From: Nanobdellota archaeon
GTDB taxonomy: Archaea > Nanobdellota > Nanobdellia > Pacearchaeales > GW2011-AR1
Direction: 5' to 3'
DNA: 64,000 nt
Assembly (NCBI GenBank): GCA_013329055.1
Contig: DUKY01000013.1
Location: forward strand, 1,587-65,586
Below are positions 1 to 64,000 of this stretch, piece after piece; within the stretch, counting starts at the first letter, position 1, and the number at the start of each line of letters is the position of its first letter. Both the position numbers and the translations under genes were made by a program. The notes under the pieces are model-generated. The model had not been told where the DNA came from. It did no database searches and saw only the letters and a list, made by a program, of their open reading frames with translations.

Positions 1-303
1 AATAAAATGTCCAATACCCTCGGAATAAAGAGCACCATCACCCATAAAAGCTAAAACATTCAAATTAGGATTTCCTAAAGTTACACCTAAAGCAGTAGGT
101 AAAGCACGACCATGAAGACCATAAATACCACTAATATTAAGATAATCAAAAGTTTTACCATGACAACCAATATCAGTAACCATGCATAACTCTTCATGCT
201 TAAAATTACTTAATGCCTGTTTAACACTTTCAAGAATCAAATAATTCGGACAACCAGGACACCAAGTTATTCCATAATTTGTATTTAAATTTTCTTTTTT
301 CAT
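1..303 (-). CDS. 2-oxoacid:ferredoxin oxidoreductase beta (TPP-binding) subunit, N-terminal part; runs off the window
   Basis: Own minus-strand translation from ATG at 303..301: MKKENLNTNYGITWCPGCPNYLIL..DIGCHGK..HGRALPTALGV..FMGDGALYSEGIGHF. It has the WCPGC and GDG TPP-fold motifs. The start overlaps the stop of the upstream alpha ORF (ATGA). Confidence 0.8.
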   Translation of the reverse strand, partial: MKKENLNTNYGITWCPGCPNYLILESVKQALSNFKHEELCMVTDIGCHGKTFDYLNISGIYGLHGRALPTALGVTLGNPNLNVLAFMGDGALYSEGIGHFI

Positions 304-1820
304 TTTATATTTTTCAACAACTCCTTTTTTAATTCATCTTGAGTAAAAGGTCTTCCGTCATATTTCAAAATTCTTTTATCAATTTTTAATCCGGTCTTTT
401 CACGAATCAATCTGCCTAATTGACCAGTAACATTCTGTTCAACCAAAATAACATTCTTAGCTTTTAACATTTCTTTTTTAATTTCATTAGATAAAGGCTT
501 CATATAAATAACCTGTAAAAATTTAAAATTTTCACCCTCGATAGCATCAAGAATAACAGTTTTTGTTGAACCCCAACCAATAATTAAATTTTTAGAATTT
601 TTATTTCCAAAAATTTTAATCATTTCAAATTTCTTGCAATAATCCTTCATTTTTTTATACTTTGCAATTCTGTTATCAGCACTAACTCTTGCAATCTCTG
701 CATCTTCAGTAGTATTACCAAATTTATCATGTTCATAAGAAGTAGCCTTAACAACACCCTTACCCGGAACAGCTCGTTTAACTTTAACAGATAAAATTTT
801 ATTTGGTTTTCTATCAGAACTAAACTCTGACTCTGCCAAATGCTTATCACTTAAAATAATGGATAAACAATTAAATTCCTCAGATAAACAAAATGCTTCA
901 TTAGTTTTTTCAATGCATTCAATTGGGTCCCCGGGAGCAATAACAATTCTAGGAGCTTCACCATGCCCGCCACGTAAAGCAATATCTAAATCATTTTGCA
1001 TAGTATAAGTTGGAAGACCAGTTCCAGGACCAGGCCTCGAACATAAATATAAAACTAAAGGAATTTCACTCATCCCTTGAAAACTTAATCCTTCAGTCAT
1101 TAAATCATATCCACCCCCAGAAGTCCCAACCATTGTTTTAGCACCAGTAAAACTCGCACCTAATGCTTGATTAATTGCACCAACTTCATTTTCACTTTGG
1201 AAAACCATATGCCCGGATTCAACTTGCTTAGAAGCAAGTTCATGCAATAAACCGGTTGCAGGAGTCATAGGATAAGCAATAAATAAATCCATTTTAGAAT
1301 TAATAGCACCCATACTCACAGCCTGACTACCACTTAAAATTTTAACTTGATTTTTTAACTTAACAAGATTAAATTTTCTTTCCTGAGAATCATAACCTTT
1401 TTTTGCAGCTAAGATTGATTCTTCATTATTAAATTCTTTTTGAATAATTTTTAATAAAACATCTTCTTCAAAACCTAAAACTTTCATTAATGCACCAGAC
1501 AAAGCAATATTCAAATTTCTCCCTAAACTTTCAAATTTTTTATAATCAATTATAATACCATCCTTTTTCAAATTTTTTTTATGCTCATTAACAGTGTTTT
1601 CATCCATTGCAATAATAAAATCTAACTTGCTTTCAATACTGCCAATTCTTTTATCAGAAAAACAAAGAATATTAAAATTATGTCCCCCACGAATTAAAGA
1701 AGGATAATCACGATAATTGAATGTAAAATATCCATAAGAAATTAAAACTTCTGAAACAATCTCGGAAATTTTATTAATACCCTGTCCGGCTTTACCACCA
1801 ATTAAAATATTTAGTTTCAT
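300..1820 (-). CDS. 2-oxoacid:ferredoxin oxidoreductase, fused gamma-alpha subunit
   Basis: 506 aa. The N-terminus MKLNILIGGKAGQGI is gamma-type and is followed by an alpha-type core (YPMTPATG, GASFTGAKTMVGTSGGG). It is translationally coupled to the beta subunit. Confidence 0.8.
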   Translation of the reverse strand: MKLNILIGGKAGQGINKISEIVSEVLISYGYFTFNYRDYPSLIRGGHNFNILCFSDKRIGSIESKLDFIIAMDENTVNEHKKNLKKDGIIIDYKKFESLGRNLNIALSGALMKVLGFEEDVLLKIIQKEFNNEESILAAKKGYDSQERKFNLVKLKNQVKILSGSQAVSMGAINSKMDLFIAYPMTPATGLLHELASKQVESGHMVFQSENEVGAINQALGASFTGAKTMVGTSGGGYDLMTEGLSFQGMSEIPLVLYLCSRPGPGTGLPTYTMQNDLDIALRGGHGEAPRIVIAPGDPIECIEKTNEAFCLSEEFNCLSIILSDKHLAESEFSSDRKPNKILSVKVKRAVPGKGVVKATSYEHDKFGNTTEDAEIARVSADNRIAKYKKMKDYCKKFEMIKIFGNKNSKNLIIGWGSTKTVILDAIEGENFKFLQVIYMKPLSNEIKKEMLKAKNVILVEQNVTGQLGRLIREKTGLKIDKRILKYDGRPFTQDELKKELLKNIK

Positions 1821-1904
1821 ATTTTCATTTCTCCTCTTATCAACCCTTTAAATAAAAAATCAAAAATAGTATTTAAATTTAATTGAGAATCTATTTTAAA
1901 AAAA

Positions 1905-3845
1905 TTACTTACTCAAATGATTTGCTACAACCATTTTTATTTCTTCAACAATCTCAGGATTAACCAAAGTCATTAAACCTTCAGGCTTCTCGTTATTCAA
2001 AATATCTTTTAAAATTCTACGCATTATTTTACCACTTCTGGTTTTTGGTAAATCACTAACAAAATAAATTAATTCAGGTCTTGCAGTAGGACCAATAGCT
2101 AAATCTACATGCTTCTTTAATTCTGCAATTAATTTTTCAGATCCATCCTTAGAATTTTCTAAAACAACAAATGCAACAGGGACTTCACCCTTAATTTTAT
2201 CCGGGATAGGAACAACACCGGATTCATTAACTAACTTATGATTATTTAATGCATTTTCTAATTCAGCTGTCGATAATCTATGTCCTGCAACCTTCATCAC
2301 ATCATCAGTTCTGCCGGTAATTCTAATTAACCCATTATCATAATAAGCCCCGTCGCTAGTATCATATTTATTTTTGAAACTTTTCCAGTAGGTCTTAACA
2401 TATTTTGAATGATTTTTATAAACACCGTGAAGCATACCGGGAGCAAAAGGAGAAACCTGAACAAGTTCACCAACAACACCTTGTTTTTGAATTTCCTGAC
2501 CTTTAGGATCAACAATTATATGCTTAGTTCCGGGAAAACTTCTACCGGAGATGGTTGGAACAAATGGCCCAACACCAGGTAAAACATTAATTAGAGTTCC
2601 GCCTGTTTCAGTTTGCCACCAGGTATCGATTACAGGGCATCTGCCTTTACCAATTGTATTAAAGTACCACATCCAAGCATCTTTATCAATCGGCTCTCCG
2701 ACAGTACCTAAAACCTTCAGGCTATCCATTTTAAATTTTTTAAGATGTTTATCACCAACCCTCATAAACATTCGAATTGCTGTAGGAGCAGTATAGAAAA
2801 CATTAACTTTAAATTCTTCAATAATTCTCCACCATCTTTGAAAATTCGGAAAATCAGGAGCACCTTCATAAATCAAAGTAGTCGCACCATTTAATAACGG
2901 ACCATAAAAAGCATAACTATGCCCGGTAATCCAACCAATATCAGCAGTGCACCACATAACATCGTCGTCATGCAAATTAAAATTCCATTTACTGGTCCAA
3001 TATGCTTGAACTGCATATCCCCCTGTATCATGCACAATCCCTTTAGGTCTGCCAGTAGTACCACTAGTATAAAGAATGAATAATGGATCTTCAGAATTCA
3101 TTATTTCGGGTTTGCAATATGAATCAGCTTTTTCCAACACTTCATCAAAATCTAAAAATTTTCTTCCAAAAATTCTCTTGCCGATTCTATTCACAACAAT
3201 AACTTTTTCTATAGTTGTACCTTTTACTGCATTTTTTGCTTTGCCAAATAACTCAGATTTTTCACCCCTTCGATAATAACCATCAGCAGTAACTAACACT
3301 TTAGCCTTACCGTCAAGAATCCTCGTTTTTAATGCCTCTGCAGAAAATGCAGAAAATACAACAGAATGAATTGCACCTAATCTTGCACACGCAAGCATAG
3401 TAACCAATGCTTCAGGAATTAACGGCAAATATACTGAAACAACATCACCTTTTTTTACACCTAAACCTTTTAACACATTCGCAAACTTATTTACTTTATC
3501 ATAAAGTTCTGCATAAGTTAATTTTATCGGTTTTTCATTAATCGGTTCAGGAACCCAAATTAAAGCAGTTTTATTACCTTTATCTAAATGTCTGTCAACA
3601 GCATTAACACAGAAATTTAATTTTCCACCTTTAAACCAATTAAAATAAGGTAACTTTTCTTCATAAGTTTGATTCCATTCTTTTTCCCAGGTTAAACCCT
3701 CTCTTGCTAAATTCCCCCAAAAATTAATAGGATCTTTTTTAGCATCGCTATAAATTTTATCATCACTTACCCAAGCTATATCTTTCATATCTTTGCTTGG
3801 AACATACTTGCCACCCTCTTTAATTACATATTTTTTTGTTCTCAT
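1905..3845 (-). CDS. acs: AMP-forming acetyl-CoA synthetase
   Basis: 646 aa with the AMP-binding signature YTSGTTGRPKG, WWQTETGG and C-terminal PKTRSGKIMRR. Confidence 0.9.
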   Translation of the reverse strand: MRTKKYVIKEGGKYVPSKDMKDIAWVSDDKIYSDAKKDPINFWGNLAREGLTWEKEWNQTYEEKLPYFNWFKGGKLNFCVNAVDRHLDKGNKTALIWVPEPINEKPIKLTYAELYDKVNKFANVLKGLGVKKGDVVSVYLPLIPEALVTMLACARLGAIHSVVFSAFSAEALKTRILDGKAKVLVTADGYYRRGEKSELFGKAKNAVKGTTIEKVIVVNRIGKRIFGRKFLDFDEVLEKADSYCKPEIMNSEDPLFILYTSGTTGRPKGIVHDTGGYAVQAYWTSKWNFNLHDDDVMWCTADIGWITGHSYAFYGPLLNGATTLIYEGAPDFPNFQRWWRIIEEFKVNVFYTAPTAIRMFMRVGDKHLKKFKMDSLKVLGTVGEPIDKDAWMWYFNTIGKGRCPVIDTWWQTETGGTLINVLPGVGPFVPTISGRSFPGTKHIIVDPKGQEIQKQGVVGELVQVSPFAPGMLHGVYKNHSKYVKTYWKSFKNKYDTSDGAYYDNGLIRITGRTDDVMKVAGHRLSTAELENALNNHKLVNESGVVPIPDKIKGEVPVAFVVLENSKDGSEKLIAELKKHVDLAIGPTARPELIYFVSDLPKTRSGKIMRRILKDILNNEKPEGLMTLVNPEIVEEIKMVVANHLSK

Positions 3846-4030
3846 ATTTTCATTTCTCCTCCTTTAATGCGTTTGCTTGAAGATTGCACTGCAATCAAAA
3901 GTCAGAGATTTTAATCTCTTAATCTTCAAAACTTTTACCCCAAATCTTATAGATAAAGGTTAGTTTTGAAACTAAATTTACACCCCTCAATAATACTAAA
4001 AAAGAATTCTTTATAAAAGTTTTGCAAAGA

Positions 4031-4351
4031 TTAAATTTTTTCTAAATTATTTAATTTAATCCTATCTCCTAAAACAGAACAATTAGCCTCAATTTCACCA
4101 TCTTCATTATATCTCAACTCTGTTAAAGCACAAGAGATATTCTCAGAATTAAATTTCTTTTTACAAATAATATTACCTACTTTATATGAATTTTTCCCTG
4201 AACAAATTTCAAGATTTAATCTTCTTGCATAATCGCAATACGGAACAACAGAGGTAAATTCTCCTATTCCCTCCTTAAATTCATCAAATGCATATGAATC
4301 AAAAAATTTCATAAAGAATAAGACTTTGATTGGCTTTATAAAGATTTGCAT
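4031..4351 (-). CDS. hypothetical protein
   Basis: ORF only, with no recognisable motif. The true start may be the internal MKFFDSY. Confidence 0.3.
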   Translation of the reverse strand: MQIFIKPIKVLFFMKFFDSYAFDEFKEGIGEFTSVVPYCDYARRLNLEICSGKNSYKVGNIICKKKFNSENISCALTELRYNEDGEIEANCSVLGDRIKLNNLEKI

Positions 4352-4413
4352 CTTAAAAGATCAATTAAATCACATCCCACAATCTTTTTATACCCCGTAA
4401 AATTCGAAGGATT

Positions 4414-5082
4414 ATGGAATTAATACTCGGGATTGACGATGCAGGAAGAGGCCCCGTAATAGGACCTATGATTATGGCAGGATGTTTAATGGATAAAAAT
4501 ACAGAATCAAAATTAAAAAAATTAGGGATTAAAGATTCAAAACAATTAACACAAAAAAGAAGAGAAATATTATCTGAGAAGATCAAAGAAGAAATTGAAA
4601 CATTTGAAATTGTCCTTTCTAAACCAATAGAAATTGATTATCATCTAAATACAGAAGGAACAAACCTTAATAACCTTGAAGCAAACATGGTCGCAGAGAT
4701 AATTAATAGAATTAACAAGGGGTATACAAAAATAAGAGTAGTAATTGATTGCCCGTCAACAGGAATAAAAAAATGGAATGATCTATTAAAAACAAAAATA
4801 AAAAATCTTTCTAATCTCGAGATTAGTTGCGAGCATAAAGCAGATGAAAACCACATAGCAGTTTCAGCAGCATCAATATTAGCAAAATGTGTCAGGGAAG
4901 AAGAAATGCAAAAACTCAGAGAAAAATACGGAGACGAAATTGGGTCAGGATATACTTCTGATCCTTCAACACAGCAATTCTTAAAAAAACATGCAAAAAA
5001 ATATAACGACGACGGCATTTTCAGAAAATCATGGGCAACATGGAAAAATGCTAATAATTCATTAAATCAAAAAACTTTATAA
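4414..5082 (+). CDS. rnhB: ribonuclease HII
   Basis: The N-terminal GIDDAGRGPVIGPM catalytic motif and the SAASILAK segment are typical of RNase HII. Confidence 0.85.
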   Translation: MELILGIDDAGRGPVIGPMIMAGCLMDKNTESKLKKLGIKDSKQLTQKRREILSEKIKEEIETFEIVLSKPIEIDYHLNTEGTNLNNLEANMVAEIINRINKGYTKIRVVIDCPSTGIKKWNDLLKTKIKNLSNLEISCEHKADENHIAVSAASILAKCVREEEMQKLREKYGDEIGSGYTSDPSTQQFLKKHAKKYNDDGIFRKSWATWKNANNSLNQKTL

Positions 5083-5092
5083 TTCTCAAATT

Positions 5093-5632
5093 ATGATAGA
5101 TTTATTTTACCCTTCAAAAAGAATATTGGAAACAATTTGTGATGAAGAAATACCAATTACAACATATACCTTATTCCAAAAAGGAATGAAAAAAGAACAG
5201 GAAGAAAAACTTATGAAATCATTTCTAACAGGTCTTATTTATCAGATAGCAGAGAATTATAATTATAGTGCAAAAATTAATCAAATAGATACAGGAAAAA
5301 TTTTATCTGTTCCAATGGAAGCAATTAGAAATTGCTATTCTCATAATCCAGAACAAATTGAACCAATAAAATTTGGTTTATTCATGGGATCAAAAGGTAT
5401 TTGCTATGGATTTCAGGATTCAGGAGATTATTTTAAATCAGAACATACAAAAAGAATTTACGAAAATAAAATACCAATAATAAAAAATCAAAGTATTGAA
5501 AATGGACTTCAAAGATTTCGAGTAGGTGTAACTAATTTTTTATATCCCTATTCAGACTTAATTGAAGTTGATACAAAAAAAGGAGTACTATATTGCATTC
5601 AATTAAAAGAATCTATAGAAATTATTAAATAA
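5093..5632 (+). CDS. hypothetical protein
   Basis: 179-aa ORF following rnhB with a 10-nt gap. No motif recognised. Confidence 0.35.
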   Translation: MIDLFYPSKRILETICDEEIPITTYTLFQKGMKKEQEEKLMKSFLTGLIYQIAENYNYSAKINQIDTGKILSVPMEAIRNCYSHNPEQIEPIKFGLFMGSKGICYGFQDSGDYFKSEHTKRIYENKIPIIKNQSIENGLQRFRVGVTNFLYPYSDLIEVDTKKGVLYCIQLKESIEIIK

Positions 5633-5784
5633 AAATATGATTTTAATTCAGAAAGTTTCTATATAAACGAATTTATAATTCAAAAAATAAGAAGACTGAT
5701 TAATTCTTCAGTAGTAACAATATCGAAAGTTTTATAAAGTCAATAACGATATGAAAAATATAATTAAAATATTAAAAAAATAAA

Positions 5785-6078
5785 ATGTTAGAATTTAAAA
5801 TAAAAAATGCATCTGAATGGAAAGGCACAAACTTATGTGAAGCAATATTAACGACAATTGGAGAATTAAACAGATTTCATAATACGAATAAAACCTCTAA
5901 ATGTCAAATAGAAGGATGCAGTGGACCCAATCTTTATCTTGCAACAAAAGAAGATATTAAAAATTCATTAAGACAACATCCAGAATATAATTCCGAAAAA
6001 ATTTATCAATGTTTAACAGAAATTGAAAAAGATGATTTAGTTACAAAACATTGGACTGGCGGATATTTACTCAATTAG
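5785..6078 (+). CDS. hypothetical protein
   Basis: 97-aa ORF with no motif recognised. Confidence 0.3.
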   Translation: MLEFKIKNASEWKGTNLCEAILTTIGELNRFHNTNKTSKCQIEGCSGPNLYLATKEDIKNSLRQHPEYNSEKIYQCLTEIEKDDLVTKHWTGGYLLN

Positions 6079-6669
6079 TTTTATTTTATCACCCAATATT
6101 AATAATGCTTGATTATCTGTTAAAGGGATAACATTATATTTTTTCTTAAAATCGTCAATTATTGATTTATCTTCTAAACAGTAATGAGGAGAAATGACAA
6201 AATCAACTAAATTTAATCCAGTTAAATCCGTCAAATTTATATCATTTTCATCAAAAGGTTTTGCAATTTCAATATTCGGACAAACTAAAATACTCCCGGC
6301 ACTCACACCAAAATATAATTTTCCAAGTGCTACAAATTTCTTTATTACTTTATCAAATCCACTTTCTCTAATTTTTTTTAATAAATAAAAAGTATTTCCT
6401 CCACAAACATAAATCATATCAAAATCTTTTACATCTTCAAATAAAACAGGTTTATCAAGATTAATAATTCTTAAATTTGTTTTAAAAATACCAATTTCAA
6501 AAAGTTCTTTTTTAGATTCTTCGACGTATTTTAATTCTTCTTGGCTCCTTGCAGCAGTCGGAACAAAAAGAATTTTAATTTGGGAAATTGGTTTATCTAT
6601 CAATTTATTAAATTGATTAATTATATTTTCATTTGCAAATCCTGTAGACGTTAAAAGTAATTTTTTCAT
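6067..6669 (-). CDS. peptidase E-like (S51 family) protein
   Basis: MKKLLLTSTGF N-terminus, VCGGNTFYLL and GVSAGS (candidate nucleophile Ser) resemble dipeptidase E. Confidence 0.55.
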   Translation of the reverse strand: MKKLLLTSTGFANENIINQFNKLIDKPISQIKILFVPTAARSQEELKYVEESKKELFEIGIFKTNLRIINLDKPVLFEDVKDFDMIYVCGGNTFYLLKKIRESGFDKVIKKFVALGKLYFGVSAGSILVCPNIEIAKPFDENDINLTDLTGLNLVDFVISPHYCLEDKSIIDDFKKKYNVIPLTDNQALLILGDKIKLIE

Positions 6670-6764
6670 ATAAATTATCTCAAATCAAATTATTTAAAAC
6701 TTTGGAAGGAAGAATTTTCTAAAAATTTCCTCAAAATCATCTTAGTCAACTAATAATTGACAAT

Positions 6765-6983
6765 TCATTTCTTTTTATTTACTAGAAAATCTATTACATA
6801 TCCAAGACTACAAGCACCAAAATAAACAAATAAAATTGCTATAATTGGATATCCAATTTGGATAAATAATATAGAAGAAGAATAAAAACCTAGATTAAAA
6901 TAATTCTTTATATAAACTAAAAGTAAAATTAAAAAAAGAATTATTTTACTTTTACTATTAAGTTTTATTATTTCCAAATCCAT
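6765..6983 (-). CDS. small membrane protein
   Basis: 72 aa with two hydrophobic segments. Confidence 0.3.
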   Translation of the reverse strand: MDLEIIKLNSKSKIILFLILLLVYIKNYFNLGFYSSSILFIQIGYPIIAILFVYFGACSLGYVIDFLVNKKK

Positions 6984-7017
6984 AATCCTCTAAAGTTTAC
7001 CTCCCTTATAATTTTAT

Positions 7018-7367
7018 GTGATATCCAAGAAGGCTCAAAAAGATATCACCCTTCCATGTTTCGAAGAGATTCAAAAAGAACCAAGGGGTTCACATTCTAT
7101 GTGGCATCCACAGAGGCTCCGAAAGTTTACACTTGCATAATATTCTGAAAGCAAATTTTAAAAGTCGCAAGTGTGGGCTTGAGTTTAAAGATACCACCGA
7201 ACCGCAATTTAAGGAGATTCAAAAGAAACCAGCAGGTGTCTTTTACGCACGACAACATCAATTTCAAAAAACATAATTGTCGTGCTTGTGGCATTTACGA
7301 AGGCTCAACAAAATGCCACCGCTCCACAATTCGAGGAGATTCAAAAAGAACCAACGGGTTCTTTTTA
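7018..7367 (+). repeat. mosaic structured repeat block: A, an A interrupted by module C, B, A
   Basis: Hairpins gtgatatc/gatatcac (7019-7026/7042-7049) and gtggcattt/aaatgccac (7289-7297/7312-7320). Module C (7121-7185) sits between the halves gtggcatc (7102-7109) and gataccac (7191-7198). Module B is the gcacgacaa..ttgtcgtgc hairpin at 7246-7286. The block is near-identical to parts of 15124-15670 and 44326-44827. Confidence 0.9.
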
Positions 7368-8213
7368 TCCGAATATCAACCCAGCAATTGCCGAAATAAA
7401 GAAAGACATAAACATCAACCAGAAAGAATGTTTAACACCAGACTTAACTCCACCACCGGAAAGTTTACCTATCGCAAGACCACTAAAAAAACCTTGCACT
7501 AATAACAGATATAAAAATGAACCAGTAAAAGATTCACCTTGTGAACCATTACCACCAGCAACATTCGGGCTACTCAAACCTTGATTAGTAATATCACCGG
7601 TAAATGCAATACCTTCAACCAAAGGTAAAATTTTAAATTGCATAACCAAAATAATAATTGTAAAAACAAAAAAGATAATATAACCTTGAACAACTAATGC
7701 AGAAATATTTGCTTCTCTTTCTTTTCTCAACTTATCTGAAGTATTAACAGCACCAGCAACAGCCTCTAAAATTTCGCCAATATCTCCCCCAGCCCTTTCA
7801 GCCTGACCAATTAAAGTTATTGAACGAGAAATTGATTTATTCCCAATATCATCTGCAAAAGTCTTAAACGCAGTATTTAATGCAATACCCAAAAGGATTT
7901 GATTAGCTAATTTTTTAACATGTGGACTCAAAACACCATAAGACTTATCTTTAACATTAGTAATACTTTTACTAATAGGATTTCCAGCCTTAACACTTTC
8001 AACTAAATTCCTCGCGAATTCTAAAAACATTTGTTCTTTTTCCCGCTCAACACGAGTTTCATACATAATTCCCAATACAAAAGGCAAAACACCAACTAAA
8101 ACCGCAACACCCATCAAAACAAAAAAAGCTTTAGTCTCCATAAGATAAACAGCTAAAGCTAAGATTAAAATTGAACTTCCTATAGCGACCCAATGTATTG
8201 CGGTTGTTTTCAT
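7365..8213 (-). CDS. type IV pilus/archaellum platform protein, FlaJ/PilC-like T2SS-F domain (second half)
   Basis: 282 aa, polytopic, with one T2SF-like domain (..SISRSITLIGQAERAGGDIGEIL..). The last codons, FG-stop, lie inside the repeat block. Confidence 0.65.
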   Translation of the reverse strand: MKTTAIHWVAIGSSILILALAVYLMETKAFFVLMGVAVLVGVLPFVLGIMYETRVEREKEQMFLEFARNLVESVKAGNPISKSITNVKDKSYGVLSPHVKKLANQILLGIALNTAFKTFADDIGNKSISRSITLIGQAERAGGDIGEILEAVAGAVNTSDKLRKEREANISALVVQGYIIFFVFTIIILVMQFKILPLVEGIAFTGDITNQGLSSPNVAGGNGSQGESFTGSFLYLLLVQGFFSGLAIGKLSGGGVKSGVKHSFWLMFMSFFISAIAGLIFG

Positions 8214-8369
8214 TTTTTTTTTGTTTCCTCACTCCGTTAAAAATGAAAATTAGAAATTTCTAATTTCTTTATTTTCATTTTTTTTATTGTTTCCTCATTC
8301 AATAAAAATGAAAGCTAAAAATTTTTTCAAAAATTTTTTTGTTTTCATTTTTTTTCTTGTTTCCTCTTT
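8214..8369 (-). promoter_or_regulatory. triplicated ribosome-binding/start region with two mini-ORFs
   Basis: On the minus strand GAGGAAACAA-N-AAAAAAAATGAAAA occurs three times. The ATGs are at 8348 (17 codons, MKTKKFLKKFLAFIFIE), 8278 (13 codons, MKIKKLEISNFHF) and 8213 (the real gene, MKTTAIHW). Confidence 0.6.
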
Positions 8370-9773
8370 TTATTCGTTAGATTGTTTTAAATGTAAAAAT
8401 GTCAAAAAACCAACATTGACAACAGATACACCTAAAACCATTATTAAAGTAATCATTGAAGTACTTAAAGACACCCCTAACCCGCTTATTTTCATCATCA
8501 TCAATAAAAGCATTAAAATCATCGGAGCAGCAATAACAACACTAATATAAATATCCATAAAAGTTTCAGCAGACTTTGTTTGTTTTTCTCTGTCAAGACG
8601 ATAATCAAAAAGTAAAGTTTGCGATCTTTTTTCGAAAAATTTTGTTAAATCACCACCGGAAGTAATTGTCGTCGCAAGACCATTAAATAATTCAGACAAT
8701 TTCGCACTAGGACTATGATATGCAGCATTTCGTAAAGCACTAACCAAATCATGACCATAAACATTAACTTCATTAATTATTTTAGTAAATTCTTTTTCTA
8801 AAAAGGGATAATTTTTCGTCGTCAGCATAATTTGAAAAATTTTACTAGGATCAACCATTGAACCGGCAATAGCAGACATATGAATAGTTGCAAAAGGCAA
8901 TTCACGATTAATCCCTGTTTCAATTGAACTTTTTTCTAAACTAGGATAAACATACATTAAAAGGAAAGTACCAATAGGAGCTGCAAAAATAATCCAAAAT
9001 GTTTTAATAAATCTATCAAGAATAGAACTATTCATAAGAGTAATTATCGGTAATTCAGGACCAATATTAAAAAACAAAAAAAACACAAACAAAAAAATAC
9101 CGATGAAAAAGGCAATCATTGTAGTAAGTAGCATAACAGAAATATAACTCATGGGTAAAAACTCTAAATTTGCCCGAATCAAATCCAATTTTAAAGTTTT
9201 AAAAAAATCATTCTTTTCCATAACTTTCGCTCGCTTTACAAAAAGAGAATTCGCAAATTTAACATATTTACTCGGAGTTTTTTCCATTTTTACAACAACA
9301 TCTTTTTTCTTATTAAGAAGATTCTTCAAACTTGCTTTTTCCAAATCAGTAATCCCTTCATGAAGTTTTTTTAAATCCCCACGAGAAAGTTTATTTTGAC
9401 GTGACTTTAAAGTTACTTTTTGTTTTTCTTCTTCTAATTTTACAGGAGTAATATTATTAAGATCTTTAATTTTATTAAACTGAGCTTCATCAAACTCAGA
9501 AAAATCACCGCCGATTTTTGAAGAAATTCCTAAATCAACTTTTGATAATTTTAAAGGCTGAACAAAATTAATATTATTAAGATGAACAGGAAATTTTTGA
9601 TTAACTAATTTTAAAGACTTTTTTAATTCCTCAACTTGAGATAAAGCCATTGTTTTTTCAGTTTTATCCTTCAAATTTTTCATATCTTTAAAAATTGAAT
9701 TAATTTCTTTAACAATTTTTTTTTGAGTTTTAATATCCTCCTTCATTGAACTAAAATCATTTGGAAGAGTCAT
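8370..9773 (-). CDS. type IV pilus/archaellum platform protein, FlaJ/PilC-like T2SS-F domain (first half) with a long soluble N-terminus
   Basis: 467 aa. The C-terminal half has TM segments and a T2SF-like core (..GHDLVSALRNAA..LFNGLATTITSGGDL..). Confidence 0.65.
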   Translation of the reverse strand: MTLPNDFSSMKEDIKTQKKIVKEINSIFKDMKNLKDKTEKTMALSQVEELKKSLKLVNQKFPVHLNNINFVQPLKLSKVDLGISSKIGGDFSEFDEAQFNKIKDLNNITPVKLEEEKQKVTLKSRQNKLSRGDLKKLHEGITDLEKASLKNLLNKKKDVVVKMEKTPSKYVKFANSLFVKRAKVMEKNDFFKTLKLDLIRANLEFLPMSYISVMLLTTMIAFFIGIFLFVFFLFFNIGPELPIITLMNSSILDRFIKTFWIIFAAPIGTFLLMYVYPSLEKSSIETGINRELPFATIHMSAIAGSMVDPSKIFQIMLTTKNYPFLEKEFTKIINEVNVYGHDLVSALRNAAYHSPSAKLSELFNGLATTITSGGDLTKFFEKRSQTLLFDYRLDREKQTKSAETFMDIYISVVIAAPMILMLLLMMMKISGLGVSLSTSMITLIMVLGVSVVNVGFLTFLHLKQSNE

Positions 9774-10006
9774 TTTAATGTTTGATCCATCCGTCCTTGG
9801 ACATCCAGAATATATTTTTTTAATTTATTAAACATTGCATAATCTTTTTTTTCATAAGACTCTTCCAGCCTTAATTCAGCTTCTTGCAAAGAATCAATTA
9901 ATTGACCCAAATAAATTGCTTTCTCTTCAGTTAAAATCGCCTCTTTCACCATTCTGTTTATTAAAGAATTATAATATAAAAAGGTTATGATATTATTCAA
10001 TACCAA
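9770..10006 (-). CDS. small coiled-coil protein (start possibly MVKEAIL at 9952)
   Basis: ORF between the ATPase and platform genes, coupled to the downstream gene by a 4-nt overlap. Confidence 0.3.
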   Translation of the reverse strand: MVLNNIITFLYYNSLINRMVKEAILTEEKAIYLGQLIDSLQEAELRLEESYEKKDYAMFNKLKKYILDVQGRMDQTLK

Positions 10007-11558
10007 ACTTTTCTAATATTTCTTTAGGATGTTTATAATAATCATTAACAGCTTTTTGAACTTCTTCAAAACCGGTAATTTTATTTTTATATAATTGATA
10101 AATTAATTTAACTCTTCGTTTAAACTCAAGATCAATCTCTTCAAAATTTAATCCATGTCGTTGAGCAATTTTAGTTAAAATCTTACTATCCCTTTTAAAA
10201 TAAAATTGATCATCAACAGGATTCCAAACAAATGGAGTGTTAGTAGTTGCAACACCTTCGGAAGAAACATTGATAACTTCAACAATTTCTTTTAAACGCC
10301 TGGTTTCTTGATTATTAACAATAGCATGAGTCATAATGCAAACACAATCTAAAACATTTAATAACGACGGAGATAATTCAATTGGAGGAGTTTCTAATCT
10401 CCTGATTACAGCATCAACAGAATCAGCGTGAATAGTACTAATTGATGAATGTCCTGAAGCCATACCCTGGAATAATACATACGCTTCTTTACCCCTTACT
10501 TCACCGACAATAACATAATCCGGATTTTGTCTAAAAGAACCTTTCAATAAAGTAAATAAATCTACTTCACCAATTTTCTTTGCACCAGTAGCACCTCTTG
10601 AAACACTAGGTAACCAATTATCCCTCGGTAAGTTTAATTCACGAGTATCTTCAATTGAAACAACCCTTGCTTCAGGAGGAATAAAGAAAGCCATGGCATT
10701 TAACAAAGTAGTTTTACCTGAAGAAGTACCACCAGCAATTAAGATATTCATTTTATATTGAACCATCATCCATAAATAAGCAAGCATTTCAGGACTTAAA
10801 GTATTAAAACCAATTAATTGAGGAGGAGTCCAGGGTGTTTTTGTAAATTTACGAATTGTAAAAGTTGGACCTTTACTTGAAATATCCTTAGTATAAGTTG
10901 CATTTACCCTGCTACCATCTGGCAAACTACCATCGAGAATAGGATCAGCATAAGAAATATATTTACCGCATCTTTGAGCCAATTTTTCAACAAAACCACC
11001 AAGTTTATCCAGATCTTTATACACCAAAGTAGTTTTTAAATTTCTAAAAACACGATGAACTAAATAAACAGGAGTAGTACCACCATTGCATTCAATATCT
11101 TCAACAAAATAATCCCTTAATAACGGTTCAATTTCATTAAATCCAATAAAATCCCGACATAGATAATAATAAATTTTTTTGTAACTTTCATAATCCATAG
11201 TCATTCCTAACTCAACAGCTAAAAATTTTAAACGCTTATCAATATGATCCAATAAAGATTCCTGATCATTTTCAACAACACTATCATAATTAATTAAACT
11301 CCTCATTGCAAGAAGTAATTGCTCAAGATACTTGCTTTCTTCCCGACTTAAAACAGGCTCCTCAATTTTATAAATAACCTCAGAAATTTTTGGATCCCAA
11401 TAAATATGAATATATGCAAAAGGTTCAATTACACAATATCTAACATTAATAGTTGTTTTATCCTTAACCTTCTTTAATGGAGGAATACTAGGAGTAAAGT
11501 TAATGTATACTCTTTCAAAGTTTTGTATTTCAGTGTTTGTATTTCCAGCAATTTCCAT
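9993..11558 (-). CDS. type II/IV secretion ATPase, FlaI/PilB (VirB11-like) family
   Basis: 521 aa with Walker A AGGTSSGKTTLLNA, a Walker B/Asp box (VVSIEDTRE) and a His box (GHSSISTIHA). Confidence 0.85.
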   Translation of the reverse strand: MEIAGNTNTEIQNFERVYINFTPSIPPLKKVKDKTTINVRYCVIEPFAYIHIYWDPKISEVIYKIEEPVLSREESKYLEQLLLAMRSLINYDSVVENDQESLLDHIDKRLKFLAVELGMTMDYESYKKIYYYLCRDFIGFNEIEPLLRDYFVEDIECNGGTTPVYLVHRVFRNLKTTLVYKDLDKLGGFVEKLAQRCGKYISYADPILDGSLPDGSRVNATYTKDISSKGPTFTIRKFTKTPWTPPQLIGFNTLSPEMLAYLWMMVQYKMNILIAGGTSSGKTTLLNAMAFFIPPEARVVSIEDTRELNLPRDNWLPSVSRGATGAKKIGEVDLFTLLKGSFRQNPDYVIVGEVRGKEAYVLFQGMASGHSSISTIHADSVDAVIRRLETPPIELSPSLLNVLDCVCIMTHAIVNNQETRRLKEIVEVINVSSEGVATTNTPFVWNPVDDQFYFKRDSKILTKIAQRHGLNFEEIDLEFKRRVKLIYQLYKNKITGFEEVQKAVNDYYKHPKEILEKFGIE

Positions 11559-12080
11559 TTAATCAACCTCAAAATCTAAGACGGTCAAATCATTTACTTT
11601 GCCCTCGTTAGATATAAATAATTTATAAGGAGTTGAACCTTTACTTAAAGTTTTTATAACATCCCCATTTTGAAATGTAAGGTTATACGCCTCACTATAA
11701 TCACTAGTCAAAGTCACTATATTAAGCTTTCCATTTTTTTCAGTATGAACTAAAATATCACCATAATAAATATCTTCTCCCGGTTCACTGTATGTATTTC
11801 TACTTTCAATTTCAAAAATTAATTTATCATTTTGTCCGTCGATCATTAAGATACCTTTTTTAATTCCTAATTCAATTTTACGTTTATTTCCTGCACCGCC
11901 ATGGACTAATGAAAGAACAATTGTATTAATATCCTCCATCATCCCAATAGACTGTTCAATAATAGCTTTATCTTGCATCTCTTCGACTTTAGGTTTAACA
12001 AAAGCTAAAACACTCCCGATCATAACAAAAGCGATTAAAGTATATATCACAGTTTCAACCCACACCTGACCTCTTTTCAT
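11559..12080 (-). CDS. type IV pilin-like protein (class III signal peptide)
   Basis: N-terminus MKRGQVWVETVIYTLIAFVMIG: a KRG-Q prepilin-type cleavage motif followed by a hydrophobic helix. Confidence 0.6.
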   Translation of the reverse strand: MKRGQVWVETVIYTLIAFVMIGSVLAFVKPKVEEMQDKAIIEQSIGMMEDINTIVLSLVHGGAGNKRKIELGIKKGILMIDGQNDKLIFEIESRNTYSEPGEDIYYGDILVHTEKNGKLNIVTLTSDYSEAYNLTFQNGDVIKTLSKGSTPYKLFISNEGKVNDLTVLDFEVD

Positions 12081-12301
12081 GATTAATTAAATAATATATC
12101 ATTTAAAAAATCTTCTAAAATTAAAAAAATAAAATTTTATTGGTCATAATAATTAATTTAAAAATAAAACAAATTTCTCGTCGATAATTTCAAAAAAATT
12201 GTTTTTCAAAAAGATTATTTAAAAATAATGCTCAGAAATTAAAATAAATTATACAAAAAATTTCATTCCACCAAAAGATTATTTAAAACCTAAATAAAAA
12301 A

Positions 12302-12808
12302 TTAAGAAAAAACAAAACAATTATCTATTGAAGTTAATTGATCAGATTCTTCACATTGTTGCTTCTTGATAATTGGAGCGATTTTTATTGCATCAGGCTT
12401 GCTGGTAACACCAGTTAAAACATAAGTTAAACCACCATTCTTAGAAGGTAATTTAATTAAATTAGTCCCAGAAGGATAATTCAAAACATTTGGAATAGTT
12501 TGTTCAACATTACTGATTTTCATGCTCGTTGTTGTTCCGACACTGGAAATCCCAATAACAATTTCATCAACATCAATATCTCCAATATTTAAAGAAAATT
12601 GAAATTGATTAGAAGATGAATTAAAACAAGTATATCTTCCATTAAGAGTAACCTGTTCAAAAATCCCAAAACAAGAACCAGATTCTTCTAACTCTGACCC
12701 AATCATATTATTGACTATTACCCACACAACAGAGACAGCCCCAATTACCATTGCAATCATAATAACAGTTGCGACAATTCCCGAAACACCACGTTTATTT
12801 AAAATCAT
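12302..12808 (-). CDS. archaeal type IV pilin
   Basis: N-terminus MILNKRGVSGIVATVIMIAMVIGAV, a class III signal peptide of the archaeal pilin N-terminal type. Confidence 0.7.
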   Translation of the reverse strand: MILNKRGVSGIVATVIMIAMVIGAVSVVWVIVNNMIGSELEESGSCFGIFEQVTLNGRYTCFNSSSNQFQFSLNIGDIDVDEIVIGISSVGTTTSMKISNVEQTIPNVLNYPSGTNLIKLPSKNGGLTYVLTGVTSKPDAIKIAPIIKKQQCEESDQLTSIDNCFVFS

Positions 12809-12825
12809 TTTGAATTTTTAAAAAT

Positions 12826-13284
12826 TTAAATATCTAATTGATAACCAACCTGTTTTTCACTACACATAAAAGTTCTTTGACCACTTTTTGAGTCACCGAT
12901 TAAAACAGGGATTAAAACTATTTTACTTCCACCTGAAACCTGAGAAGAAACATCTCCTGAATATGTTGCACCTTGATTTAATCCGGATGTTGGCCAACCA
13001 CTGCTTAAATCAACAGTTTGATAACTACCATCACTTAGAATTTTCATTTTCATTCCAAAGATTGGAACATTTCCTAAATTTGCAATATATAAAACACCAC
13101 TTGAATAACTTGCTTCAAAACTTACATCCATACAAACCAATTCAATATTCTGACCATCAAATTTTGTTATTGCTTCTTTAGTTAAACCTCTAAACCATAA
13201 AAAGATAATTAATGCAATTACAACAACCATTGCAATTAATAATACTGTTGCAATAACCGGCGATACACCTTTCTTTTTTTCCAT
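12826..13284 (-). CDS. archaeal type IV pilin
   Basis: N-terminus MEKKKGVSPVIATVLLIAMVVVIAL, a canonical archaeal pilin signal. Confidence 0.75.
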   Translation of the reverse strand: MEKKKGVSPVIATVLLIAMVVVIALIIFLWFRGLTKEAITKFDGQNIELVCMDVSFEASYSSGVLYIANLGNVPIFGMKMKILSDGSYQTVDLSSGWPTSGLNQGATYSGDVSSQVSGGSKIVLIPVLIGDSKSGQRTFMCSEKQVGYQLDI

Positions 13285-13331
13285 CTTATTTAATATAGTT
13301 TTTTTTACTTTTTAAATTTAATTGAAATTTT

Positions 13332-13880
13332 TTAGCATAATAATTCTTCTTTAATTCTTGAATTAGTACAGCTAACCATACGAGTTTTATCATTTTTATC
13401 CTTGCTGAAGATGATAGGAGTAATTGCTATTGAATAAATTGTTTCATTAAAAATATATCTATCAGTTTTATCCTCATTAATATTTAAAGTATTTTCGTTG
13501 CTTAATGCAAATAAAACTGCATGCTCAACAATTATACCCTGACCAATATCAAAATAAGAAGATAAATCAATAGTTGCTAATTCTTGATCTGGTTGATTAG
13601 CCCCGTGAATAAAATAACCGGCAACATTAAATCGCCCATTATTTTTTAAAGTAATATTCAAACTAGTTCCAGAACATTCAAATTCAGAAAGATAAATTGA
13701 AATACCCTCAGGGCAAGTCAAAGAATCAGCAGGAACATAAGTTTTCATCCATTGATAAACAATTGAACCCATAACAATTGCACCGGTAACTAATAAAATA
13801 TACCCAATCATAATACTGATACCTCTTTTATTTTTATTATTAATCATTTTAACCTTCAACAAAATATTTTTCACCTTCAA
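13332..13880 (-). CDS. type IV pilin-like protein
   Basis: NKNKRGISIMIGYILLVTGAIVMG motif near the N-terminus. Confidence 0.55.
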   Translation of the reverse strand: MKVKNILLKVKMINNKNKRGISIMIGYILLVTGAIVMGSIVYQWMKTYVPADSLTCPEGISIYLSEFECSGTSLNITLKNNGRFNVAGYFIHGANQPDQELATIDLSSYFDIGQGIIVEHAVLFALSNENTLNINEDKTDRYIFNETIYSIAITPIIFSKDKNDKTRMVSCTNSRIKEELLC

Positions 13881-14394
13881 TCTCTTGAGAGATTACAAAA
13901 TAAAAATAATCACCAGATTTTAAATCAATCGGATAAATTATTCCATCGATTAATACTTTCACTTCACGACCTTGAGGATAATAAGTTACTGCATCATAAG
14001 TCTGACCTTCAATTTCAAAAGTATGCATATCTGATTCAGAAGCTCCACCAAGATTTACCACAATATTGCCTGTTGTTTCCTGATAACCGGCAACAACAAT
14101 TGTTTCTTCATCTCCAAAAATAAAATATAAATTCTTGCCTTCACCTGCATAAATTGCATAAGATTCAGTAAAATTTTCAAGTAAAAGCTTAATCTCTGTT
14201 TCACTAAATTCATTATAAAAACCATAATCTAAAACTTCTCCGCTTTCAATTCTTAATTCTTCTCCAAGATCATAAAGATTAACAAAACTAGTTCTTTTTG
14301 AATAATTCAATACTGAAAAAAAACCAATCATCGATATAACTATAATTATTGCAGCAATTAAATAAAATTGTCCACGTTTATCATCCCTTCTCAT
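13849..14394 (-). CDS. type IV pilin-like protein
   Basis: N-terminus MRRDDKRGQFYLIAAIIIVISMIGFF. Confidence 0.55.
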   Translation of the reverse strand: MRRDDKRGQFYLIAAIIIVISMIGFFSVLNYSKRTSFVNLYDLGEELRIESGEVLDYGFYNEFSETEIKLLLENFTESYAIYAGEGKNLYFIFGDEETIVVAGYQETTGNIVVNLGGASESDMHTFEIEGQTYDAVTYYPQGREVKVLIDGIIYPIDLKSGDYFYFVISQEIEGEKYFVEG

Positions 14395-14439
14395 AATAAA
14401 ATAATTAATTTTAAGTTTATTAATGTTTTCATAGATTCA

Positions 14440-15081
14440 TTAAAAACACAAATCTCCACCAATACAGCAAAAAATTCCGTTATGTTTTACAATTTGCTCT
14501 AATTGAGGTAAAATATTTTCTTTTAATTTTTCTGCGGAATTTCTAGTTGCATTTAAATAATTATTACCGGTAACACGAAATTCTAACTCCGGAGAATTAA
14601 AAAGTTTAAAAGCTAATACTAAATCAAAATAATTTTTTGAAAAATAATCAATTAAACAATTTTCTTTTAAAAGATTGACCCGCAAAAAAGGAAAATTTTC
14701 TCCGGATAAATCTCCAACATCAACACCATAAATTTTCAAACCGGTTTTATCACAAGTATTATGCACAAACCTTGAAAACCAAGGTTCATATTCATTTGGA
14801 TATCTTGACGATTCAACATTTCCACTATTACAACCACAACCTAAATCTAAAATTATTTTTCCATTTAATTCATAATCTAAAATGTCTAAAACTAATTTCC
14901 ATTTTTTATTTAATGAAGAAACAATAAAACCTTTTTCCGGAAAAACATAATTTTCAGAGACAGATTTCAAACATCCATTATCAATCTCTTCAAAGATTAA
15001 ATTTCTTAAATTTTTTTTAGAATCCGATAAGTTATCAAAAGGATTCATAAAATAATTAATAGAATTTACAATCCGAACCAT
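14440..15081 (-). CDS. putative SAM-dependent methyltransferase
   Basis: ILDLGCGCN glycine-rich loop followed by an acidic residue pattern. Otherwise unassigned. Confidence 0.4.
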   Translation of the reverse strand: MVRIVNSINYFMNPFDNLSDSKKNLRNLIFEEIDNGCLKSVSENYVFPEKGFIVSSLNKKWKLVLDILDYELNGKIILDLGCGCNSGNVESSRYPNEYEPWFSRFVHNTCDKTGLKIYGVDVGDLSGENFPFLRVNLLKENCLIDYFSKNYFDLVLAFKLFNSPELEFRVTGNNYLNATRNSAEKLKENILPQLEQIVKHNGIFCCIGGDLCF

Positions 15082-15123
15082 TTTAATTTACTTTTTAAAA
15101 TAAATCAATTAATTAAACATTTG

Positions 15124-15670
15124 CAAAAAATGCCACCCTTCAAGTATTCGAGGAGGTTCAAAAAAAAACAAGGGGTGTCTTTTACGCACGACAACATCAA
15201 TTTCAAAAAACATAATTGTCGTGCTTGTGATATCCAAGAAGGCTCAAAGAGATGCCACCCTTCAAGTATTCGAGGAGGTTCAAAAGAAACCAAGGGGTGT
15301 CTTTTACGCACGACAACATCAATTTCAAAAAACATAATTGTCGTGCTTGTGATATCCAAGAAGGCTCAAAGAGATGCCACCCTTCAAGTATTCGAGGAGG
15401 TTCAAAAGGAACCAAGGGGTGTCTTTTACGCACGACAACATCAATTTCAAAAAACATAATTGTCGTGCTTGTGGTATCCACGAAGGCTCAAAAAGATATC
15501 ACCCTTCCATGTTTCGAGGAGGTTCAAAAGGAACCAACGGGTGTCTTTCATGCACGACGGAATTAATCCTAAAATATAATCGTCGTGCTTGTGGTATCCA
15601 CGAAGGCTCAAAGAGATGCCACCCTTCAAGTATTCGAGGAGGTTCAAAAGGAACCAAGGGGTTCCTTTTA
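15124..15670 (+). repeat. tandem array (about 4.5 units, 122-nt period) of structured modules A+B
   Basis: The landmark tgccaccc/tatcaccc recurs at 15131, 15253, 15375, 15497 and 15617, giving periods of 122, 122, 122 and 120. Each unit has hairpin 1 (GUGRYAUY/RAURYCAC, 16-nt loop), a second helix (ACCCUU..AAGGGGU) and the hairpin B gcacgaca/tgtcgtgc. The fourth B copy has the compensated stem cacgacg/cgtcgtg. Confidence 0.95.
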
Positions 15671-15705
15671 GTAGACTCTGAGGTTTGCTCATAATTAATA
15701 AAAAA

Positions 15706-15928
15706 GCTACCTTCACCCATTCTCAGCTCTGCTACCTGCTAAGCACCTTATCAAATGTTTAGGGCTGCTTGGTTCCCCACCTGACCCAGTTCGCATCTGC
15801 AAGATCAAAGCAGACAAAGCGTCAACGTCTGGAATAAAGACTTTTTTACGCATTAATCACGCCCCTCATTGCAGCTTGCCATAAAGCCCGTTTGCAATAA
15901 AGCGGAGGGCTAATCCGCTACCTAGTCT
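15706..15928 (-). ncRNA. signal recognition particle RNA (7S/SRP RNA), short form; ends approximate
   Basis: The minus strand reads ..CUGGGUCAGGUGG-GGAA-CCAAGCAGCCC.., matching the universal helix-8 motif (compare E. coli 4.5S GGUCAGGUCC-GGAA-GGAAGCAGCC). The segment is much more GC-rich than its surroundings. A TATA-like cttaaatagtataatt lies upstream and a T-run at 15700-15705 lies downstream. Confidence 0.75.
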
Positions 15929-15983
15929 ACAAAAATATAGAATAATTATACTATTTAAGATTAACTAAACCAGAAAACTCTTC

Positions 15984-18900
15984 TTATTTATTAGCTTCTT
16001 CAACAATCTTTGACTTAGCCAATTTTTTATCTTTTTCTTCCTTAACTAAAGGACCAACCACCTTAACAAATAATCCAGGTAACCCTGCACCAATTGGAAC
16101 AGGCTGGTTCAAAATAATATTTTCAATAACACTAGTCAATTTATCTTGAGTACCCTTAATTGAAGCATTAACAAATTGTTTATCCGGAGTTTCAAAAGTT
16201 GCCCTCGCTAAAATTGAAGATTTCTGAGTAATAATACCCATACGAGTTACACCCTTAACAATACCATTATCAGTCATAGCATCAGCAATTAACTTTGAAT
16301 GCCTGTAATCAATATCTAAACCTTGAGAATTTAATACCTCAACAACTTCATTAATAATTAATTGTCTGGCAGCCTCAATACCGAAAACTTTTGCAACTTC
16401 ATAAAAATCATTAGAGATTAATCTATATTTGTCAACTTCCTTTAACTTTAACATCTCCTTTAAATTTGTACCAAGAGTAATAATAACAAAATCCTTGTTT
16501 CGTTTAACAATTAAAATTTGTTTAACACCCTTAACACCAGAAATAATAGTTGCTTTAAGCTTCTCTTTTAATTTATAAATTTCCCTAAAACTATATTCAG
16601 AAGCATTCAAAGTAATTGAATCAGCTTGTTCATTAACATTAAATCCAAGATCATTTAATCTTTCAACAACTTTCTTAATAGTAGTATGAGTTTGTTTCAA
16701 TCCTTTTTTATCAATAACAATTTCAATTTTCTTGTTGCTAAAATCTAATTTAACTTCAGAAGAAATTTCTTTTAATGTAACTTCCTTGATTTTCTCAGCA
16801 AATACCCTTGCATTTCCTTCATTATTAAACTCTTTATCTAAATAAATTTCCATCTTCGGAGAAGAAGGAGTTTTTCTGGCATCAAAAATTTCAATAATTC
16901 TAGGTAAACCACTTGTAACCTGCATTTCAGCTACACCAGCCATATGGAAAGTGTTCAAAACCATCTGAGTTGAAGATTCACCAAATGACTGAGCAGTAAT
17001 AATACCAATAGCTTCACCCGGAGCAATTTGTCCGTCTTTATGAATTTGTGAAACATCTATACCATCATCGCCAAATTGGAATTGAATAATTCGATTATTA
17101 CTATCTCTTACAGTACCATCATATTCAACCCTTAAATCTTGTAAAGCATTAGCAAGTCTACGGTATAAATAACCAGACTTTGGAGTACGTAAAGCAGTAT
17201 CCATAAGTGAATCTCTACCAGTAATCGCACCAAAGAAAAATTCATCAGGTCTTAAACCTTTAATGAATGGACTATTAATAAATCCTCTAGCCTTTGGAGA
17301 TAAATCTCCTTTCTCGAAAAATGATAATGTTCTTTCATTATAACCTAAATCAATTCTTCCGCCACGTAATACCTGCTGACCAACACAACTAGCCATCTGA
17401 GTAATATTCAAAATATTACCACCACCACCAGACTTAATCATATGATTAACAGCGTTAGTTTCAAGGAATTCTTTTTTAACTAATGAACCAACCTTTGTTC
17501 TTACTTCATTTAATATCTTCAAAATTTGAATCTCTCTTGATTCTTCCGCAGTTTTACCAGGAATAATTTCTAATTTACCAGCGTTATATAAATCTAAAGT
17601 TTCCTGAGTTTTTTCTTCAGCATCCTGAATAATTTTTTTACCGGCATCAACAACTCTCTTATCCAAATTTAAATCCTCAACAGAAAGTGTAATACCCCTA
17701 TTTGATAAATAATTTTTACCTAAATTGAAAGCTTTCTTAATAGTTTCAAAAGTCTCCATTCTTCCAACAGTTTTATCTAACTCTTTGATAAGTTCCCCGC
17801 TTCCACCGCCAAATGCAGTTTTATCAATAATACCGCCGGTAATTTCACCTTTCTTAATAGTAATAGAATCATTTACAAAATCAATTTTTGGTAAAATTTT
17901 CGAAAATAATTCTAAACCAGAGATAGATTTTTTAGTGCATTCAAAATCAACACCAGATTGGAATAAAAGTTGATTTGCATCTTCTTTTGAAAATTCATGT
18001 CTACCCAATAAATATCCACCGGTAATAGCATCAACTTCACAACCCATAAAATTAGTATTGTTCTTCGGAGAAATTAAATTTTGTTTAACATCCAATAACA
18101 CTTTTGCTTCAGCTCTCGCTTCTTCAGTTTGAGGAGAATGAATATTCATTTCATCACCATCATAATCCGCATTATAAGGAGAAGCAACAGCAGGATGCAT
18201 TCTGAATGTTTTGCCTGGAAGAATCTTAGCATAGTGTGCCATTAAACTTCCTTTATGCAAACTTGGATGTCGGTTAAATAATACAATATCACCGTCCTGT
18301 AAATGTCTTTCAACTTTATATCCGACACTAAGCTCATTCATAATTTCTTCTTTCAATTCTTCAGTAATTTTCTTTCTTTTTCCATCAGTTCTAATAATAT
18401 AATTTGCTCCCGGATATTTATCTGCAGTTTCAATTAATTTTTTTAATTTTTCTAAATTTAACTCAGTAACAGTCTCGGCAACAGTAACAATTTTAGCAAT
18501 TTGGAAAGGAATACCAACTTCATTAATTTCAATTGATGGATCAGGAGAAATAACTGTTCTTGCTGAATAATTTACCCTTTTACCAGCTAAGTTCTTTCTT
18601 AATCTTCCCTCTTTACCCTTAATTCTCTCAGTAATAGTTTTTAATGGTTGACCGCTTCTATGTCTTGCAGGAGGAATTCTTGCAACACTATTATCAAAGA
18701 AAGTAGTAATATGGAATTGCAATAAATCCCATAAATCTTCAATAATAACTTCAGGTGCACCAGCATTCAAATTCTCCCATAATCTTTGATTTGCACGAAT
18801 AATATCAGAAAGTTTATGAGTTAAATCATCCTCACTTCTTTCCCCCGATTCTAAAATAATACTCGGTCTAACAGTTACAGGCGGAACAAGCAACATAGTT

Positions 18901-19469
18901 AAAATTGCCCACTCAGGTCTACAAGTTCGAGGATTAACCCCAACTTTTCTTAATTCTTCATCAGTAATATTCACTAAAATTTCTCTAATCTCAGTCGGGA
19001 AAACTCTTGTTTTATCTCGATAAAAACTAGTAGGCTTATCTAACTTAATTTTAACCTGCTCATTTTGACAGTGAGGACATTTTTTGCAATCTTTAGCTTT
19101 TTTTGCCCTTTCAGCAGGAGAAAGTTTGGTTAAAAATTTATCATCAAGCATTAACTTTCCACAATCACTGCAAAAACATCTTAAGCATAATTCAATTAAC
19201 GGAACATATTTCAAATGAATAACAGCCCTTGCCAAATCAATACTTCCAGGATGACCTAAACATTCTTTTATTCTTCCACCGCAAGTTCTACACCTAACAC
19301 CGGGATCAATTGCACCAAGTTTTAAATCCATTAAACCACCATCTACTGGATATCCGTCGATATTATATAATTCAGGAGTAACAATTTTTGCTGATGAAAG
19401 TCTTTTAATTTGTTCAGGACTAAGTAAAGTAAAATTCAATGCTCCAATCTTTTTTCTTATCGGTTTCAT
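15984..19469 (-). CDS. rpoA: DNA-directed RNA polymerase subunit A, with A-prime and A-double-prime parts in one ORF
   Basis: 1161 aa with an N-terminal zinc motif (CRTCGG..C.GH), the catalytic NADYDGDEMN (aa 433-442), and the bridge helix/trigger loop AQSFGESSTQMVLNTFHMAGV (aa about 826-846) in the same frame. Confidence 0.9.
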   Translation of the reverse strand: MKPIRKKIGALNFTLLSPEQIKRLSSAKIVTPELYNIDGYPVDGGLMDLKLGAIDPGVRCRTCGGRIKECLGHPGSIDLARAVIHLKYVPLIELCLRCFCSDCGKLMLDDKFLTKLSPAERAKKAKDCKKCPHCQNEQVKIKLDKPTSFYRDKTRVFPTEIREILVNITDEELRKVGVNPRTCRPEWAILTMLLVPPVTVRPSIILESGERSEDDLTHKLSDIIRANQRLWENLNAGAPEVIIEDLWDLLQFHITTFFDNSVARIPPARHRSGQPLKTITERIKGKEGRLRKNLAGKRVNYSARTVISPDPSIEINEVGIPFQIAKIVTVAETVTELNLEKLKKLIETADKYPGANYIIRTDGKRKKITEELKEEIMNELSVGYKVERHLQDGDIVLFNRHPSLHKGSLMAHYAKILPGKTFRMHPAVASPYNADYDGDEMNIHSPQTEEARAEAKVLLDVKQNLISPKNNTNFMGCEVDAITGGYLLGRHEFSKEDANQLLFQSGVDFECTKKSISGLELFSKILPKIDFVNDSITIKKGEITGGIIDKTAFGGGSGELIKELDKTVGRMETFETIKKAFNLGKNYLSNRGITLSVEDLNLDKRVVDAGKKIIQDAEEKTQETLDLYNAGKLEIIPGKTAEESREIQILKILNEVRTKVGSLVKKEFLETNAVNHMIKSGGGGNILNITQMASCVGQQVLRGGRIDLGYNERTLSFFEKGDLSPKARGFINSPFIKGLRPDEFFFGAITGRDSLMDTALRTPKSGYLYRRLANALQDLRVEYDGTVRDSNNRIIQFQFGDDGIDVSQIHKDGQIAPGEAIGIITAQSFGESSTQMVLNTFHMAGVAEMQVTSGLPRIIEIFDARKTPSSPKMEIYLDKEFNNEGNARVFAEKIKEVTLKEISSEVKLDFSNKKIEIVIDKKGLKQTHTTIKKVVERLNDLGFNVNEQADSITLNASEYSFREIYKLKEKLKATIISGVKGVKQILIVKRNKDFVIITLGTNLKEMLKLKEVDKYRLISNDFYEVAKVFGIEAARQLIINEVVEVLNSQGLDIDYRHSKLIADAMTDNGIVKGVTRMGIITQKSSILARATFETPDKQFVNASIKGTQDKLTSVIENIILNQPVPIGAGLPGLFVKVVGPLVKEEKDKKLAKSKIVEEANK

Positions 19470-19471
19470 TT

Positions 19472-19618
19472 TTATTTTTTTAATCCTCCATATTTTTCAA
19501 TAGTATGTTTGATTTCTTTACCAACATAATTTCCATTTAAAGATGTTTCTTCTTTGATAACTTCAAAATCTTTAACTCTCCCTGATTCATCTTTTATTTG
19601 TTTTATTAGATTATTCAT
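19472..19618 (-). CDS. 48-codon ORF between rpoB and rpoA (hypothetical small protein)
   Basis: Own translation: MNNLIKQIKDESGRVKDFEVIKEETSLNGNYVGKEIKHTIEKYGGLKK. The ATG lies 1 nt after the rpoB stop and the stop lies 2 nt before the rpoA ATG. It is below the ORF-track length cut-off. Confidence 0.4.
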   Translation of the reverse strand: MNNLIKQIKDESGRVKDFEVIKEETSLNGNYVGKEIKHTIEKYGGLKK

Positions 19619-19619
19619 T

Positions 19620-22600
19620 TTATTCGTATTTATCCTTTAAATCAAAAGTTGTATGGATATGTAATCCTTGCAATTCTTCTAATAATAATTTAAATGCATA
19701 TGAAACTTCAATATTTTCAACTTCTTCACTATGGCATACTGGGCAAAACACTTTATCTCGAATAGTATCATCAATTGCAATAGCACCGCATTGTGAACAA
19801 ATCGGTAATACAACCTTATCTGAGTCATATCTTTCCTTTAATAATAATGATGCACCATGAGCTACTAAAGCTTGTTGCTCCATTTCACCTAATCTTAACG
19901 CACCCCCACGACTTCTACCTTCAATTGGTTGTCTGGTTAATAATGCAACTTTACCTGAAGCTCTTCCGTGAAGTTTATTTGCAACCATATACTTTAATTT
20001 AAGGTAATATAAGCAACCAACAAAGATTTTTGAAACCATTCTTTTACCGGTAACACCACTATACATTGTTTCTTTACCATCAAATCTAAATCCTAATTCC
20101 TTCATTTGATCTTCTAATTCTTTTTTACTTTCACCTGAAAAAGCAGTACCATCGACAACTTCTCCACGTAAACATCCAACTTTTCCGCCAAGTAATTCTA
20201 ATAAATATCCAACAGTCATACGGCTTGGAAGACCATGAGGGTTAAACAATACATCAGGTTTAAGACCTTTTGATGTGAATGGAACATCTTCTTCAGAGAT
20301 AATTCTACCCATAACACCTTTCTGACCATGAGATGTCGCAAATTTATCTCCAGGTTCAGGAATTCTTTGATCTCTTGTTTTAACTTGAACAATTTTATTT
20401 CCTTCAGAATCTTCAGTAATAAATACAGCTTCAACAGTACCTTTTTCTTCTTGTCTCATTGTAACACTTGATTCTTTTTTAGTCTTCACAGAAATTTCTC
20501 TTGCTTCTGATAAGAATTTCGGAGGAGACATTTTACCGATTAATACTTCACCTTCATCAACTTCTGCTTCAGGATAAACAATACCATCATCATCTAAGAA
20601 TCTGTAACTTGATTCCATTTTATACCCTGTAGCTTCTTTTTCAGGAATAGCAATTTCATCTTTTAATCCACCAGCATAATTCATTTCAATTGCTGAATAA
20701 GGTCTAAAGTAAAAACTTCTACCAACACCACGATCAAGACTACCTTTGTTAAATACTAAAGCATCTTCCATATTATAACCTTCATAAGTCATAATAGCAA
20801 CAACTAAGTTTTGACCTGCAGGATATGTTTGTAAAGTATCATAAACAAAACTTCTAACAATTGGCTTTTGAGGATATTGCAAAATACTTACATCAGTATC
20901 TAATCTGCATAAATAATTTGCAGCATATAATCCTAATGACTGTTTTTGGGTTTTACTTCCTCTGTTTAAACGTGAACTCTGATCATGATTTCCATAAGTT
21001 ACTAAACTTGTAACAACACCGAATAAATCCATAGAATCAATTTCTAAATGTGTATGTTTAGGGGTTAATTCTTCAGGATACAAAGCAACCAAAGCATTTT
21101 CTTCTTCAGAAGCATCTAAATATTCAATAATTTCATTTTTGATTAAATCCTTCCATGTTAATTCTCCTTGTTCTAACTTAATCATATATTCATTCTTTAA
21201 TCTTGAAATACCTTTATCAGCAATAATTAAAGGTCTTAAAACCCTTCCACCTTCAGTAGAAATTATAACTGACTTGAATCCTTCATCATTTCTAATGCAC
21301 ATTTCAAGAGGAAATTCTCCGCCTCTTCTTTTTTCTTTAACAGAATTAACAAATTCCCAGGCATTTTTTACTGAACCGATAAAAATTCCATTAAAGAAAA
21401 CATCAATTGCATCATTACCATCTTTAATTAATCCCAATGAAACTAAATCTTTCACAAATCTATCTTCATCAAAATTAACTTTTGTTGAAACTCTGCTTAA
21501 AATTGCTAAATTTTTTCTTAAACCAATTTCAGTACCTTCAGGAGTTTCAATAGGACAGAATCTACCATAATGAGTTGGATGCAATGTTCTTGCCATGAAA
21601 TTTTCTTGGTCACTTGGAAGCATACTTGCAACTCTTTGTAATTGCGAGATTGTAGCTAAATAATTAGTCTTATCCATATTTTGGGTAATACCACTTCGCT
21701 CACCAGTCCAACTACCAGTAGCAATTGCCGATTCAACTCTATGAGAAAATAAAGTTGATTTTGCTATAATTCTAATTGAGAAAAATTTTCTTCTCTTTGA
21801 AGTTTTTTGCAATGAATATTGAATATCTCTAATTAATATACCTAAATTTACCCTAAATAAAGTATTTAATAAATCTCCTGAAAGTCTTACCCTTTTATTA
21901 GCATAATGATCTTTATCTGTTCTTAATTCAGAAACTTCTTTAGCCCTTAAAAATTGTTTAACTAATTTACATAATGTAATAGCTTTTTTCAATCGGTCTT
22001 CTTTTTTATTACCAATATGAGGAAATAAAAATGAGTCAACTCTTTGTTTTACTCTGTCAAGAATTTCTTTTTTTGTACCTTGTAATTTTGCAAGTTCAGC
22101 GATATACATCATTGCATCTTCTTTTGTAGCCAAATTAACAAATTCATATAAGTTAACAATAACACTATCTGTTTCTTTCCCGATATATTGAGCTATATCA
22201 GATTCTTTTGTCAAACCTAAAGCTTTCAAAATTACAATAATTGGGATATCTTTAAATCGGCTAAAAGTTGCATTAAAAATTCCTTCATTACTTTCAGTAA
22301 TAGACATTGGGATTCTATAAGTTCCTTTTAATGAGAAAATTTTCAAAACTAAATTTCCTTTATTATCAAGTTCAATAAAAGGTTGATTTTCAGCCAAATC
22401 TTCAGCCATAACCATAACTCTTTCATTACCTTTAATTAAAAAATAACCACCAGCATCTAAAGGATCAATATTTCTTTTAATTAATTCTTCTCGAGACATT
22501 CCGGAAGTATTACAAACTTTACTTTTAATCATAACAGGAATTTTTCCAATTTCAACAACTTCTGAATCTACTTGTCCATCTTTTTTGACAGTAATTTCTA

Positions 22601-22874
22601 AAGAAACAGGAGCAGCATAAGTTAAATTTCTTAATCTTGCTTCAGTAGGGGTGATTAAAGAAGAACTACCATCAGCTTCGACAATCACAGGTTTTCCTAC
22701 TTCAATTCTTCCTAAATTAATTTCAAATTCTTCATTATCAATCCCTGCAGAAATTTCATCAACAATTTCTTGCATGCCTGTGTCAATAAACCTATTAAAA
22801 GAAGTTATATTTGATTCAACTAATGAATGTCCTTTCAAATATTCTTTTACAATTAAATGTTTATTGTCTTTCAT
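19620..22874 (-). CDS. rpoB: DNA-directed RNA polymerase subunit B (unsplit)
   Basis: 1084 aa with conserved RpoB blocks (..GRFCPIETPEG.., ..SHGQKGV.., ..GEMEQQALVAHGA..) and a C-terminal zinc ribbon CSQCG..CPVC. Confidence 0.95.
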   Translation of the reverse strand: MKDNKHLIVKEYLKGHSLVESNITSFNRFIDTGMQEIVDEISAGIDNEEFEINLGRIEVGKPVIVEADGSSSLITPTEARLRNLTYAAPVSLEITVKKDGQVDSEVVEIGKIPVMIKSKVCNTSGMSREELIKRNIDPLDAGGYFLIKGNERVMVMAEDLAENQPFIELDNKGNLVLKIFSLKGTYRIPMSITESNEGIFNATFSRFKDIPIIVILKALGLTKESDIAQYIGKETDSVIVNLYEFVNLATKEDAMMYIAELAKLQGTKKEILDRVKQRVDSFLFPHIGNKKEDRLKKAITLCKLVKQFLRAKEVSELRTDKDHYANKRVRLSGDLLNTLFRVNLGILIRDIQYSLQKTSKRRKFFSIRIIAKSTLFSHRVESAIATGSWTGERSGITQNMDKTNYLATISQLQRVASMLPSDQENFMARTLHPTHYGRFCPIETPEGTEIGLRKNLAILSRVSTKVNFDEDRFVKDLVSLGLIKDGNDAIDVFFNGIFIGSVKNAWEFVNSVKEKRRGGEFPLEMCIRNDEGFKSVIISTEGGRVLRPLIIADKGISRLKNEYMIKLEQGELTWKDLIKNEIIEYLDASEEENALVALYPEELTPKHTHLEIDSMDLFGVVTSLVTYGNHDQSSRLNRGSKTQKQSLGLYAANYLCRLDTDVSILQYPQKPIVRSFVYDTLQTYPAGQNLVVAIMTYEGYNMEDALVFNKGSLDRGVGRSFYFRPYSAIEMNYAGGLKDEIAIPEKEATGYKMESSYRFLDDDGIVYPEAEVDEGEVLIGKMSPPKFLSEAREISVKTKKESSVTMRQEEKGTVEAVFITEDSEGNKIVQVKTRDQRIPEPGDKFATSHGQKGVMGRIISEEDVPFTSKGLKPDVLFNPHGLPSRMTVGYLLELLGGKVGCLRGEVVDGTAFSGESKKELEDQMKELGFRFDGKETMYSGVTGKRMVSKIFVGCLYYLKLKYMVANKLHGRASGKVALLTRQPIEGRSRGGALRLGEMEQQALVAHGASLLLKERYDSDKVVLPICSQCGAIAIDDTIRDKVFCPVCHSEEVENIEVSYAFKLLLEELQGLHIHTTFDLKDKYE

Positions 22875-22875
22875 T

Positions 22876-23082
22876 TTAAACTACAACTCTATAATAAATG
22901 TATAATTTACTATCCTCCTTTCGTTCAATTTTAATTATATTTCCAATTTGGCAACCTTCAGGTAATGCAACATCATCTAATAAAATTTTTGGTAATTGCG
23001 ACGGAGAAATATTTAAACTGTCTAGAAGTTCTTGTGCTTCTTTTTCACTTAATTTAGTATGTTTGGGTTGTAAAATATGCAT
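22876..23082 (-). CDS. rpoH: DNA-directed RNA polymerase subunit H (Rpo5)
   Basis: 68 aa: H.L.PKH..LS..E...LL....I...QLPKI..DD...P.....G...KI.R......YYRVV. It is the first gene of the rpoH-B-A order. Confidence 0.85.
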   Translation of the reverse strand: MHILQPKHTKLSEKEAQELLDSLNISPSQLPKILLDDVALPEGCQIGNIIKIERKEDSKLYIYYRVVV

Positions 23083-23318
23083 CGTGAAAGGGTCCCGAAT
23101 TTTATAAATTGTAAAGTAAAATCTAACTTAGATACGTTAATAACTTTACAATAATAAAAGTTATTAATTTTCCATTTAAAAACCTTTTGTTTTTGTCACT
23201 CACCAATTAAATATAAAGTTTTTGAAGCATTTTCAGTTATATTATCAAATTAGCCAAATTAGAAAATTAAATCTTTTATGAATAAATTTAAAAGTTATTA
23301 AAACAATTTTAAAATTAT

Positions 23319-23427
23319 GAACCTATAGCTCTGACTCAGCATCACGCTTGCATCAAGGGTTATAGGTCGGTTCGCGTAATACTTCGGTCTGGTTATTAAC
23401 CAGCCTTCGCGAATGGGTAAACAATAT
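23319..23427 (+). other. duplicated tRNA 5' end (13 nt) followed by a 96-nt relatively GC-rich structured segment
   Basis: gaacctatagctc at 23319-23331 is identical to tRNA positions 1-13 (23428-23440). The intervening sequence contains the hairpins ttcgcg..cgcgaa, ctggtt-att-aaccag and an acttcggt UUCG-type loop. A TATA-like tttaaaag lies about 32 nt upstream of 23319. Confidence 0.5.
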
Positions 23428-23553
23428 GAACCTATAGCTCAGTCTGGTTAGAGCGCCGGTCTTATATGAACTTAATCCATTTAGGATTATTTTATCTCAA
23501 TAGATACAGTCTAAGAGAGCCGGAGGCCCTGAGTCCAAATCTCAGTAGGTTCA
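23428..23553 (+). tRNA. tRNA-Ile (anticodon UAU) with a 51-nt intron at the canonical 37/38 position (23467-23517)
   Basis: Manual fold. Acceptor gaaccta/taggttc; D arm gctc-agtctggtta-gagc; anticodon stem ccggt/gccgg; loop c-t-TAT-a. A central 4-bp helix cuua/uaag flanked by 3-nt bulges (ua|u and ag|a) forms a bulge-helix-bulge. T arm ctgag-tccaaat-ctcag; discriminator a. No CCA is encoded. Confidence 0.8.
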
Positions 23554-23988
23554 TATATAATATTGCTTTGCAATATTATTTTACATTTAGAATTGGACAC
23601 TGAAAATTCAAAAAGATTTCCCTGAGGATAAATGACAACAAAACTTTTAATTCTAATCTGAAGCGAAAGCGAAGTTAAGTTTTGTGTCCCAAAGAATCTT
23701 TGATTCTTTGAGCTTCAATCTCAAACCTGAGTTGAAGCTGCCAAAAATTTCAAAGAAATTTTTTAGCACTCAGTAGGTTCATTTATAATATTGCTTTAGC
23801 AATATTATCAATTTCACTTAGAATTGGACCCTGAAAATTCAAAAAGATTTCCATGAGGACAAATAACAACAAAACTTTTAATTCTAATCTGAAGCGAAGG
23901 CGAAGTTAAGTTTTATGTCCCAAAGATTCTTTAGATTGCCAAAAATTTCAAAGAAATTTTTTAGCAGATATAATATTGCTTTTGCAAC
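23541..23988 (+). repeat. tandem duplication (228-nt period, 2 units plus a partial third) that starts inside the tRNA 3' end
   Basis: ctcagtaggttca (T-stem 3' strand, acceptor 3' strand and discriminator) occurs at 23541-23553 and again at 23769-23781. Each copy is followed by the hairpin taatattgc-ttt-gcaatatta and about 190 nt of near-identical hairpin-rich sequence. Copy 1 carries an extra agcttcaa..ttgaagct hairpin. A third tataatattgcttttgcaa starts near 23969. Confidence 0.85.
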
Positions 23989-24774
23989 TTACAAAATAAT
24001 AAAATCAACTCTAACTCTAATTTTATACGGAGCAATCTCCCCTGCCCTTTTCAAATTCAAAATTTTAATATCTTTTTTAGCTTTCTTTGCTTCATCTTTA
24101 ATTTTCTCAACAATTTTATCAATTTCTTCAACAAGAGTAAAATCATAATAAATAATCTTAGTCCCTTTTTTACTCAACATAAATGCTTCAGGCAAAAAAC
24201 TGTCTTTCAATCGAGGTCTAGGCATAACAATCGTCGAAAATTTCCTGCCTTCAAGATTTAATTTTTTTGCAACACGCTTAACATCCCCGGAAACAATTTC
24301 AACTTTATCCTTAACATTATTTAATTCAACATTAAGTTTAGCATATTTATTTGCAACACGATTAATTTCATTAGATACAACTTTTTTCACAGGAGAATTT
24401 TTTGCAATAACTATTGAAAAAGGACCAACCCCGGCAAACATAACAAAAACTTCTTCACCTTTTTTAATCATTGATGCAACCTCATTTCTTTCATGACTCA
24501 ATCGAGGAGAAAAATAAGTTTCATCAACATCAAATCTAAAAACACAGCCATTTTCACGATATAAAACCTCTTTAGTTTTTTCACCAGCCAAATGTTTAGT
24601 TTGCATTTTTCTTAATCTACCTTTAAAATTTCCTGATTTTTCTAAAACAGTTTTCACAACTTTATTATTCTCCATAATTTTTTGTGCAAATTTTTTTTTC
24701 TCGGAAAAAGTAATATCATCAGAGAAATTCACAATAGCAACACTGCCTAAAATATTATATGAACGAGGTTCCAT
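23989..24774 (-). CDS. trm5: tRNA (guanine37-N1)-methyltransferase Trm5/TYW2 family
   Basis: 261 aa with the Met-10-type class I methyltransferase core (VFVMFAGVGPFSIVIAK, SNEINRVA, IVMPRP). Confidence 0.65.
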   Translation of the reverse strand: MEPRSYNILGSVAIVNFSDDITFSEKKKFAQKIMENNKVVKTVLEKSGNFKGRLRKMQTKHLAGEKTKEVLYRENGCVFRFDVDETYFSPRLSHERNEVASMIKKGEEVFVMFAGVGPFSIVIAKNSPVKKVVSNEINRVANKYAKLNVELNNVKDKVEIVSGDVKRVAKKLNLEGRKFSTIVMPRPRLKDSFLPEAFMLSKKGTKIIYYDFTLVEEIDKIVEKIKDEAKKAKKDIKILNLKRAGEIAPYKIRVRVDFIIL

Positions 24775-24798
24775 AAAATAAATAATCTCAAAGATAAT

Positions 24799-25455
24799 TT
24801 AAATGTTATTATCGAAATTATTTGCATCATACCAATATTTTGGTAACCCCTTAAAATCCCAAAAAGCACTATCAATTAAATAAGTTTGCTTATCTTCCGG
24901 AACCCAAATAGCATTACTTTCATTTAAATCAATAGGCTCATACGCCAAAAATCTTCTTAGCTTAGATTTTGCATCTTCCCAAGAAGAAATAGCTAATTTG
25001 TAATCCCCTCTGTAATCCTCCCGATAATATTCCCCTAAAGTCACTCGTCCTAAATCTCTCATAACAAGCATGCAACGAAGTTCTTCGTTCAATACATTTT
25101 TAGCAAGTATAACTTCATAAGTTTCAGAAACAGGAACATCCAAAAAAGAAGCCAATTTTAATTTATTAAATTCATACATTGTCACATCAAAAGATTTTTC
25201 TAAAGAATCAACCATCCCATGAAAAAAACTGCCATTTCTCTCTTTATAAATAACTTTTCCAACTTTACCTTTCTCAACAGAATAAAGATTACTAAAACAA
25301 CCATGAACATTAATTTTATCTTTAGGATTAAAAGAATATTTTTCGCTTAAGCCATTTAAATCTCTTGGAGACTCATCTATAACTTGCTCATAAGCTTTAC
25401 GGACTTTTTTTCTAACATTAAAATATGAACTAATATCTCGAATATTTTCAATCAT
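24799..25455 (-). CDS. hypothetical protein (possibly a protein-kinase-like fold)
   Basis: Weak kinase-like spacing: GKVIYKER, LVMRDLG, DLNESNAIW, LIDSAFW. No firm assignment. Confidence 0.25.
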   Translation of the reverse strand: MIENIRDISSYFNVRKKVRKAYEQVIDESPRDLNGLSEKYSFNPKDKINVHGCFSNLYSVEKGKVGKVIYKERNGSFFHGMVDSLEKSFDVTMYEFNKLKLASFLDVPVSETYEVILAKNVLNEELRCMLVMRDLGRVTLGEYYREDYRGDYKLAISSWEDAKSKLRRFLAYEPIDLNESNAIWVPEDKQTYLIDSAFWDFKGLPKYWYDANNFDNNI

Positions 25456-25490
25456 ATTTTCAGCAAAAAAATTAATTATTTAAATGTTAT

Positions 25491-26591
25491 CTAAAACCAT
25501 TTATCTAAACCCTTCTGTTTAGATTTTTCTTTCATCCCGACTAATTTTTCAATTTGCTTGTCAATTCTTTCTTCAGAAAATTCATGCCTTTCAACTAAAA
25601 TTTCTTTAATTTTATTTTCATTCACCCTCGGAAAAATAATTTTCCCCCCAATACATTCACTACCCTTCTTTATAATATTCACATCAGTGCATATAAGATT
25701 TTCAGGTTCAATAACAGAAGGCTTATGAAATAATTCAAAAATTTCTTTCCAATCAAATTGGTCTTCAACAGGTAAACTATTAATTCTTTCTTTTAATTCA
25801 TTAAAGATTAATACTGGTTGTTCAAACTTTTTAACAAGCTCTAAAGCTTTTTTTTGCCCAATCCCCGGAACACCCTTAGGATTATAATCTGTTCCAACTA
25901 GAATCCCAATGCAAATTAATTGATCAAGATTAATTCCCAAATGATTCAAAACTTTGTCTAATTCAATTATCTCTGGAAATACTTCAACATATCCGGAAAA
26001 AGTTTTCTTTTTTCGGGATAAAGTTAAATTACGTATTAATTTAGGAGCACCAAAAAGTAAACTATCATAATCCTGACTTACACTTGCATAAATATTTGGA
26101 TCAACCCTCGCTAAATATGCCGCCTGAGCTTCCCCCTCACCAGGAGCCTGAACAACAGCAATGCCCATAGCTTCTAATAATTCTTTGCTTTCAACAATCA
26201 TTTCATCAGTCAATCTTACTAATTGACTACTATACCTTTTCATACCCCCTAAATCTTCACTCTGTTTTGCTTCTTCATATTTTTCTTTAGCAACATCCCG
26301 AACATCCTGACGCTTTTTATGAACCTTCGATTTTAAATCCGGAGCCTTACCATCAAAAACATAAATTAATTTAATACCTTCATCAAGTAAAGCAATATTT
26401 CTATAAAAAATACCTGAAAGATGACTGGTAATATTTTTATGGCTATCCATTAAAGGCGTCCCATCATACTGCCTAATTGTTGATAAAAATTGATACAAAG
26501 CATTAAATGCATCAACACACAAAGTTTTACCTTTTAAATCAGAAATTTCAATCTCCCTTCTTGGAATAATATCCTTGATACTTAGACCCAT
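25491..26591 (-). CDS. fen: flap endonuclease 1
   Basis: N-terminus MGLSIKDIIPRREI..L.GK.L.VDAFNALYQFL, an XPG-I block, and a C-terminal PIP box QKGLDKWF. Confidence 0.9.
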   Translation of the reverse strand: MGLSIKDIIPRREIEISDLKGKTLCVDAFNALYQFLSTIRQYDGTPLMDSHKNITSHLSGIFYRNIALLDEGIKLIYVFDGKAPDLKSKVHKKRQDVRDVAKEKYEEAKQSEDLGGMKRYSSQLVRLTDEMIVESKELLEAMGIAVVQAPGEGEAQAAYLARVDPNIYASVSQDYDSLLFGAPKLIRNLTLSRKKKTFSGYVEVFPEIIELDKVLNHLGINLDQLICIGILVGTDYNPKGVPGIGQKKALELVKKFEQPVLIFNELKERINSLPVEDQFDWKEIFELFHKPSVIEPENLICTDVNIIKKGSECIGGKIIFPRVNENKIKEILVERHEFSEERIDKQIEKLVGMKEKSKQKGLDKWF

Positions 26592-26635
26592 AAATAATTA
26601 CATGATTTTAGATATAAATAATTAACTATATGTAA

Positions 26636-26793
26636 AATATCACCACAATTGAGGAAGCTCAAAAACTTCAAAAGTATCGTCTTTTGAACGCGTTTAAATT
26701 TCAATGAAATTTAAATGCTAAAAATCTTTGATTTTTATGTCCCAGAAAATTTAATTCTACAAATTTTCTGAGGAAACCAGCGGGTGTCTTTTA
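26636..26793 (+). repeat. mosaic repeat: module A 3' part interrupted by hairpin modules G, H and others
   Basis: atatcaccacaattgaggaagctcaaaa | cttcaaaag-tatcgt-cttttgaa | tttaaatttca-atg-aaatttaaa | taaaaatc-tttg-attttta | cccagaaaattt..aaattttctgagg | gaaaccagcgggtgtctttta. The outer parts join up as in the PolB copy of module A. Confidence 0.8.
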
Positions 26794-26794
26794 T

Positions 26795-27028
26795 CTAGGA
26801 AAGTCTAACTAAACCTTTAGCCAATCTATGAGTTCCAATTAAAAGAAAAAAACCCAAAAATAATGATACCCAAAGGCTTAAAACAAGATTAGAAGGAAAT
26901 AAATAAATTTCAGACAAACCCCAAATGCCTCTCCAAAATGAAACTACTGCAAAAACCCCAATAAAAGCAAAAAGAATTTGGTGAGAAGATTTCATCTGCT
27001 TAAACAATTTATGTGTTTTATGAATCAT
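26795..27028 (-). CDS. small membrane protein
   Basis: 77 aa with two TM helices. The stop lies 2 nt from the end of the repeat. Confidence 0.4.
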   Translation of the reverse strand: MIHKTHKLFKQMKSSHQILFAFIGVFAVVSFWRGIWGLSEIYLFPSNLVLSLWVSLFLGFFLLIGTHRLAKGLVRLS

Positions 27029-27116
27029 AATAATAGATAAGATTCACTAATATTTAAATTTTATTCCTGTCTTCCGAATTTGTAAAAAGTAAAAATAAAT
27101 TTTTTGACTAATTTCT

Positions 27117-27196
27117 TTGGCAATTCAAGGTTTTTTTAAGGGAGGGGGGGGCTTTAGCCCAAACTTGAAGAGGGAATCCAAAAAAGATTTAAACCT
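27117..27196 (+). repeat. module D copy (variable hairpin between conserved flanks)
   Basis: tttggcaattcaagg..ttaaggga-ggggggg-gggct-tt-agccc-aaacttgaagagggaatcc. The same flanks occur at 33681-33747 and 39970-40095. Confidence 0.7.
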
Positions 27197-27225
27197 TAAT
27201 CTAAAAATTTTTACAAAGCCCACAT

Positions 27226-27423
27226 TCAATATTTTGGTCCATCAAACTTAAATTTTATTTTTCCTAAATCATATAACTGATCTACCTTTAATTTTTCATA
27301 TAAATATGGATCTTCTTCAGGTTCTCTTCCCAAATTATCACAAGCCCTTAAATAATTAACATCACGATTTGATAATCCTTTTTGCAACAATCTTTCCTGA
27401 ATAATTTTATTCTTAATTTTCAT
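27226..27423 (-). CDS. hypothetical small protein
   Basis: 65-aa ORF only. Confidence 0.3.
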   Translation of the reverse strand: MKIKNKIIQERLLQKGLSNRDVNYLRACDNLGREPEEDPYLYEKLKVDQLYDLGKIKFKFDGPKY

Positions 27424-27463
27424 AATCTTTTATTCTATAATGATTATATAAAACTTTCAATTT

Positions 27464-27650
27464 AAAAGTGTGTTAATAATTAAGATTTAACGGCTAAAAG
27501 GCAAATCATTAATAATGATTTTGGGGCGAGTAACTTCGTGGTAGAAACGATAATCCACAAAGTTTCGTGCGAGGTTACGAGAATGTGGGAAAAATTCAAT
27601 ATTAAAATGGGGATTTGTTAAAATCTTAAAAACAATTTTTCAAAAGAAAC
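27464..27650 (+). repeat. composite repeat J-E-F-I
   Basis: J is aaaagtgtgttaataattaagatttaa. E is ggctaaaaggc-[aaatcatt..aatgattt]-tgggg. F is gtaacttcg-tggtagaaacgataatccacaaagtttcgtg-cgaggttac. I is gggatttgttaaaatcttaaaaacaatttttcaaaagaaac. All have counterparts in 47610-48215. Confidence 0.8.
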
Positions 27651-27708
27651 AAGAAGATTACTTTCAATTCTAATACATATTTAAATATTCCAAATCATTT
27701 TTAAAATA

Positions 27709-30270
27709 ATGAAAACAAAATTCATTCCAATTGACTACGATTACTTTGATTTTAAAGGAAGAAATTACATTAAAATAATTGGCAGAGACGACAATCAAAA
27801 AAGAATTTGCATTATTGACACCTGCAAAGTTTACCTCTGGGCAATACTTGAAGAAAATTTAAAAAAAGATCAAATTGAAAAAATAATCGATAAAATAAAA
27901 AAAATAAAAATTGAATTAAAGGGAAGAACAACAAAAATTGATTCAGTTGAACTCCATGAAAAAAATTTCATGGGAAGAAAAGTTAAAGCACTCAAAATTT
28001 TTGCAACAAACTATAAAGATCTTCACGATGTCGCAGATAAATTAGACATTAAAGAAATAACAAATAGAAGGGGATATGATTTAGGATATATTACACATTA
28101 CATAATTGAAAAACAAATTAAACCTCTTAATTGGTATGAAATTTCAGGAGAAGTTTTAAACAATTCATTAGAATTTGGAGGAATTGATATGGGACTTGAC
28201 GTTGACATTTGTATAAAACTTGAAACTTCAAAAGAAATAAAAGACCAGCAATTTAATCCAAAAATTTTAGCTTATGACATTGAAACAGATGAATTACAGA
28301 TAGGCAAAGGAGAAATTTTAATGATCTCATTAGTCAGCGAAAATTTCAAAAAAGTAATTACATGGAAAAAACCTCAAAATTTACAAAAACATCGTGACAT
28401 TACAGGAGGCTCAGAAAAATGTCACCGTTCAGAACTTCGAGGAAGCTCAAAAGAAACCAGCGGGTGTCTTTTAGAATCTATAGAATTTGTAAAAGACGAA
28501 GCAGAACTAATAGAAAAATTTATAGAACATGTAAGAAAAATTTCTCCGGATTTTTTAGTAGGTTATTATTCAGACGGATTTGATTTACCATATATTCAGG
28601 CACGGGCAGAAAAGCATAAAGTAAAACTAGCACTGGGGTTAGATGATTCACAACCCAGATTTTCAAGAGGGATAGAACTCACAGGAAAAATAAAAGGAAT
28701 CACACATATTGACATATTAAAATTCATCAGAACAGCATATGCCCAATATATGAAATCCGAAACACTTTCATTAAACGAAGTTGCAAAAGAATTTTTACAG
28801 GACACGAAAATTGATTTTGAATTAAAACACTCTTCAAAAATAGAAGACCATAATTGGGAGAAGTATTATGAATATAACTTACAGGATTCAATTTTAACAT
28901 TAAAACTTTTCGAAAAGTTTTGGCCGGATTTATTAGAATTTACAAAGATAACAAATGAACCAATCTTCGATTTATCACGTGCAGGATTATCAAAATATAT
29001 GGAATCTTATATCTTGCAAAACTTAAATAAATTTAATGAAATCCCACAAAAAAGACCTGGATACAATGAAATAAAAGAAAGGCAATCAAGTGGTGGAGTA
29101 GAAGGAGCATTTGTCTTAGAACCCAAACCAGGACTTTATGAAAATATCGCAATGTTTGATTTTACATCTATGCATACAAGTATAATCATAACACACAATA
29201 TTTCAGGTTCAACTTTATTAGAAAAAAAAGAAAAAAATTGTTTTGAATCCCCTGAACTGGAATTGCAGGGAAAAAAAACAAAATTTTATTTTTCAAAAGA
29301 AAAAGGATTTTTCCCGTCATTATTAGAAGAATTATTTAACAAAAGAAAACAATATAAAGCAGAATATAAAAAAAATAAAAATTCAATTACACTTGCAAGA
29401 AGTAATGCATTTAAAGTTCTTTCAGCTTCAGCACACGGCTATTTAGGATTTTTTGGAGCACGATATTATTCTATTGAATCTTCAGCATCAGTCTTAGCAT
29501 ATGTAAGAAAATTTAATATAGAGACAATAGAAAAAACAGAAAAAAAAGGATATCAGGTGATTTATGGCGATACAGATTCAATAGCATTTTTAATGAATGG
29601 AAAAACAAAAGAAGAAATAAAAGAATTATTGCAATACTTAAATGACGAACTTCCGGGAGTAATGCATTTAGAACTTGAAGGATTTTTTAAAAGAGGTTTG
29701 TGGGTAACTACACGAGGAGGAACAACAGGAGCAAAGAAAAAATATGCCTTGCTTGATGAAGAAAATAATTTGAAAATAAGAGGATTTGAAACAGTAAGGC
29801 GTGATTGGTGCAGATTATCCCGGGACATACAAAATAAAATTATAAGACAGATATTAAAAGACGGGAATGAAATCAAAGCTCTTGAATCTGTCAAAGAGCT
29901 AATTAAAAAAATTAAAGAACGAAAAATTGACAAAAAAGATTTAATGATTAGAACACAACTAAAAAAACCAATTTCAGAATATAAAGCTATTTCACCGCAT
30001 GTTATCGCCGCGAAAAAAATGAAAGAACAGGAAATCCCGGTTACACAGGGAGATTTAATAGAATATTATATAGCTGAAACAGAAAACAAAAAAGCAAAAC
30101 TTGTTAGAGAAAAAGTAAAACTTCCAAATGAAAAAGGAGAATACAACATTGAATATTATCTTGAAAAACAAATTTTACCGGCAGTAGAAAATATTTTTCA
30201 TGTATTTAAAATAAATATAAAAGAAATAATTGACGGAAAAAAGCAGGATAATTTAAATAAATGGTTTTAA
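27709..30270 (+). CDS. polB: family B DNA polymerase
   Basis: 853 aa with Exo I LAYDIETDE, Pol A DFTSMHTSIIITHN, Pol C VIYGDTDSIAF and a C-terminal PIP box QDNLNKWF. Confidence 0.95.
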   Translation: MKTKFIPIDYDYFDFKGRNYIKIIGRDDNQKRICIIDTCKVYLWAILEENLKKDQIEKIIDKIKKIKIELKGRTTKIDSVELHEKNFMGRKVKALKIFATNYKDLHDVADKLDIKEITNRRGYDLGYITHYIIEKQIKPLNWYEISGEVLNNSLEFGGIDMGLDVDICIKLETSKEIKDQQFNPKILAYDIETDELQIGKGEILMISLVSENFKKVITWKKPQNLQKHRDITGGSEKCHRSELRGSSKETSGCLLESIEFVKDEAELIEKFIEHVRKISPDFLVGYYSDGFDLPYIQARAEKHKVKLALGLDDSQPRFSRGIELTGKIKGITHIDILKFIRTAYAQYMKSETLSLNEVAKEFLQDTKIDFELKHSSKIEDHNWEKYYEYNLQDSILTLKLFEKFWPDLLEFTKITNEPIFDLSRAGLSKYMESYILQNLNKFNEIPQKRPGYNEIKERQSSGGVEGAFVLEPKPGLYENIAMFDFTSMHTSIIITHNISGSTLLEKKEKNCFESPELELQGKKTKFYFSKEKGFFPSLLEELFNKRKQYKAEYKKNKNSITLARSNAFKVLSASAHGYLGFFGARYYSIESSASVLAYVRKFNIETIEKTEKKGYQVIYGDTDSIAFLMNGKTKEEIKELLQYLNDELPGVMHLELEGFFKRGLWVTTRGGTTGAKKKYALLDEENNLKIRGFETVRRDWCRLSRDIQNKIIRQILKDGNEIKALESVKELIKKIKERKIDKKDLMIRTQLKKPISEYKAISPHVIAAKKMKEQEIPVTQGDLIEYYIAETENKKAKLVREKVKLPNEKGEYNIEYYLEKQILPAVENIFHVFKINIKEIIDGKKQDNLNKWF
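28375..28473 (+). repeat. module A copy inserted in frame in polB
   Basis: Hairpin gtgacatt/aatgtcac (28394-28401/28418-28425, 16-nt loop acaggaggctcagaaa) followed by ccgttcagaacttcgaggaagctcaaaagaaaccagcgggtgtctttta. It is translated as ..GGSEKCHRSELRGSSKETSGCLL... Confidence 0.85.
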
Positions 30271-30279
30271 AATAAAAAC

Positions 30280-31686
30280 TTAAGTATGAAGAATATTATT
30301 TAATGGATAAAGCATTTCCTTTAATTTTTCTTTATCTAATTTACTTAATGGGTCATCTTTATAATCTTCTATAAATTTTTCTTTAAAAAAATCAACATTC
30401 TTTAATGATTCATTCATTAATTCCTTCCATTCTTCACCAAAAAAATCTTTATAGACATAATAAGTTATATGAATTGCTTTTTTTATTTTTTCTAAATCAT
30501 CAAGTTCTTGAACATGTTTATATTGTTTAAGACTTAACTCATTTAATTTTGTTGTTAATTGCTCAATCTCTTCCAAAGTTAAAACTTTTCCATCTGCAAT
30601 GATTAACGTATATTTAAGTTTCTTTTTAACATCATCCATTATTCTCAATCTTCCTGAAATATCCATATCATATTTAGTATCATTCTCAAATATTCGATAT
30701 ATGGATATTTTTTTAACAGAACATTCTTTTGTATGTTCCCAAATCTCCAAAGGTTTTTGATTATAAAATTCATCTATAAACAACTTTCCTTGTTTATCCT
30801 TGTAAGTTATTTCATAGGGTCCATGACTGGTACTGCCATAAGCTGCAAAAAGATCATAATATATAGCCCAGTTATAATAAAATTGAGCTATTTTAAAAGC
30901 AGAAAATGTCATAAAGATTTTCTCTTCTTTTGTGTTGAAAAAATCATAATTTAATATCTCATTAATTTTGTCGTATTCAAAATATTTTCTTTCTAATGGT
31001 TTTGTTAAAAAATTTGAATCTTTTAATTTTATTATTTTAAAAAAATCATTAAAAAATTTTTCTCTTTCATAAATTTCAGTTTTAAAATCCGTAAATTCAT
31101 GTGCCACTTTAAAACTTACACATGCAAAATTAAATAAAAAATCAATAATCATATCAGTATTCTCAAAAAGATCTGCAATTTGTTTGTCTGAATAACCCTT
31201 ATCTTTCAATTCATAAAATCGCTTATAAAAATGCTTGATTACTTCAGATTCATAATAAGAAAGAATTTGGATAGGACTAAATGGCCAATACTCTTTTCCT
31301 TTTAATCTTGCCATTGTTTTTAATAAACCTTCAGTAAAAAGATCTATTTTATTTTCTTTTTTGTAGATTGTCCCACTATTTGCATCCATGAAAATTTTAT
31401 CACCTGTTTGCAATTTTTGTATTTCTTTTTCACCAATTCCTACAATACATGGAAGCCCTGCTTCTCTTGCAATTATCGCGGCATGACTAGCAATTCCCCC
31501 AATTGCGGTGATAATTCCTTTGCATTTTCCCATTATCAGAGTATAAGAAGGATCAGTTGTGATTGAAACAAGGATTGCTCCTTCCTTAAATTTAACAAGA
31601 TCTTCAAAAGACTTAACGATAAATATTTCTCCATCAACTTGTCCCAAAGAAGCTGTAACACCCTTAATTGTTATTTCTGATTCCAT
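30280..31686 (-). CDS. PEP-utilising-enzyme mobile (phosphohistidine swivel) domain protein with an unassigned 370-aa C-terminal region
   Basis: The N-terminal roughly 95 aa (..GIITAIGGIASHAAIIAREAGLPCIVGIG..) is the swivel domain. The remainder has no motif I recognise. Confidence 0.5.
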   Translation of the reverse strand: MESEITIKGVTASLGQVDGEIFIVKSFEDLVKFKEGAILVSITTDPSYTLIMGKCKGIITAIGGIASHAAIIAREAGLPCIVGIGEKEIQKLQTGDKIFMDANSGTIYKKENKIDLFTEGLLKTMARLKGKEYWPFSPIQILSYYESEVIKHFYKRFYELKDKGYSDKQIADLFENTDMIIDFLFNFACVSFKVAHEFTDFKTEIYEREKFFNDFFKIIKLKDSNFLTKPLERKYFEYDKINEILNYDFFNTKEEKIFMTFSAFKIAQFYYNWAIYYDLFAAYGSTSHGPYEITYKDKQGKLFIDEFYNQKPLEIWEHTKECSVKKISIYRIFENDTKYDMDISGRLRIMDDVKKKLKYTLIIADGKVLTLEEIEQLTTKLNELSLKQYKHVQELDDLEKIKKAIHITYYVYKDFFGEEWKELMNESLKNVDFFKEKFIEDYKDDPLSKLDKEKLKEMLYPLNNILHT

Positions 31687-31695
31687 TTTATCTAG

Positions 31696-32265
31696 CTAAA
31701 ATTTTGAAATATCATTTATGTATAAAAAATCAAATCCTGCATTTTTTGCAGCATTTTCATCTCCCTCATTATCTCCAACTAATAACACGGTTTCCGGCAA
31801 AATTATTTTATTATATTTCATTTCTGCTTTTTTTCTTAATTCATCCCCAATTATCGACGAAGGTTTTGAAAATCGTCTTGCAATTTTATCATAATCTTTA
31901 TCATGTATTTGATAAGGCCCATCTCCAAAAATTTCTTCCCATGCTTTTTTATGTGAAAGCCCAATTAACGAAGAATCAATTTTATCTCTTAATTTTGATG
32001 ATGCAATAAAATTAATTGCATATTGATAAGCAAATGAACTCCAAATCCCAATTGGAACTTGATGAGCATAAAAGTAATCAATTACCTCTTCTCCTTCTTT
32101 CGTAAGTTGCAACATTGGATCTTTTGCTAAAAGTTCTAAAGCATTACTTCTAATAACTTCAATTCCTCTGGAAGAATACAATTCATTTTTACTAAACAAA
32201 GTTTCCTCTAAGTCACACAATATTAGATTATACTCTTGAGGATTTCTATTTATATTTGTTTTCAT
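31696..32265 (-). CDS. HAD-superfamily hydrolase-like protein
   Basis: Motif I-like LILCDLEETLF (DxE instead of DxD) and motif IV LLVGDNEGDENAAKNAG. Confidence 0.45.
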   Translation of the reverse strand: MKTNINRNPQEYNLILCDLEETLFSKNELYSSRGIEVIRSNALELLAKDPMLQLTKEGEEVIDYFYAHQVPIGIWSSFAYQYAINFIASSKLRDKIDSSLIGLSHKKAWEEIFGDGPYQIHDKDYDKIARRFSKPSSIIGDELRKKAEMKYNKIILPETVLLVGDNEGDENAAKNAGFDFLYINDISKF

Positions 32266-32369
32266 TTAATTACCTTACAATAGTAACATGAACAAATCTT
32301 TTAAATTTATTTGATAGTATACCTTATATTTTTAGTTAATTTTATAAATATACCTTAATTATTTCATTT

Positions 32370-32855
32370 ATGCCAATAGGTAAACCATTAAAATTAAGGG
32401 ATATAGACGAAAAAGATAAAAAAATAATTATGTTGCTTCAAGAAGATGGAAGAATGCAATTAAACAAAATCTCTAAAAAAGTCGGCTTATCTATTGATTC
32501 AGTACATAAAAGAATTAAAGAGATGCTAAAAAAAAGGATTTTTGAAACAGGCATTTTTATTGAACCAAGAGCTTTAGGTTACCCACTTATTGCAGATATT
32601 AAAATTAAATTAAAAAATGTCAGTAAAGAAGAAAGGGGTAAATTTATTTTATATTTACAAAAACATAAAAGATGTATAGAACTACTTTCTATTTTAGGAG
32701 ATTTTGATTTTACTTGCGTATTAATTGCTAAAGATAGTAATGATTTAGATGAAATATCTACTGAAATTCGGCAAAAGTTTAAAGATTTAATTTTAGAATG
32801 GAAAGGACTATTAATTTTAAAACAATATAAATTTGAAAGATATGATTTATTATAA
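32370..32855 (+). CDS. Lrp/AsnC family transcriptional regulator
   Basis: N-terminal HTH LD.KDKKII.LLQEDGRMQLNKISKKVGLSIDSVHKRIKEM followed by a RAM-like C-terminal domain. Confidence 0.75.
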   Translation: MPIGKPLKLRDIDEKDKKIIMLLQEDGRMQLNKISKKVGLSIDSVHKRIKEMLKKRIFETGIFIEPRALGYPLIADIKIKLKNVSKEERGKFILYLQKHKRCIELLSILGDFDFTCVLIAKDSNDLDEISTEIRQKFKDLILEWKGLLILKQYKFERYDLL

Positions 32856-32859
32856 AATT

Positions 32860-33603
32860 TTAAATTCCATGCAACATTTCTAAGAAGAATCTCATTAAGA
32901 TTATTGTCAAAATAAAAATTAATGCACCAAGAATTAAACGTTTTTTATCTTCATGCCCATTCATAGAAGGGATGATGTCAGACATTGCAATATACAAAAA
33001 TCCCCCTGCAGCAATTAAAACAGCATAAGGTGAAAAAGACTCAATCATATCAAACATAAAAAAACCTAAAATACCACCCAAAATAGCTGAAAGTGCAGAC
33101 ACAAAATTCAAGAATAATGCTCGACTTTTAGTATAACCGCTATGCATCAAGACTGCAAAATCTCCAAATTCTTGTGGAATTTCATGAATTAAAACAATAA
33201 AAGAAGTAACAATACCAGTAGTAAAATCCAGCATAAAAGCACCTGCAATTAAAACACCATCAATAAAATTATGCACAAAATCTCCTGTTAAAATTAAAAG
33301 ACCAGTAGGCTTATGACATTTTTCTTTACCACAATGATGCCAATGTATAAATTTTTCCAGAATAAAAAATAAAACAATTCCAAAAACAACAAATATAAAA
33401 CCAGTTTCAATATCTACCCCAAACTCTTCAATTTCGATTAATGCATGAGGGATTAAATCAAAAAATGTTGCAGCAATTAAAGTTCCGGCAGCAAATGCAA
33501 TAAAATAATACAAAAATTTTTGTATTTTGTTTGAACTAATTATAATTCCAACTAAACTAATTAAACTAACTATAAAAGTTGCCAAAATAATCCACCAAAT
33601 CAT
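32860..33603 (-). CDS. ZIP-family (ZupT-like) metal transporter
   Basis: Polytopic, with HNFIDGV and HEIPQEFGDFAVL motifs. The start is trimmed to MIWWIIL (ATG 33603) because the longer ORF runs into the module D repeat. Confidence 0.75.
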   Translation of the reverse strand: MIWWIILATFIVSLISLVGIIISSNKIQKFLYYFIAFAAGTLIAATFFDLIPHALIEIEEFGVDIETGFIFVVFGIVLFFILEKFIHWHHCGKEKCHKPTGLLILTGDFVHNFIDGVLIAGAFMLDFTTGIVTSFIVLIHEIPQEFGDFAVLMHSGYTKSRALFLNFVSALSAILGGILGFFMFDMIESFSPYAVLIAAGGFLYIAMSDIIPSMNGHEDKKRLILGALIFILTIILMRFFLEMLHGI

Positions 33604-33648
33604 ATTAAAAATTATGGAAAGGCGTTTAAATATCTTATGACCAAATAT

Positions 33649-33779
33649 GCTCTGCCCAGAGTTTTTGATTTTAGCTAACTTTTGGCAATTCAAATATTTA
33701 TTAAGGGCGGGCCTTTCGACAAATGTCGAAACTTGAAGTGGGAATCCTAAAATCAAAAAAACCTAATTCTGGACAGAGC
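33649..33779 (+). repeat. module D copy bounded by imperfect inverted repeats (MITE-like)
   Basis: The left arm gctctgcccagagtttttgattttag (33649-33674) is the imperfect reverse complement of the right arm ctaaaatcaaaaaaacctaattctggacagagc (33747-33779). The core is ttggcaattcaaatatttattaagggcggg-[tttcgaca-aa-tgtcgaaa]-cttgaagtgggaatc. Confidence 0.8.
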
Positions 33780-33824
33780 CGACCAAACAGATTCTTTAAA
33801 AAAGGGATTATTCTTAATAATTTT

Positions 33825-34913
33825 ATGAGTTTTCAAAAAATACCGGAATTAAAACCATTATATTTGGAAAGAATAACGTCAATATTAAACAACAAAGAAG
33901 ATTTAAAGAAATATTTAGAAATCTTAAAAATTCAACCTGTTAAATCAATTAGATGTAATACATTAAAAATTTCAGTTGAAAAATTAAAAGAAGTTCTTGA
34001 AAAAAAAGGATGGGTTATATCTCAACCATGGAAAGACTTTCCTGAAGTAATGATTGTTGAAGGTAAACTTCAGGATTGTGGCATTACAGGAGGCTCAACA
34101 AAATGCCACCGTTCAGACCTTAGAGGAAGTTTGAAAGAAACCAGCGGGTGTCTTTCACCTGAAGTAATGATTGTTGAAAATCAATTAGAACCTGGAGAAT
34201 TAGGTCGGTCACTAGAACATTTATTAGGTTATTATTACATTCAGGAACTTTCAAGTATGTTGCCAGTAATTGCACTTCAACCAAAAGAAGGAGATATCAT
34301 TTTAGATTTATGTGCCGCACCGGGAAGTAAAACAACACAAAGTGCATCTTTAATGCAAAATAAAGGAACAATAATTGCAAATGAAGTAAATATGGGAAGA
34401 TTAATGGTTTTAGCATCAAATCTTGAAAGATGCGGAGTAACAAATACAATAATCTCAAGAAAAGATGGATCAGCATTATGCAAAAAATTCGCAAATGGAG
34501 AAATCAAATTTGACAAAATTTTAGTTGATGCACCATGTTCAGGAGAAGGAACATTAAGAAGTTCAAGACAAACTTATCTTATGTGGAATATAAAAACAAT
34601 CCAGCAATTATCAAAATTACAAAAACAATTATTCAAATCAGCATTCGAGATATTAAAAATAAATGGAGAAATGATTTATTCAACCTGCACTCATGCACCG
34701 GAAGAAAATGAAGAAATTGTTAGTTGGGCATTAGAGGAATTTAAAGACCAAATAAAAATTGAAAAAATTAATTTGCCAATAAAACCCAGACAAGGATTAA
34801 CAAAATGGGAAGATAAAGAATATTTCGAAGAAGTAAAATATAGTTGCAGAATTTATCCGCAGGATAACAATACAGAAGGATTTTTTCTTGCAAAATTCAA
34901 AAAAATAAAATGA
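33825..34913 (+). CDS. NOL1/NOP2/Sun-family RNA cytosine-C5 methyltransferase
   Basis: DLCAAPGSKT, ILVDAPCSGEGTLR and IYSTCT motifs. The start is trimmed to MSFQKIPEL (ATG 33825) because the upstream extension lies in repeat D. Confidence 0.85.
   Translation: MSFQKIPELKPLYLERITSILNNKEDLKKYLEILKIQPVKSIRCNTLKISVEKLKEVLEKKGWVISQPWKDFPEVMIVEGKLQDCGITGGSTKCHRSDLRGSLKETSGCLSPEVMIVENQLEPGELGRSLEHLLGYYYIQELSSMLPVIALQPKEGDIILDLCAAPGSKTTQSASLMQNKGTIIANEVNMGRLMVLASNLERCGVTNTIISRKDGSALCKKFANGEIKFDKILVDAPCSGEGTLRSSRQTYLMWNIKTIQQLSKLQKQLFKSAFEILKINGEMIYSTCTHAPEENEEIVSWALEEFKDQIKIEKINLPIKPRQGLTKWEDKEYFEEVKYSCRIYPQDNNTEGFFLAKFKKIK
34041..34178 (+). repeat. module A copy inserted in frame in the methyltransferase gene, flanked by a 21-bp direct duplication
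   Basis: cctgaagtaatgattgttgaa occurs at 34041-34061 and again at 34158-34178 (offset 117 nt, 39 codons; the protein shows PEVMIVE twice). Between them lie the hairpin gtggcatt/aatgccac (34078-34085/34102-34109) and ..aaagaaaccagcgggtgtctttca. Confidence 0.9.
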
Positions 34914-35509
34914 AAAAACAAATCATATACGGAATAGGACTTTTATTTTTAGCACTCGGAATATACTTTTCAATTTTCCAAAAACTGCCACACTTCTTTT
35001 CATTCTTTTCAATAGGACTATTTCTTATTACATATCAAATATATAACTCAATTGCAAAAGAAAAGTTATTTCACAAATGGAAAACAAAACAATATGCAAT
35101 ATTCTTTATAACATTATTAATTTCATGCGTAATCATTGACCATCTTGGTTTAGTTCTTAACTACTGGAATTATCAGTACTCAACACTATTTGATGAAATA
35201 ATAAAATATATCCTTGAATGGGAAATTCCATTAATTAGCACAATGATTCTCTTTATGATTGGAGAAGAGATATTTAAGAAAAAATTTTCAATCCTAACTT
35301 CCCAAACACTATCATTATTAACATTCATAATCATCCTAGGGATAATAATAGAATATCTAAATCACTTTGCAGATTCATGGATAATAACAAACATGCCATT
35401 TACAAATATTAAAATAGGAAATTACTTTTTAATATTTCAAACAATAGGATATTGGCTTATGGCAATTATTCCTTATACGATATATAAATTTACAGATAAA
35501 ATAAAATGA
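34910..35509 (+). CDS. membrane protein
   Basis: 199 aa, multi-TM, with an ATGA overlap with the upstream gene. Confidence 0.5.
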   Translation: MKKQIIYGIGLLFLALGIYFSIFQKLPHFFSFFSIGLFLITYQIYNSIAKEKLFHKWKTKQYAIFFITLLISCVIIDHLGLVLNYWNYQYSTLFDEIIKYILEWEIPLISTMILFMIGEEIFKKKFSILTSQTLSLLTFIIILGIIIEYLNHFADSWIITNMPFTNIKIGNYFLIFQTIGYWLMAIIPYTIYKFTDKIK

Positions 35510-35787
35510 AAAAACAAATAAAAAAAAATTCTTCAAAACCACTATCTAAAAAAAGTAAAACCCAAAAGATAATTTATAGAACACTAAAAATAATGTGGGG
35601 GATAATAGGAATATTAATCTTGTTCTGGACATCTTTTTGGTATATAAAAGTTCTAACAATCGGAGAATTAGGAGGAGTTATTGCAGGAACAATACTTTTT
35701 GCTTTAGGATTTTATTTATTAGGAATTTATATTGGAATAACATTATTATTTTTATTAATTAAATGGATTATCAAAAAATTAAAATGA
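35506..35787 (+). CDS. small membrane protein
   Basis: 93 aa with two TM helices and a 4-nt overlap with the upstream gene. Confidence 0.45.
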   Translation: MKKQIKKNSSKPLSKKSKTQKIIYRTLKIMWGIIGILILFWTSFWYIKVLTIGELGGVIAGTILFALGFYLLGIYIGITLLFLLIKWIIKKLK

Positions 35788-36266
35788 ATATTCACAAACA
35801 ATTTAAGATATTAAGTTTAAAAGAAAAAAAACAAATTGAAAATAAACTCAAAGAATCATTTGGGATAAAATCAATTTATGGAACACTTTTACAAAAAAGT
35901 GAAGAAAAAATATTTTTATTTCAGGGAAGTTTAACAATACCGGAATTACAAAGATTGGAAAGATTAATTCCAATTGAAAGAGCAGGAGTATATTTTGCTA
36001 AATTGCAAAAAGGAGAAATAAGATTAAGTATTGAAGGAACACAAATCCTCAAAGATCAAATAACAAAAAATATTTTTGAGCTTGATAAAAAACAAACAGA
36101 AATATGGATGATGGGAGAAGAATTAGATATTCAAACAGGAATGAAAGGATTTATCATTATAAAATATAAAGAGCATTTCTTAGGATGCGGTAAAGCATCA
36201 TTTGAAAAGATAAGTAATTTTATTCCAAAAAATAGACGATTGAAAAATAGAAATATTATCAAATGA
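35784..36266 (+). CDS. PUA-like RNA-binding domain protein (RsmF C-terminal/NIP7-like)
   Basis: ..AGVYFAKLQKGEIRLSIEGTQIL.. and ..GFIIIKYKEHFLGCGKASFEKISNFIPKNRRL.. resemble the pre-PUA/PUA module that normally accompanies Nop2/RsmF-type methyltransferases. The start is set at the ATGA overlap (MNIHKQF). Confidence 0.4.
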   Translation: MNIHKQFKILSLKEKKQIENKLKESFGIKSIYGTLLQKSEEKIFLFQGSLTIPELQRLERLIPIERAGVYFAKLQKGEIRLSIEGTQILKDQITKNIFELDKKQTEIWMMGEELDIQTGMKGFIIIKYKEHFLGCGKASFEKISNFIPKNRRLKNRNIIK

Positions 36267-36550
36267 GAAAAAAAATATTTTTAATCAGCACAGCCTTAAT
36301 GGTTGCAATAATTCTAATAATTATAATTTTTCAAATTATAACAGTTACACCAACAAGTTTAACAGAGATTCAAACAAAAAAATTTACTAAAGCAATTTGT
36401 AATGAAACAAACTTTTGTCAGGATTATGAAATAACCTGCGAAAGAAATAAAACAATAAAAATAAATCCCCTAGAAAATGCATCAGTACAATTTTCATCAG
36501 AATGGCAAGACCCGAGAAATCAAAAAGAAATTAATAAGTTATGCAACTAA
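36263..36550 (+). CDS. membrane-anchored small protein
   Basis: 95 aa with an N-terminal TM helix and a Cys-containing ectodomain. Confidence 0.4.
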   Translation: MRKKIFLISTALMVAIILIIIIFQIITVTPTSLTEIQTKKFTKAICNETNFCQDYEITCERNKTIKINPLENASVQFSSEWQDPRNQKEINKLCN

Positions 36551-37278
36551 ATAATCTTAATCACTAAATCATCAATAGAATTAATTTCTCTTTTCTTATC
36601 AAAATCAGCAATTGCAATTCTTCTAGGGATATTTGCAACAATATCATCTCTCCAATAAGAACAAGTAAAAAGAGTTAAAATTCTTTTATCAAAAGCAACA
36701 GGATTTTTTACTACTTGATGCCCACGAATTAAAATATTTTTATTTAATTGCCCCATAATCCTATCAAAATCAATTCTATTTAATTGAGGAACATTTTTAT
36801 TTAAAAAAGAATTATAATCACTACTTACAACAAAACCCCACAAAATTTTAGCCCAATTTTCATCACCAGAGGAGATATTATTTATTTCATCTAAATTTTT
36901 AATATCAGGTAAAGAACTATGTAAAGCTAAAATCTTACCTACAGAAAAAACCAAAGGAAAATCTTCAACAATTTTGGAATATTGTTTATAATCCTTAGAT
37001 TTTAATTCTGACCAAAAAAAATATTTTCTGGAAAAGTTCTTTGAAGGAATTTCATGATTCCCTCTTAAAAGATAAATCTTTTTAGGATTCTTTTCTCGTT
37101 CATTAAACAAAAAATCTAAATTTTCTTTGCTATGTAAACCCTTATCAACATAATCCCCTAAAAAAACTTTTATATCCTCAGGATAATTTTTAATCACATA
37201 TTTACTGGCATCTAAATCTCCGTGAGTATCTCCAACAAAAACAAATCTGCCTTCAGCATTACATTCAATAAAATTCAT
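36547..37278 (-). CDS. metallophosphoesterase (PPP-type Ser/Thr phosphatase-like)
   Basis: Contains the GDTHGD, GDYVDKG and LRGNHE motifs. Confidence 0.8.
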   Translation of the reverse strand: MNFIECNAEGRFVFVGDTHGDLDASKYVIKNYPEDIKVFLGDYVDKGLHSKENLDFLFNEREKNPKKIYLLRGNHEIPSKNFSRKYFFWSELKSKDYKQYSKIVEDFPLVFSVGKILALHSSLPDIKNLDEINNISSGDENWAKILWGFVVSSDYNSFLNKNVPQLNRIDFDRIMGQLNKNILIRGHQVVKNPVAFDKRILTLFTCSYWRDDIVANIPRRIAIADFDKKREINSIDDLVIKII

Positions 37279-37318
37279 AATAACCCAAAATAAAAAAGGT
37301 TTAAAAATATTTTCAAAA

Positions 37319-38893
37319 TTAAATTAATCTTTTTTTTAATTTAACAGATTCAATAGCTTGAATATTTACCGTTGGGATAAAAGCACTTGGAGCAATTTCC
37401 TGAGTCTGAATTCCTCCGGAAGAAGAACCGCAAATCCCATAAGTAGTAGCAAGCTTATTACTGGTAACAACAATCTGTTGCAATAATTCATATGCATTTC
37501 CAATAATCATAAAATTATGTATCGGTTCTTTTTTACCATCAGGAAATAACTTATATGCTTTACTTGGAAACATCCTAAATTCGCTAGTTTGAATATCAAC
37601 TTCACCATTACCGGCTTCAATATATAAAGCACATTCTTCATTAACTTTCTTGCAATGATTTTGAACAATTTGATCTAATTCTTTTTCTGAAACACAATTA
37701 GAACTAATTATCTCTAAATTACTAACCCTAGGTTCAGGGACAATAACTCCGGGATTCTCTTCAGATTGTCTACAAACCCATTCCATCCTTGAATGCCCAT
37801 TTGAATTCATACCAAAATAATTAGCTGAACCTCTGTCTAAAAGATAATTTTGCAAAACACCATTCTTAATCAAAACAGTTTTTTTTGATGCAACACCTTC
37901 ATCATCAAATAAATAAAATCCAAAAGAATCTTTAAGCTGAGGATTATCAATAATAGTCATAAATTCAGGAAGTACGAGTGACCCAATACGATTTTTGAAA
38001 ACCGTTGAAATTTTATTTTGAATATATCTTCCGGATAATAAATGTCCTCCAAGAGCCTCATGAATCATTGTTCCTAAAGCACTTCCCCCAAAAATAACAG
38101 GATACTGTTTACTCACAGGAACAGAAGCAACCTTTAATTCATTAACAGTCTCATAAAAATTCTGCATAACTGTTTTAAGTTTTTCCTGATCAACTTTATT
38201 AGTAAAAACATAATTATCAAAATGATTTAATAAAGAACCATCAGAATGATTAAATTTTCCCTCAAGACCAATAGTACCTAATTTACGAGATTCCCTTATT
38301 TTCCTTCCTTCACTATCAACAAATCTATTAGAACCATTAACAATATGAATAACCCCATCAGATTCATTTACAGTCCCGGAACTATACATCTCTTCAGTAA
38401 AATCTTTAACCATTTTCCTTACAGAATCATCAACTTTAAGACTACATGAACTTTTGCTTAAAAAAGTTTCAGGTGTTTCTTTCGAAAGTTTAACAAATAA
38501 ATCTTCATCATAAATTACATTCTTACCAACAGCAGTTAAATAAAAACTTATAGCAGATTTAGTTGCCAAATCTAAACTCTCCTGCATTAATTTTCCGAGT
38601 AAAGAAGCATCTTTTGGAAAAGAATCTCTTGCAGATCTTGCACAACCATAACCTTGTTTCTTATCACCAACCAAAGTAAAAATTGAAAAGCCGTTATTAA
38701 ATGAAATATTTGGTTTTTCGTCGGGAATGCCGTTCAAAAAACATTGCAATTCATCCCGTTCCTCTTTGTAAAGAATAGACAAATAATCTAAAGTAGTAGA
38801 AAGAGTCTTTCCAAAAACATTAATATTTAACTGGGCTTTCAACCATTTATCAACATTTTCCTCCATCACTTTTAAGAATTTATCTTCTTTCAT
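37319..38893 (-). CDS. TldD/PmbA-family metalloprotease
   Basis: 524 aa with ..GTMIHEALGGHLLSG.. and a C-terminal ..GSSSGGIQTQEIAPSAFI.. typical of the family. Confidence 0.65.
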   Translation of the reverse strand: MKEDKFLKVMEENVDKWLKAQLNINVFGKTLSTTLDYLSILYKEERDELQCFLNGIPDEKPNISFNNGFSIFTLVGDKKQGYGCARSARDSFPKDASLLGKLMQESLDLATKSAISFYLTAVGKNVIYDEDLFVKLSKETPETFLSKSSCSLKVDDSVRKMVKDFTEEMYSSGTVNESDGVIHIVNGSNRFVDSEGRKIRESRKLGTIGLEGKFNHSDGSLLNHFDNYVFTNKVDQEKLKTVMQNFYETVNELKVASVPVSKQYPVIFGGSALGTMIHEALGGHLLSGRYIQNKISTVFKNRIGSLVLPEFMTIIDNPQLKDSFGFYLFDDEGVASKKTVLIKNGVLQNYLLDRGSANYFGMNSNGHSRMEWVCRQSEENPGVIVPEPRVSNLEIISSNCVSEKELDQIVQNHCKKVNEECALYIEAGNGEVDIQTSEFRMFPSKAYKLFPDGKKEPIHNFMIIGNAYELLQQIVVTSNKLATTYGICGSSSGGIQTQEIAPSAFIPTVNIQAIESVKLKKRLI

Positions 38894-39018
38894 GATAAAA
38901 TCTCTATATTAACCTTATTTAAAAATTAGATATAAACAAAAATATCTATTTAAAAAAACCTATTTTGAAGGGGATTAATCTCGGATAAGCTTAAAAAGAA
39001 TATTGATAATCAATAAAT

Positions 39019-39897
39019 ATGAAAAACGATAAAATAAAGAAAGCAGGAAAAATAGCAAAAGAAGCCAAAGAATATGCAAAATCATTTATAAAAAAAGATA
39101 TGCCACTTTTAGAAATCGCAGAAAAAATTGAAAATAAAATTATGGAACTTGGAGGAAAAATGGCATTTCCAACAAATCTTAGTATAAACGAAATTGCAGC
39201 ACACTATACCCCAACATATAATGACGAAACAAAAGCTCACGGTCTTCTTAAAGTAGATTTGGGAGTGCATATTGACGGGTGGACAGCAGATACAGCATTT
39301 TCAATAGACTTAGAAAATTCAGAAGAAAACAAAAAATTAATAGAAGCAAGTAAAAAAGCATTAGACAATGCAATTAAAAAAGCTAAAGAAAATATTAGAA
39401 CTAGCGAGATTGGAAAAGCCATCTCGGAAACAATAGAATCATATGGATTTTCACCAATAATAAATCTTTCAGGTCATGAAATGAAACAATATGAACTACA
39501 TGCAGGAATCACAATTCCAAATTTTGATGACAACAAAAATACAATAATCACAAAAGGACTTTATGCAATTGAACCATTTGCTTCCACTGGAAATGGAAAA
39601 ATCCACGACGGAAAACTTTCAGAAATTTATATGGTTATCAATTCGAAAAATGTCAGAAGCCCAATTGCACGAGAAATGCTTGATTTTATTTTAGAGGAAT
39701 ATCAAACATTACCATTCTGTTCAAGATGGTTAGTAAAAAAATTCGGTACAAAAGCATTAATTGGGTTATCTCAATTAACACAAAACGAAAATCTTCATCG
39801 TTTTTCACAATTAGTTGAATCAAATGATGCAAAAGTTTCTCAGGCAGAAAATACAATATTAATTGATGAAAAAGAAGTGATTATTACAACAGAATAG
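39019..39897 (+). CDS. map: methionine aminopeptidase, type 2 (archaeal)
   Basis: 292 aa with FPTNLSINEIAAHYTP, VDLGVHIDGW.AD.A, LSGH and NTILI blocks. Confidence 0.9.
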   Translation: MKNDKIKKAGKIAKEAKEYAKSFIKKDMPLLEIAEKIENKIMELGGKMAFPTNLSINEIAAHYTPTYNDETKAHGLLKVDLGVHIDGWTADTAFSIDLENSEENKKLIEASKKALDNAIKKAKENIRTSEIGKAISETIESYGFSPIINLSGHEMKQYELHAGITIPNFDDNKNTIITKGLYAIEPFASTGNGKIHDGKLSEIYMVINSKNVRSPIAREMLDFILEEYQTLPFCSRWLVKKFGTKALIGLSQLTQNENLHRFSQLVESNDAKVSQAENTILIDEKEVIITTE

Positions 39898-39922
39898 AAT
39901 AATTTTAAGTCTAAAAAACAAT

Positions 39923-40112
39923 AAAAAAAGTGTGCTTAATAATAAAAATTTAATTTTTGATTAACTTATTGGAAATTCAAATATTCTTAAGGGCGGGTCT
40001 TCAAGCTTTAGCTTGAACTTGAAGCGAAAGTCTACATTTGCATTAATTCCAAAGGTAAAATTGAAAAAAGCAAGTGTGGACTTGAGTAGGGAATCTCAAA
40101 AATCTAAATTTT
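39923..40112 (+). repeat. composite repeat: J, then module D carrying a nested module C
   Basis: J is aaaaaaagtgtgcttaataataaaaatttaa. D is ttggaaattcaaatattcttaagggcggg-[ttcaagct-tt-agcttgaa]-cttgaag. C (cgaaagtctacatttgc..gcaagtgtggacttgagta, 40025-40088) is inserted before gggaatc. The flanking inverted repeat is aaaaatttaatttttga / tcaaaaatctaaatttt. Confidence 0.8.
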
Positions 40113-40190
40113 CATACGCTTTTTTCAAAGAAACCCAAATAAAAAATTCATAGAAAAAGTTAAGAATCTTATAAGTTTTTTAAAATAAAA

Positions 40191-40835
40191 ATGAAATTAA
40201 AAAATATAATACTTTCAACGCTTCTTGGAGCAAGCATTTTCCTGCCAAATAATTCTTTTTCAAAAAATTTAGAATATTCAAAAAAAATTCGAAATATGAA
40301 TTATGAAGAAGTCATAAAAGAAATAAAAACACCAAAAGAAGCAACAAAATATTTAACAGAATTTTTGTCATACAAAACTGACAAAGAACAATATGGAGAA
40401 AAAAATATTTATTTATCATTTAAACACATTCATAAAAATGAAATAGACGATTGCAACGGAGGAGCACTTACAGCAGCAGCGTTATTAAGTGATGATGGAT
40501 ATGAACCGTTAGTATTAACCATGTTAGAAAAAGGAGGAGAAAAACCAAATCCTTCAATGGGGCATATAATTTTTATTTACAAAAAAGAAAACAAATGGGG
40601 AACATTAGGGATAAATCCAAGTGATTGCCAAGAACCAAAATATTCTTCAATTGAAGAAATTGTCCAAAGATATAATTTTATTACATATTTTATAAAAAAT
40701 ATTAAAGAAGAATACCCTGATTATATTGATAATGATATTAATATGAGACAAAAACTTTTAGATACAGGTCAGCCAATAAAAACAAGTAATGAAAAAACAT
40801 TAGAAGAAAAGTTTTTTGGTTTTGGAATTAAATAA
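40191..40835 (+). CDS. secreted hypothetical protein (possibly a Cys-His hydrolase fold)
   Basis: Signal-peptide-like N-terminus. DDCNGGALTAAALL and MGHIIFIY could form a Cys/His pair, but this is speculative. Confidence 0.3.
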   Translation: MKLKNIILSTLLGASIFLPNNSFSKNLEYSKKIRNMNYEEVIKEIKTPKEATKYLTEFLSYKTDKEQYGEKNIYLSFKHIHKNEIDDCNGGALTAAALLSDDGYEPLVLTMLEKGGEKPNPSMGHIIFIYKKENKWGTLGINPSDCQEPKYSSIEEIVQRYNFITYFIKNIKEEYPDYIDNDINMRQKLLDTGQPIKTSNEKTLEEKFFGFGIK

Positions 40836-40839
40836 AAAA

Positions 40840-43074
40840 TTATTCTTCCTTCTTCACAACTTTTTTCTTTTTCTTAACCTTTTCTTTAGGAAGCATTTTC
40901 ATCAAATCATTCATATCAGGCATCTTAGGATTTTCAGACCTTGCAGGTTCTTTTTGCTTTTTTAATTCAGCAAATGCTTTCTTGAAATTTTCTCCATCAA
41001 CAATCATTTTAGACATATCTTTTAACAAATAATTTTTCTTAATAGCATTAATACCGGCATTACGAACTAAAGCCTCAATATCAGCACCACTCCAACCATC
41101 CATTTCCTTAAGCATACCATTAACATCTATATCTTTTGCTAAAGGCATATTACGAGTATGAACCTTGAAAATTTCTTCACGAGTTTCTAAATCTGGTAAA
41201 CCTAATTCAACATGTGAATCAATTCTTCCAGGACGCAAAATTGCAGGATCAATTAAATCTTTTCTATTAGTCGCCGCAATAATCATAACATTTTCTAACT
41301 CCTCAACACCATCAAGCTCAGTTAATAATTGGTTCACAACCTTCTCAACAGCATCATTGCCATTTCCACCACCACGAGGTTTTGAAATAGCATCAAACTC
41401 ATCAAAGAAAATAATTGAAGGGCTTACCTGTTTAGCTTTCTTAAAAATTTCACGAACATGCTTTTCACTTTCACCAACCCACTTGCTAATCAATTCTGGA
41501 CCCTTAACAGAAATAAAATTAGCATTCGCTTCTGTTGCAACAGCCTTAGCTAAAAGAGTTTTACCGGTTCCAGGAAGACCATAAAGTAATACACCCTTGC
41601 TAGGTTTAATACCCGCAGCACGATAAAGTTCAGGACGTAATAAAGGCAATTCAACTAACTCACGTAATTTATCCTTAGCTTCTTTAAGACCACCAACATC
41701 TGTCCAATGAACATTCGGTTTCTTGATTAAAACTTCCCTCATAGCAGAAGGCTCAATTTGTTTTAACGCCTCGATAAAATCATTTCTATAAACTTTAATT
41801 TTATCTAATTCTTCAGCAGGAAGTTTTTCATCCAAATTTTTAAATTTCTTTAAATTAGGCTTCAATGCTTTTAATGCAGCTTCCTTGCATAAAACTTCTA
41901 AATCAGCACCAACATAACCAATAGTCTTATTTGCCAATTCATCAAAATTAACATCATCCCCTAACGGCATGCCACGAGTATGAATCTGTAAAATTTCTTT
42001 TCTAGCATCTTCAGCAGGAGGATTAATTCTTAATTCCCTATCAAATCTTCCAGGACGCCTTAATGCAGGATCAATATCATCAGGCCGGTTTGTCGCAGCC
42101 ATCACAACAATTTGTCCCCTTGATTTTAAACCATCCATCAAAGTTAATAATTGAGCAACAATTCTTTTTTCAGTTTGATCTGTCCCCTCGCCACGTTTCG
42201 GAGCAATAGAATCAATTTCATCAATAAAAATTATTGAAGGAGCATTTTTATCAGCCTTCTCAAAAATTTCCCGAATATGTTTTTCACTTTCTCCATAATA
42301 CTTGCTCATAATTTCAGGACCGGCAATTGAATAAAATGAGGCATCAGTTTCAGTAGCAACAGCTCTGGCTAAAAGAGTTTTACCAGTACCAGGAGGACCG
42401 GTTAATAAAACACCCTTTGGAGCACCAATACCAAGCTTCTCAAAAATCTCAGGCTGTTTCATAGGTAATTCAACCATTTCACGAACTAATTCAATTTCAT
42501 CTTTTAATCCGCCAATATCTTCATAATAAATCCCAGGAGTTTCACTCTCACCGGAATAAACTTCTTCAGAAAGAATAAATTCAGTTAAAGGCGTAACAAC
42601 AACACTACCTTTAGGCTCAGTTTTTGAAACAATATATTTTAACTTATTTCCGCTAGCCAAAATAGTTAATTTTTGTTTAGTAGTCAATGGAAGATCTAAA
42701 AATTTAGAATGCAAATAACCACTTGATTCCTTACTTAATCTTATTTCTTGCAAAGGTGCCAAAGTAACATTTTTAGCTTCTTTAACAACTACTTTTTTAA
42801 TTTCAACTTCTTCCTCAATTGAAACACCAATATTACTTCGAACATTACCATCCAAACGAATTTTACCGATAGAATTATCCCCGCCAAGTGCACGAAGAAC
42901 TTTAACAACTAAAACATTTTTTCCTTTAAGTTCAACTAAATCACCGGGAACAAGCCCAATTTTTTCCATATCTTTTGAAGAAATTCTCGCAATACCTTTA
43001 TCAACATCTTCTTGTAAAGATTCGTAAACCTTCAAAAAATATTTCTCTTCTTTTGTATTTTTTTCATTTGTCAT
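40840..43074 (-). CDS. cdc48: CDC48/VCP-type AAA+ ATPase (paralog 1)
   Basis: 744 aa with the N-domain ([16 protein letters not shown]), two AAA modules (Walker A GPPGTGKT and GLPGTGKT) and SRH regions. Confidence 0.9.
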
Positions 43075-43472
43075 TTTCGTTTAAACTTAACCTCCAATAT
43101 ACCATTATTAAATGTCCAGCTTTCATTACCTTTAAATTTTACAGGGATTCTTTTGCTAAACGAAACACCCCTCGATAACTTATCTTTCAAATAACTTTTA
43201 ATGCCACTAGCATTTTTCTTTTGTGCAGAAACGTCTAATATATTTCCCTTCACATCTACTTTTACATCATCTTTTGAAAATCCTGAAAGTTCAAAAACAA
43301 AATAAATAGAATCATCTTCCTGAATATAATCAATTACTCTTTCTTCCATTTCAGAATTAACTACATTGCCTGAAGAACTAGTCCTAACTCTTGAACGATT
43401 TCCAAAAAACTCATTCATAATCTCTTCAAAAGGGTCTCTTCCTTCTTCTTCATCGTCATCAAAAAATCCCAT
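43071..43472 (-). CDS. small heat-shock protein (Hsp20/alpha-crystallin)
   Basis: 133 aa with ..FVFELSGFSKDDVKVDVKGNILDVSA.. and ..GILEVKF... It has an ATGA overlap with cdc48. Confidence 0.75.
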   Translation of the reverse strand: MGFFDDDEEEGRDPFEEIMNEFFGNRSRVRTSSSGNVVNSEMEERVIDYIQEDDSIYFVFELSGFSKDDVKVDVKGNILDVSAQKKNASGIKSYLKDKLSRGVSFSKRIPVKFKGNESWTFNNGILEVKFKRK

Positions 43473-43490
43473 TAATTATTAACTCCTTAT

Positions 43491-43526
43491 GTATACACAA
43501 AACGTATACACAGGTATTTATAAATT
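43491..43526 (-). promoter_or_regulatory. promoter with a GTGTATAC-N5-GTGTATAC direct-repeat operator
   Basis: Minus strand: TATA tttataaata (about 43517-43526), 5 nt, GTGTATAC (43511-43504), gtttt, GTGTATAC (43498-43491), 18 nt including aaggag, then ATG at 43472. Confidence 0.6.
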
Positions 43527-43590
43527 TTTCGCCGAATTAAAAGATATTTCTAAAAGAATTATTGCTTAGCAAATTCAAGTTAAAAAATTT

Positions 43591-43702
43591 GGGTTTTGTT
43601 AAATCTTAAAAACAATTTTAAAAAAACTTCAAAAGTATCGTCTTTTGAATGTCCCAGAAAATTTAATTCTACAAATTTTCTGAGGAAACCAGCAAGTTTT
43701 TA
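43591..43702 (+). repeat. mosaic repeat I-G-H plus a degenerate module A 3' end
   Basis: gggttttgttaaatcttaaaaacaatttt.. | cttcaaaag-tatcgt-cttttgaa | tgtcccagaaaattt-aattctac-aaattttctgagg | aaaccagcaagttttta. The final tta is the vapC stop codon on the minus strand. Confidence 0.75.
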
Positions 43703-44071
43703 CTTAACAAATTCCACATTATCCAAATCCCTAAATTCCTTATCTCCGGTTAAAAATTTAACCCCATGCATCTTTGCCAAAACATAACCAATGCAATCTA
43801 TATAAGACAATTTTCGTTTTTTATAAAATAATTTAAGTTCATTAGCTTTCTTAATTACATCATCAGAAATATCAACTGCAAAAGGCAACAAAAGAGAATA
43901 ATAAAAATCCGCCTCATTTTTGCTTAAATTTCTTAACAAAATATAATGCAACTCCATAAGATTTAACCTTGTAGTTATCACCTTAACATCAGAGACATAA
44001 GAAAGATAATTTTTATTTTCCTTAACAATCTCAATAAAAGCATAAGTATCAAAAAAATAAGCTAATTCCAT
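43700..44071 (-). CDS. vapC: PIN-domain ribonuclease toxin
   Basis: 123 aa with N-terminal FFDTYAFIE (first PIN acidic residue) and a later D in FLTGDKEF. It overlaps the upstream antitoxin ORF. Confidence 0.7.
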   Translation of the reverse strand: MELAYFFDTYAFIEIVKENKNYLSYVSDVKVITTRLNLMELHYILLRNLSKNEADFYYSLLLPFAVDISDDVIKKANELKLFYKKRKLSYIDCIGYVLAKMHGVKFLTGDKEFRDLDNVEFVK

Positions 44072-44277
44072 CCTTTCCTTGCTTCATCCTTTAATTTCTG
44101 CCCACTTTTTTTAAGTTTACCTTTTAATGAACCATACACATTACTTAAATCAGCATCATAAACCAGATTAATTCTAATCTCATCATTTTCCTTTAAATCC
44201 TCTTTCTTCACCAATTCCTTTGGTAAAATAATCCCAATAGAATTTCCCCATTTCTTAACTTTAACTTTAATTACCAT
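44062..44277 (-). CDS. vapB: AbrB/SpoVT-family antitoxin
   Basis: 71 aa: VKVKKWGNSIGIILPKELV, a swapped-hairpin motif. Confidence 0.7.
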   Translation of the reverse strand: MVIKVKVKKWGNSIGIILPKELVKKEDLKENDEIRINLVYDADLSNVYGSLKGKLKKSGQKLKDEARKGWN

Positions 44278-44325
44278 AATTATACAAAGTATAACTTTAT
44301 TTAAATATTGCGGTGAAAGAAGTAA

Positions 44326-44827
44326 AAAAATTTAATTCTACAAATTTTCTGAGAGAACCAACAGATTCACATTCTATGTGGCATCCCAAGAAGGCCGAAA
44401 GTTTACACTTACATTAATCCCAAAGGTAAAGATAAAAGCTGTAAGTGTGGGCTTGAGTAGAAAGTTTACACTTGCATTAAATTCTGAAAGCAAATTTTAA
44501 AAGTTGCAAGTGTGGGCTTGAGTAAAGATATCACCGCTCCGCAATTTGAGGAAGCTCAAAAGACCAAGGGTGTCTTTTACGCACGACGACATGAATTCTA
44601 AAATATAATCGTCGTGCTTGTGGCATCCAAGAAGGCTCATAAAGATGCCACCCTTCAATGTTTCGAGGAGGGTTAAAGGGAACCAAGGGGTGTCTTTTAC
44701 GCACGACAACATCAATTTCAAAAAACATAATTGTCGTGCTTGTGGCATCCACAAAGGCTCATAATGATGCCACCGAACCGCAATTCGAGGAGATTCAAAA
44801 AGAACCAACGGGTTCTTTTTATCCGAA
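44326..44827 (+). repeat. large mosaic repeat block: H fragment, an A interrupted by two tandem C modules, then B, A, B, A
   Basis: The stem halves gtggcatc (44378-44385) and gatatcac (44527-44534) are separated by C copies at 44397-44458 (stem acacttac/gtaagtgt) and 44459-44523 (acacttgc/gcaagtgt). The following B hairpins are cacgacga/tcgtcgtg and cacgacaa/ttgtcgtg. An intact A hairpin is gtggcatc/gatgccac at 44620-44627/44644-44651. Confidence 0.9.
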
Positions 44828-47173
44828 ATAACTATTATCCTGAGGAATCGCAGCCCTTGCTGACTCTAAGAATTTATCCTCAATCTTTTTATAAGTTTCA
44901 ATAGTAGATTTACTCACGCTAGGCTTAACCTTTTTCAAAGCCTCATCAAAATGTTTTTTCCAAACTTCAACAGCATCAACAGATTCTCTTAAAGCAAGCA
45001 TCGCAGCCTCCCTAACTAATGCTTCCAAATCAGCCCCGGTATAACCTTCAGTTTGTTTAGCAAGTTCACTAATAATAACATCTTTTGCTAAAGGAGTTTT
45101 AACAGTATGAATATCCAAAATCATCTTCCTACCTTTTTCAGAAGGAGCATTAATAAGCAAAATTTTATCAAATCTTCCGGGACGTAAAATTGCAGGATCC
45201 AATAAATCAGGACGATTAGTAGTTGCAACAATTAAAATATCCTTTAAATCTTCTAAACCATCCATATCAGATAATAATTGATTCAAAACTTTCACCCCCT
45301 CTTGACCTGACGCATTGTCAACCATACCACGCTTACTAGCGATTGACTCAATCTCATCAATTAAAACGATACATGGTGAAACTTGTCTCGCTTTCTCAAA
45401 AACTTTAGCAACACCCTTATGCGAATCATTAACCCATTTACTCAATAATGAAGGACCCTTAACGGAAATAAAATTAACATCAGATTCTTTTGCAGCCGCC
45501 TTAGCCAAAAGAGTTTTACCTGTACCAGGAGGACCATAAAGTAAAACACCTTTAGGAGGACGAACATTCAATCGCTTAAAACCTTCAGGATGTTTCATAG
45601 GCCATTCAACAGCTTCTTTTAATTCCCTTTTAACATCATCAAGCCCACCGACAGAATTCCAATCAACATTTGGAGTTTCAACTAAAACTTCCCTCATAGC
45701 AGAAGGTCTGACAACTCTTAAAGCATCAGTAAAATCCTGTGCAGTAATAACTAATTTTTCCAAAATTTGCGGGGAAATTTGTTCTTCAGAATCAAGTTTC
45801 ATCTCAGGCAGTAACTTTCTTAAAACATTCATAGCAGCTTCCTTGGTTAATGATTCCAAATCTGCACCAACAAATCCGTGCGTAACTTGAGCAAGTTTAA
45901 CTAAATCAACATCTTTAGTTAAAGGCATGCCACGAGTATGAATTTTTAAAATTGCTAATCTACCTTCTTTATTAGGAACCCCAATTTCAATTTCTCTATC
46001 AAATCTACCAGGACGTCTTAAAGCAGGATCAATAGCATTAACTCTATTCGTCGCACCAACAACAATAACTTTACCCCTGGCCTTTAAACCATCCATCATA
46101 GTTAAAATTTGAGAAACAACTCTTCTTTCAACCTCGCCATGAACCTCTTCACGCTTAGGAGCAATAGCATCAAGTTCATCAATAAAAATAATTGTCGGAG
46201 CAGTTTTTTCAGCTTCATCAAAAATATCCCTAATCTTTTTTTCACTCTCACCATAAAATTTAGACATAATTTCCGGACCATTTAACAAGATAAAATTTGC
46301 TTCAGATTCATTTGCAACAGCTTTAGCTAAAAGAGTTTTACCAGTACCAGGAGGACCATAAAGTAAAACACCTTTTGGAGGCTCAACACCTAACCGTTGA
46401 AAAATTTCAGGATGTTTCATCGGTATCTCAACCATTTCCCTAATTTTTTTAATCTCTTCACTTAAACCACCAATATCTTCATAATTAATTTCAGGGATAT
46501 TATCTGAACTAACATCAACTGCTTTAGAATTTAAAACTACCTCAGTATTCTCGGTAATTATCACAGGCAGACAAGGATTAGTTGAAACAACAATAAATCG
46601 AATTTGAGTAACACCCCCACCTAAATTACCCATGCCCATACCCCCTAAAATATCTCCAAGGTTGCCAAAAATATCATTTAAATCACCCATGCCTTCAGAC
46701 ATTAAATCTTTTCTTCTTTGCACACCCCCTAAAATTACAACATCTCCCTTAACCAAAGTTCTTCCTAAAAGTCCTCTTCGTAAACTATCAGGGTCTCCCT
46801 GAACCATAATTCCTTGCTGAGCAGGAGCAATAATAACTTTTTTTGCTTCATGAACATTCGCTTTAGAAATTTGAACAACATCGCCTAATCCTGCACGAGC
46901 ATTTTTTCTTAAAATACCATCAATCCTTATTCTTCCTTCACCAATATCTGCAGGATAAGACCTATCAGCAATAGCAACAGTTTCACGATTACCCTTAATT
47001 AAAATAACATCACCACGCTTAATGCCTAATTCCCTCATAACTTCAGAATCAATACGGGCAATTCCTTTATACGCATCATCCTGTAAAGCTTCTACAACAA
47101 TCAATTCAAATTTTTGATTTTTACTCTTGCTGTTATCTGCTTTTTTATCTTTATCTTTATTCTTATCTTTCAT
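44819..47173 (-). CDS. cdc48: CDC48/VCP-type AAA+ ATPase (paralog 2)
   Basis: 784 aa with GPPGTGKT twice, an N-domain ([16 protein letters not shown]) and a Gly-rich insert ([11 protein letters not shown]). The last codons, YFG-stop, lie in the repeat. Confidence 0.9.
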
Positions 47174-47537
47174 TTTGTTTTCTTCTTCGATTTAATGAAT
47201 TATCAAAATTTAATGACAATCTTCCGGACTCTTCAAAACAAAGTCTTACCATATCATCAAACATTTTTTCTTGTTCTTGCATAAAAGAGACAATCTCTTT
47301 TGGGATTGAAACAGCATAACTATTTCCAACAAGTCTCATCTTAACTTTAAATTCCTTATTTTTTAAACTTATAAATTTATTGAAATCTTGTAAATCAACA
47401 GGATGAATTATTTGCTCTGAACATTTTGGACATATCATTGCACGAAGTAAAAAACCATTTTTTACTAATTTTCCTTTTTGCATTTTTATACCACAATTTT
47501 TGCAAAGAATGGTATTATCAAATATATCCGCCATCAT
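47163..47537 (-). CDS. zinc-ribbon plus AbrB/SpoVT-like domain protein (candidate transcription regulator)
   Basis: CKNCG..CPKC followed by RLVGNSYAVSIPKEIV. The start is moved from the GTG at 47582, which is part of the operator, to ATG at 47537. It overlaps cdc48 paralog 2 by 11 nt. Confidence 0.5.
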   Translation of the reverse strand: MMADIFDNTILCKNCGIKMQKGKLVKNGFLLRAMICPKCSEQIIHPVDLQDFNKFISLKNKEFKVKMRLVGNSYAVSIPKEIVSFMQEQEKMFDDMVRLCFEESGRLSLNFDNSLNRRRKQNER

Positions 47538-47561
47538 TAAAAGTTGAATAGATTCATCAAC

Positions 47562-47606
47562 GTATACACTTACAGTATACACAAACTATTTAAATATTGC
47601 GGTGAG
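47562..47606 (-). promoter_or_regulatory. promoter with a GTGTATAC-N5-GTGTATAC operator and an 18-nt core shared with the vapB promoter
   Basis: Minus strand: CACCGCAATATTTAAATA (identical at 44299-44316 upstream of vapB), then gtttGTGTATAC (47582-47575), tgtaa, GTGTATAC (47569-47562). The spacing is the same as at 43491-43526. Confidence 0.6.
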
Positions 47607-47609
47607 GAA

Positions 47610-48215
47610 AAAAAGAATTAAATTATTATAGTAGAAACGATAAAAAAAGCGTATTAATAATAAAATTTTAATAAAGTAAACTAATTGAATTAACGTTGGT
47701 TTAATTTACTTTTGTCAAGAAACTTGCAAAGGGGTTTCTTGAGCACACCCAAGAATTCATTCTCCTAAAAATTCTTGGTGTTAGAGAATTATTTTATAAT
47801 TCTCTATAGCTAAAAGGCAAATAATTATTTTATAATTTTGGGGCGAATAACTTTGAAAATTGCCAATAAATCAAATTTTTTTTTGATTTAAAGCAAGTTT
47901 TCATAGGTTATGAGTAGAGTAACTTCGTGGTAGAAACGATAATTCGCAAAGTTTCGTGCAAAGTTACGAGAAGGAGGGGTACATTAAATTCAAACAAAAA
48001 AATAAAAAAGTGTGTTTAATAACAAGATTTTAACTGCTTAAAGGCAAATTATTACTTTTGTAATAATTTGGGGGATGTGGGAAATTAAAATTCAAGAAAA
48101 GAAATTCGGGAATAGTTAAAATCTTTGACACACTTTTTCAAACAAAACAATTTTTCAAAAAGAAACCAACGGAGGTAATTCCAAGTGGCATTACAGGAAG
48201 TTCAAAGACTTTAAA
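47610..48215 (+). repeat. about 600 nt of non-coding sequence composed almost entirely of hairpin modules (J, unique hairpins, E, F, J, E, I, A fragment)
   Basis: Hairpins include caagaaac/gtttcttg, cacccaagaatt/aattcttggtg, tagagaatt/aattctcta and aaattattac/gtaataattt. The F copy is gtaacttcg..caaagttac. J copies lie at 47642-47671 and 48004-48033. The terminal fragment is aagtggcattacaggaagttcaaag. Confidence 0.8.
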
Positions 48216-48238
48216 AATACTTTATTCTTTTTTAGAAT

Positions 48239-48865
48239 ATGAATTTAAAAAAAGAGATAAAAAAAATTTATAATAAATCTTACTATTTATTATTTAAAGA
48301 CGACACATGGAAAGGATGGATTTTCTCAATAATTTTTATTTTTATATTCATAAAATTCATATTTTTTCCAACATTAAGCCTTATAACAGGAACGCAAATA
48401 CCACTTGCAATCGTTGAGTCATGCAGTATGTATCATAAAGGAGATTTACTTTCGAATTATGACGATTGGTGGAAAGAGCATGAACAAAAATATTTAGAAT
48501 TTGATGTTACAAAAAAAGAATTTCAGGAATATCATTTCACAAACGGATTTAACAAAGGAGACATTTTATTTATTACAGGAGCAAAACCTGAAAAATTAGA
48601 AGTTGGAGATATAATTATTTTCAACGGAAACGGAAGACCAATAATACATAGAATAATAAAAATAAAAGAAAAAGATGGAGAATACACATTCTCAACAATA
48701 GGAGACAATAATAACGGACAATTAACAATTGAAAAAGACATTAAATCAGAACAATTAATCGGCAAAGCAACATTCAAAATCGCTCCACTTTTAGGATGGA
48801 CAAAATTAATATTTTACGAAGCACAAAGAAATCCGCAAGAAAGAGGATTTTGTGACGAGAATTAA
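48239..48865 (+). CDS. signal peptidase I (archaeal/Sec11 type)
   Basis: N-terminal TM helix, VESCSM (Ser nucleophile box), GDIIIF and IIHRII (His box). Confidence 0.75.
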   Translation: MNLKKEIKKIYNKSYYLLFKDDTWKGWIFSIIFIFIFIKFIFFPTLSLITGTQIPLAIVESCSMYHKGDLLSNYDDWWKEHEQKYLEFDVTKKEFQEYHFTNGFNKGDILFITGAKPEKLEVGDIIIFNGNGRPIIHRIIKIKEKDGEYTFSTIGDNNNGQLTIEKDIKSEQLIGKATFKIAPLLGWTKLIFYEAQRNPQERGFCDEN

Positions 48866-49914
48866 TCGCCAACCTTTTCCTTCAACTCTTTCTTAAAAAA
48901 TTCCAAATCCTCGATTTGAACCTGAGCACCAACAGCATCCTGATGTCCGCCACCAGTAGCCCCTTCTAAACCCCCAATAATTTCAAGGATAATTTTTCGA
49001 ATATTTTTTCCACGACCGGAAATATTAGCTTTATATCCCGAAACATAAGCAATAACAATTATTTTATCCGGAAATAAAAAACTAATTTCATTAGATAAAT
49101 CTGAACTAATACTCAAATCCCCGCCATATTGAAAATATAATAATTTTCCATCATAATTACCAATTTCTTTTGCCCTCTCAATTAATCTTTGATATTTTTC
49201 ATCAATCTCTCTAAACCGTTTATGCATCGCAGAATTCTTGCTACCCTCACTTAAAACTTCATAAGGACTATGTACACTCATTAAAAATTTAAGCATATTA
49301 ATAACATTCGTAGTCCTATCCTTTAAACCAAACGTAAAAAATTTAGCAATTTTCCCAATTTCAGATTTATAAAAAATTTCAAAAGCATCATTAGATTTAA
49401 TTCCCAAATCAGAATATTTTTTCATAAAATCATTATAAAACTCAGGAACAAATTTATCAGCAATACAACCAGCAACACCAAACCAGACATCATCCTTTTT
49501 TTGAGTAGCTTTATAACAAAGAGAAGTAACAGGTTCCCCTGCAGAATCATTATTCTTTGCATCAAAAGAGTTATAATAATTAACAAAGTCAGGGATATCC
49601 TCAAATTTAAATGCATGATGATCAATCCAAACAACAGGAATATTTACCTCTTTAACTTTCTCCCAAAATTTATCAGACACTTCAGCCTTATCAAGGATAA
49701 AAATATAATCAGCATTAAATTCAACAACCTTTCTAAAATAATCATCAATTAACTTTGGAAAAGATTTTATAGGAATACCCTTACCCCGCTCAATAAATCT
49801 TTGAAGAATTAAAAAACTACAAAGCCCATCAGGATCATTATCAAAAAAGAATATAGGATTTTGAGCAGTCTCTAAATGTTCACGAATCTCAATAATTTGC
49901 TCACTTGTTAACAT
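48862..49914 (-). CDS. DHH-family phosphoesterase (RecJ/NrnA-like)
   Basis: Contains the DNDPDGLCS, WIDHH and GGGHQDAVG (DHHA1) motifs. Confidence 0.75.
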   Translation of the reverse strand: MLTSEQIIEIREHLETAQNPIFFFDNDPDGLCSFLILQRFIERGKGIPIKSFPKLIDDYFRKVVEFNADYIFILDKAEVSDKFWEKVKEVNIPVVWIDHHAFKFEDIPDFVNYYNSFDAKNNDSAGEPVTSLCYKATQKKDDVWFGVAGCIADKFVPEFYNDFMKKYSDLGIKSNDAFEIFYKSEIGKIAKFFTFGLKDRTTNVINMLKFLMSVHSPYEVLSEGSKNSAMHKRFREIDEKYQRLIERAKEIGNYDGKLLYFQYGGDLSISSDLSNEISFLFPDKIIVIAYVSGYKANISGRGKNIRKIILEIIGGLEGATGGGHQDAVGAQVQIEDLEFFKKELKEKVGD

Positions 49915-50001
49915 ACTAAAGAATCACCAAAAAGATTATTTAAGGTTTATGAAAGAGAAGTTTGATTTATCAAAAAAAAGTTTTTGAACCTACTACCCAT
50001 T

Positions 50002-50268
50002 TCAATCCAAAAAAGAACCAAGAAAATATCCAACCAATCCAAATAAAATCATTGTAAATAAAGGACCAATAAAAATTAAAATCATACATCCATCTCCTGA
50101 ACAAGGAATAATCAATGAAAATAATGAACCAATAAATTTAACATAAAAATTAAAGAATACTTTAGCTAAAAAAAATCTATCAGGACCAGACCCAATACCA
50201 AACCAAAAAGGAATAGAAAACAATCCAACCAATACTCCAAGGATTAATCCCTTAAATTTATTTAACAT
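50002..50268 (-). CDS. small membrane protein
   Basis: 88 aa with three hydrophobic segments. Confidence 0.35.
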   Translation of the reverse strand: MLNKFKGLILGVLVGLFSIPFWFGIGSGPDRFFLAKVFFNFYVKFIGSLFSLIIPCSGDGCMILIFIGPLFTMILFGLVGYFLGSFLD

Positions 50269-50309
50269 AATAATATAATTTCCCGCAAGTATTTAAATAT
50301 TAACACTCC

Positions 50310-52103
50310 CTACTTACCTTTTTCAACACCATACTTCTCCCAAATCTGTTTAAATCTCGAATTTTTCTTAATTTCGTTTAAACTACCCTCAGCAATAATT
50401 TTTCCGTGATCAAACATATAAATATAATCAAATTTATCTAATAAATGCAAACGATGTATCGACGAAATAATAGTTTTACCTTTAAACTCTCTGAAAATAT
50501 TTTGATGAATTTTCATCTCATTTAAACTATCAACACTGCTTGTAGGTTCATCAAATAAAACAATATCACTATTTTTCGCAGCAAGTAAACCCCTCGCAAG
50601 AGCCAAACGCTGTTTTTCCCCCCCGCTTAAAGAAACACCTTTCTCCAAAACATTAGTATCCAAGCCATCCTTCAATCTTCTGACAACATCATCAAATTGA
50701 GCCATATTAATTGCTTTTTGCAAATCACTTTTTGAAACATGCAAACCCATAGTGATATTAAATAAAATGGTATTATTAAAAATTTCAGGCTCTTGCGGAA
50801 TCAAAGTAACATTCTGCCTTAATCTCTCAATAGTCTTTCGAGTTTTAATCCCATCAATATAAGATTTACCCTTGCCAGGAAGATAAAGCCCACGCATTAA
50901 CGATAACAACGTACTTTTTCCAGAACCACTTTCACCAATTAAAGCAATTTTTTGACCCCTCTTAAATTCAAAATTAATATTTTTTAAATGCTGTTTCACA
51001 CCATCATCATTATAAGTAAAACTGTAATTTTCAAATTTAACACTCTTCCAATTAGAAGGTAATTTCTCATAAGTTTTATTCTCTATTTCTTCATACGCAT
51101 CATCAATAGGATAAACCCCTTGAATTTTAGAATCATATTTTGTAATCTTAGTATAAATATTTGCAAAATTAAAAAAAGTATTACCAACACGATTTAAATA
51201 ACTATAAAGAAGAAACAAAGTTCCAATCAAAATAACACCAGTAGAATAATAATCAGTATAAGCTTTATAGCTTAAAGCCAAAACAGTCATTAACATAATA
51301 GCAATACTTGCAAAACCCCATTTAGCCTCAAGTAAAAATGCCTTTTTTCTTTCAATATCATAACTTGCAAATAATCGCGAATCGACCTCGTTCTCAGCAA
51401 TTTTTTTTAAACGCAAAGTCACAACAGTATAAATATTACTAATATAATCAAAAATACAAGCAGATAATTTATTACTAAAACAATTTAGCTCTTTATAACA
51501 CTGAATTATTTTTTTATCAAAACCCATCGCAATCCAAAGAATCATTAACGAAAAAACTAATGAAAAAATCGCAATCTTAAAATCAACAAAAAATAAGATA
51601 ATCAAAGAGCCAAAAATATCTAACATTGCATAAATAATAGTCATCGTCAAACTTTCAGAAAAATCATATAAACCCTCTCTTGAACGATTAATTTTATCAA
51701 TAGTATCACCAGAATGATGATCCTTATGCCATTTAACTGGAAGTTCCAAAACTTTTTTTATTTTTGAATTCGTATAATTCCTGTGAACATGAAAAGCAGT
51801 TATTTGCTCCATTATCCTTGCTGGACCATGAAGTGCCCATTTAAAAATTTGAATAAATAATAATAAGAAAATCATTAAAATTAAATGATTTAATTGTTCA
51901 GGCGAAGTAATTGTTTCTTGAATTGAATTAAAAATTAAACCAATTATTAGGGGATTCAATAAACCCAAAGTCCCGGAAATAACAAATAAAGAAACATAAA
52001 ATAAAAAAAACTTTTTTCTTTTACCCAAAAATATCCATTCAGTCTTTAAAATATTAAAAATTGGATTCAGTTCATTATTCTTCTGCATTAAATCCCAAAA
52101 CAA
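50310..52103 (-). CDS. ABC exporter, fused permease and ATPase
   Basis: 597 aa with a six-TM N-terminal half, Walker A GESGSGKST, signature LSGGEKQR and Walker B IVLFDEPTS. Confidence 0.85.
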   Translation of the reverse strand: MFWDLMQKNNELNPIFNILKTEWIFLGKRKKFFLFYVSLFVISGTLGLLNPLIIGLIFNSIQETITSPEQLNHLILMIFLLLFIQIFKWALHGPARIMEQITAFHVHRNYTNSKIKKVLELPVKWHKDHHSGDTIDKINRSREGLYDFSESLTMTIIYAMLDIFGSLIILFFVDFKIAIFSLVFSLMILWIAMGFDKKIIQCYKELNCFSNKLSACIFDYISNIYTVVTLRLKKIAENEVDSRLFASYDIERKKAFLLEAKWGFASIAIMLMTVLALSYKAYTDYYSTGVILIGTLFLLYSYLNRVGNTFFNFANIYTKITKYDSKIQGVYPIDDAYEEIENKTYEKLPSNWKSVKFENYSFTYNDDGVKQHLKNINFEFKRGQKIALIGESGSGKSTLLSLMRGLYLPGKGKSYIDGIKTRKTIERLRQNVTLIPQEPEIFNNTILFNITMGLHVSKSDLQKAINMAQFDDVVRRLKDGLDTNVLEKGVSLSGGEKQRLALARGLLAAKNSDIVLFDEPTSSVDSLNEMKIHQNIFREFKGKTIISSIHRLHLLDKFDYIYMFDHGKIIAEGSLNEIKKNSRFKQIWEKYGVEKGK

Positions 52104-52326
52104 AAGAACTTTATAAAATTAAACCTTGTTTCTAAAATCTAACATTTTTAGCTTTTTTCCATAATTCAAAAAATTATTAATCATCACTTCTTCTTTTTCA
52201 TCTCTTTATATTCTAAAATTTTGAATTATTTTTGAGATAAAATGCTATGATTTCATTTCACCGCATAGTGGAATTATGTAAGAAATTAAATCGTAGATTT
52301 TAGCCAAAAAGAATCAAAATTTAAAA

Positions 52327-53400
52327 TTAAACTTTTTTACCTGCACGAATCCTCTCTTCAATATTTTTTAAATCCGGCATAAGTACATCAACAACATTTT
52401 GATTTTTTATAATAGTAACCAAAGATTCTTTATCAGCACCAAAAATATTATCTAAAGTTTTATATCTCCTCATCAAAATAATAATATCCTTCTCAAGAAT
52501 ATTTGCTTTACTTAAAATTCTTCTTCCTTTTGAAACAACCATCTTATCATGAAGTTCACCAAATAAAGTTCTGGATAAATTTGAAGTTTCAATTAAAAAA
52601 TTAAAATTCATAGTTTTCAATAAATTATTAATTCTAACATAATCCTTGAAATAATCTTTTAGAACCATTTCTTTTTCCCAATTCAAATTTTTTATCAATT
52701 CTCTTAATCTCATGCTAACAATAACTCCCTCATTACCTAGCTCAATAAGATACTTTTTCATTTGCTCGTAAATTCTTTGAATAATTTCAATACGTTGTAA
52801 AACCCCGCAAACATCACTAATAGTAACAAGATTATTAATTTCTAAAATATTCAAATGAGCAATAGAATCATCAAACATCTCTCTTTGCTTTTCCAAAGTT
52901 TGCAAAGTATCCATTGCTTTTCTTCTAACACTTGATTCATGCTCTAATTCATAATTAAGATTGCCATAATAAATTGTAATTTTATGTCTTCTTTCAGAGA
53001 TAGCAATCACTAATGTTTCCATTTGTTTTGCAGTTCTTTCAGCAGCCTGATGACGAGTACCGGTTTCATTTGTTTTAACTGAAATATTTGGTACAAGTAA
53101 AGTATTAACTCTCAAAATTCTCTTCATATTTGAAGATAAAATTATTCCACCGTCCATCTTAGAAAGTTCAATTAATCTTTGAGGGGTAAATTTACAATCA
53201 ACATTAAAACCCCCGTAACACATTTCAGATAAACCTTTTTTATCGATAACAATTAATGCCCCAAGTTTTGCCATACGAATATCATTTAAAGCATTCCTCA
53301 ACGATGTACCGGGAGCAAGAAGTTTTAAAATATCAAGTAATTCCATTTTGCTCGACGAGGGCTTTGATTCAATTTTAATTGGAGAAATTTTTTGTTCCAT
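52327..53400 (-). CDS. disA: DisA-type diadenylate cyclase (DNA integrity scanning protein homolog)
   Basis: 357 aa with the DAC domain (..LGALIVI.., DGGIILS, ETGTRHQAAERTAKQ, VIAISERR..ITIY), then the DisA-type helical linker (..LQTLEKQ.., VTISDV..LQRIE, ELGNEG) and a C-terminal HhH-like tail. Confidence 0.75.
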   Translation of the reverse strand: MEQKISPIKIESKPSSSKMELLDILKLLAPGTSLRNALNDIRMAKLGALIVIDKKGLSEMCYGGFNVDCKFTPQRLIELSKMDGGIILSSNMKRILRVNTLLVPNISVKTNETGTRHQAAERTAKQMETLVIAISERRHKITIYYGNLNYELEHESSVRRKAMDTLQTLEKQREMFDDSIAHLNILEINNLVTISDVCGVLQRIEIIQRIYEQMKKYLIELGNEGVIVSMRLRELIKNLNWEKEMVLKDYFKDYVRINNLLKTMNFNFLIETSNLSRTLFGELHDKMVVSKGRRILSKANILEKDIIILMRRYKTLDNIFGADKESLVTIIKNQNVVDVLMPDLKNIEERIRAGKKV

Positions 53401-53585
53401 AATTCATTAAAATACCAAAAATATATAAACCTTTTCTAAAATTTTTCGGTTTTTGACAGAAAAATTGAAAAAATTATTTAAAATATTCTGTTGAAGATTA
53501 AAAGACGATTAACTTTATAGTAGGAACAATAAAAAAAGCATATTAATAATAAAAATTTTAGTTTTTAATTCCAAACAATATAAAA

Positions 53586-54584
53586 TTACTTTTTTGCAAA
53601 AGTTTTAGCAACAAGCAATGGAAAAATAATAGTTGCATCCCCATAAACCTTAACCACTTTAGCTTCAGGTTTTAATTTTCCCCATGAAATAGCCTCTTCA
53701 GGTAATGCACCTGCATCACTCCCGTCAAATTCCTGAGCATTGTTAATATAAACAGCATAATCTGCACCATCACGATAAAGATGCGCATTTAAAATAGCAT
53801 GCTTAATTAAACCAGCACCCAAAATTACAACCCCGGATTTATCAACCCCAAAAGTTGATTCATTTAACTGTTTTGTTTCCTCAGCAACATCAACCTTAAA
53901 ATCAGGTCTTTTATATTTGAAAAAATAAACCATATCCCCAAAACTTCCATCTAAAACAGCAGGGCAATAAATCGGAATTTGATTTTTCCAAGCCCAATAA
54001 CAGATACTTTTCTTATTATTTATTTTCTCACCAAACTTCCAAATAATTTCATAAGGAGCATAAACTTTTCCGGTTTTTAATTGATCCTGATAAAGCTCTT
54101 CCAAAATAGGCATGCAAAATTCTTCATATAAAATATAATTATTATTTGGAACTAATAAATTACCAATTCGATTAATCCCTTTTTCACGTAAATCTTTACC
54201 GGATAATCTAAAATCTCCTAAGACAGTTTCTCCTAAGCATTTTATAATATCTTCCTCAAAACCTCCGCCACTTGTAACACAAACATCTACCTTTTTATTT
54301 TGCACTAAATATCGAATAATTTCCCTCATTCCTGAACTAACCATATTAGAAGTATAACCCAAAAAGATTTTAGAATTAACTTGAATCATTTCATTAACAA
54401 TATCAATTGCCTTGCTTAAATGTGAAGCTTGAAAACCCATAGTTGAAAAACTATCTATAATCTTTTCATAATTAACACCATTATTAAAATCATAACCTTC
54501 AATAACCTTCCCTTCAACATTTTCACTTTCTTTCAAAATGCTTTTTTTAGCAATTTCTTCATTATTAATTTTTGATTTTTTCAT
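53586..54584 (-). CDS. dys: deoxyhypusine synthase
   Basis: 332 aa with ..LGYTSNMVSSGMREIIRYLVQNKKVDVCVTSGGGFEEDIIK.. and ..GDATIIFPLL... Confidence 0.85.
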   Translation of the reverse strand: MKKSKINNEEIAKKSILKESENVEGKVIEGYDFNNGVNYEKIIDSFSTMGFQASHLSKAIDIVNEMIQVNSKIFLGYTSNMVSSGMREIIRYLVQNKKVDVCVTSGGGFEEDIIKCLGETVLGDFRLSGKDLREKGINRIGNLLVPNNNYILYEEFCMPILEELYQDQLKTGKVYAPYEIIWKFGEKINNKKSICYWAWKNQIPIYCPAVLDGSFGDMVYFFKYKRPDFKVDVAEETKQLNESTFGVDKSGVVILGAGLIKHAILNAHLYRDGADYAVYINNAQEFDGSDAGALPEEAISWGKLKPEAKVVKVYGDATIIFPLLVAKTFAKK

Positions 54585-54730
54585 AAATTCAAAGATTAAC
54601 GATAATATTTAAGTGTTTTGTAAAAACCAAAAAGCGTATGAATAATAGAAATTTAACATCTAAAAATACAATTATAGTTATATTCTACAATAAAAATCCT
54701 TTTAAATCCAGAAATATTTTTTCTCGTACA

Positions 54731-54916
54731 ATGAATAAATGGTTAGAAATTATTGTTGGATTAATTTGCTTAACAGCAGTAACATACATTGGGGGGATGA
54801 ATCTTCTGGGTATGGGAACTGCAGCAATTGAATTACTAAAGGGTGGAATCATGTGGATTTTAATATTTGCAGGCCTTCTTTTTATAATTCTAGGAATAAG
54901 CGATTTAAAAGAATAA
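54731..54916 (+). CDS. small membrane protein
   Basis: MNKWLEIIVGLICL.., with two TM helices. The longer ORF from 54638 starts inside a J motif and was trimmed. Confidence 0.4.
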   Translation: MNKWLEIIVGLICLTAVTYIGGMNLLGMGTAAIELLKGGIMWILIFAGLLFIILGISDLKE

Positions 54917-55173
54917 AGAAATTCTTATTTTAATTTATCTCTATTACTTTGAAGTTTGTTTAAAATCAAACAAGATGAACTTGAAAGGAAAAAACAATGT
55001 AGTTGGGAGTTAAAAGATTATATTTTTAGGGGATTAAATTTGAACACCACTGAAGATTATCAATAATATTTTATGCTCTCATAAATAAACTTCTTTTATA
55101 TGTGAATACCAAACCGGATACTACTTTATAGTTACGTACTTCTAGTAAGATTTAAATACTGGTAGTTTTACAT

Positions 55174-55914
55174 TTGTTTATGACAATTCCTACAGATATA
55201 CAATTAGGACTTTTAGAAAGAAAAGTAGGCCCCATTGTAACGCAAAGGGTTGGAGATAACTGTAATAAGAGATATAAAGAACTACATGTAATTGGAAAAC
55301 ATAAACAAATTTCATGTTTTGGATGGCCACAAATAGAAAGAAATCCTAAAAGTGGCAGAAAAGAACATCAATATCTTCATTTATTAATTGACCCAAATAA
55401 TGGAGAAATTATAGAAGAGAATTTTGGGATAGAAGAAGAAGGAAGTAATATGCCTTTATTGTATGGAGTTCCACTTTATGCTTTAAGCATTATAGGAATC
55501 CTTTTTTTGCCTTCTTACATTTATGACCAACTTAGTCCTTCAAGATGTATTGCAAGAAAGAAAAGGAATGCATTATATAATTTACGTGAACTACTTGGGA
55601 CAGAGAACCATAATGAAATTAAAGAATTAGCAAAATCTGTAGAAGTTTATTCTGATTCAGCGAGGGAATTATCTAATAGATTATGTAAACCTATAAAAAT
55701 TATTGAAACTGGAACTACTGAACATTTTTTAAAAGCGGATAATTTAGACTTTTTAAAAGTAAGAACTATTTTTTTAGGAGGGAATGCAATTACTAAATAT
55801 TCTGACACTCCTGAAAGAGATCATTACAAATATTGGGAATATGATCTAGGAGATTGGAAAAAATCTTCATATATCACTCACATGCATATGGGAATTCCCC
55901 TAAAAATTGACTGA
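55174..55914 (+). CDS. hypothetical protein (one TM segment)
   Basis: 246-aa ORF with no motif. It lies between two copies of a 32-nt direct repeat. Confidence 0.4.
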   Translation: MFMTIPTDIQLGLLERKVGPIVTQRVGDNCNKRYKELHVIGKHKQISCFGWPQIERNPKSGRKEHQYLHLLIDPNNGEIIEENFGIEEEGSNMPLLYGVPLYALSIIGILFLPSYIYDQLSPSRCIARKKRNALYNLRELLGTENHNEIKELAKSVEVYSDSARELSNRLCKPIKIIETGTTEHFLKADNLDFLKVRTIFLGGNAITKYSDTPERDHYKYWEYDLGDWKKSSYITHMHMGIPLKID

Positions 55915-55992
55915 AAGTTTTAATTTTTCTCTTTACTTTGAAGTTTGTTTTATCAATAAAACTATTTAAGTAAAAACAATCTTTAATTTAAC

Positions 55993-56484
55993 ATGGTATC
56001 TGAATCTAAAGGAAAAAGATTTGTAAAATCACAAAAAAGCTTACATTTATACCCAAAAGTTCAAAAAGCATTTATTGAAGTTATAAAAAAATTTTCAGAC
56101 GAAGAATTTAATATTGCAACAAAAAATCTTATACTAATGGTTCTACATGAAGGTGCCCTAGGACAAGTAATGCATTTTTCTCCCAAAGATAAAAAATTTC
56201 AAATTATGCAATTAACAATTCCAAAATCAATATCTATTAAAAAATTAAAATATGTAATTGCTCATGAATTTGGACATGTGATGCAAAATAGAAATTGGAA
56301 AAAAAGCGATAATCTCAAACTAGAAGTTAATGCTGATTCTTGGGCAAAAAAATGGGGATTCCCAAACCTCTATTTTCCCTATCTTTATCCAAAAAGTGCA
56401 ATCAAACTTCCCTCAATAATCGCAGCAATAACAAGCAATGGAAAAACAATAAAGAAAAAAACCCTTAACGAATTTACAAAATAA
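55993..56484 (+). CDS. putative HExxH zinc metallopeptidase
   Basis: VIAHEFGHVMQN motif. The last 100 nt overlap the convergent gene, so the true C-terminus is uncertain. Confidence 0.4.
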   Translation: MVSESKGKRFVKSQKSLHLYPKVQKAFIEVIKKFSDEEFNIATKNLILMVLHEGALGQVMHFSPKDKKFQIMQLTIPKSISIKKLKYVIAHEFGHVMQNRNWKKSDNLKLEVNADSWAKKWGFPNLYFPYLYPKSAIKLPSIIAAITSNGKTIKKKTLNEFTK

Positions 56485-56975
56485 TCTTTCAATGAATCAA
56501 ATTTCTTTTTTTGAAATATAAACGAACCAAATTTAAGACCTAAACCCAACGAAATAAAAACAGCAGGAAGTTCAAAAATTCCATGAGGAAATAATCTCCA
56601 TAATACAAAAATCCCCTCAACACTAACAACTTTTATGGATACAAACCCGAGAATATAACCATTAACAATAGTAGTAATTATTGGAAAAATCCCAAAAAAA
56701 ACACCCAAAACTAAACCAAAAAAACTACTTTGTAAATTATTCAAAAAAATATATTGAATTAGTTCCCATTGATTCATCCCAGCAGTTTTTTCCATTAATT
56801 CCTGTATAAATTTTAACAATTGCTCAGAAATTGAATCAGGAGTCGGAATGAAAAAACCTATGAATGCAAAAAAGAAAAATATTCCAATTACAATATAAAT
56901 AAAATTTTTAGATTCCTTAATATAATTTAAACTTTTATTAAACTCTTTTTTTAAATTAAATTTTTTTGATTTCAT
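56385..56975 (-). CDS. SpoIIM-like (DUF95) membrane protein
   Basis: 196 aa with ..FPHGIFELPAVFISLGLG.. typical of the stage II sporulation protein M family. Confidence 0.55.
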   Translation of the reverse strand: MKSKKFNLKKEFNKSLNYIKESKNFIYIVIGIFFFFAFIGFFIPTPDSISEQLLKFIQELMEKTAGMNQWELIQYIFLNNLQSSFFGLVLGVFFGIFPIITTIVNGYILGFVSIKVVSVEGIFVLWRLFPHGIFELPAVFISLGLGLKFGSFIFQKKKFDSLKDYFVNSLRVFFFIVFPLLVIAAIIEGSLIALFG

Positions 56976-56986
56976 CTTTAATATAC

Positions 56987-57811
56987 TTAACTAAAAAGCT
57001 TACTTATTCTTTTCGTTTTATTCGGAAATTTTTTTCTTAGGTAAAAACCATAAATTAAACCAACAACAAGCCCGCCAAAATGAGCACTATTGCCAATAGG
57101 CAAAGGAACAAATAAAGATATGATTGATAATGGAATAATTGCAACAAAAGGTAACATCCACATAGACAATTGTAATGGAAGAGATAATTTTCTAAGAATT
57201 GGACTTACAGGGAAAAGTAAAGAAAAAATCATAGCGATAAATAAAATATTAACTATAAAACTAAACAAAGGCAAGATACTACCCGGCAAAAAATCTGTAA
57301 GTACAACTTCAGCAACAATTAATAATAAAGGTCCAACAATAAGATAAATTTTAGAATGAGGAACCAATAATGCTAAAACTCCCAAAAGACCAAAAATTGC
57401 ACCACTAGCACCAACAGCAAAAACATCAGGATTCCCGAATAATACACTAAAAAATATAAAAAACAAACCCCCAACTAAACCTGAAATAAGATAAACCCAT
57501 AAAAATCTTTTCCTGCCAATTAATTTTTCAAGAAAATTTCCAATAAAAAATAAAGAAAACATATTTGCAAAAAGATGAAAAAAACTTCCATGTACAAATA
57601 TGCTGGTAAAAATAGTCCAAATCTTTTCACCATTTAAAATATAAGCAGGGTTTAAAGCTAAATTCGTAGAAAAGAAAGTTTCGCCATAAACACCTAAAAT
57701 AATTAAAGAAACTATATAGAAAAAAACATTCAAAATAATTAATTGTAAAGTTAAATTAAGTTTAAAAAAGATATTATTCCCCCGTGGATTAATTTGATAA
57801 GATCCTTCCAT
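56987..57811 (-). CDS. rhomboid-family intramembrane serine protease
   Basis: HGSFFHLFANMFSLFFIG, GASGAIFGLLG (catalytic Ser) and a later AHFGG (His). Confidence 0.85.
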   Translation of the reverse strand: MEGSYQINPRGNNIFFKLNLTLQLIILNVFFYIVSLIILGVYGETFFSTNLALNPAYILNGEKIWTIFTSIFVHGSFFHLFANMFSLFFIGNFLEKLIGRKRFLWVYLISGLVGGLFFIFFSVLFGNPDVFAVGASGAIFGLLGVLALLVPHSKIYLIVGPLLLIVAEVVLTDFLPGSILPLFSFIVNILFIAMIFSLLFPVSPILRKLSLPLQLSMWMLPFVAIIPLSIISLFVPLPIGNSAHFGGLVVGLIYGFYLRKKFPNKTKRISKLFS

Positions 57812-57818
57812 TTTTTAA

Positions 57819-58553
57819 CTATTTTTTAGTTGAAGATTTAGTTTTTTTAGGAACAGATTTCTTTTTTTCAGCTTTTTCTTTAGGAACTTTTACAATAGCT
57901 TTTTCAGCAGCTTTTTTCTTTGCATTTTCTTCTCTTGCAAGTTTTCTTTTTTGAGCAGCATCTTCCTTTTTCTTTAATGTTTCTTTTTCTTGTTTTTTTA
58001 TTTCTTTTTGTTTAACTTTTTCAAGAATAGCCTTTTCTTTTTGAATTTCAGATTCAACAATTTTCAACTCCTCAACAATTTTTGAATAATTTCGTTTTAA
58101 ATCTTTGATTATTTTTTCATTATCTTTAATTGTAAATATCTCTCCGCATTCATTACAAGTATAACTATTCAATAAAGCTTCTTCTTCATTAGATTCGATG
58201 CTACATCTTTCACAGATATAAAATTTATTCTTTTCACGACTATTAATTTGAGTACCTAATTCATCCCTTAATTTTACTAAATGATCTCTGAAAAATTCTA
58301 AACATTTCAAAATTTCAAATTTCCAAAAATAAGTATACCATCCTTTCTTCTTATCTTTTTTTCGAATAGATGAAACTAAACCAAATTCAGAAACTCGGTA
58401 AAGAATATTTCTTGTTTGATTAATAGTAATATCTAATTTTTTAGCAATATTAAATTCATTAACATATTTTGGGCTATTTAACAAATCAGCAATACTTTCA
58501 ACATTTTTACCCACGACAATACCGACAATTTCCCTTAATAATTTATTTAACAT
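57819..58553 (-). CDS. tfe: transcription factor E (TFIIE-alpha homolog) with a Lys-rich tail
   Basis: N-terminal winged helix (..ITINQTRNILYRV.., KKKGWYTYFWKF), zinc ribbon CERC..CNECG, then a KE-rich extension. Confidence 0.75.
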   Translation of the reverse strand: MLNKLLREIVGIVVGKNVESIADLLNSPKYVNEFNIAKKLDITINQTRNILYRVSEFGLVSSIRKKDKKKGWYTYFWKFEILKCLEFFRDHLVKLRDELGTQINSREKNKFYICERCSIESNEEEALLNSYTCNECGEIFTIKDNEKIIKDLKRNYSKIVEELKIVESEIQKEKAILEKVKQKEIKKQEKETLKKKEDAAQKRKLAREENAKKKAAEKAIVKVPKEKAEKKKSVPKKTKSSTKK

Positions 58554-58746
58554 TTATTTTTAAAATAGAACGTGAATAAATACCTTTCGGTTTCATTTTT
58601 TTTAGAATTTTATATGCTCAATTTTACAATTCTAAAAAATTAAGAAAATTTATCTGATTAACTTTAGAAGGATTTTTAAACCTTAACTCTCTTTTATATA
58701 TGTTAAAAGCTCTATATTAAAAGAAATATTTAGAGGATAAAATAAA

Positions 58747-59385
58747 ATGAGTTGGTTTGATAAAAAAGAGGAAAATCAGAATCCAGAAATCCCAATGTTG
58801 CCGGAATTCCCAAAATTACCAGAACTTCCAAGATTATCTGAAATTCAAGAAGAAGGAGAAGAGGAAGAAATAGAAGATTCACCAAAACAAATACACCAAT
58901 TACCAAGTTTCCCGCATAATTCTTTAGGCGACAAATTTTCACAAAATACAATAAAAGAAGCAATTCGTGGAAAACCAGAAGAAACCAGTGAAAGTTATGA
59001 TGAGATAATCCCAAGATTACCTGTTCAAAAAATGGAAAAATCAATAATCCCGAAAACAAAAGAAGAAGATTATGAACAAGTTGCTCAAACATTACCCACT
59101 CAAAAAACAACAAAAATACAGGAAATACCTTCTGAGTTTAAAGAAGCATCAATGAAAGTTAAAAGAACAGAACCGGTTTTCATTCGATTAGATAAATTTG
59201 AAGAAAGTTTAGGAATTTTTGAAAGAATAAAAGAGAAAATAATGGATATTGAAAAAATGCTTAAAGAAACACAGGATATTAAAGATAAAGAAGAAAAAGA
59301 ATTAAAGTCATGGGAAGAAGAACTTAAATCAATAAAAAATCAGATTGAAAAAGTTAATCAGGATATTTTTTCTAAGATAGAATGA
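58747..59385 (+). CDS. hypothetical acidic coiled-coil protein
   Basis: 212 aa with a Pro/Glu-rich N-terminal half and a coiled-coil C-terminus (..PVFIRLDKFEESL..). Confidence 0.4.
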   Translation: MSWFDKKEENQNPEIPMLPEFPKLPELPRLSEIQEEGEEEEIEDSPKQIHQLPSFPHNSLGDKFSQNTIKEAIRGKPEETSESYDEIIPRLPVQKMEKSIIPKTKEEDYEQVAQTLPTQKTTKIQEIPSEFKEASMKVKRTEPVFIRLDKFEESLGIFERIKEKIMDIEKMLKETQDIKDKEEKELKSWEEELKSIKNQIEKVNQDIFSKIE

Positions 59386-59780
59386 ACAAAAAAATAAAAG
59401 ACGCAAAAGTTCAGGAAGAAGACAATTTAATCCATATTAAATTTGAACCAGATGAAGCAATTATAGCTAAAAGAGACTTTTTAATTACAGAAATGAATCT
59501 GTTAAAAATTGCAAAAATAATACAAAGATATAAGCAATTAAGAATTCAGGAATTAAAAACCAAAATAAAATTGCAAAAAAATTTTACAGATATACATCAG
59601 GATATTAATAGATTAAAAAGAATTTTGCCAAAGATAGAGATCCCAAAAATCCTGCAAAAAGAAGAACCGCAACCACCAAAAGAAATAGTTGAAACAAAAG
59701 AAATAGTAAAAAAGAAATATAGTGATGATATAGAAAGACAATTAGAAGAGATTCAAAAAAAATTGTTAACATTACAGTAA
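59382..59780 (+). CDS. hypothetical coiled-coil protein
   Basis: 132 aa with a 4-nt overlap with the previous ORF. Confidence 0.4.
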   Translation: MNKKIKDAKVQEEDNLIHIKFEPDEAIIAKRDFLITEMNLLKIAKIIQRYKQLRIQELKTKIKLQKNFTDIHQDINRLKRILPKIEIPKILQKEEPQPPKEIVETKEIVKKKYSDDIERQLEEIQKKLLTLQ

Positions 59781-59828
59781 TTATTTCTAAACACAAAAAT
59801 TTTTAAGTAATATTTCTTATAATTTAAC

Positions 59829-61646
59829 ATGATAACCCGAAAAGAATTAATTAAGAAATATATAGATTTTTTCATAGAAAAAGGACATAAAGCAATCCCT
59901 TCGGCACCATTAGTTCCTGAAAATGACCCAACAGTTTTATTTACCACCGCAGGAATGCACCCTTTAGTTCCATATTTACTTGGAGAAAAACATCCGTTAG
60001 GAAAAAGAATTGTAGATGCCCAAAAATGCATAAGAACACCGGATATAGAAGATGTCGGAGATAATAGGCATCTAACTTTTTTTGAAATGCTCGGAAATTG
60101 GTCACTTGGCGATTATTTTAAATCTGAATCAATTGAATGGAGTTTTGAATTTTTAACCGAAAAAAAATGGCTTGGACTTGACCCAAAAAGAATTTATGTA
60201 ACAGTTTTTATGGGTGATAAAAATTCACCATTAGATGAAGAATCAATAAACAGCTGGAAAAAACAATTCAAAAAAGCAGGCATAAATGCAAAAATTTGTG
60301 ATTATAATAAAAAAATCAGCAAAGATACAAATTTACGAATCTTTCCGCTTCCGGCAAAAGATAATTGGTGGGGACCCGCAGGAAAAACAGGACCATGCGG
60401 ACCATGCACAGAAATTTTTTATGATGTTTCTCCGAATAAAGGAGGATTGCAAGGAACATTTGACGAAGAAATAAATAAATTCAGAATAATTGAAATCTGG
60501 AATAATGTATTCATGGAATTTAACAAAAATAAAGAAGAGAATTTTGAAAAAATGAAACGACAAAACGTCGATACAGGAATGGGTGTCGAAAGGACAATAG
60601 CAATACTAAATAATAAAGAAAATGTATTTGAAACAGACTCCTTTGAAAAAATAATAAAAAAAGTTGAAAAACTTTCAAACAAAAAATATGAAAATTATCA
60701 AAAAGAAATGAGAATTATTGCAGACCACATCAAAGCATCGGTATTTATTATTGCTGACGGGGTAACACCATCAAATACAGAAAGAGGATATGTATTAAGA
60801 AGATTAATACGTCGGGCAATCATCTACGGAAAAAGGTTAGATCTGCAAGATTTTACAGTAAAAATTGCAAAAACAGTTTTTGAAATTTACGATGATTATG
60901 AAGAACTGGAAAAAAATAAAGAAGAGATATTTAAAAAAATACAAGATGAAGAAGATAAATTTAATTTAACGCTTGAAAAAGGATTAAAACAATTTAATAA
61001 AATGACAGAAGGAAAAAAAGAATTATCCGGAAAAGATACATTCTTATTATTCCAAAGCTATGGATTTCCTCTGGAGATGACAATAGAAATGGCAAAAGAA
61101 AAAAATATTAAAATAAATGAAGAAGACTTTAAAAAAGAATTTTCAACACATCAAAAACTTTCACAAACAGCATCAGCAGGAACATTCAAATCAGGATTAG
61201 CAGATAATTCAAAAGCAACAACAGCACTTCATACAGCAGCACATTTACTTTTATCAGCAATAAGGATGGAATTAAAAGATGATTCAATAATTCAAAGAGG
61301 TTCAAACATTACCCCTGAAAGATTAAGATTAGATTTTAATTTTAACAGAAAATTAACTGAAGAAGAAATCCAAAAAATTGAAGACAGAGTTAATGCAGCA
61401 ATACAAAAATCCTGTGAAGTAATTAGAGAAGAAATGTCCCCGGAGGAAGCAAGAAAACAAGGAGCATTAGGCTCTTTTGGACATAAATATGGTTCATGCG
61501 TATCAGTTTATACAGTAAGCGGTTTTTCAAAAGAAATTTGCACAGGCCCGCATGTAAAAAATACCTGTGAACTGGGAAAATTCAAAATCTTAAAAGAAGA
61601 ATCTTCAAGTGCAGGAATAAGAAGGATTAAAGCTATTTTAAAATGA
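59829..61646 (+). CDS. alaS: alanine--tRNA ligase, short form
   Basis: 605 aa with TTAGM, FFEMLGNWSLGDYFK, the editing-site HTAAHLL and CTGPH. There is no C-Ala domain. Confidence 0.85.
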   Translation: MITRKELIKKYIDFFIEKGHKAIPSAPLVPENDPTVLFTTAGMHPLVPYLLGEKHPLGKRIVDAQKCIRTPDIEDVGDNRHLTFFEMLGNWSLGDYFKSESIEWSFEFLTEKKWLGLDPKRIYVTVFMGDKNSPLDEESINSWKKQFKKAGINAKICDYNKKISKDTNLRIFPLPAKDNWWGPAGKTGPCGPCTEIFYDVSPNKGGLQGTFDEEINKFRIIEIWNNVFMEFNKNKEENFEKMKRQNVDTGMGVERTIAILNNKENVFETDSFEKIIKKVEKLSNKKYENYQKEMRIIADHIKASVFIIADGVTPSNTERGYVLRRLIRRAIIYGKRLDLQDFTVKIAKTVFEIYDDYEELEKNKEEIFKKIQDEEDKFNLTLEKGLKQFNKMTEGKKELSGKDTFLLFQSYGFPLEMTIEMAKEKNIKINEEDFKKEFSTHQKLSQTASAGTFKSGLADNSKATTALHTAAHLLLSAIRMELKDDSIIQRGSNITPERLRLDFNFNRKLTEEEIQKIEDRVNAAIQKSCEVIREEMSPEEARKQGALGSFGHKYGSCVSVYTVSGFSKEICTGPHVKNTCELGKFKILKEESSSAGIRRIKAILK

Positions 61647-61855
61647 AATATCAAAACATAAAAAATCAAGAAGAAGATAAACAAACATCAGGTTATTCAA
61701 TAGCAAGTGCATTATCAAATATGATGAATATATCACGATTAGAATTATTTGTCAAACCCTCTCTGACTCCCCCTTCTTCAAAAGAACTTCATGGATTTAA
61801 TCTATTTGAAGATGCAATAAAACATAGAGATAATTCCAAAAAAGAAATTCAATAA
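61643..61855 (+). CDS. hypothetical small protein
   Basis: 70-aa ORF with an ATGA overlap with alaS. Confidence 0.3.
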   Translation: MKYQNIKNQEEDKQTSGYSIASALSNMMNISRLELFVKPSLTPPSSKELHGFNLFEDAIKHRDNSKKEIQ

Positions 61856-61930
61856 ACAATTTACTCAATAAAATTTATAAAATTACCAAGGAACATAATA
61901 TTTCAAAAAAATTATATTCAAAAGAGATAT

Positions 61931-62959
61931 TTAAAGATTATAACGTTCTTCAATATGATATTTTTCATTAAGTTTATTTAATTTAAACTCTTCCCAACGA
62001 TTAATTCTCCCATCCTTTAAACTTTCCCGAATTTTAGCAAAATATTTACTATCAGAATATTCATAAAGATTATAACCTAAAGAATTACCTTCAGAAATAA
62101 AAAGAATTTGAGGCTGAGACAAAAGTTTTACGCCCCCAAAAAATTCAAGACCTTCATCAGTAATAATCGACGAACCCCCGGTCTCAATAAAGCAATAACC
62201 GGTATTTTTAACAGAATATTTATCCGGACATTTCACACCAACAGCTTCGTGATTTTCTAAAAGATAATAAAAAATAACTGTTTCATATCCTAATTCCTTC
62301 AGTAAAAATGCAAGTAAAGCAGACTTTTCCCCGCAAATACCTTCCTGATCGTATAAAACTTCATAAGAATACCGAGAATATTCTAAAGTATAAGAGCCAA
62401 AACGAGTTGTCTTATTTGAAAAACCAAATGGAATTTTTTGAACTAAACTAACAGCAATCCTAAATTGGTCATCTTTATCATTAGTAATATTTTGAATTTT
62501 AGTAACCAAAGGCAAAAGTAATTTTCTTTGTTCAGGTTCATTAATATTAAGCATTTTAAATTCTTCTCTTAAAGGACGATCATCACCCTTGTAAAATAAA
62601 TTCCTCGGCAATTCAAATAAATAATCAGCCATTTCATCATAAACTAAAAGATCAATAAAACCATCTTCACCCCTTAAAGTATAATTTAATCTAATCAATT
62701 TTGAGCCGAGTAATGTATCATATTCACAATGATTTTCAACAACAATAAAATCCTCAGGACAACCGCAATAATTAGCTTCAACAACCAAATTTCCTTCATA
62801 ACAATAAAACGGTTTAATATTTGAACAAGATTCATAAGGAGTTCCGTCACCGCAAGTAAATAATTTGACATAAACCTCCTGTTTAATCGAAGGATAAGTA
62901 ACTAACACCAAACTAATTAAAACAGCAAAGACCAAAATTATTGCACCTCTAAATATCAT
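61931..62959 (-). CDS. membrane-anchored transglutaminase-like cysteine protease domain protein
   Basis: N-terminal TM helix, a Cys-rich module, then GICGEKSALLAFLLKELGY..NHEAVGV..CFIETGG (Cys-His-acid spacing). Confidence 0.45.
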   Translation of the reverse strand: MIFRGAIILVFAVLISLVLVTYPSIKQEVYVKLFTCGDGTPYESCSNIKPFYCYEGNLVVEANYCGCPEDFIVVENHCEYDTLLGSKLIRLNYTLRGEDGFIDLLVYDEMADYLFELPRNLFYKGDDRPLREEFKMLNINEPEQRKLLLPLVTKIQNITNDKDDQFRIAVSLVQKIPFGFSNKTTRFGSYTLEYSRYSYEVLYDQEGICGEKSALLAFLLKELGYETVIFYYLLENHEAVGVKCPDKYSVKNTGYCFIETGGSSIITDEGLEFFGGVKLLSQPQILFISEGNSLGYNLYEYSDSKYFAKIRESLKDGRINRWEEFKLNKLNEKYHIEERYNL

Positions 62960-63096
62960 AAAAATAACAAAGTAAAAATATTATAAAAAGCTATCCCTAA
63001 ATGCCATAAAGAATATTTTTTAATTTTCTTTTGTTTAAACACTGCAAAACTTAGAAGAACAACAATATTTATATAACAATAATAAAAGATTCAATT

Positions 63097-64000
63097 ATGC
63101 AAAAAGACCAGGAACAGATAATACAGATTAATAAAGAAAGACTTACACAAGTATGCCTTAAATCATATCAAGCGTTTATAAATAAAGAAAAAATTTTCAA
63201 AACAAAAAGGGAAGAAGTCTTGCCTCAATTTAATCTCCCGGAAGATTTAGAAAAAAATCCAAAAGAAACAGCAAACTATTTATTTATTTTAGCATTAATG
63301 GAAAGAAAATCTTTAACCAGAATTAATATTCGAAATGGCAGAAAAACATGGGAAAATCCGCAAACAAAATGGATATTCACTCCTGAAAAGTCTGTTAAAA
63401 ATTTAGAAGGAGTAACTCAAATTTGTCAGGAAAATTTACAATATATGTTAAACGATTTTCCAAAAAATTATGTTAAAAATATGCAATTATTATTAGAAAA
63501 ATATAACGGAGATTCAAGAAATATCATTAATAAACAAAACATAGAACAAGCAAGAAAAAATTTAATGGAATTTCATGGAATTGGAACAGGTATTGCTAAT
63601 TTATTCATTAACTATCTAACAGATATTAATTTAATATGCACATTAAATCCATTAGAAGCAAGAGTAAAAGTTGACGTACATAAGGCAAGAATACCAATTA
63701 ATACTAACTGTATTACCGGACAAGATGAATACAGAAGAGATATAATAACAAAACCCTTGGAAGATATGTATTTACAAATTTGTAAAGAACAAAAACTAAA
63801 TGCACAAATATTAGATACTGCACCATGGATTATTGGATCAGAAATTTGTGCAAAAAGGAATTATAATAAATGTCTGCAAGATTGCCCAATAGAAAATCTA
63901 TGTACTTCATGCGTGAAAGAAAATGACAAGACAGGAAAAATAATAGTTAATGAATTAAAAAGGGATGGCAAAAAATACAGAGTTGAAACAAGAAAATATG
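63097..64000 (+). CDS. HhH-motif protein, possibly an HhH-GPD-type DNA glycosylase with a Cys cluster; 3' end off the window
   Basis: Own translation from ATG at 63097 is open to the window end: MQKDQEQIIQINK..EFHGIGTGIANLFINYL..CAKRNYNKCLQDCPIENLCTSC... It is absent from the ORF track because no stop is reached. Confidence 0.4.
   Translation, partial: MQKDQEQIIQINKERLTQVCLKSYQAFINKEKIFKTKREEVLPQFNLPEDLEKNPKETANYLFILALMERKSLTRINIRNGRKTWENPQTKWIFTPEKSVKNLEGVTQICQENLQYMLNDFPKNYVKNMQLLLEKYNGDSRNIINKQNIEQARKNLMEFHGIGTGIANLFINYLTDINLICTLNPLEARVKVDVHKARIPINTNCITGQDEYRRDIITKPLEDMYLQICKEQKLNAQILDTAPWIIGSEICAKRNYNKCLQDCPIENLCTSCVKENDKTGKIIVNELKRDGKKYRVETRKY

Follow-up and report, generated by a model that had tools for sequence, protein, structure and literature searches.

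The family B DNA polymerase gene polB (27709–30270, + strand), which encodes an 853-amino acid protein with the Pfam domains DNA_pol_B_exo1 and DNA_pol_B, hosts an inserted block at 28380–28473 (+) made up of a 5′ filler and one copy of a structured repeat, module A. Our analysis covered 64 kb of the contig (the window), and we consider the block to be, probably, a recently inserted copy of a small, non-autonomous mobile repeat of two hairpins, with a core of ~81 nt and ~90–96 nt inserted. The core in polB spans 81 nt (28391–28471, +) and was identified by a repeat-family search (family D3) and by nhmmer (E = 3e-24). The initial annotation of this DNA had described a copy of the intergenic module A read through inside polB, and the sequence at that position confirmed it: polB is one open frame, preserved across the block. 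The 3′ limit given there, 28473, was correct, whereas the start at 28375 was refined to 28380 by comparison with a close relative.

This relative, L083, is a syntenic sequence obtained by metagenome scan, with 93–97% DNA identity to the window. Its polB lacks the block and reads WKKSKTKN|ESIEFV. Using blastn, L083 5950–6670 corresponds to window 27660–28379 and L083 6679–11852 to window 28474–33645, and the block represents a net gain of 87 nt (29 codons) with an exact 3′ junction at 28473|28474 and a fuzzy 5′ junction. There are no module A matches anywhere in the L083 sequence. The polB insert is present in L082, which was assembled independently from a strain with 97.5% identity. With the site empty in L083 and filled in L082, the block is a recent insertion, neither a chimera nor an ancestral loop. 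Its proposed status as an insertion relative to orthologs is thus upheld, most orthologs being without it as well (P0004 ranked nearest among the insert-free proteins of the initial PolB search), and the assembly chimera that had been named as a possible refutation is excluded by the independently assembled L082. A module A 3′-end fragment at 26771–26798 (+), detected by nhmmer, lies in an intergenic stretch of 201 nt in the window versus 111 nt in L083.

A further possible refutation, the occurrence of the same segment in distant PolB proteins, was met only superficially. Related segments of ~30 residues occupy the same loop in Pacearchaeota PolB proteins that are only ~70% identical, in some cases in a genome without any other detected copy. 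They do not refute the insertion, because at the DNA level they too are copies of the repeat, their stems covary, and the window copy is demonstrably recent.

The polB block is read through in frame as ..WKKPQNLQKHRDITGGSEKCHRSELRGSSKETSGCLLESIEFVKDE.., giving a predicted insert peptide of 29–31 aa that starts ..HRDI and ends ..GCLL|ES; its conceptual tryptic peptides include DITGGSEK, SELR/GSSK, and ETSGCLLESIEFVK. We infer that the insert is kept in the mRNA and translated as ~29 hydrophilic residues (..RDITGGSEKCHRSELRGSSKETSGCLL..), an inference only, as no transcript or peptide data exist. The polB genes of the window and L082 differ at 26 nt, and the L082 protein (P0001) scored 100% identical over 100% of the window polB; at the level of sequence comparison, the polB frame is seen to have been under purifying selection since the insertion. 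Orthologs of this polB are Pacearchaeota/Nanoarchaeota PolB proteins, mostly of 818–824 aa, and the protein cluster that includes the 853-aa polB has 20 public member sequences.

The short linker given earlier for Pyrococcus PolB was correct: it measures 3 residues in Pfu PolB (176–178) versus 34 here, and 5–8 residues in typical Pacearchaeota PolB orthologs. The AlphaFold2 model of the PolB protein was of moderate quality overall (pLDDT 68.5) and poor throughout the exonuclease domain, with residues 220–256 below a pLDDT of 50. Given this poor model, we mapped the site onto Pfu PolB by sequence, which placed the insert between residues 175 and 179. The inserted residues are therefore predicted, from alignment alone, to lie in the β-turn that joins the VITWK strand to the VEFV strand in the 3′–5′ exonuclease domain. 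We infer that the protein tolerates them as a floppy loop on its surface; a disordered loop is only weakly supported, because the model is poor over the entire domain and not just at the insert.

Module A is predicted to fold into two separate hairpins, with pairing within each half of the element and not end to end. In the polB copy, hairpin 1 (28394–28425, +) consists of the arms GTGACATT (28394–28401) and AATGTCAC (28418–28425) around a 16-nt loop (28402–28417), and intergenic copies have the arms GTGGCATC/GATGCCAC or GTGATATC/GATATCAC with equal loop length. The compensated stem reported earlier for the polB copy was borne out by the sequence and by covariation among copies. Five of the eight hairpin-1 pairs show compensatory changes in an alignment of 14 copies, and over 78 copies the alternative pair types are close to 50:50 (for example UA 40/CG 35 and AU 40/GC 32). 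The 3′ hairpin (28449–28472, +), composed of AAAAGA, AACCAGCGGGTG, and TCTTTT, was found with RNAalifold and in the MFE fold; RNAalifold gave 6+3 bp, with compensatory changes in 4 pairs. These changes show, as far as covariation can, that both putative stems are maintained. G·U outnumbers A·C (19 versus 5), which favours the + strand.

By inspection, without a formal scan, neither element end (5′ GTGRCATY.. and 3′ ..GGGTGTCTTTT) repeats the other in inverted orientation. A search of Rfam 15, at the gathering threshold for the window and by E-value for the tandem array described below, matched only a tRNA and the SRP RNA. Two other readings of the repeat were discarded: a small ORF from the ATG in the 3′ arm of hairpin 1, since this ATG is missing in the L001 and L003 copies, and C/D-box or H/ACA RNAs, whose box motifs, judged by eye, are not conserved among copies.

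Within the window, nhmmer detected 13 significant module A copies, all on the + strand, and the repeat search returned 11 full 81-nt copies; a 20-mer from the loop gave two matches, with none expected by chance. An intergenic cluster at 7012–7372 (+) includes one copy whose hairpin-1 loop is interrupted by module C. Five module A copies belong to an (A+B) array at 15102–15674 (+), repeated in tandem every 122 nt and directly adjoining the SRP RNA gene at its 3′ end, and copies of modules A, B, and C form another intergenic cluster at 44347–44828 (+).

We also observed a second in-frame copy, missed by the initial annotation, 5.6 kb downstream of polB in a gene for an RsmB/F (NOL1/NOP2/Sun-type) RNA methyltransferase (33723–34913, +; Pfam PF01189 and PF17125, ortholog alignment). 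Comparison with L083, in which the RsmF/Sun site is empty, defined an insertion of 96 nt (34062–34157, +) consisting of a 15-nt filler and a module A copy at 34075–34155. The insertion is bordered by a 21-bp target-site duplication, cctgaagtaatgattgttgaa, identified by blastn and in the sequence, with the left copy at 34041–34061 (+) and the right copy at 34158–34178 (+); the 21-nt target is single in L083 (12106–12126), and the window matches it twice. The filler contains ACTTCAGG (34067–34074), which repeats the target CCTGAAGT in inverted orientation. Identity between the polB and Sun copies ranges from 81% (aligned with their flanks) to 88% (over the 81-nt core). Both copies diverge more than the host strains do, so their donor copies remain unseen.

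The polB junction has a similar arrangement. Its 5′ filler carries TTTACAAA (28380–28387, +), which is not in the empty site and is an inverted copy of the complementary target TTTGTAAA (28486–28493, +), 12 nt downstream of the 3′ junction; none of 500 shuffles reached an inverted match of 8 nt. Both recent events thus combine an exact 3′ junction with a 5′ filler that holds an 8-nt inverted copy of a downstream target, and with the same empty-site relative as reference, a target duplication is present in Sun (21 bp) and absent in polB. This signature is based on two events only, and older in-gene copies revealed no target duplications or inverted flanks above chance. The junctions hint at copy-in with snap-back synthesis, the most speculative step of our interpretation. 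A + strand template, RNA or ssDNA, would be copied to make new copies; a nick at the 3′ junction would prime this synthesis, and snap-back onto the primer strand would end it. Such a model would explain why the 3′ junction is exact, the inverted 8-mer in the 5′ filler, the variable target duplication (21 bp or none), and the uniform strand orientation.

The module A family comprises 73 loci in ~30 DPANN MAGs, mainly intergenic, with DATDUI01, JBAZOZ01, and CAYITA01 among the MAGs rich in copies, and is best explained as an element specific to Pacearchaeota-type DPANN archaea. It is read through in PolB in at least 10 lineages, at two sites and in two frames. Besides the window, read-through PolB copies occur in L001, L003, L004, L005, L006, L010, L031, L125, and L156; L137 retains a deleted remnant, and L130 represents the second site and frame. 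Elsewhere, read-through was found in RsmF (window and L055), in MGMT (L046 and L073), where the copies adjoin the PCHR active site, and in antisense in Kae1 (L041). All in-gene copies have an open frame, in three different readings, and the indels of the polB copies are all multiples of 3. We infer that in-gene copies persist while intergenic ones decay, because only a precise deletion could remove a copy from a gene. When a terminator or promoter role was tested, intergenic copies had no consistent position or orientation relative to neighbouring genes. Strand orientation was uniform on all four contigs with several separate sites (the window and three others). A Pfam search of 50 of the 55 window ORFs of at least 90 aa found no transposase, integrase, reverse transcriptase, or HUH enzyme as a mobilising enzyme. 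The possibility of an autonomous element between same-strand copies ~3.2 kb apart (L009 and L019) was rejected, as only housekeeping genes lie there.

Could the element instead serve, through co-option, as a functional structured signal (RNA or ssDNA) within coding regions, so that its recurrence in PolB, RsmF, and MGMT reflects selection and not tolerance? In variants of this idea it might offer a binding site, affect mRNA stability, make translation pause, or regulate genes of replication and repair. We regard co-option as unlikely. The stems are compensated in genes as well as outside them, but this is equally expected if mobility requires hairpins. The same loops of nucleic acid enzymes are filled in distant lineages, and the polB copy is the only one detected in some genomes; nevertheless, L083 and most orthologs manage without the element, and copies erode through in-frame deletions (L006, L137, and the P0053/P0059/P0056 series). 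The lack of a consistent placement of intergenic copies relative to genes also speaks against a regulatory signal. In the 14-copy alignment, a terminal T3 run (TCTTTC or CTCTC) is found in five of the six copies within genes, the window polB copy has T4, and most intergenic copies have T4–T5; this trend, which would fit co-option, is not general, because the two MGMT copies and L055 keep T4–T5. We give very little weight to a different proposal, in which the insert passes from one polB allele to another (and likewise in Sun) by lateral transfer and patch homologous recombination, a homing-like process without an endonuclease that would account for the shared site. The insert is patchily distributed on the PolB tree with the same junction beside Y/F-VEYV, a ‘WKKP..’ linker is often common to insert-bearing proteins, the polB copies of L001, L003, L004, L005, L010, and L031 are among the mutually closest, and ~750 kb of polB flanks contain no module A. 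On the other hand, the window polB copy is nearest to the Sun copy of its own genome and to copies lying between genes in a related MAG, its insert lies two codons off the junction of the other lineages, and near-identical copies occur in the unrelated genes for Kae1, MGMT, RsmF, and PolB. Moreover, recombination would not create the 21-bp target duplication in Sun.

It also seems highly improbable that the element never reaches the protein, whether because it is excised from the RNA, as an archaeal bulge-helix-bulge (BHB) intron or otherwise, or because ribosomes bypass it, like the ‘byp’ elements in Magnusiomyces mitochondria. Such a process would suit a compact, GC-rich hairpin element within an AT-rich gene, the flanks of both recent insertions could pair across the element, and mobile introns typically show a patchy distribution at the same site. 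However, relaxed BHB motifs were no commoner than in shuffles in the six in-gene copies scanned, with none in L003 and L005 and no conserved positions, and module A matched no Rfam family. The open frames and the indels in multiples of 3 count against removal because a removed or skipped element needs neither. An intein was considered separately and rejected: Hint splicing blocks (a Cys or Ser at the N-terminus, and His-Asn before a Cys, Ser, or Thr at the C-terminus) are absent, the insert has 29–31 aa compared with at least ~130 aa, and Pfam found no intein domain. Finally, we attach next to no credence to the segment being an ancestral PolB loop from which the repeat family was derived, or an assembly artefact, as both are already contradicted. 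Similar peptides do occur at the same loop of distant PolB proteins, but the insert is missing from L083 and most orthologs, recurs in the independent assembly of another strain, and belongs to a polB cluster of public sequences. Our preferred reading remains that of a recently inserted mobile repeat.

Among known systems, the earlier comparison with Rickettsia palindromic elements (RPEs) proved apt, and we found no archaeal equivalent described in the literature. Like RPEs, module A is a small, structured, multicopy repeat located between genes and in frame within unrelated housekeeping genes (PolB, RsmF, and MGMT, with Kae1 in antisense), would add a hydrophilic peptide at fold-compatible positions, persists in orthologs, and resides in a reduced-genome, host-dependent organism. 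RPEs have been singled out by a review as an extreme case of in-frame fusion (PMC10969869). Module A differs in its host (an archaeon versus an alphaproteobacterium), in its shorter length (~81–96 nt versus ~100–150 bp), in having two separate hairpins instead of one long palindrome, in its frequent occurrence in tandem mosaic arrays with other modules, in the recent activity evident from empty and filled sites, and in hitting the same loops repeatedly. No relationship at the sequence level is to be expected. By analogy, it may be considered a counterpart of RPEs and not a member; the family is new, as is the domain of life that hosts it.

Miniature elements (MITEs) such as Correia, ERIC, Sulfolobus SM, and the Haloquadratum elements are also small, non-coding, non-autonomous multicopy repeats, and some are occasionally intragenic and in frame. 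A survey has reported high MITE densities for DPANN genomes, one of them Woesearchaeal (PMC11602168). In contrast to MITEs, module A has no fixed-length target duplication (21 bp versus none), no terminal inverted repeats seen by inspection (not formally), and no related IS or transposase in the 64-kb window or between the paired copies of L009 and L019. REP/BIME sequences and the PATEs of IS200/IS605 elements are likewise hairpin-based repeats, and they lack terminal inverted repeats, as module A appears to by inspection; BIMEs share the mosaic tandem arrays of different hairpin modules, and elements mobilised by ssDNA HUH transposases share the strand-specific orientation. Module A meets the IS200/IS605-type PATE/REP trait of two subterminal hairpins with strand-specific insertion. 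REPs are extragenic by definition. The 21-bp duplication in Sun and the 5′ filler in both events, however, are not HUH products, no conserved 4–5-nt target was seen by eye beside module A, and no TnpA, RAYT, TnpB, or HUH transposase was found in the searched window ORFs or in the L009 and L019 paired-copy intervals. In fungal mitochondria, GC clusters, double-hairpin elements, and ‘byp’ elements are GC-rich mobile hairpins in very AT-rich genomes that invade intergenic DNA, variable regions of rRNA, and sometimes protein genes. Byp elements are skipped by the ribosome, and their genetic system is an organelle, whereas every in-gene copy of module A retains an open frame. Homology is not expected.

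The reuse of the same loops in lineages only ~70% identical is not accounted for merely by random insertion and tolerance. As a tentative possibility that we ourselves doubt, module A could be, instead of a passively tolerated insertion, a site-targeting copy-in element that homes repeatedly to certain loops of enzymes for replication, repair, and RNA modification (the PolB exonuclease turn, the RsmF linker, and the MGMT active-site strand) across DPANN archaea. In this case, nicks such as those at replication forks would be filled from + strand RNA or ssDNA in a target-primed reaction with snap-back. If true, this would represent a new archaeal retroposon-like or replication-coupled class of element that remodels essential proteins.

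For annotation, such low-complexity loops of 25–40 residues in PolB, RsmF, MGMT, and Kae1 of DPANN MAGs should be treated by gene callers and annotators as repeat insertions and not as lineage-specific domains. The window, L082, and L083 provide a natural before-and-after set for two insertions in essential genes, making it possible to test how such elements move in archaea, whether the inserts are translated, and what effect 30 extra residues have beside the Exo I strand of PolB, a replicative polymerase, or the active-site cysteine of MGMT. In-frame structured repeats within essential genes are familiar from textbooks as a peculiarity of Rickettsia. DPANN archaea are a reduced-genome lineage and, as far as cultivated members show, host-dependent. 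The same behaviour in this lineage suggests that such insertions are a general outcome of genome reduction combined with selfish repeats.

The window is AT-rich (G+C about 28–30%), and its gene content is typical DPANN/Pacearchaeota housekeeping, including RNA polymerase subunits, FEN1, PolB, CDC48, and Ala-tRNA synthetase among others. The polB ORF (27709–30270, +) encodes 853 amino acids of family B DNA polymerase. The initial annotation had identified a stretch within it as an in-frame copy of the intergenic repeat module A, with a compensated hairpin-1 stem. Both observations hold. The stretch is present at the site and matches an 81-nt repeat that our repeat search recovered 11 times at full length in the window. 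Searching with a profile of these 11 sequences gave 13 significant matches in the window, 13/13 on the + strand independent of the orientation of neighboring genes. Hairpin 1 consists of GTGACATT and AATGTCAC around a 16-nt loop in polB, compared with intergenic stems of GTGGCATC/GATGCCAC or GTGATATC/GATATCAC. The chance expectation for a 20-mer taken from the polB loop is 0.

Comparison with an empty site revealed that the polB block is a recent insertion. The 120 PolB homologs compared all come from Pacearchaeota/Nanoarchaeota MAGs; their linker from ..VITWK to YVEYVKDE.. usually comprises 5–8 residues, and the window PolB is ~30 residues longer. A scan of metagenome contigs provided a relative, L083, syntenic with window 21.7–36.3 kb at 93–97% DNA identity. 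Its PolB (823 amino acids) lacks the insert, WKKSKTKN being followed directly by ESIEFVKDE, so that the insertion relative to orthologs is supported by both the alignment and an empty site. The blastn comparison with L083 places an exact break between 28473 and 28474 and defines the extra DNA as 28380–28473. An assembly chimera is excluded because an independent ENA assembly of a strain with 97.5% DNA identity (L082) carries the same insert. The two polB genes differ at 26 nucleotides, yet the L082 protein (P0001) scored 100% identical across the full length of the window PolB, indicating strong purifying selection on the insert-bearing gene.

An RsmB/F (Sun-type) RNA methyltransferase gene (33723–34913, +) contains the nearest match to the polB copy (34075–34155; the 81-nt cores are 88% identical), and its reading frame through the element is the one used in polB (..CGITGGSTKCHRSDLRGSLKETSGCLS..). 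Together with L083, this locus forms a classic filled/empty pair that includes a target-site duplication: the insert is bounded by two copies of cctgaagtaatgattgttgaa at 34041–34061 and 34158–34178 (21 bp), whereas L083 has this 21-mer once and lacks the intervening 96 nt. The duplicated PEVMIVE is missing from five other Sun orthologs.

RNAalifold analysis of 14 copies, comprising the window copies and polB copies from four other lineages, gave an 8-bp hairpin 1 with changes on both sides of 5 pairs and a 3' hairpin of 6+3 bp with two-sided changes in 4 pairs. In a set of 78 copies drawn from about 30 genomes, the base pairs of hairpin 1 were nearly evenly divided between Watson-Crick alternatives (UA 40/CG 35, AU 40/GC 32, UA 35/AU 32). 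G.U exceeded A.C (19 versus 5), which favors the + strand as the folding strand. Besides the polB version, the stem occurs as GCGGCTTT/AAAGCCGC, GCGACTTC/GAAGTCGC, GCGATTTC/GAAATCGC, and GCTGTTTC/GAAACAGC. No Rfam family matches module A.

Sequence alignment to solved structures located the insert in the 3'-5' exonuclease domain, between Pfu PolB residues 175 and 179; there it occupies the turn after ..VITWK, the strand that comes after the Exo I motif. The AlphaFold2 model of the window PolB was only moderate (pLDDT 68.5). Insert residues 220–256 fell below a pLDDT of 50, but this was also true of much of the exonuclease domain, which leaves a disordered surface loop plausible but weakly supported. 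The frame stays open through every in-gene copy, in one of three readings (two sense frames and one antisense), and their indels are multiples of three. Given these features and the purifying selection on polB since insertion, translation of the insert is the best inference, made without transcript or peptide evidence.

Searching GTDB species representatives with a degenerate pattern for the 3' half of module A matched 73 loci, nearly all in Pacearchaeota, Woesearchaeota, or “Nanoarchaeia” MAGs, several of them multi-copy. Most copies lie between genes, and their orientation follows no consistent pattern with respect to the neighbors. At the main PolB site, read-through copies were found in the window and at loci L001, L003, L004, L005, L006, L010, L031, L125, and L156, and L137 holds a deletion-bearing remnant. 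A second PolB site, just ahead of the Exo I DIETD motif, holds a module A-type copy (L130, 2504–2564) whose reading frame differs (..MQLQPKCKKEVALPHFEERAREKQGVLSQ..). In RsmF/Sun, the distant MAG L055 carries the element in the same hypervariable linker as the window. MGMT/Ogt-type proteins of different MAGs (L046, 3746–4120, −; L073, 6672–7055, −) contain it between NKNP and the PCHRV active-site motif, and an antisense copy is read through near the C terminus of Kae1/TsaD (L041, 6018–7121, −; AKRHPLVSFELPRSTERRFPNASDEIAQ). The hydrophobic ..FFLV before the catalytic cysteine of the MGMT proteins is encoded by the element's 3' end. Copies in unrelated host genes of different genomes are very alike in sequence. 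The polB copy is the sole match in some genomes, and module A was never found outside polB in about 750 kb of flanks from 80 further polB loci.

Insert-bearing PolBs are scattered on a neighbor-joining tree, each with insert-free sisters, although resolution of the deep branches is poor. Among polB copies, several from different genomes are mutual closest relatives; the nearest sequences to the window copy are instead the Sun copy of its own genome and copies between genes in a related MAG, and its position is shifted two codons upstream from the junction of other lineages. In one clade, insert lengths of 45, 25, 20, 12, and 8 residues suggest erosion in steps, and the L006 and L137 copies have internal in-frame deletions. 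We consider it most likely that the same PolB turn was hit repeatedly and that the inserts then persisted for a long time while slowly decaying in frame. The same loop holds other small inserts (homologs P0048/P0058, P0043/P0049, and P0037/P0056/P0059), with further peptide types recurring across clades; one insert is a 54-nt double hairpin, unrelated to module A, whose sequence is identical in two contigs (L086, 3830–3883; L092, 1301–1354). The turn gives the impression of a landing site open to small repeats in general. Both recent window events are in genes also occupied in lineages only ~70% identical, and random insertion combined with tolerance seems insufficient for recurrent use of the same loops.

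The two events whose empty sites are known both have an exact 3' junction, and their 5' side carries 13–15 nt of filler with an 8-nt inverted copy of target DNA just downstream. The polB filler TTTACAAA corresponds to TTTGTAAA 12 nt downstream, a match reached in 0/500 shuffles, and the Sun filler ACTTCAGG to CCTGAAGT at the junction (p about 0.04). The polB event has no target duplication. Copies on the same contig all lie on one strand, both at the window's 5 sites and on three other contigs with several separate sites. By inspection, module A ends lack terminal inverted repeats, and no transposase was found in the window or between paired copies. HUH-type single-stranded DNA transposition would fit the strand bias but not the Sun duplication or the 5' filler. 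From the two events we infer instead a copy-in mechanism with snap-back, in which the + strand would be the template copied into the target, with priming at the 3' junction and snap-back ending synthesis; replication forks are a possible setting. Of everything in our account, this inference is the least secure.

Further features were noted elsewhere in the window. Module C, a 64-nt hairpin (acacttgc..gcaagtgt), lies within the hairpin-1 loop of module A once at 7100–7254 and as two tandem units at 44380–44590, a nested insertion of one module into another. Within 15102–15932, module A and the 41-nt hairpin module B form a tandem array that repeats every 122 nt and stops precisely where the 3' end of the archaeal SRP RNA gene lies (15669–15932, −); the SRP RNA scores 89 bits against Rfam RF01857, just below the gathering score of 96.5. 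A 178-nt block upstream of polB (27070–27247), missing in both L082 and L083, is probably another strain-specific repeat insertion, with weak likeness to 33681–33770 and to related-MAG sequences. In the region 23300–23950, a tRNA gene with a ~55-nt intron (23428–23553, +) was detected by Rfam and missed by ARAGORN. This segment is inverted in L083 (1537–1679) relative to flanking synteny. Part of the tRNA 5' half recurs near 23319, and the 3' end and downstream DNA are repeated at 231-nt spacing (23581–23701 and 23812–23932). One CDC48 paralog (44822–47173, −; 784 amino acids, the other having 744) exceeds the Pfam profile by ~36 residues inside its CDC48_2 domain match; blastn detected no repeat module in it.

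Classical MITE, REP/PATE, intron, and intein identities for module A were all rejected on membership criteria, and a bulge-helix-bulge intron motif scan gave nothing above shuffled controls. A 2024 review treats Rickettsia palindromic elements as the extreme case among in-frame MITE fusions (PMC10969869). We regard module A as an analogue and not a member of that family; in function, it is their archaeal counterpart. The initial annotation knew of no archaeal equivalent, and our full-text literature searches likewise found no description of such elements in archaea; a MITE survey merely notes high MITE density in DPANN genomes, one Woesearchaeal included (PMC11602168). The recurrence of its sites is unexplained, and the evidence that module A was recently active in essential genes is unusually clean.

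What the first reader, a model, noticed from the sequence alone, without database searches (positions are those of the whole stretch)
34041..34178. Second in-frame module A insertion, in the Nop2/Sun methyltransferase, bounded by a perfect 21-bp direct duplication
cctgaagtaatgattgttgaa occurs at 34041-34061 and again at 34158-34178, exactly 117 nt (39 codons) apart, so the protein reads PEVMIVE-GKLQDCGITGGSTKCHRSDLRGSLKETSGCLS-PEVMIVE. The intervening 96 nt contains a module A copy with the stem gtggcatt/aatgccac. It is translated in the same frame as the PolB copy (GGS.KCHRS.LRGS.KETSGCL). A perfect flanking duplication is the footprint of an insertion event (a target-site duplication) or of a template-switch duplication. 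It argues that the event is recent and that the element is or was mobile. Deleting one repeat copy plus the insert would restore a contiguous ORF.
Basis: seen in the sequence. Interest (0 to 1): 0.88.

Follow-up and report, generated by a model that had tools for sequence, protein, structure and literature searches.

The report
Mobile hairpin repeat inserted in methyltransferase
A 96-base copy of a small hairpin-forming repeat has inserted, in frame and with a 21-base duplication of its target, into a loop of an RNA methyltransferase gene of a tiny (DPANN) archaeon, and the same unusual insertion footprint recurs in other such archaea, which points to an undescribed way of moving DNA.

Summary
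The 21-mer occurs exactly at 34041-34061 and 34158-34178 and flanks a 96-nt insert. Strains 95-99% identical carry the empty site with a single 21-mer. The filled allele is on 34 public contigs.

The insert is a 15-nt leader plus an 81-nt structured repeat, "module A". It has an 8-bp covarying hairpin and a terminator-like 3' hairpin. The repeat is widespread in DPANN archaea and matches no Rfam family. It sits in a hypervariable surface loop of an RsmB/Nop2-family methyltransferase.

The duplication is a family footprint. Five other independent module A insertions have the same architecture:
- a 32-42-nt direct target duplication;
- the element's 3' end abutting the downstream copy;
- a leader containing the reverse complement of the first 8-10 nt of the target.

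Array spacers ("module B") have the same form. In one array they are visibly copies of a host gene's end.

This does not fit cut-and-paste transposition. I infer a copy-choice mechanism: strand-switch or target-primed synthesis. The enzyme is unknown. No reverse transcriptase or transposase was found in the window.

In function it resembles Rickettsia palindromic elements (in-frame insertions in PolB, Nop2, Kae1 and Dus), but its footprint is new.

The parts
33825..34913 (+). Host gene: RsmB/Nop2/Sun-family RNA cytosine-C5 methyltransferase. It is 362 aa from ATG 33825. The longer ORF call from 33723 arises from an upstream MITE-like insert.
   Evidence: Pfam PF17125 + PF01189; orthologs start at MSFQK; PDB 3A4T, 1IXK, 2FRX, Nop2.
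34041..34061 (+). Upstream copy (T1) of the duplicated target, encoding PEVMIVE.
   Evidence: The empty site in L001-L003 has one copy. The AlphaFold model puts this copy in the disordered excursion.
34062..34076 (+). Leader ggtaaACTTCAGGAt. Bases 34067-34075 are the reverse complement of tCCTGAAGT, that is, the first 8 nt of the target plus 1 nt upstream of it.
   Evidence: 9-nt match. The same feature is seen in five other insertions.
34077..34157 (+). Module A core. P1 hairpin 34078-34085 / 34102-34109 with a GGAGGC loop. 3' hairpin GAAAGAAACC / GGTGTCTTTC at 34133-34156. The element ends ...TCTTTCA.
   Evidence: nhmmer. Alignment and covariation. Fold.
34158..34178 (+). Downstream copy (T2) of the duplicated target. 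Orthologs align to this copy, and it occupies the native beta-strand in the model.
28392..28473 (+). Module A copy in frame in the PolB gene (27709..30270). Strain L004 lacks it. It has no flanking duplication and no inverted target copy.
   Evidence: The same PolB site is occupied in L007, L020, L023 and L033.
15126..15670 (+). Tandem array (A-B)n-A with a 122-nt period. It abuts the 3' end of the SRP RNA gene.
   Evidence: Module B is 100% identical in 5 copies.
7017..7370 (+). Composite array of modules A, B and C. Its last 3' hairpin supplies the stop codon and a terminator-like hairpin for gene 7365..8213 (-).
44340..44830 (+). Composite array of modules C, A and B. It ends at the stop codon of the CDC48 gene 44819..47173 (-).
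26620..26793 (+). Degenerate module A with nested module D. It is absent from strain L004.

Best explanation
SHOWN.
- A complete 96-nt unit (15-nt leader plus 81-nt module A) of a structured, multicopy, DPANN-wide repeat family inserted between codons E and N of the loop PEVMIVE|NQLE-PGELG of an RsmB/Nop2-type methyltransferase.
- The insertion duplicated 21 bp of target, and the reading frame stayed open.
- The extra 39 residues are predicted to form a disordered surface excursion at a position where orthologs vary from 4 to 66 residues.
- The footprint is [target T][leader ending in the reverse complement of the first 8-10 nt of T][module A, ending ...GTGTCTTTYA][T]. It recurs at five other independent insertions (T = 32, 34/42, 36, 39 and 42 nt) and in the A-spacer arrays.

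INFERRED.
- The element is not cut and pasted by a transposase. It is copied in by a polymerase that switches templates.
- Geometrically, the inverted micro-copy and the second target copy meet at one phosphodiester of the target, with the element between them. This is as if synthesis ran down one target strand for about 9 nt, across the element, and back along the other strand (fold-back or strand-switch, or target-primed copy-choice). Re-engagement 21-42 nt upstream then creates the duplication.
- Existing units can serve as donors for sites that share microhomology with their flanks.
- Selection keeps only events that leave genes intact, either in frame or with the gene's end restored by the duplication.
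- The nature of the template (RNA or single-stranded DNA) and the enzyme are unknown.
For: - Empty and filled alleles in strains 95-99% identical.
- Family membership and structure. All window copies are on the + strand. 97.8% of cells are paired and 10 pairs show compensatory changes, against 0 of 500 shuffles.
- Recurrent footprint. Reverse-complement matches are 9 nt (window), 10 (L061), 9 (L065) and 10 (L054/L014 and L015). L052 has 7 of 8, with a leader that is the 3' arm of module B.
- The L046 array has 54-nt spacers that are copies of a host gene's last codons, stop codon and 3' UTR, and they contain the same inverted arms.
- In 3 of 4 perfect cases the inverted copy extends 1-2 nt beyond the duplicated block, so the block is not a staggered-cut overhang.
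- 22 of 28 repeat clusters in the first locus set and 36 of 44 in the metagenome loci have no flanking duplication; this includes the polymorphic PolB copy.
- No reverse transcriptase, transposase or integrase Pfam hit in the 40 window ORFs scanned.
- Strand bias: about 10 loci in the window are all on +, and the flank GC skew on the element's strand is negative in 50 of 57 clusters.
- Permissive loop.
Against: - The mechanism is inferred from footprints only. No enzyme, intermediate or donor for the window's leader was found.
- The six events are few, and all overlap gene ends or a gene interior, so selection shapes what is seen.
- Two signals conflict. The inverted copy spills past the duplication, which suggests it was templated from the target. 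But the two SI047_bin24 events share leader and filler, and the L052 leader comes from module B, which suggests it was inherited from the donor.
- Orthologs in other lineages carry homologous inserts at the same loop, with similar leaders (GGNARA...) and no second target copy. The window's insert may therefore derive from another Nop2 allele rather than from a de novo event.
- The strand bias could equally reflect selection for terminator function on the opposite strand.
Confidence: 0.6

Rival explanations
1. Imprecise transfer from an insert-bearing Nop2 allele (homology-facilitated illegitimate recombination, or 'sloppy homing'). A donor allele reading ...PEVMIVE-GKL...CLS-PGELG was copied into an insert-free allele. 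The left junction used homology in ...ATGATTGTTGAA. The right junction mis-registered at CCTGAAG (P-E-V) instead of CCTGGAG (P-G-E). This re-used 21 + 12 nt of recipient sequence and so created the duplication.
For: - Orthologs P0005, P0022, P0029 and P0053 (and P0099) have homologous module A inserts at the same loop. They are in the same frame, start with G-K/R and end ...KETS.CLS directly before PGELG.
- Leaders are similar: window GGTAAACTT, L027 GGCAGAAACTT, L005 GGAAAATTA.
- Seven SNPs lie in the 55 nt right of the insert against 2 in the 281 nt to the left, which suggests an imported patch.
- The population is visibly mosaic.
Against: - The insert's P1 hairpin is the type resident in this genome and its relatives (L038, L041), not the gcgatttc type of the insert-bearing orthologs.
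- No such donor allele is among the 120 best homologs or the cluster members.
- The leader's 9-nt reverse complement of the target start, and the identical architecture at five unrelated genes (SMC, FtsY, CDC48, a pilin-like gene, an unknown gene), are not explained by a Nop2-specific accident.
Confidence: 0.2
2. Classical MITE transposition. A trans-acting transposase or integrase made a 21-bp staggered cut, and gap repair produced a true target-site duplication.
For: - The direct repeat is perfect and immediately flanks the inserted DNA, and the empty site holds one copy.
- Other insertions are also directly flanked by duplications.
- A different repeat in the same window does look like a classical MITE, with a 7-nt direct repeat and terminal inverted repeats.
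Against: - Duplication length varies from 21 to 42 nt.
- The family has no conserved terminal inverted repeats. The flanking inverted arms differ at every site.
- The inverted micro-copy crosses the boundary of the duplicated block.
- Most copies, including the polymorphic PolB copy, have no duplication.
- No transposase or integrase domain was found in the window.
Confidence: 0.08
3. The insert is removed or skipped during expression, by an archaeal bulge-helix-bulge-type intron or by ribosomal bypass between the two identical PEVMIVE-coding repeats. The protein made would then be wild type.
For: - Identical 21-nt repeats could act as matched take-off and landing sites.
- In-gene copies keep their hairpins. 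Their 3' halves are more conserved (83-93% nt) than the flanking PolB coding sequence (66-81%), which suggests a constraint at the nucleic-acid level.
Against: - Every in-gene copy seen is stop-free and in frame (PolB in 5 genomes; Nop2 in the window strain, L004, L005 and L027 plus orthologs P0029 and P0053; Dus; Kae1 in antisense). That would be unnecessary if the insert were removed.
- The fold of the junction region is not unusually stable (z = -1.3) and shows no helix-bulge-helix across the junctions.
- The PolB copy has no repeats.
- No Rfam match.
Confidence: 0.04
4. An ancient internal duplication of the protein, or an assembly artefact, unrelated to mobile DNA.
For: None beyond the repeat itself.
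Against: - Single-copy PEVMIVE in the closest relatives and in 75 of 120 orthologs.
- The insert belongs to a family with many other copies.
- The allele is present on 34 contigs from several sources and in independent assemblies.
Confidence: 0.01

Closest known systems
Rickettsia palindromic elements (RPEs)
   Same: Both are small (about 100-150 bp), hairpin-forming, multicopy repeats. Both insert in frame into unrelated housekeeping genes and add a peptide at a tolerated surface position. Both also occur in intergenic DNA. The description of RPEs is taken from the review PMC10969869.
   Different: - Different domain of life, with no sequence relationship tested or apparent.
- Module A also forms tandem arrays with host-derived spacers.
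- New insertions carry 21-42-nt target duplications plus an inverted micro-copy of the target. To my knowledge this has not been described for RPEs.
- In-gene sites recur across lineages (PolB, Nop2).
Prokaryotic MITEs and terminator-like repeats (Correia/NEMIS, ERIC, RUP, SPRITE)
   Same: They are non-autonomous, short, structured and multicopy. They are often found at gene ends, can supply terminator-like hairpins, and are sometimes fused in frame to ORFs (PMC10969869).
   Different: MITEs are defined by terminal inverted repeats and a short duplication of fixed length set by the parent transposase. Module A has neither. No parent insertion sequence was found.
Non-LTR retroposons / SINEs (target-primed reverse transcription)
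   Same: A precise 3' end abuts the duplication. The 5' end is variable and includes read-through into the donor's upstream neighbour (L052). Target duplications are long and of variable length. Extra sequence is present at the 5' junction. The properties of TPRT are stated from general knowledge.
   Different: - These elements are known in eukaryotes.
- Module A has no poly-A or other simple-repeat tail.
- No reverse transcriptase was found in the window.
- An inverted target micro-copy is not a standard TPRT feature.
IS200/IS605-type single-strand elements, their PATE derivatives, and REP/RAYT
   Same: Subterminal hairpins, a strong strand-orientation bias, and no terminal inverted repeats. 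The family properties are stated from general knowledge.
   Different: Those elements insert without any target duplication, next to a fixed 4-5-nt target, and need a Y1 HUH transposase. Here the duplications are long, no fixed target motif exists, and there is no Y1_Tnp or TnpB hit.
Replication-based template-switch rearrangements (quasipalindrome template switching, FoSTeS/MMBIR)
   Same: Templated insertions joined at microhomologies, combined direct and inverted copies of nearby sequence, and duplications of variable length. Stated from general knowledge.
   Different: Those are sporadic mutational events with arbitrary templates. Here one structured element is inserted again and again, which implies a dedicated or strongly favoured substrate.
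CRISPR arrays (resemblance in form only)
   Same: Arrays of a structured repeat alternate with spacers. A new unit is added together with a duplication of about 20-40 nt.
   Different: The 'spacers' are hairpins copied from the insertion target and are identical within an array. The period is 122 nt. No cas genes are present. Single units sit inside genes.

Membership tests
MITE (classical) | Conserved terminal inverted repeats | tested here: not met
   In the alignment of 20 copies the ends (TGTGGCAT... / ...GTGTCTTTTA) are not inverted repeats. The inverted arms flanking copies differ from site to site and match the local target.
MITE (classical) | Short target-site duplication of fixed length | tested here: not met
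   Duplications are 21, 32, 34/42, 36, 39 and 42 nt. 22 of 28 clusters in the first locus set and 36 of 44 in the metagenome loci have none.
MITE (classical) | Small, non-coding, multicopy, polymorphic between strains | tested here: met
Rickettsia palindromic elements | Palindromic repeat inserted in frame in unrelated protein-coding genes at tolerated positions | tested here: met
   In-frame copies in PolB, Nop2, Dus (sense) and Kae1 (antisense). The site is a hypervariable loop and a disordered excursion.
Rickettsia palindromic elements | Sequence homology to RPE families / Rickettsiales host | not tested
   No RPE sequences were on hand. The host is a DPANN archaeon. Module A is filed as working like an RPE, not as a member.
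IS200/IS605-derived (PATE) or REP/RAYT | Insertion without target duplication next to a fixed short target; Y1 HUH transposase in the genome | tested here: not met
   Recent insertions carry long duplications. No shared target motif was found. There is no Y1_Tnp, OrfB or RAYT hit in the 40 window ORFs scanned. The whole genome was not available.
IS200/IS605-derived (PATE) or REP/RAYT | Hairpin ends and strand-specific orientation | tested here: met
   Covarying hairpins. All copies in the window are on +. Flank GC skew is negative in 50 of 57 clusters.
Retroposon inserted by target-primed reverse transcription | Precise 3' end, variable 5' end, variable-length target duplication | tested here: met
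   The 3' end ...GTGTCTTTYA lies 0-2 nt from the downstream copy in all six events. Leaders are 9-23 nt. L052 reads into module B.
Retroposon inserted by target-primed reverse transcription | Reverse transcriptase available; RNA intermediate | not testable with these tools
   No RT domain in the window. The rest of the genome and transcript data were not available.
Archaeal BHB intron / intein | Bulge-helix-bulge at both junctions, or intein splicing motifs | tested here: not met
   The fold of 34030-34190 shows no such motif and z = -1.3. The insert is 32-39 aa with no intein blocks. No Rfam hit.
CRISPR array | Short repeats, unique spacers, cas genes | tested here: not met
   The period is 122 nt and spacers are identical. 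No cas domains were found.
RsmB/Nop2/Sun m5C RNA methyltransferase (host gene) | RsmF_N + RsmB-F methyltransferase domains with the conserved PC and TC cysteine motifs | tested here: met
   Pfam PF17125 + PF01189. DAPCSGEG and STCT are invariant in the alignments. PDB hits 3A4T, 1IXK and 2FRX at E about 1e-52.

The most novel reading that the evidence does not exclude
Module A is the first recognised member of a class of archaeal non-autonomous elements that spread by polymerase copy-choice: strand-switch or target-primed synthesis, possibly at replication forks or through an RNA copy. No transposase would be involved. Each event converts a stretch of target into a hairpin 'spacer', which builds repeat-spacer arrays and inserts peptides into essential enzymes of genome-reduced DPANN archaea. 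The leader's 8-10-nt complement of the target may act as a pairing guide that chooses new sites.
Probability: 0.3. Interest if true: 0.88.

Novelty: new variant of a known kind. Interest (0 to 1): 0.77.

Why it matters
DPANN archaea have very small genomes and few recognised mobile elements. Yet this window carries several polymorphic repeat families. One of them writes extra peptides into PolB, an rRNA/tRNA methyltransferase, Kae1 and Dus.

The recurrent footprint is a concrete and testable signature of an insertion mechanism. To my knowledge, and within the literature searched, that mechanism has not been described for prokaryotic repeats. The footprint has three parts:
- a long target duplication of variable length;
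- a precise 3' junction;
- an inverted micro-copy of the target.

It also explains how the repeat-spacer arrays of these genomes arise.

There are practical consequences too. Gene callers and ortholog alignments of DPANN proteins contain these inserts. The filled and empty alleles are ready-made strain markers in metagenomes.

Tried and rejected
1. Peptide searches for other host proteins failed. The 32-aa query was too short. The 50-aa and 83-aa queries found almost no word candidates. The profile search reverted to the whole Nop2 family because the short rows were down-weighted. Host range therefore rests on DNA loci only.
2. Rfam gave no family for module A, either at gathering threshold or at E <= 10.
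3. IMG/VR viral contigs had no match to the 19-mer. The 18 matches to a degenerate pattern are not module A.
4. I considered the motif (A)TTGTTGAA as a target signal, because three duplications end or start with it. I rejected it as general. The 8-mer is common in these AT-rich genomes (about 60 per 266 kb), and three other events lack it.
5. I considered that 'GK' at the start of all loop inserts proves a donor Nop2 allele. This is unresolved. A similar leader start (GGTAAG/GGTAGT) also precedes intergenic copies in L011 and L024.
6. The first AlphaFold run with 11 sequences was unusable (pLDDT 53). It was repeated with 93 sequences.
7. No donor copy carrying the window's leader was found in any fetched locus.
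8. The 199-aa gene flanked by a 19-nt repeat looked like a second long-duplication insertion. It is better read as a deletion in L001-L003, because distant L027 has a 199-aa ORF at the same place.
9. Reading-frame openness of module A is not general. The used frame is open in only 11 of 20 copies. In-gene copies are a selected subset.
Full report
**1. The observation**

The 21-mer cctgaagtaatgattgttgaa occurs exactly at 34041-34061 and 34158-34178. It never appeared in 100 shuffles. The 96 nt between the copies keep the ORF 33825..34913 open, and it reads PEVMIVE-GKLQDCGITGGSTKCHRSDLRGSLKETSGCLS-PEVMIVE.

The insert is 87% identical to a copy inside the PolB gene (28391-28471). It is 70-76% identical to copies in three intergenic arrays at about 7.0, 15.1 and 44.5 kb. 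All copies are on the + strand. The PolB copy is read in the same frame.

**2. Organism and host gene**

The window is AT-rich (27-35% G+C). It encodes archaeal RNA polymerase subunits, PolB, FEN1, two CDC48 paralogs, a type IV pilus ATPase and membrane proteins, AlaRS, TFE and deoxyhypusine synthase. It also holds an archaeal SRP RNA and an intron-containing tRNA. Homologs are labelled Nanoarchaeota, Pacearchaeota or Woesearchaeota, so this is a DPANN archaeon.

The host gene has the Pfam domains RsmF_N and RsmB-F. It matches M. jannaschii Trm4 (3A4T), PH1374 (1IXK), E. coli RsmF (2FRX) and Nop2 at E about 1e-50.

**3. Empty site and population**

- P0002, P0003, P0137 and P0142 are 97% identical to the window protein. 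They have one PEVMIVE and no insert.
- P0001, P0123, P0126, P0132 and P0136 have the insert with the duplication.
- P0123 equals the window protein and is recorded on 34 contigs from several sources. The insert-free P0137 is on 16 contigs.
- At the DNA level, loci L001-L003 align to window 33781-34061 and to 34158-34923, with one 21-mer shared by both alignments. L004 carries the identical 138 nt.
- The empty alleles differ in the 21-mer by one SNP (ccGgaag) and read ENHLQ where the filled alleles read ENQLE. They are therefore not recent excision products.
- Relative to L001-L003, the filled haplotype has 7 SNPs in the 55 nt right of the insert against 2 in the 281 nt to the left. It may have entered this lineage by recombination.

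**4. Module A**

An alignment of 20 copies from the window and 12 other loci gives three structural features:
- an 8-bp hairpin P1 with a roughly 17-nt loop containing GGAGGC;
- a short helix;
- a 3' hairpin AAAAGAAACC / GGTGTCTTTT followed by TA.

97.8% of cells are paired and 10 pairs show compensatory changes. No shuffle of 500 reached these values, and slid controls pair at 43-57%.

P1 comes in at least two sequence types, gtggcat/atgccac and gcgatttc/gaaatcgc. The 3' half is nearly invariant. The 19-mer GAAACCAGCGGGTGTCTTT occurs in 21 genome loci and 42 metagenome loci, nearly all of them AT-rich DPANN contigs. It was not found in IMG/VR. No Rfam family matches.

Modules can be nested: C sits in the P1 loop and D in the 3' hairpin.

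**5. In-gene copies**

Module A lies in frame at several places:
- at the same PolB site in the window, L007, L020, L023 and L033;
- in the Nop2 loop in the window, L004, L005 and L027 and in proteins P0029 and P0053;
- in a Dus-like protein (L068);
- in antisense, in Kae1 (L019).

In PolB, the element's 3' half is 83-93% identical between genomes whose flanking coding sequence is 66-81% identical. The hairpins are kept. This suggests a constraint on the nucleic acid, or homogenisation between copies.

The Nop2 loop is hypervariable. 75 of 120 orthologs have 4 residues there. About 30 have 9-66 residues, scattered over a neighbour-joining tree.

An AlphaFold model built from 93 sequences (pLDDT 80, pTM 0.81) places residues 72-112 below pLDDT 50. 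These residues are the first PEVMIVE plus the insert. The second PEVMIVE occupies the native strand.

**6. The duplication is a family footprint**

I first found no flanking repeat at other full-length copies within 60 nt. Wider searches then found five more independent events.

| Event | Duplication (T) | Position in the host gene |
|---|---|---|
| L014 = L054 | 39 nt | 5' end of a pilin-like gene |
| L015 = L030 | 36 nt, 3 mismatches | 5' end of CDC48 |
| L052 | 34 nt, or 42 with one mismatch | 3' end of SMC |
| L061 | 42 nt | 3' end of FtsY |
| L065 | 32 nt | 5' end of an unknown gene |

The host genes were identified from sequence motifs.

In all six events, read in the element's sense, the order is: T, then a leader, then module A ending ...GTGTCTTTYA within 0-2 nt of the second T. 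The part of the leader nearest P1 is the reverse complement of the start of T:
- ACTTCAGGA in the window (9 nt);
- TTTATCAAAT in L061 (10 nt);
- CGAAGCTGC in L065 (9 nt);
- TTGTTGAAGC in L014 and L015 (10 nt);
- CGTCGTGC in L052 (7 of 8).

In the window, L061 and L014 the complement runs 1-2 nt beyond T into the upstream flank. For the window alone, a 9-nt match between a 15-nt leader and a 15-nt target start is expected about 2e-4 times by chance (my estimate).

Where the insertion hits a gene's first or last 11-13 codons, the duplication restores an intact gene. In the window it keeps the frame.

**7. Arrays**

Module B (CGCACGACAA-loop-TTGTCGTGC) has the same form as T + filler + inverted arm. 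Each A in an array is flanked by these arms.

In L046 the spacers are 54-nt copies of a methyltransferase gene's last codons, stop codon and 3' UTR. They begin TTTTGAAG and end CTTCAAAA. Spacers therefore originate as target duplications. The window's Nop2 insert is in effect a one-unit array.

B is 100% identical at five places in three arrays of the window. Array copy number differs between the window and a 93-96% identical genome, DATDUI01.

**8. Mechanism (inference)**

Cut-and-paste transposition is disfavoured for these reasons:
- the duplication length is variable and long;
- the family has no conserved terminal inverted repeats;
- the inverted copy crosses the boundary of the duplicated block;
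- most copies have no duplication;
- no transposase, integrase or reverse transcriptase was found among the 40 window ORFs scanned.

The geometry is that of a strand that copies about 9 nt of one target strand, then the element, then the other target strand starting at the adjacent base, after an earlier pass over T. This means fold-back or strand-switch (copy-choice) synthesis, or target-primed copying.

Two lines show that existing units act as donors at sites sharing microhomology:
- L052's leader is the 3' arm of module B, and its target start (TGCATGACGG) is 9/10 identical to B's 5' arm.
- L014 and L015 lie in unrelated genes of one genome. They share the leader ctatcYccTTGTTGAAgcc and both ends of T.

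For the window's event no donor was found.

The strand bias fits a replication-coupled process. About 10 loci in the window are all on the + strand, and the flank GC skew on the element's strand is negative in 50 of 57 clusters, some of them redundant. It equally fits selection for the terminator-like reverse complement at the 3' ends of genes.

**9. Rivals**

- The main rival is imprecise copying from an insert-bearing Nop2 allele, with the right junction at CCTGAAG instead of CCTGGAG. Homologous inserts in orthologs, similar leaders and the linked SNP patch support it. The resident-type hairpin, the lack of such a donor and the general footprint argue against it.
- Conversely, the 'CLS-PGELG' alleles may be old [T..A..T] alleles that lost the second copy by deletion between CCTGAAG and CCTGGAG.
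- The PolB polymorphism has no duplication and 11 SNPs in the 85 nt to its left. It looks like an old allele exchanged by recombination.
- Splicing or ribosomal bypass is unlikely, because all in-gene copies are open and in frame.

**10. Comparison and novelty**

In function the closest analogue is the Rickettsia palindromic element (review PMC10969869). In footprint the closest are SINE-like target-primed insertion and replication template-switch events.

Full-text searches found no DPANN paper that mentions MITEs, repetitive elements or target-site duplications. This shows only that no description exists in that library.

I rate the finding a new variant of a known kind: a small structured repeat that invades genes, with an undescribed insertion footprint.

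Noticed in passing
window 33646-33780 (related: 27102-27202, 39949-40001): A second repeat family that looks like a classical MITE. It is a 135-nt insert, absent from L001-L003, with a 7-nt direct repeat gaccaaa and imperfect terminal inverted repeats (gctctgcccagag / ctggacagagc). It creates the spurious N-terminal extension MSKLEVGIL... of the methyltransferase ORF. Its presence is independent of the module A insert: P0142 has the MITE but not module A.
   Followed up: partly
window 34905-35519: The gene 34910..35509 (199 aa, no Pfam hit) is flanked by a 19-nt direct repeat ataaaatgaaaaaacaaat and is missing from L001-L003. Distant L027 has a 199-aa ORF at the same position, so this is probably a deletion between repeats in L001-L003.
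   Followed up: partly
window 7360-7372 and 44815-44830: Two unrelated minus-strand genes, a T2SS-F-like gene (7365..8213) and CDC48 (44819..47173), both end ...TTCGGATAA. This is followed by AAAAAGAACCCGTTGGTTCTTTTT, the reverse complement of the last module A hairpin. The repeat seems to supply their last two codons, the stop codon and a terminator-like hairpin.
   Followed up: no
window, all repeat loci; 57 clusters in L004-L069: Every copy of modules A, B, C, D and of the MITE-like family in the 64 kb is on the + strand, although most genes are on the - strand. Across all loci the flanking GC skew on the module A sense strand is negative in 50 of 57 clusters.
   Followed up: partly
window 23428-23553 (+): A tRNA gene of 126 nt with a long intron was found by Rfam (55 bits) but missed by ARAGORN.
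   Followed up: no
window 15669-15985 (-): An archaeal SRP RNA, scoring below Rfam's gathering threshold for the archaeal model and partly matched by the bacterial small SRP model. The module A array abuts its 3' end.
   Followed up: no
window 27462-27660: About 200 nt differ completely from strain L004. They include a G+C-rich stretch (ggggcgagtaacttcgtggtagaaacg...gtgcgaggttacgagaatgtggg) that could be a small RNA gene or another module.
   Followed up: no
L046 1020-2130: An array of nine module A hits. Its first four spacers are 54-nt copies of the 3' end of the upstream methyltransferase gene (codons FFEELYVLELTI, stop codon and 3' UTR). The array then switches to canonical module B spacers.
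   Followed up: yes
L014 2110-2310 and L015 5040-5340: Here module A is antisense to the host gene. The upstream duplicate of the start codon opens a short ORF of about 48 codons that runs through the element and stops at a TGA overlapping the real ATG (AAAATGA). The leader supplies a GGGGA/GGAGA Shine-Dalgarno-like motif.
   Followed up: no
window 35763-36266 (+): The PUA domain that is normally fused to RsmF/Nop2-type methyltransferases is encoded here by a separate 167-aa gene, two to three genes downstream. This arrangement is conserved in L001-L005 and L027.
   Followed up: no
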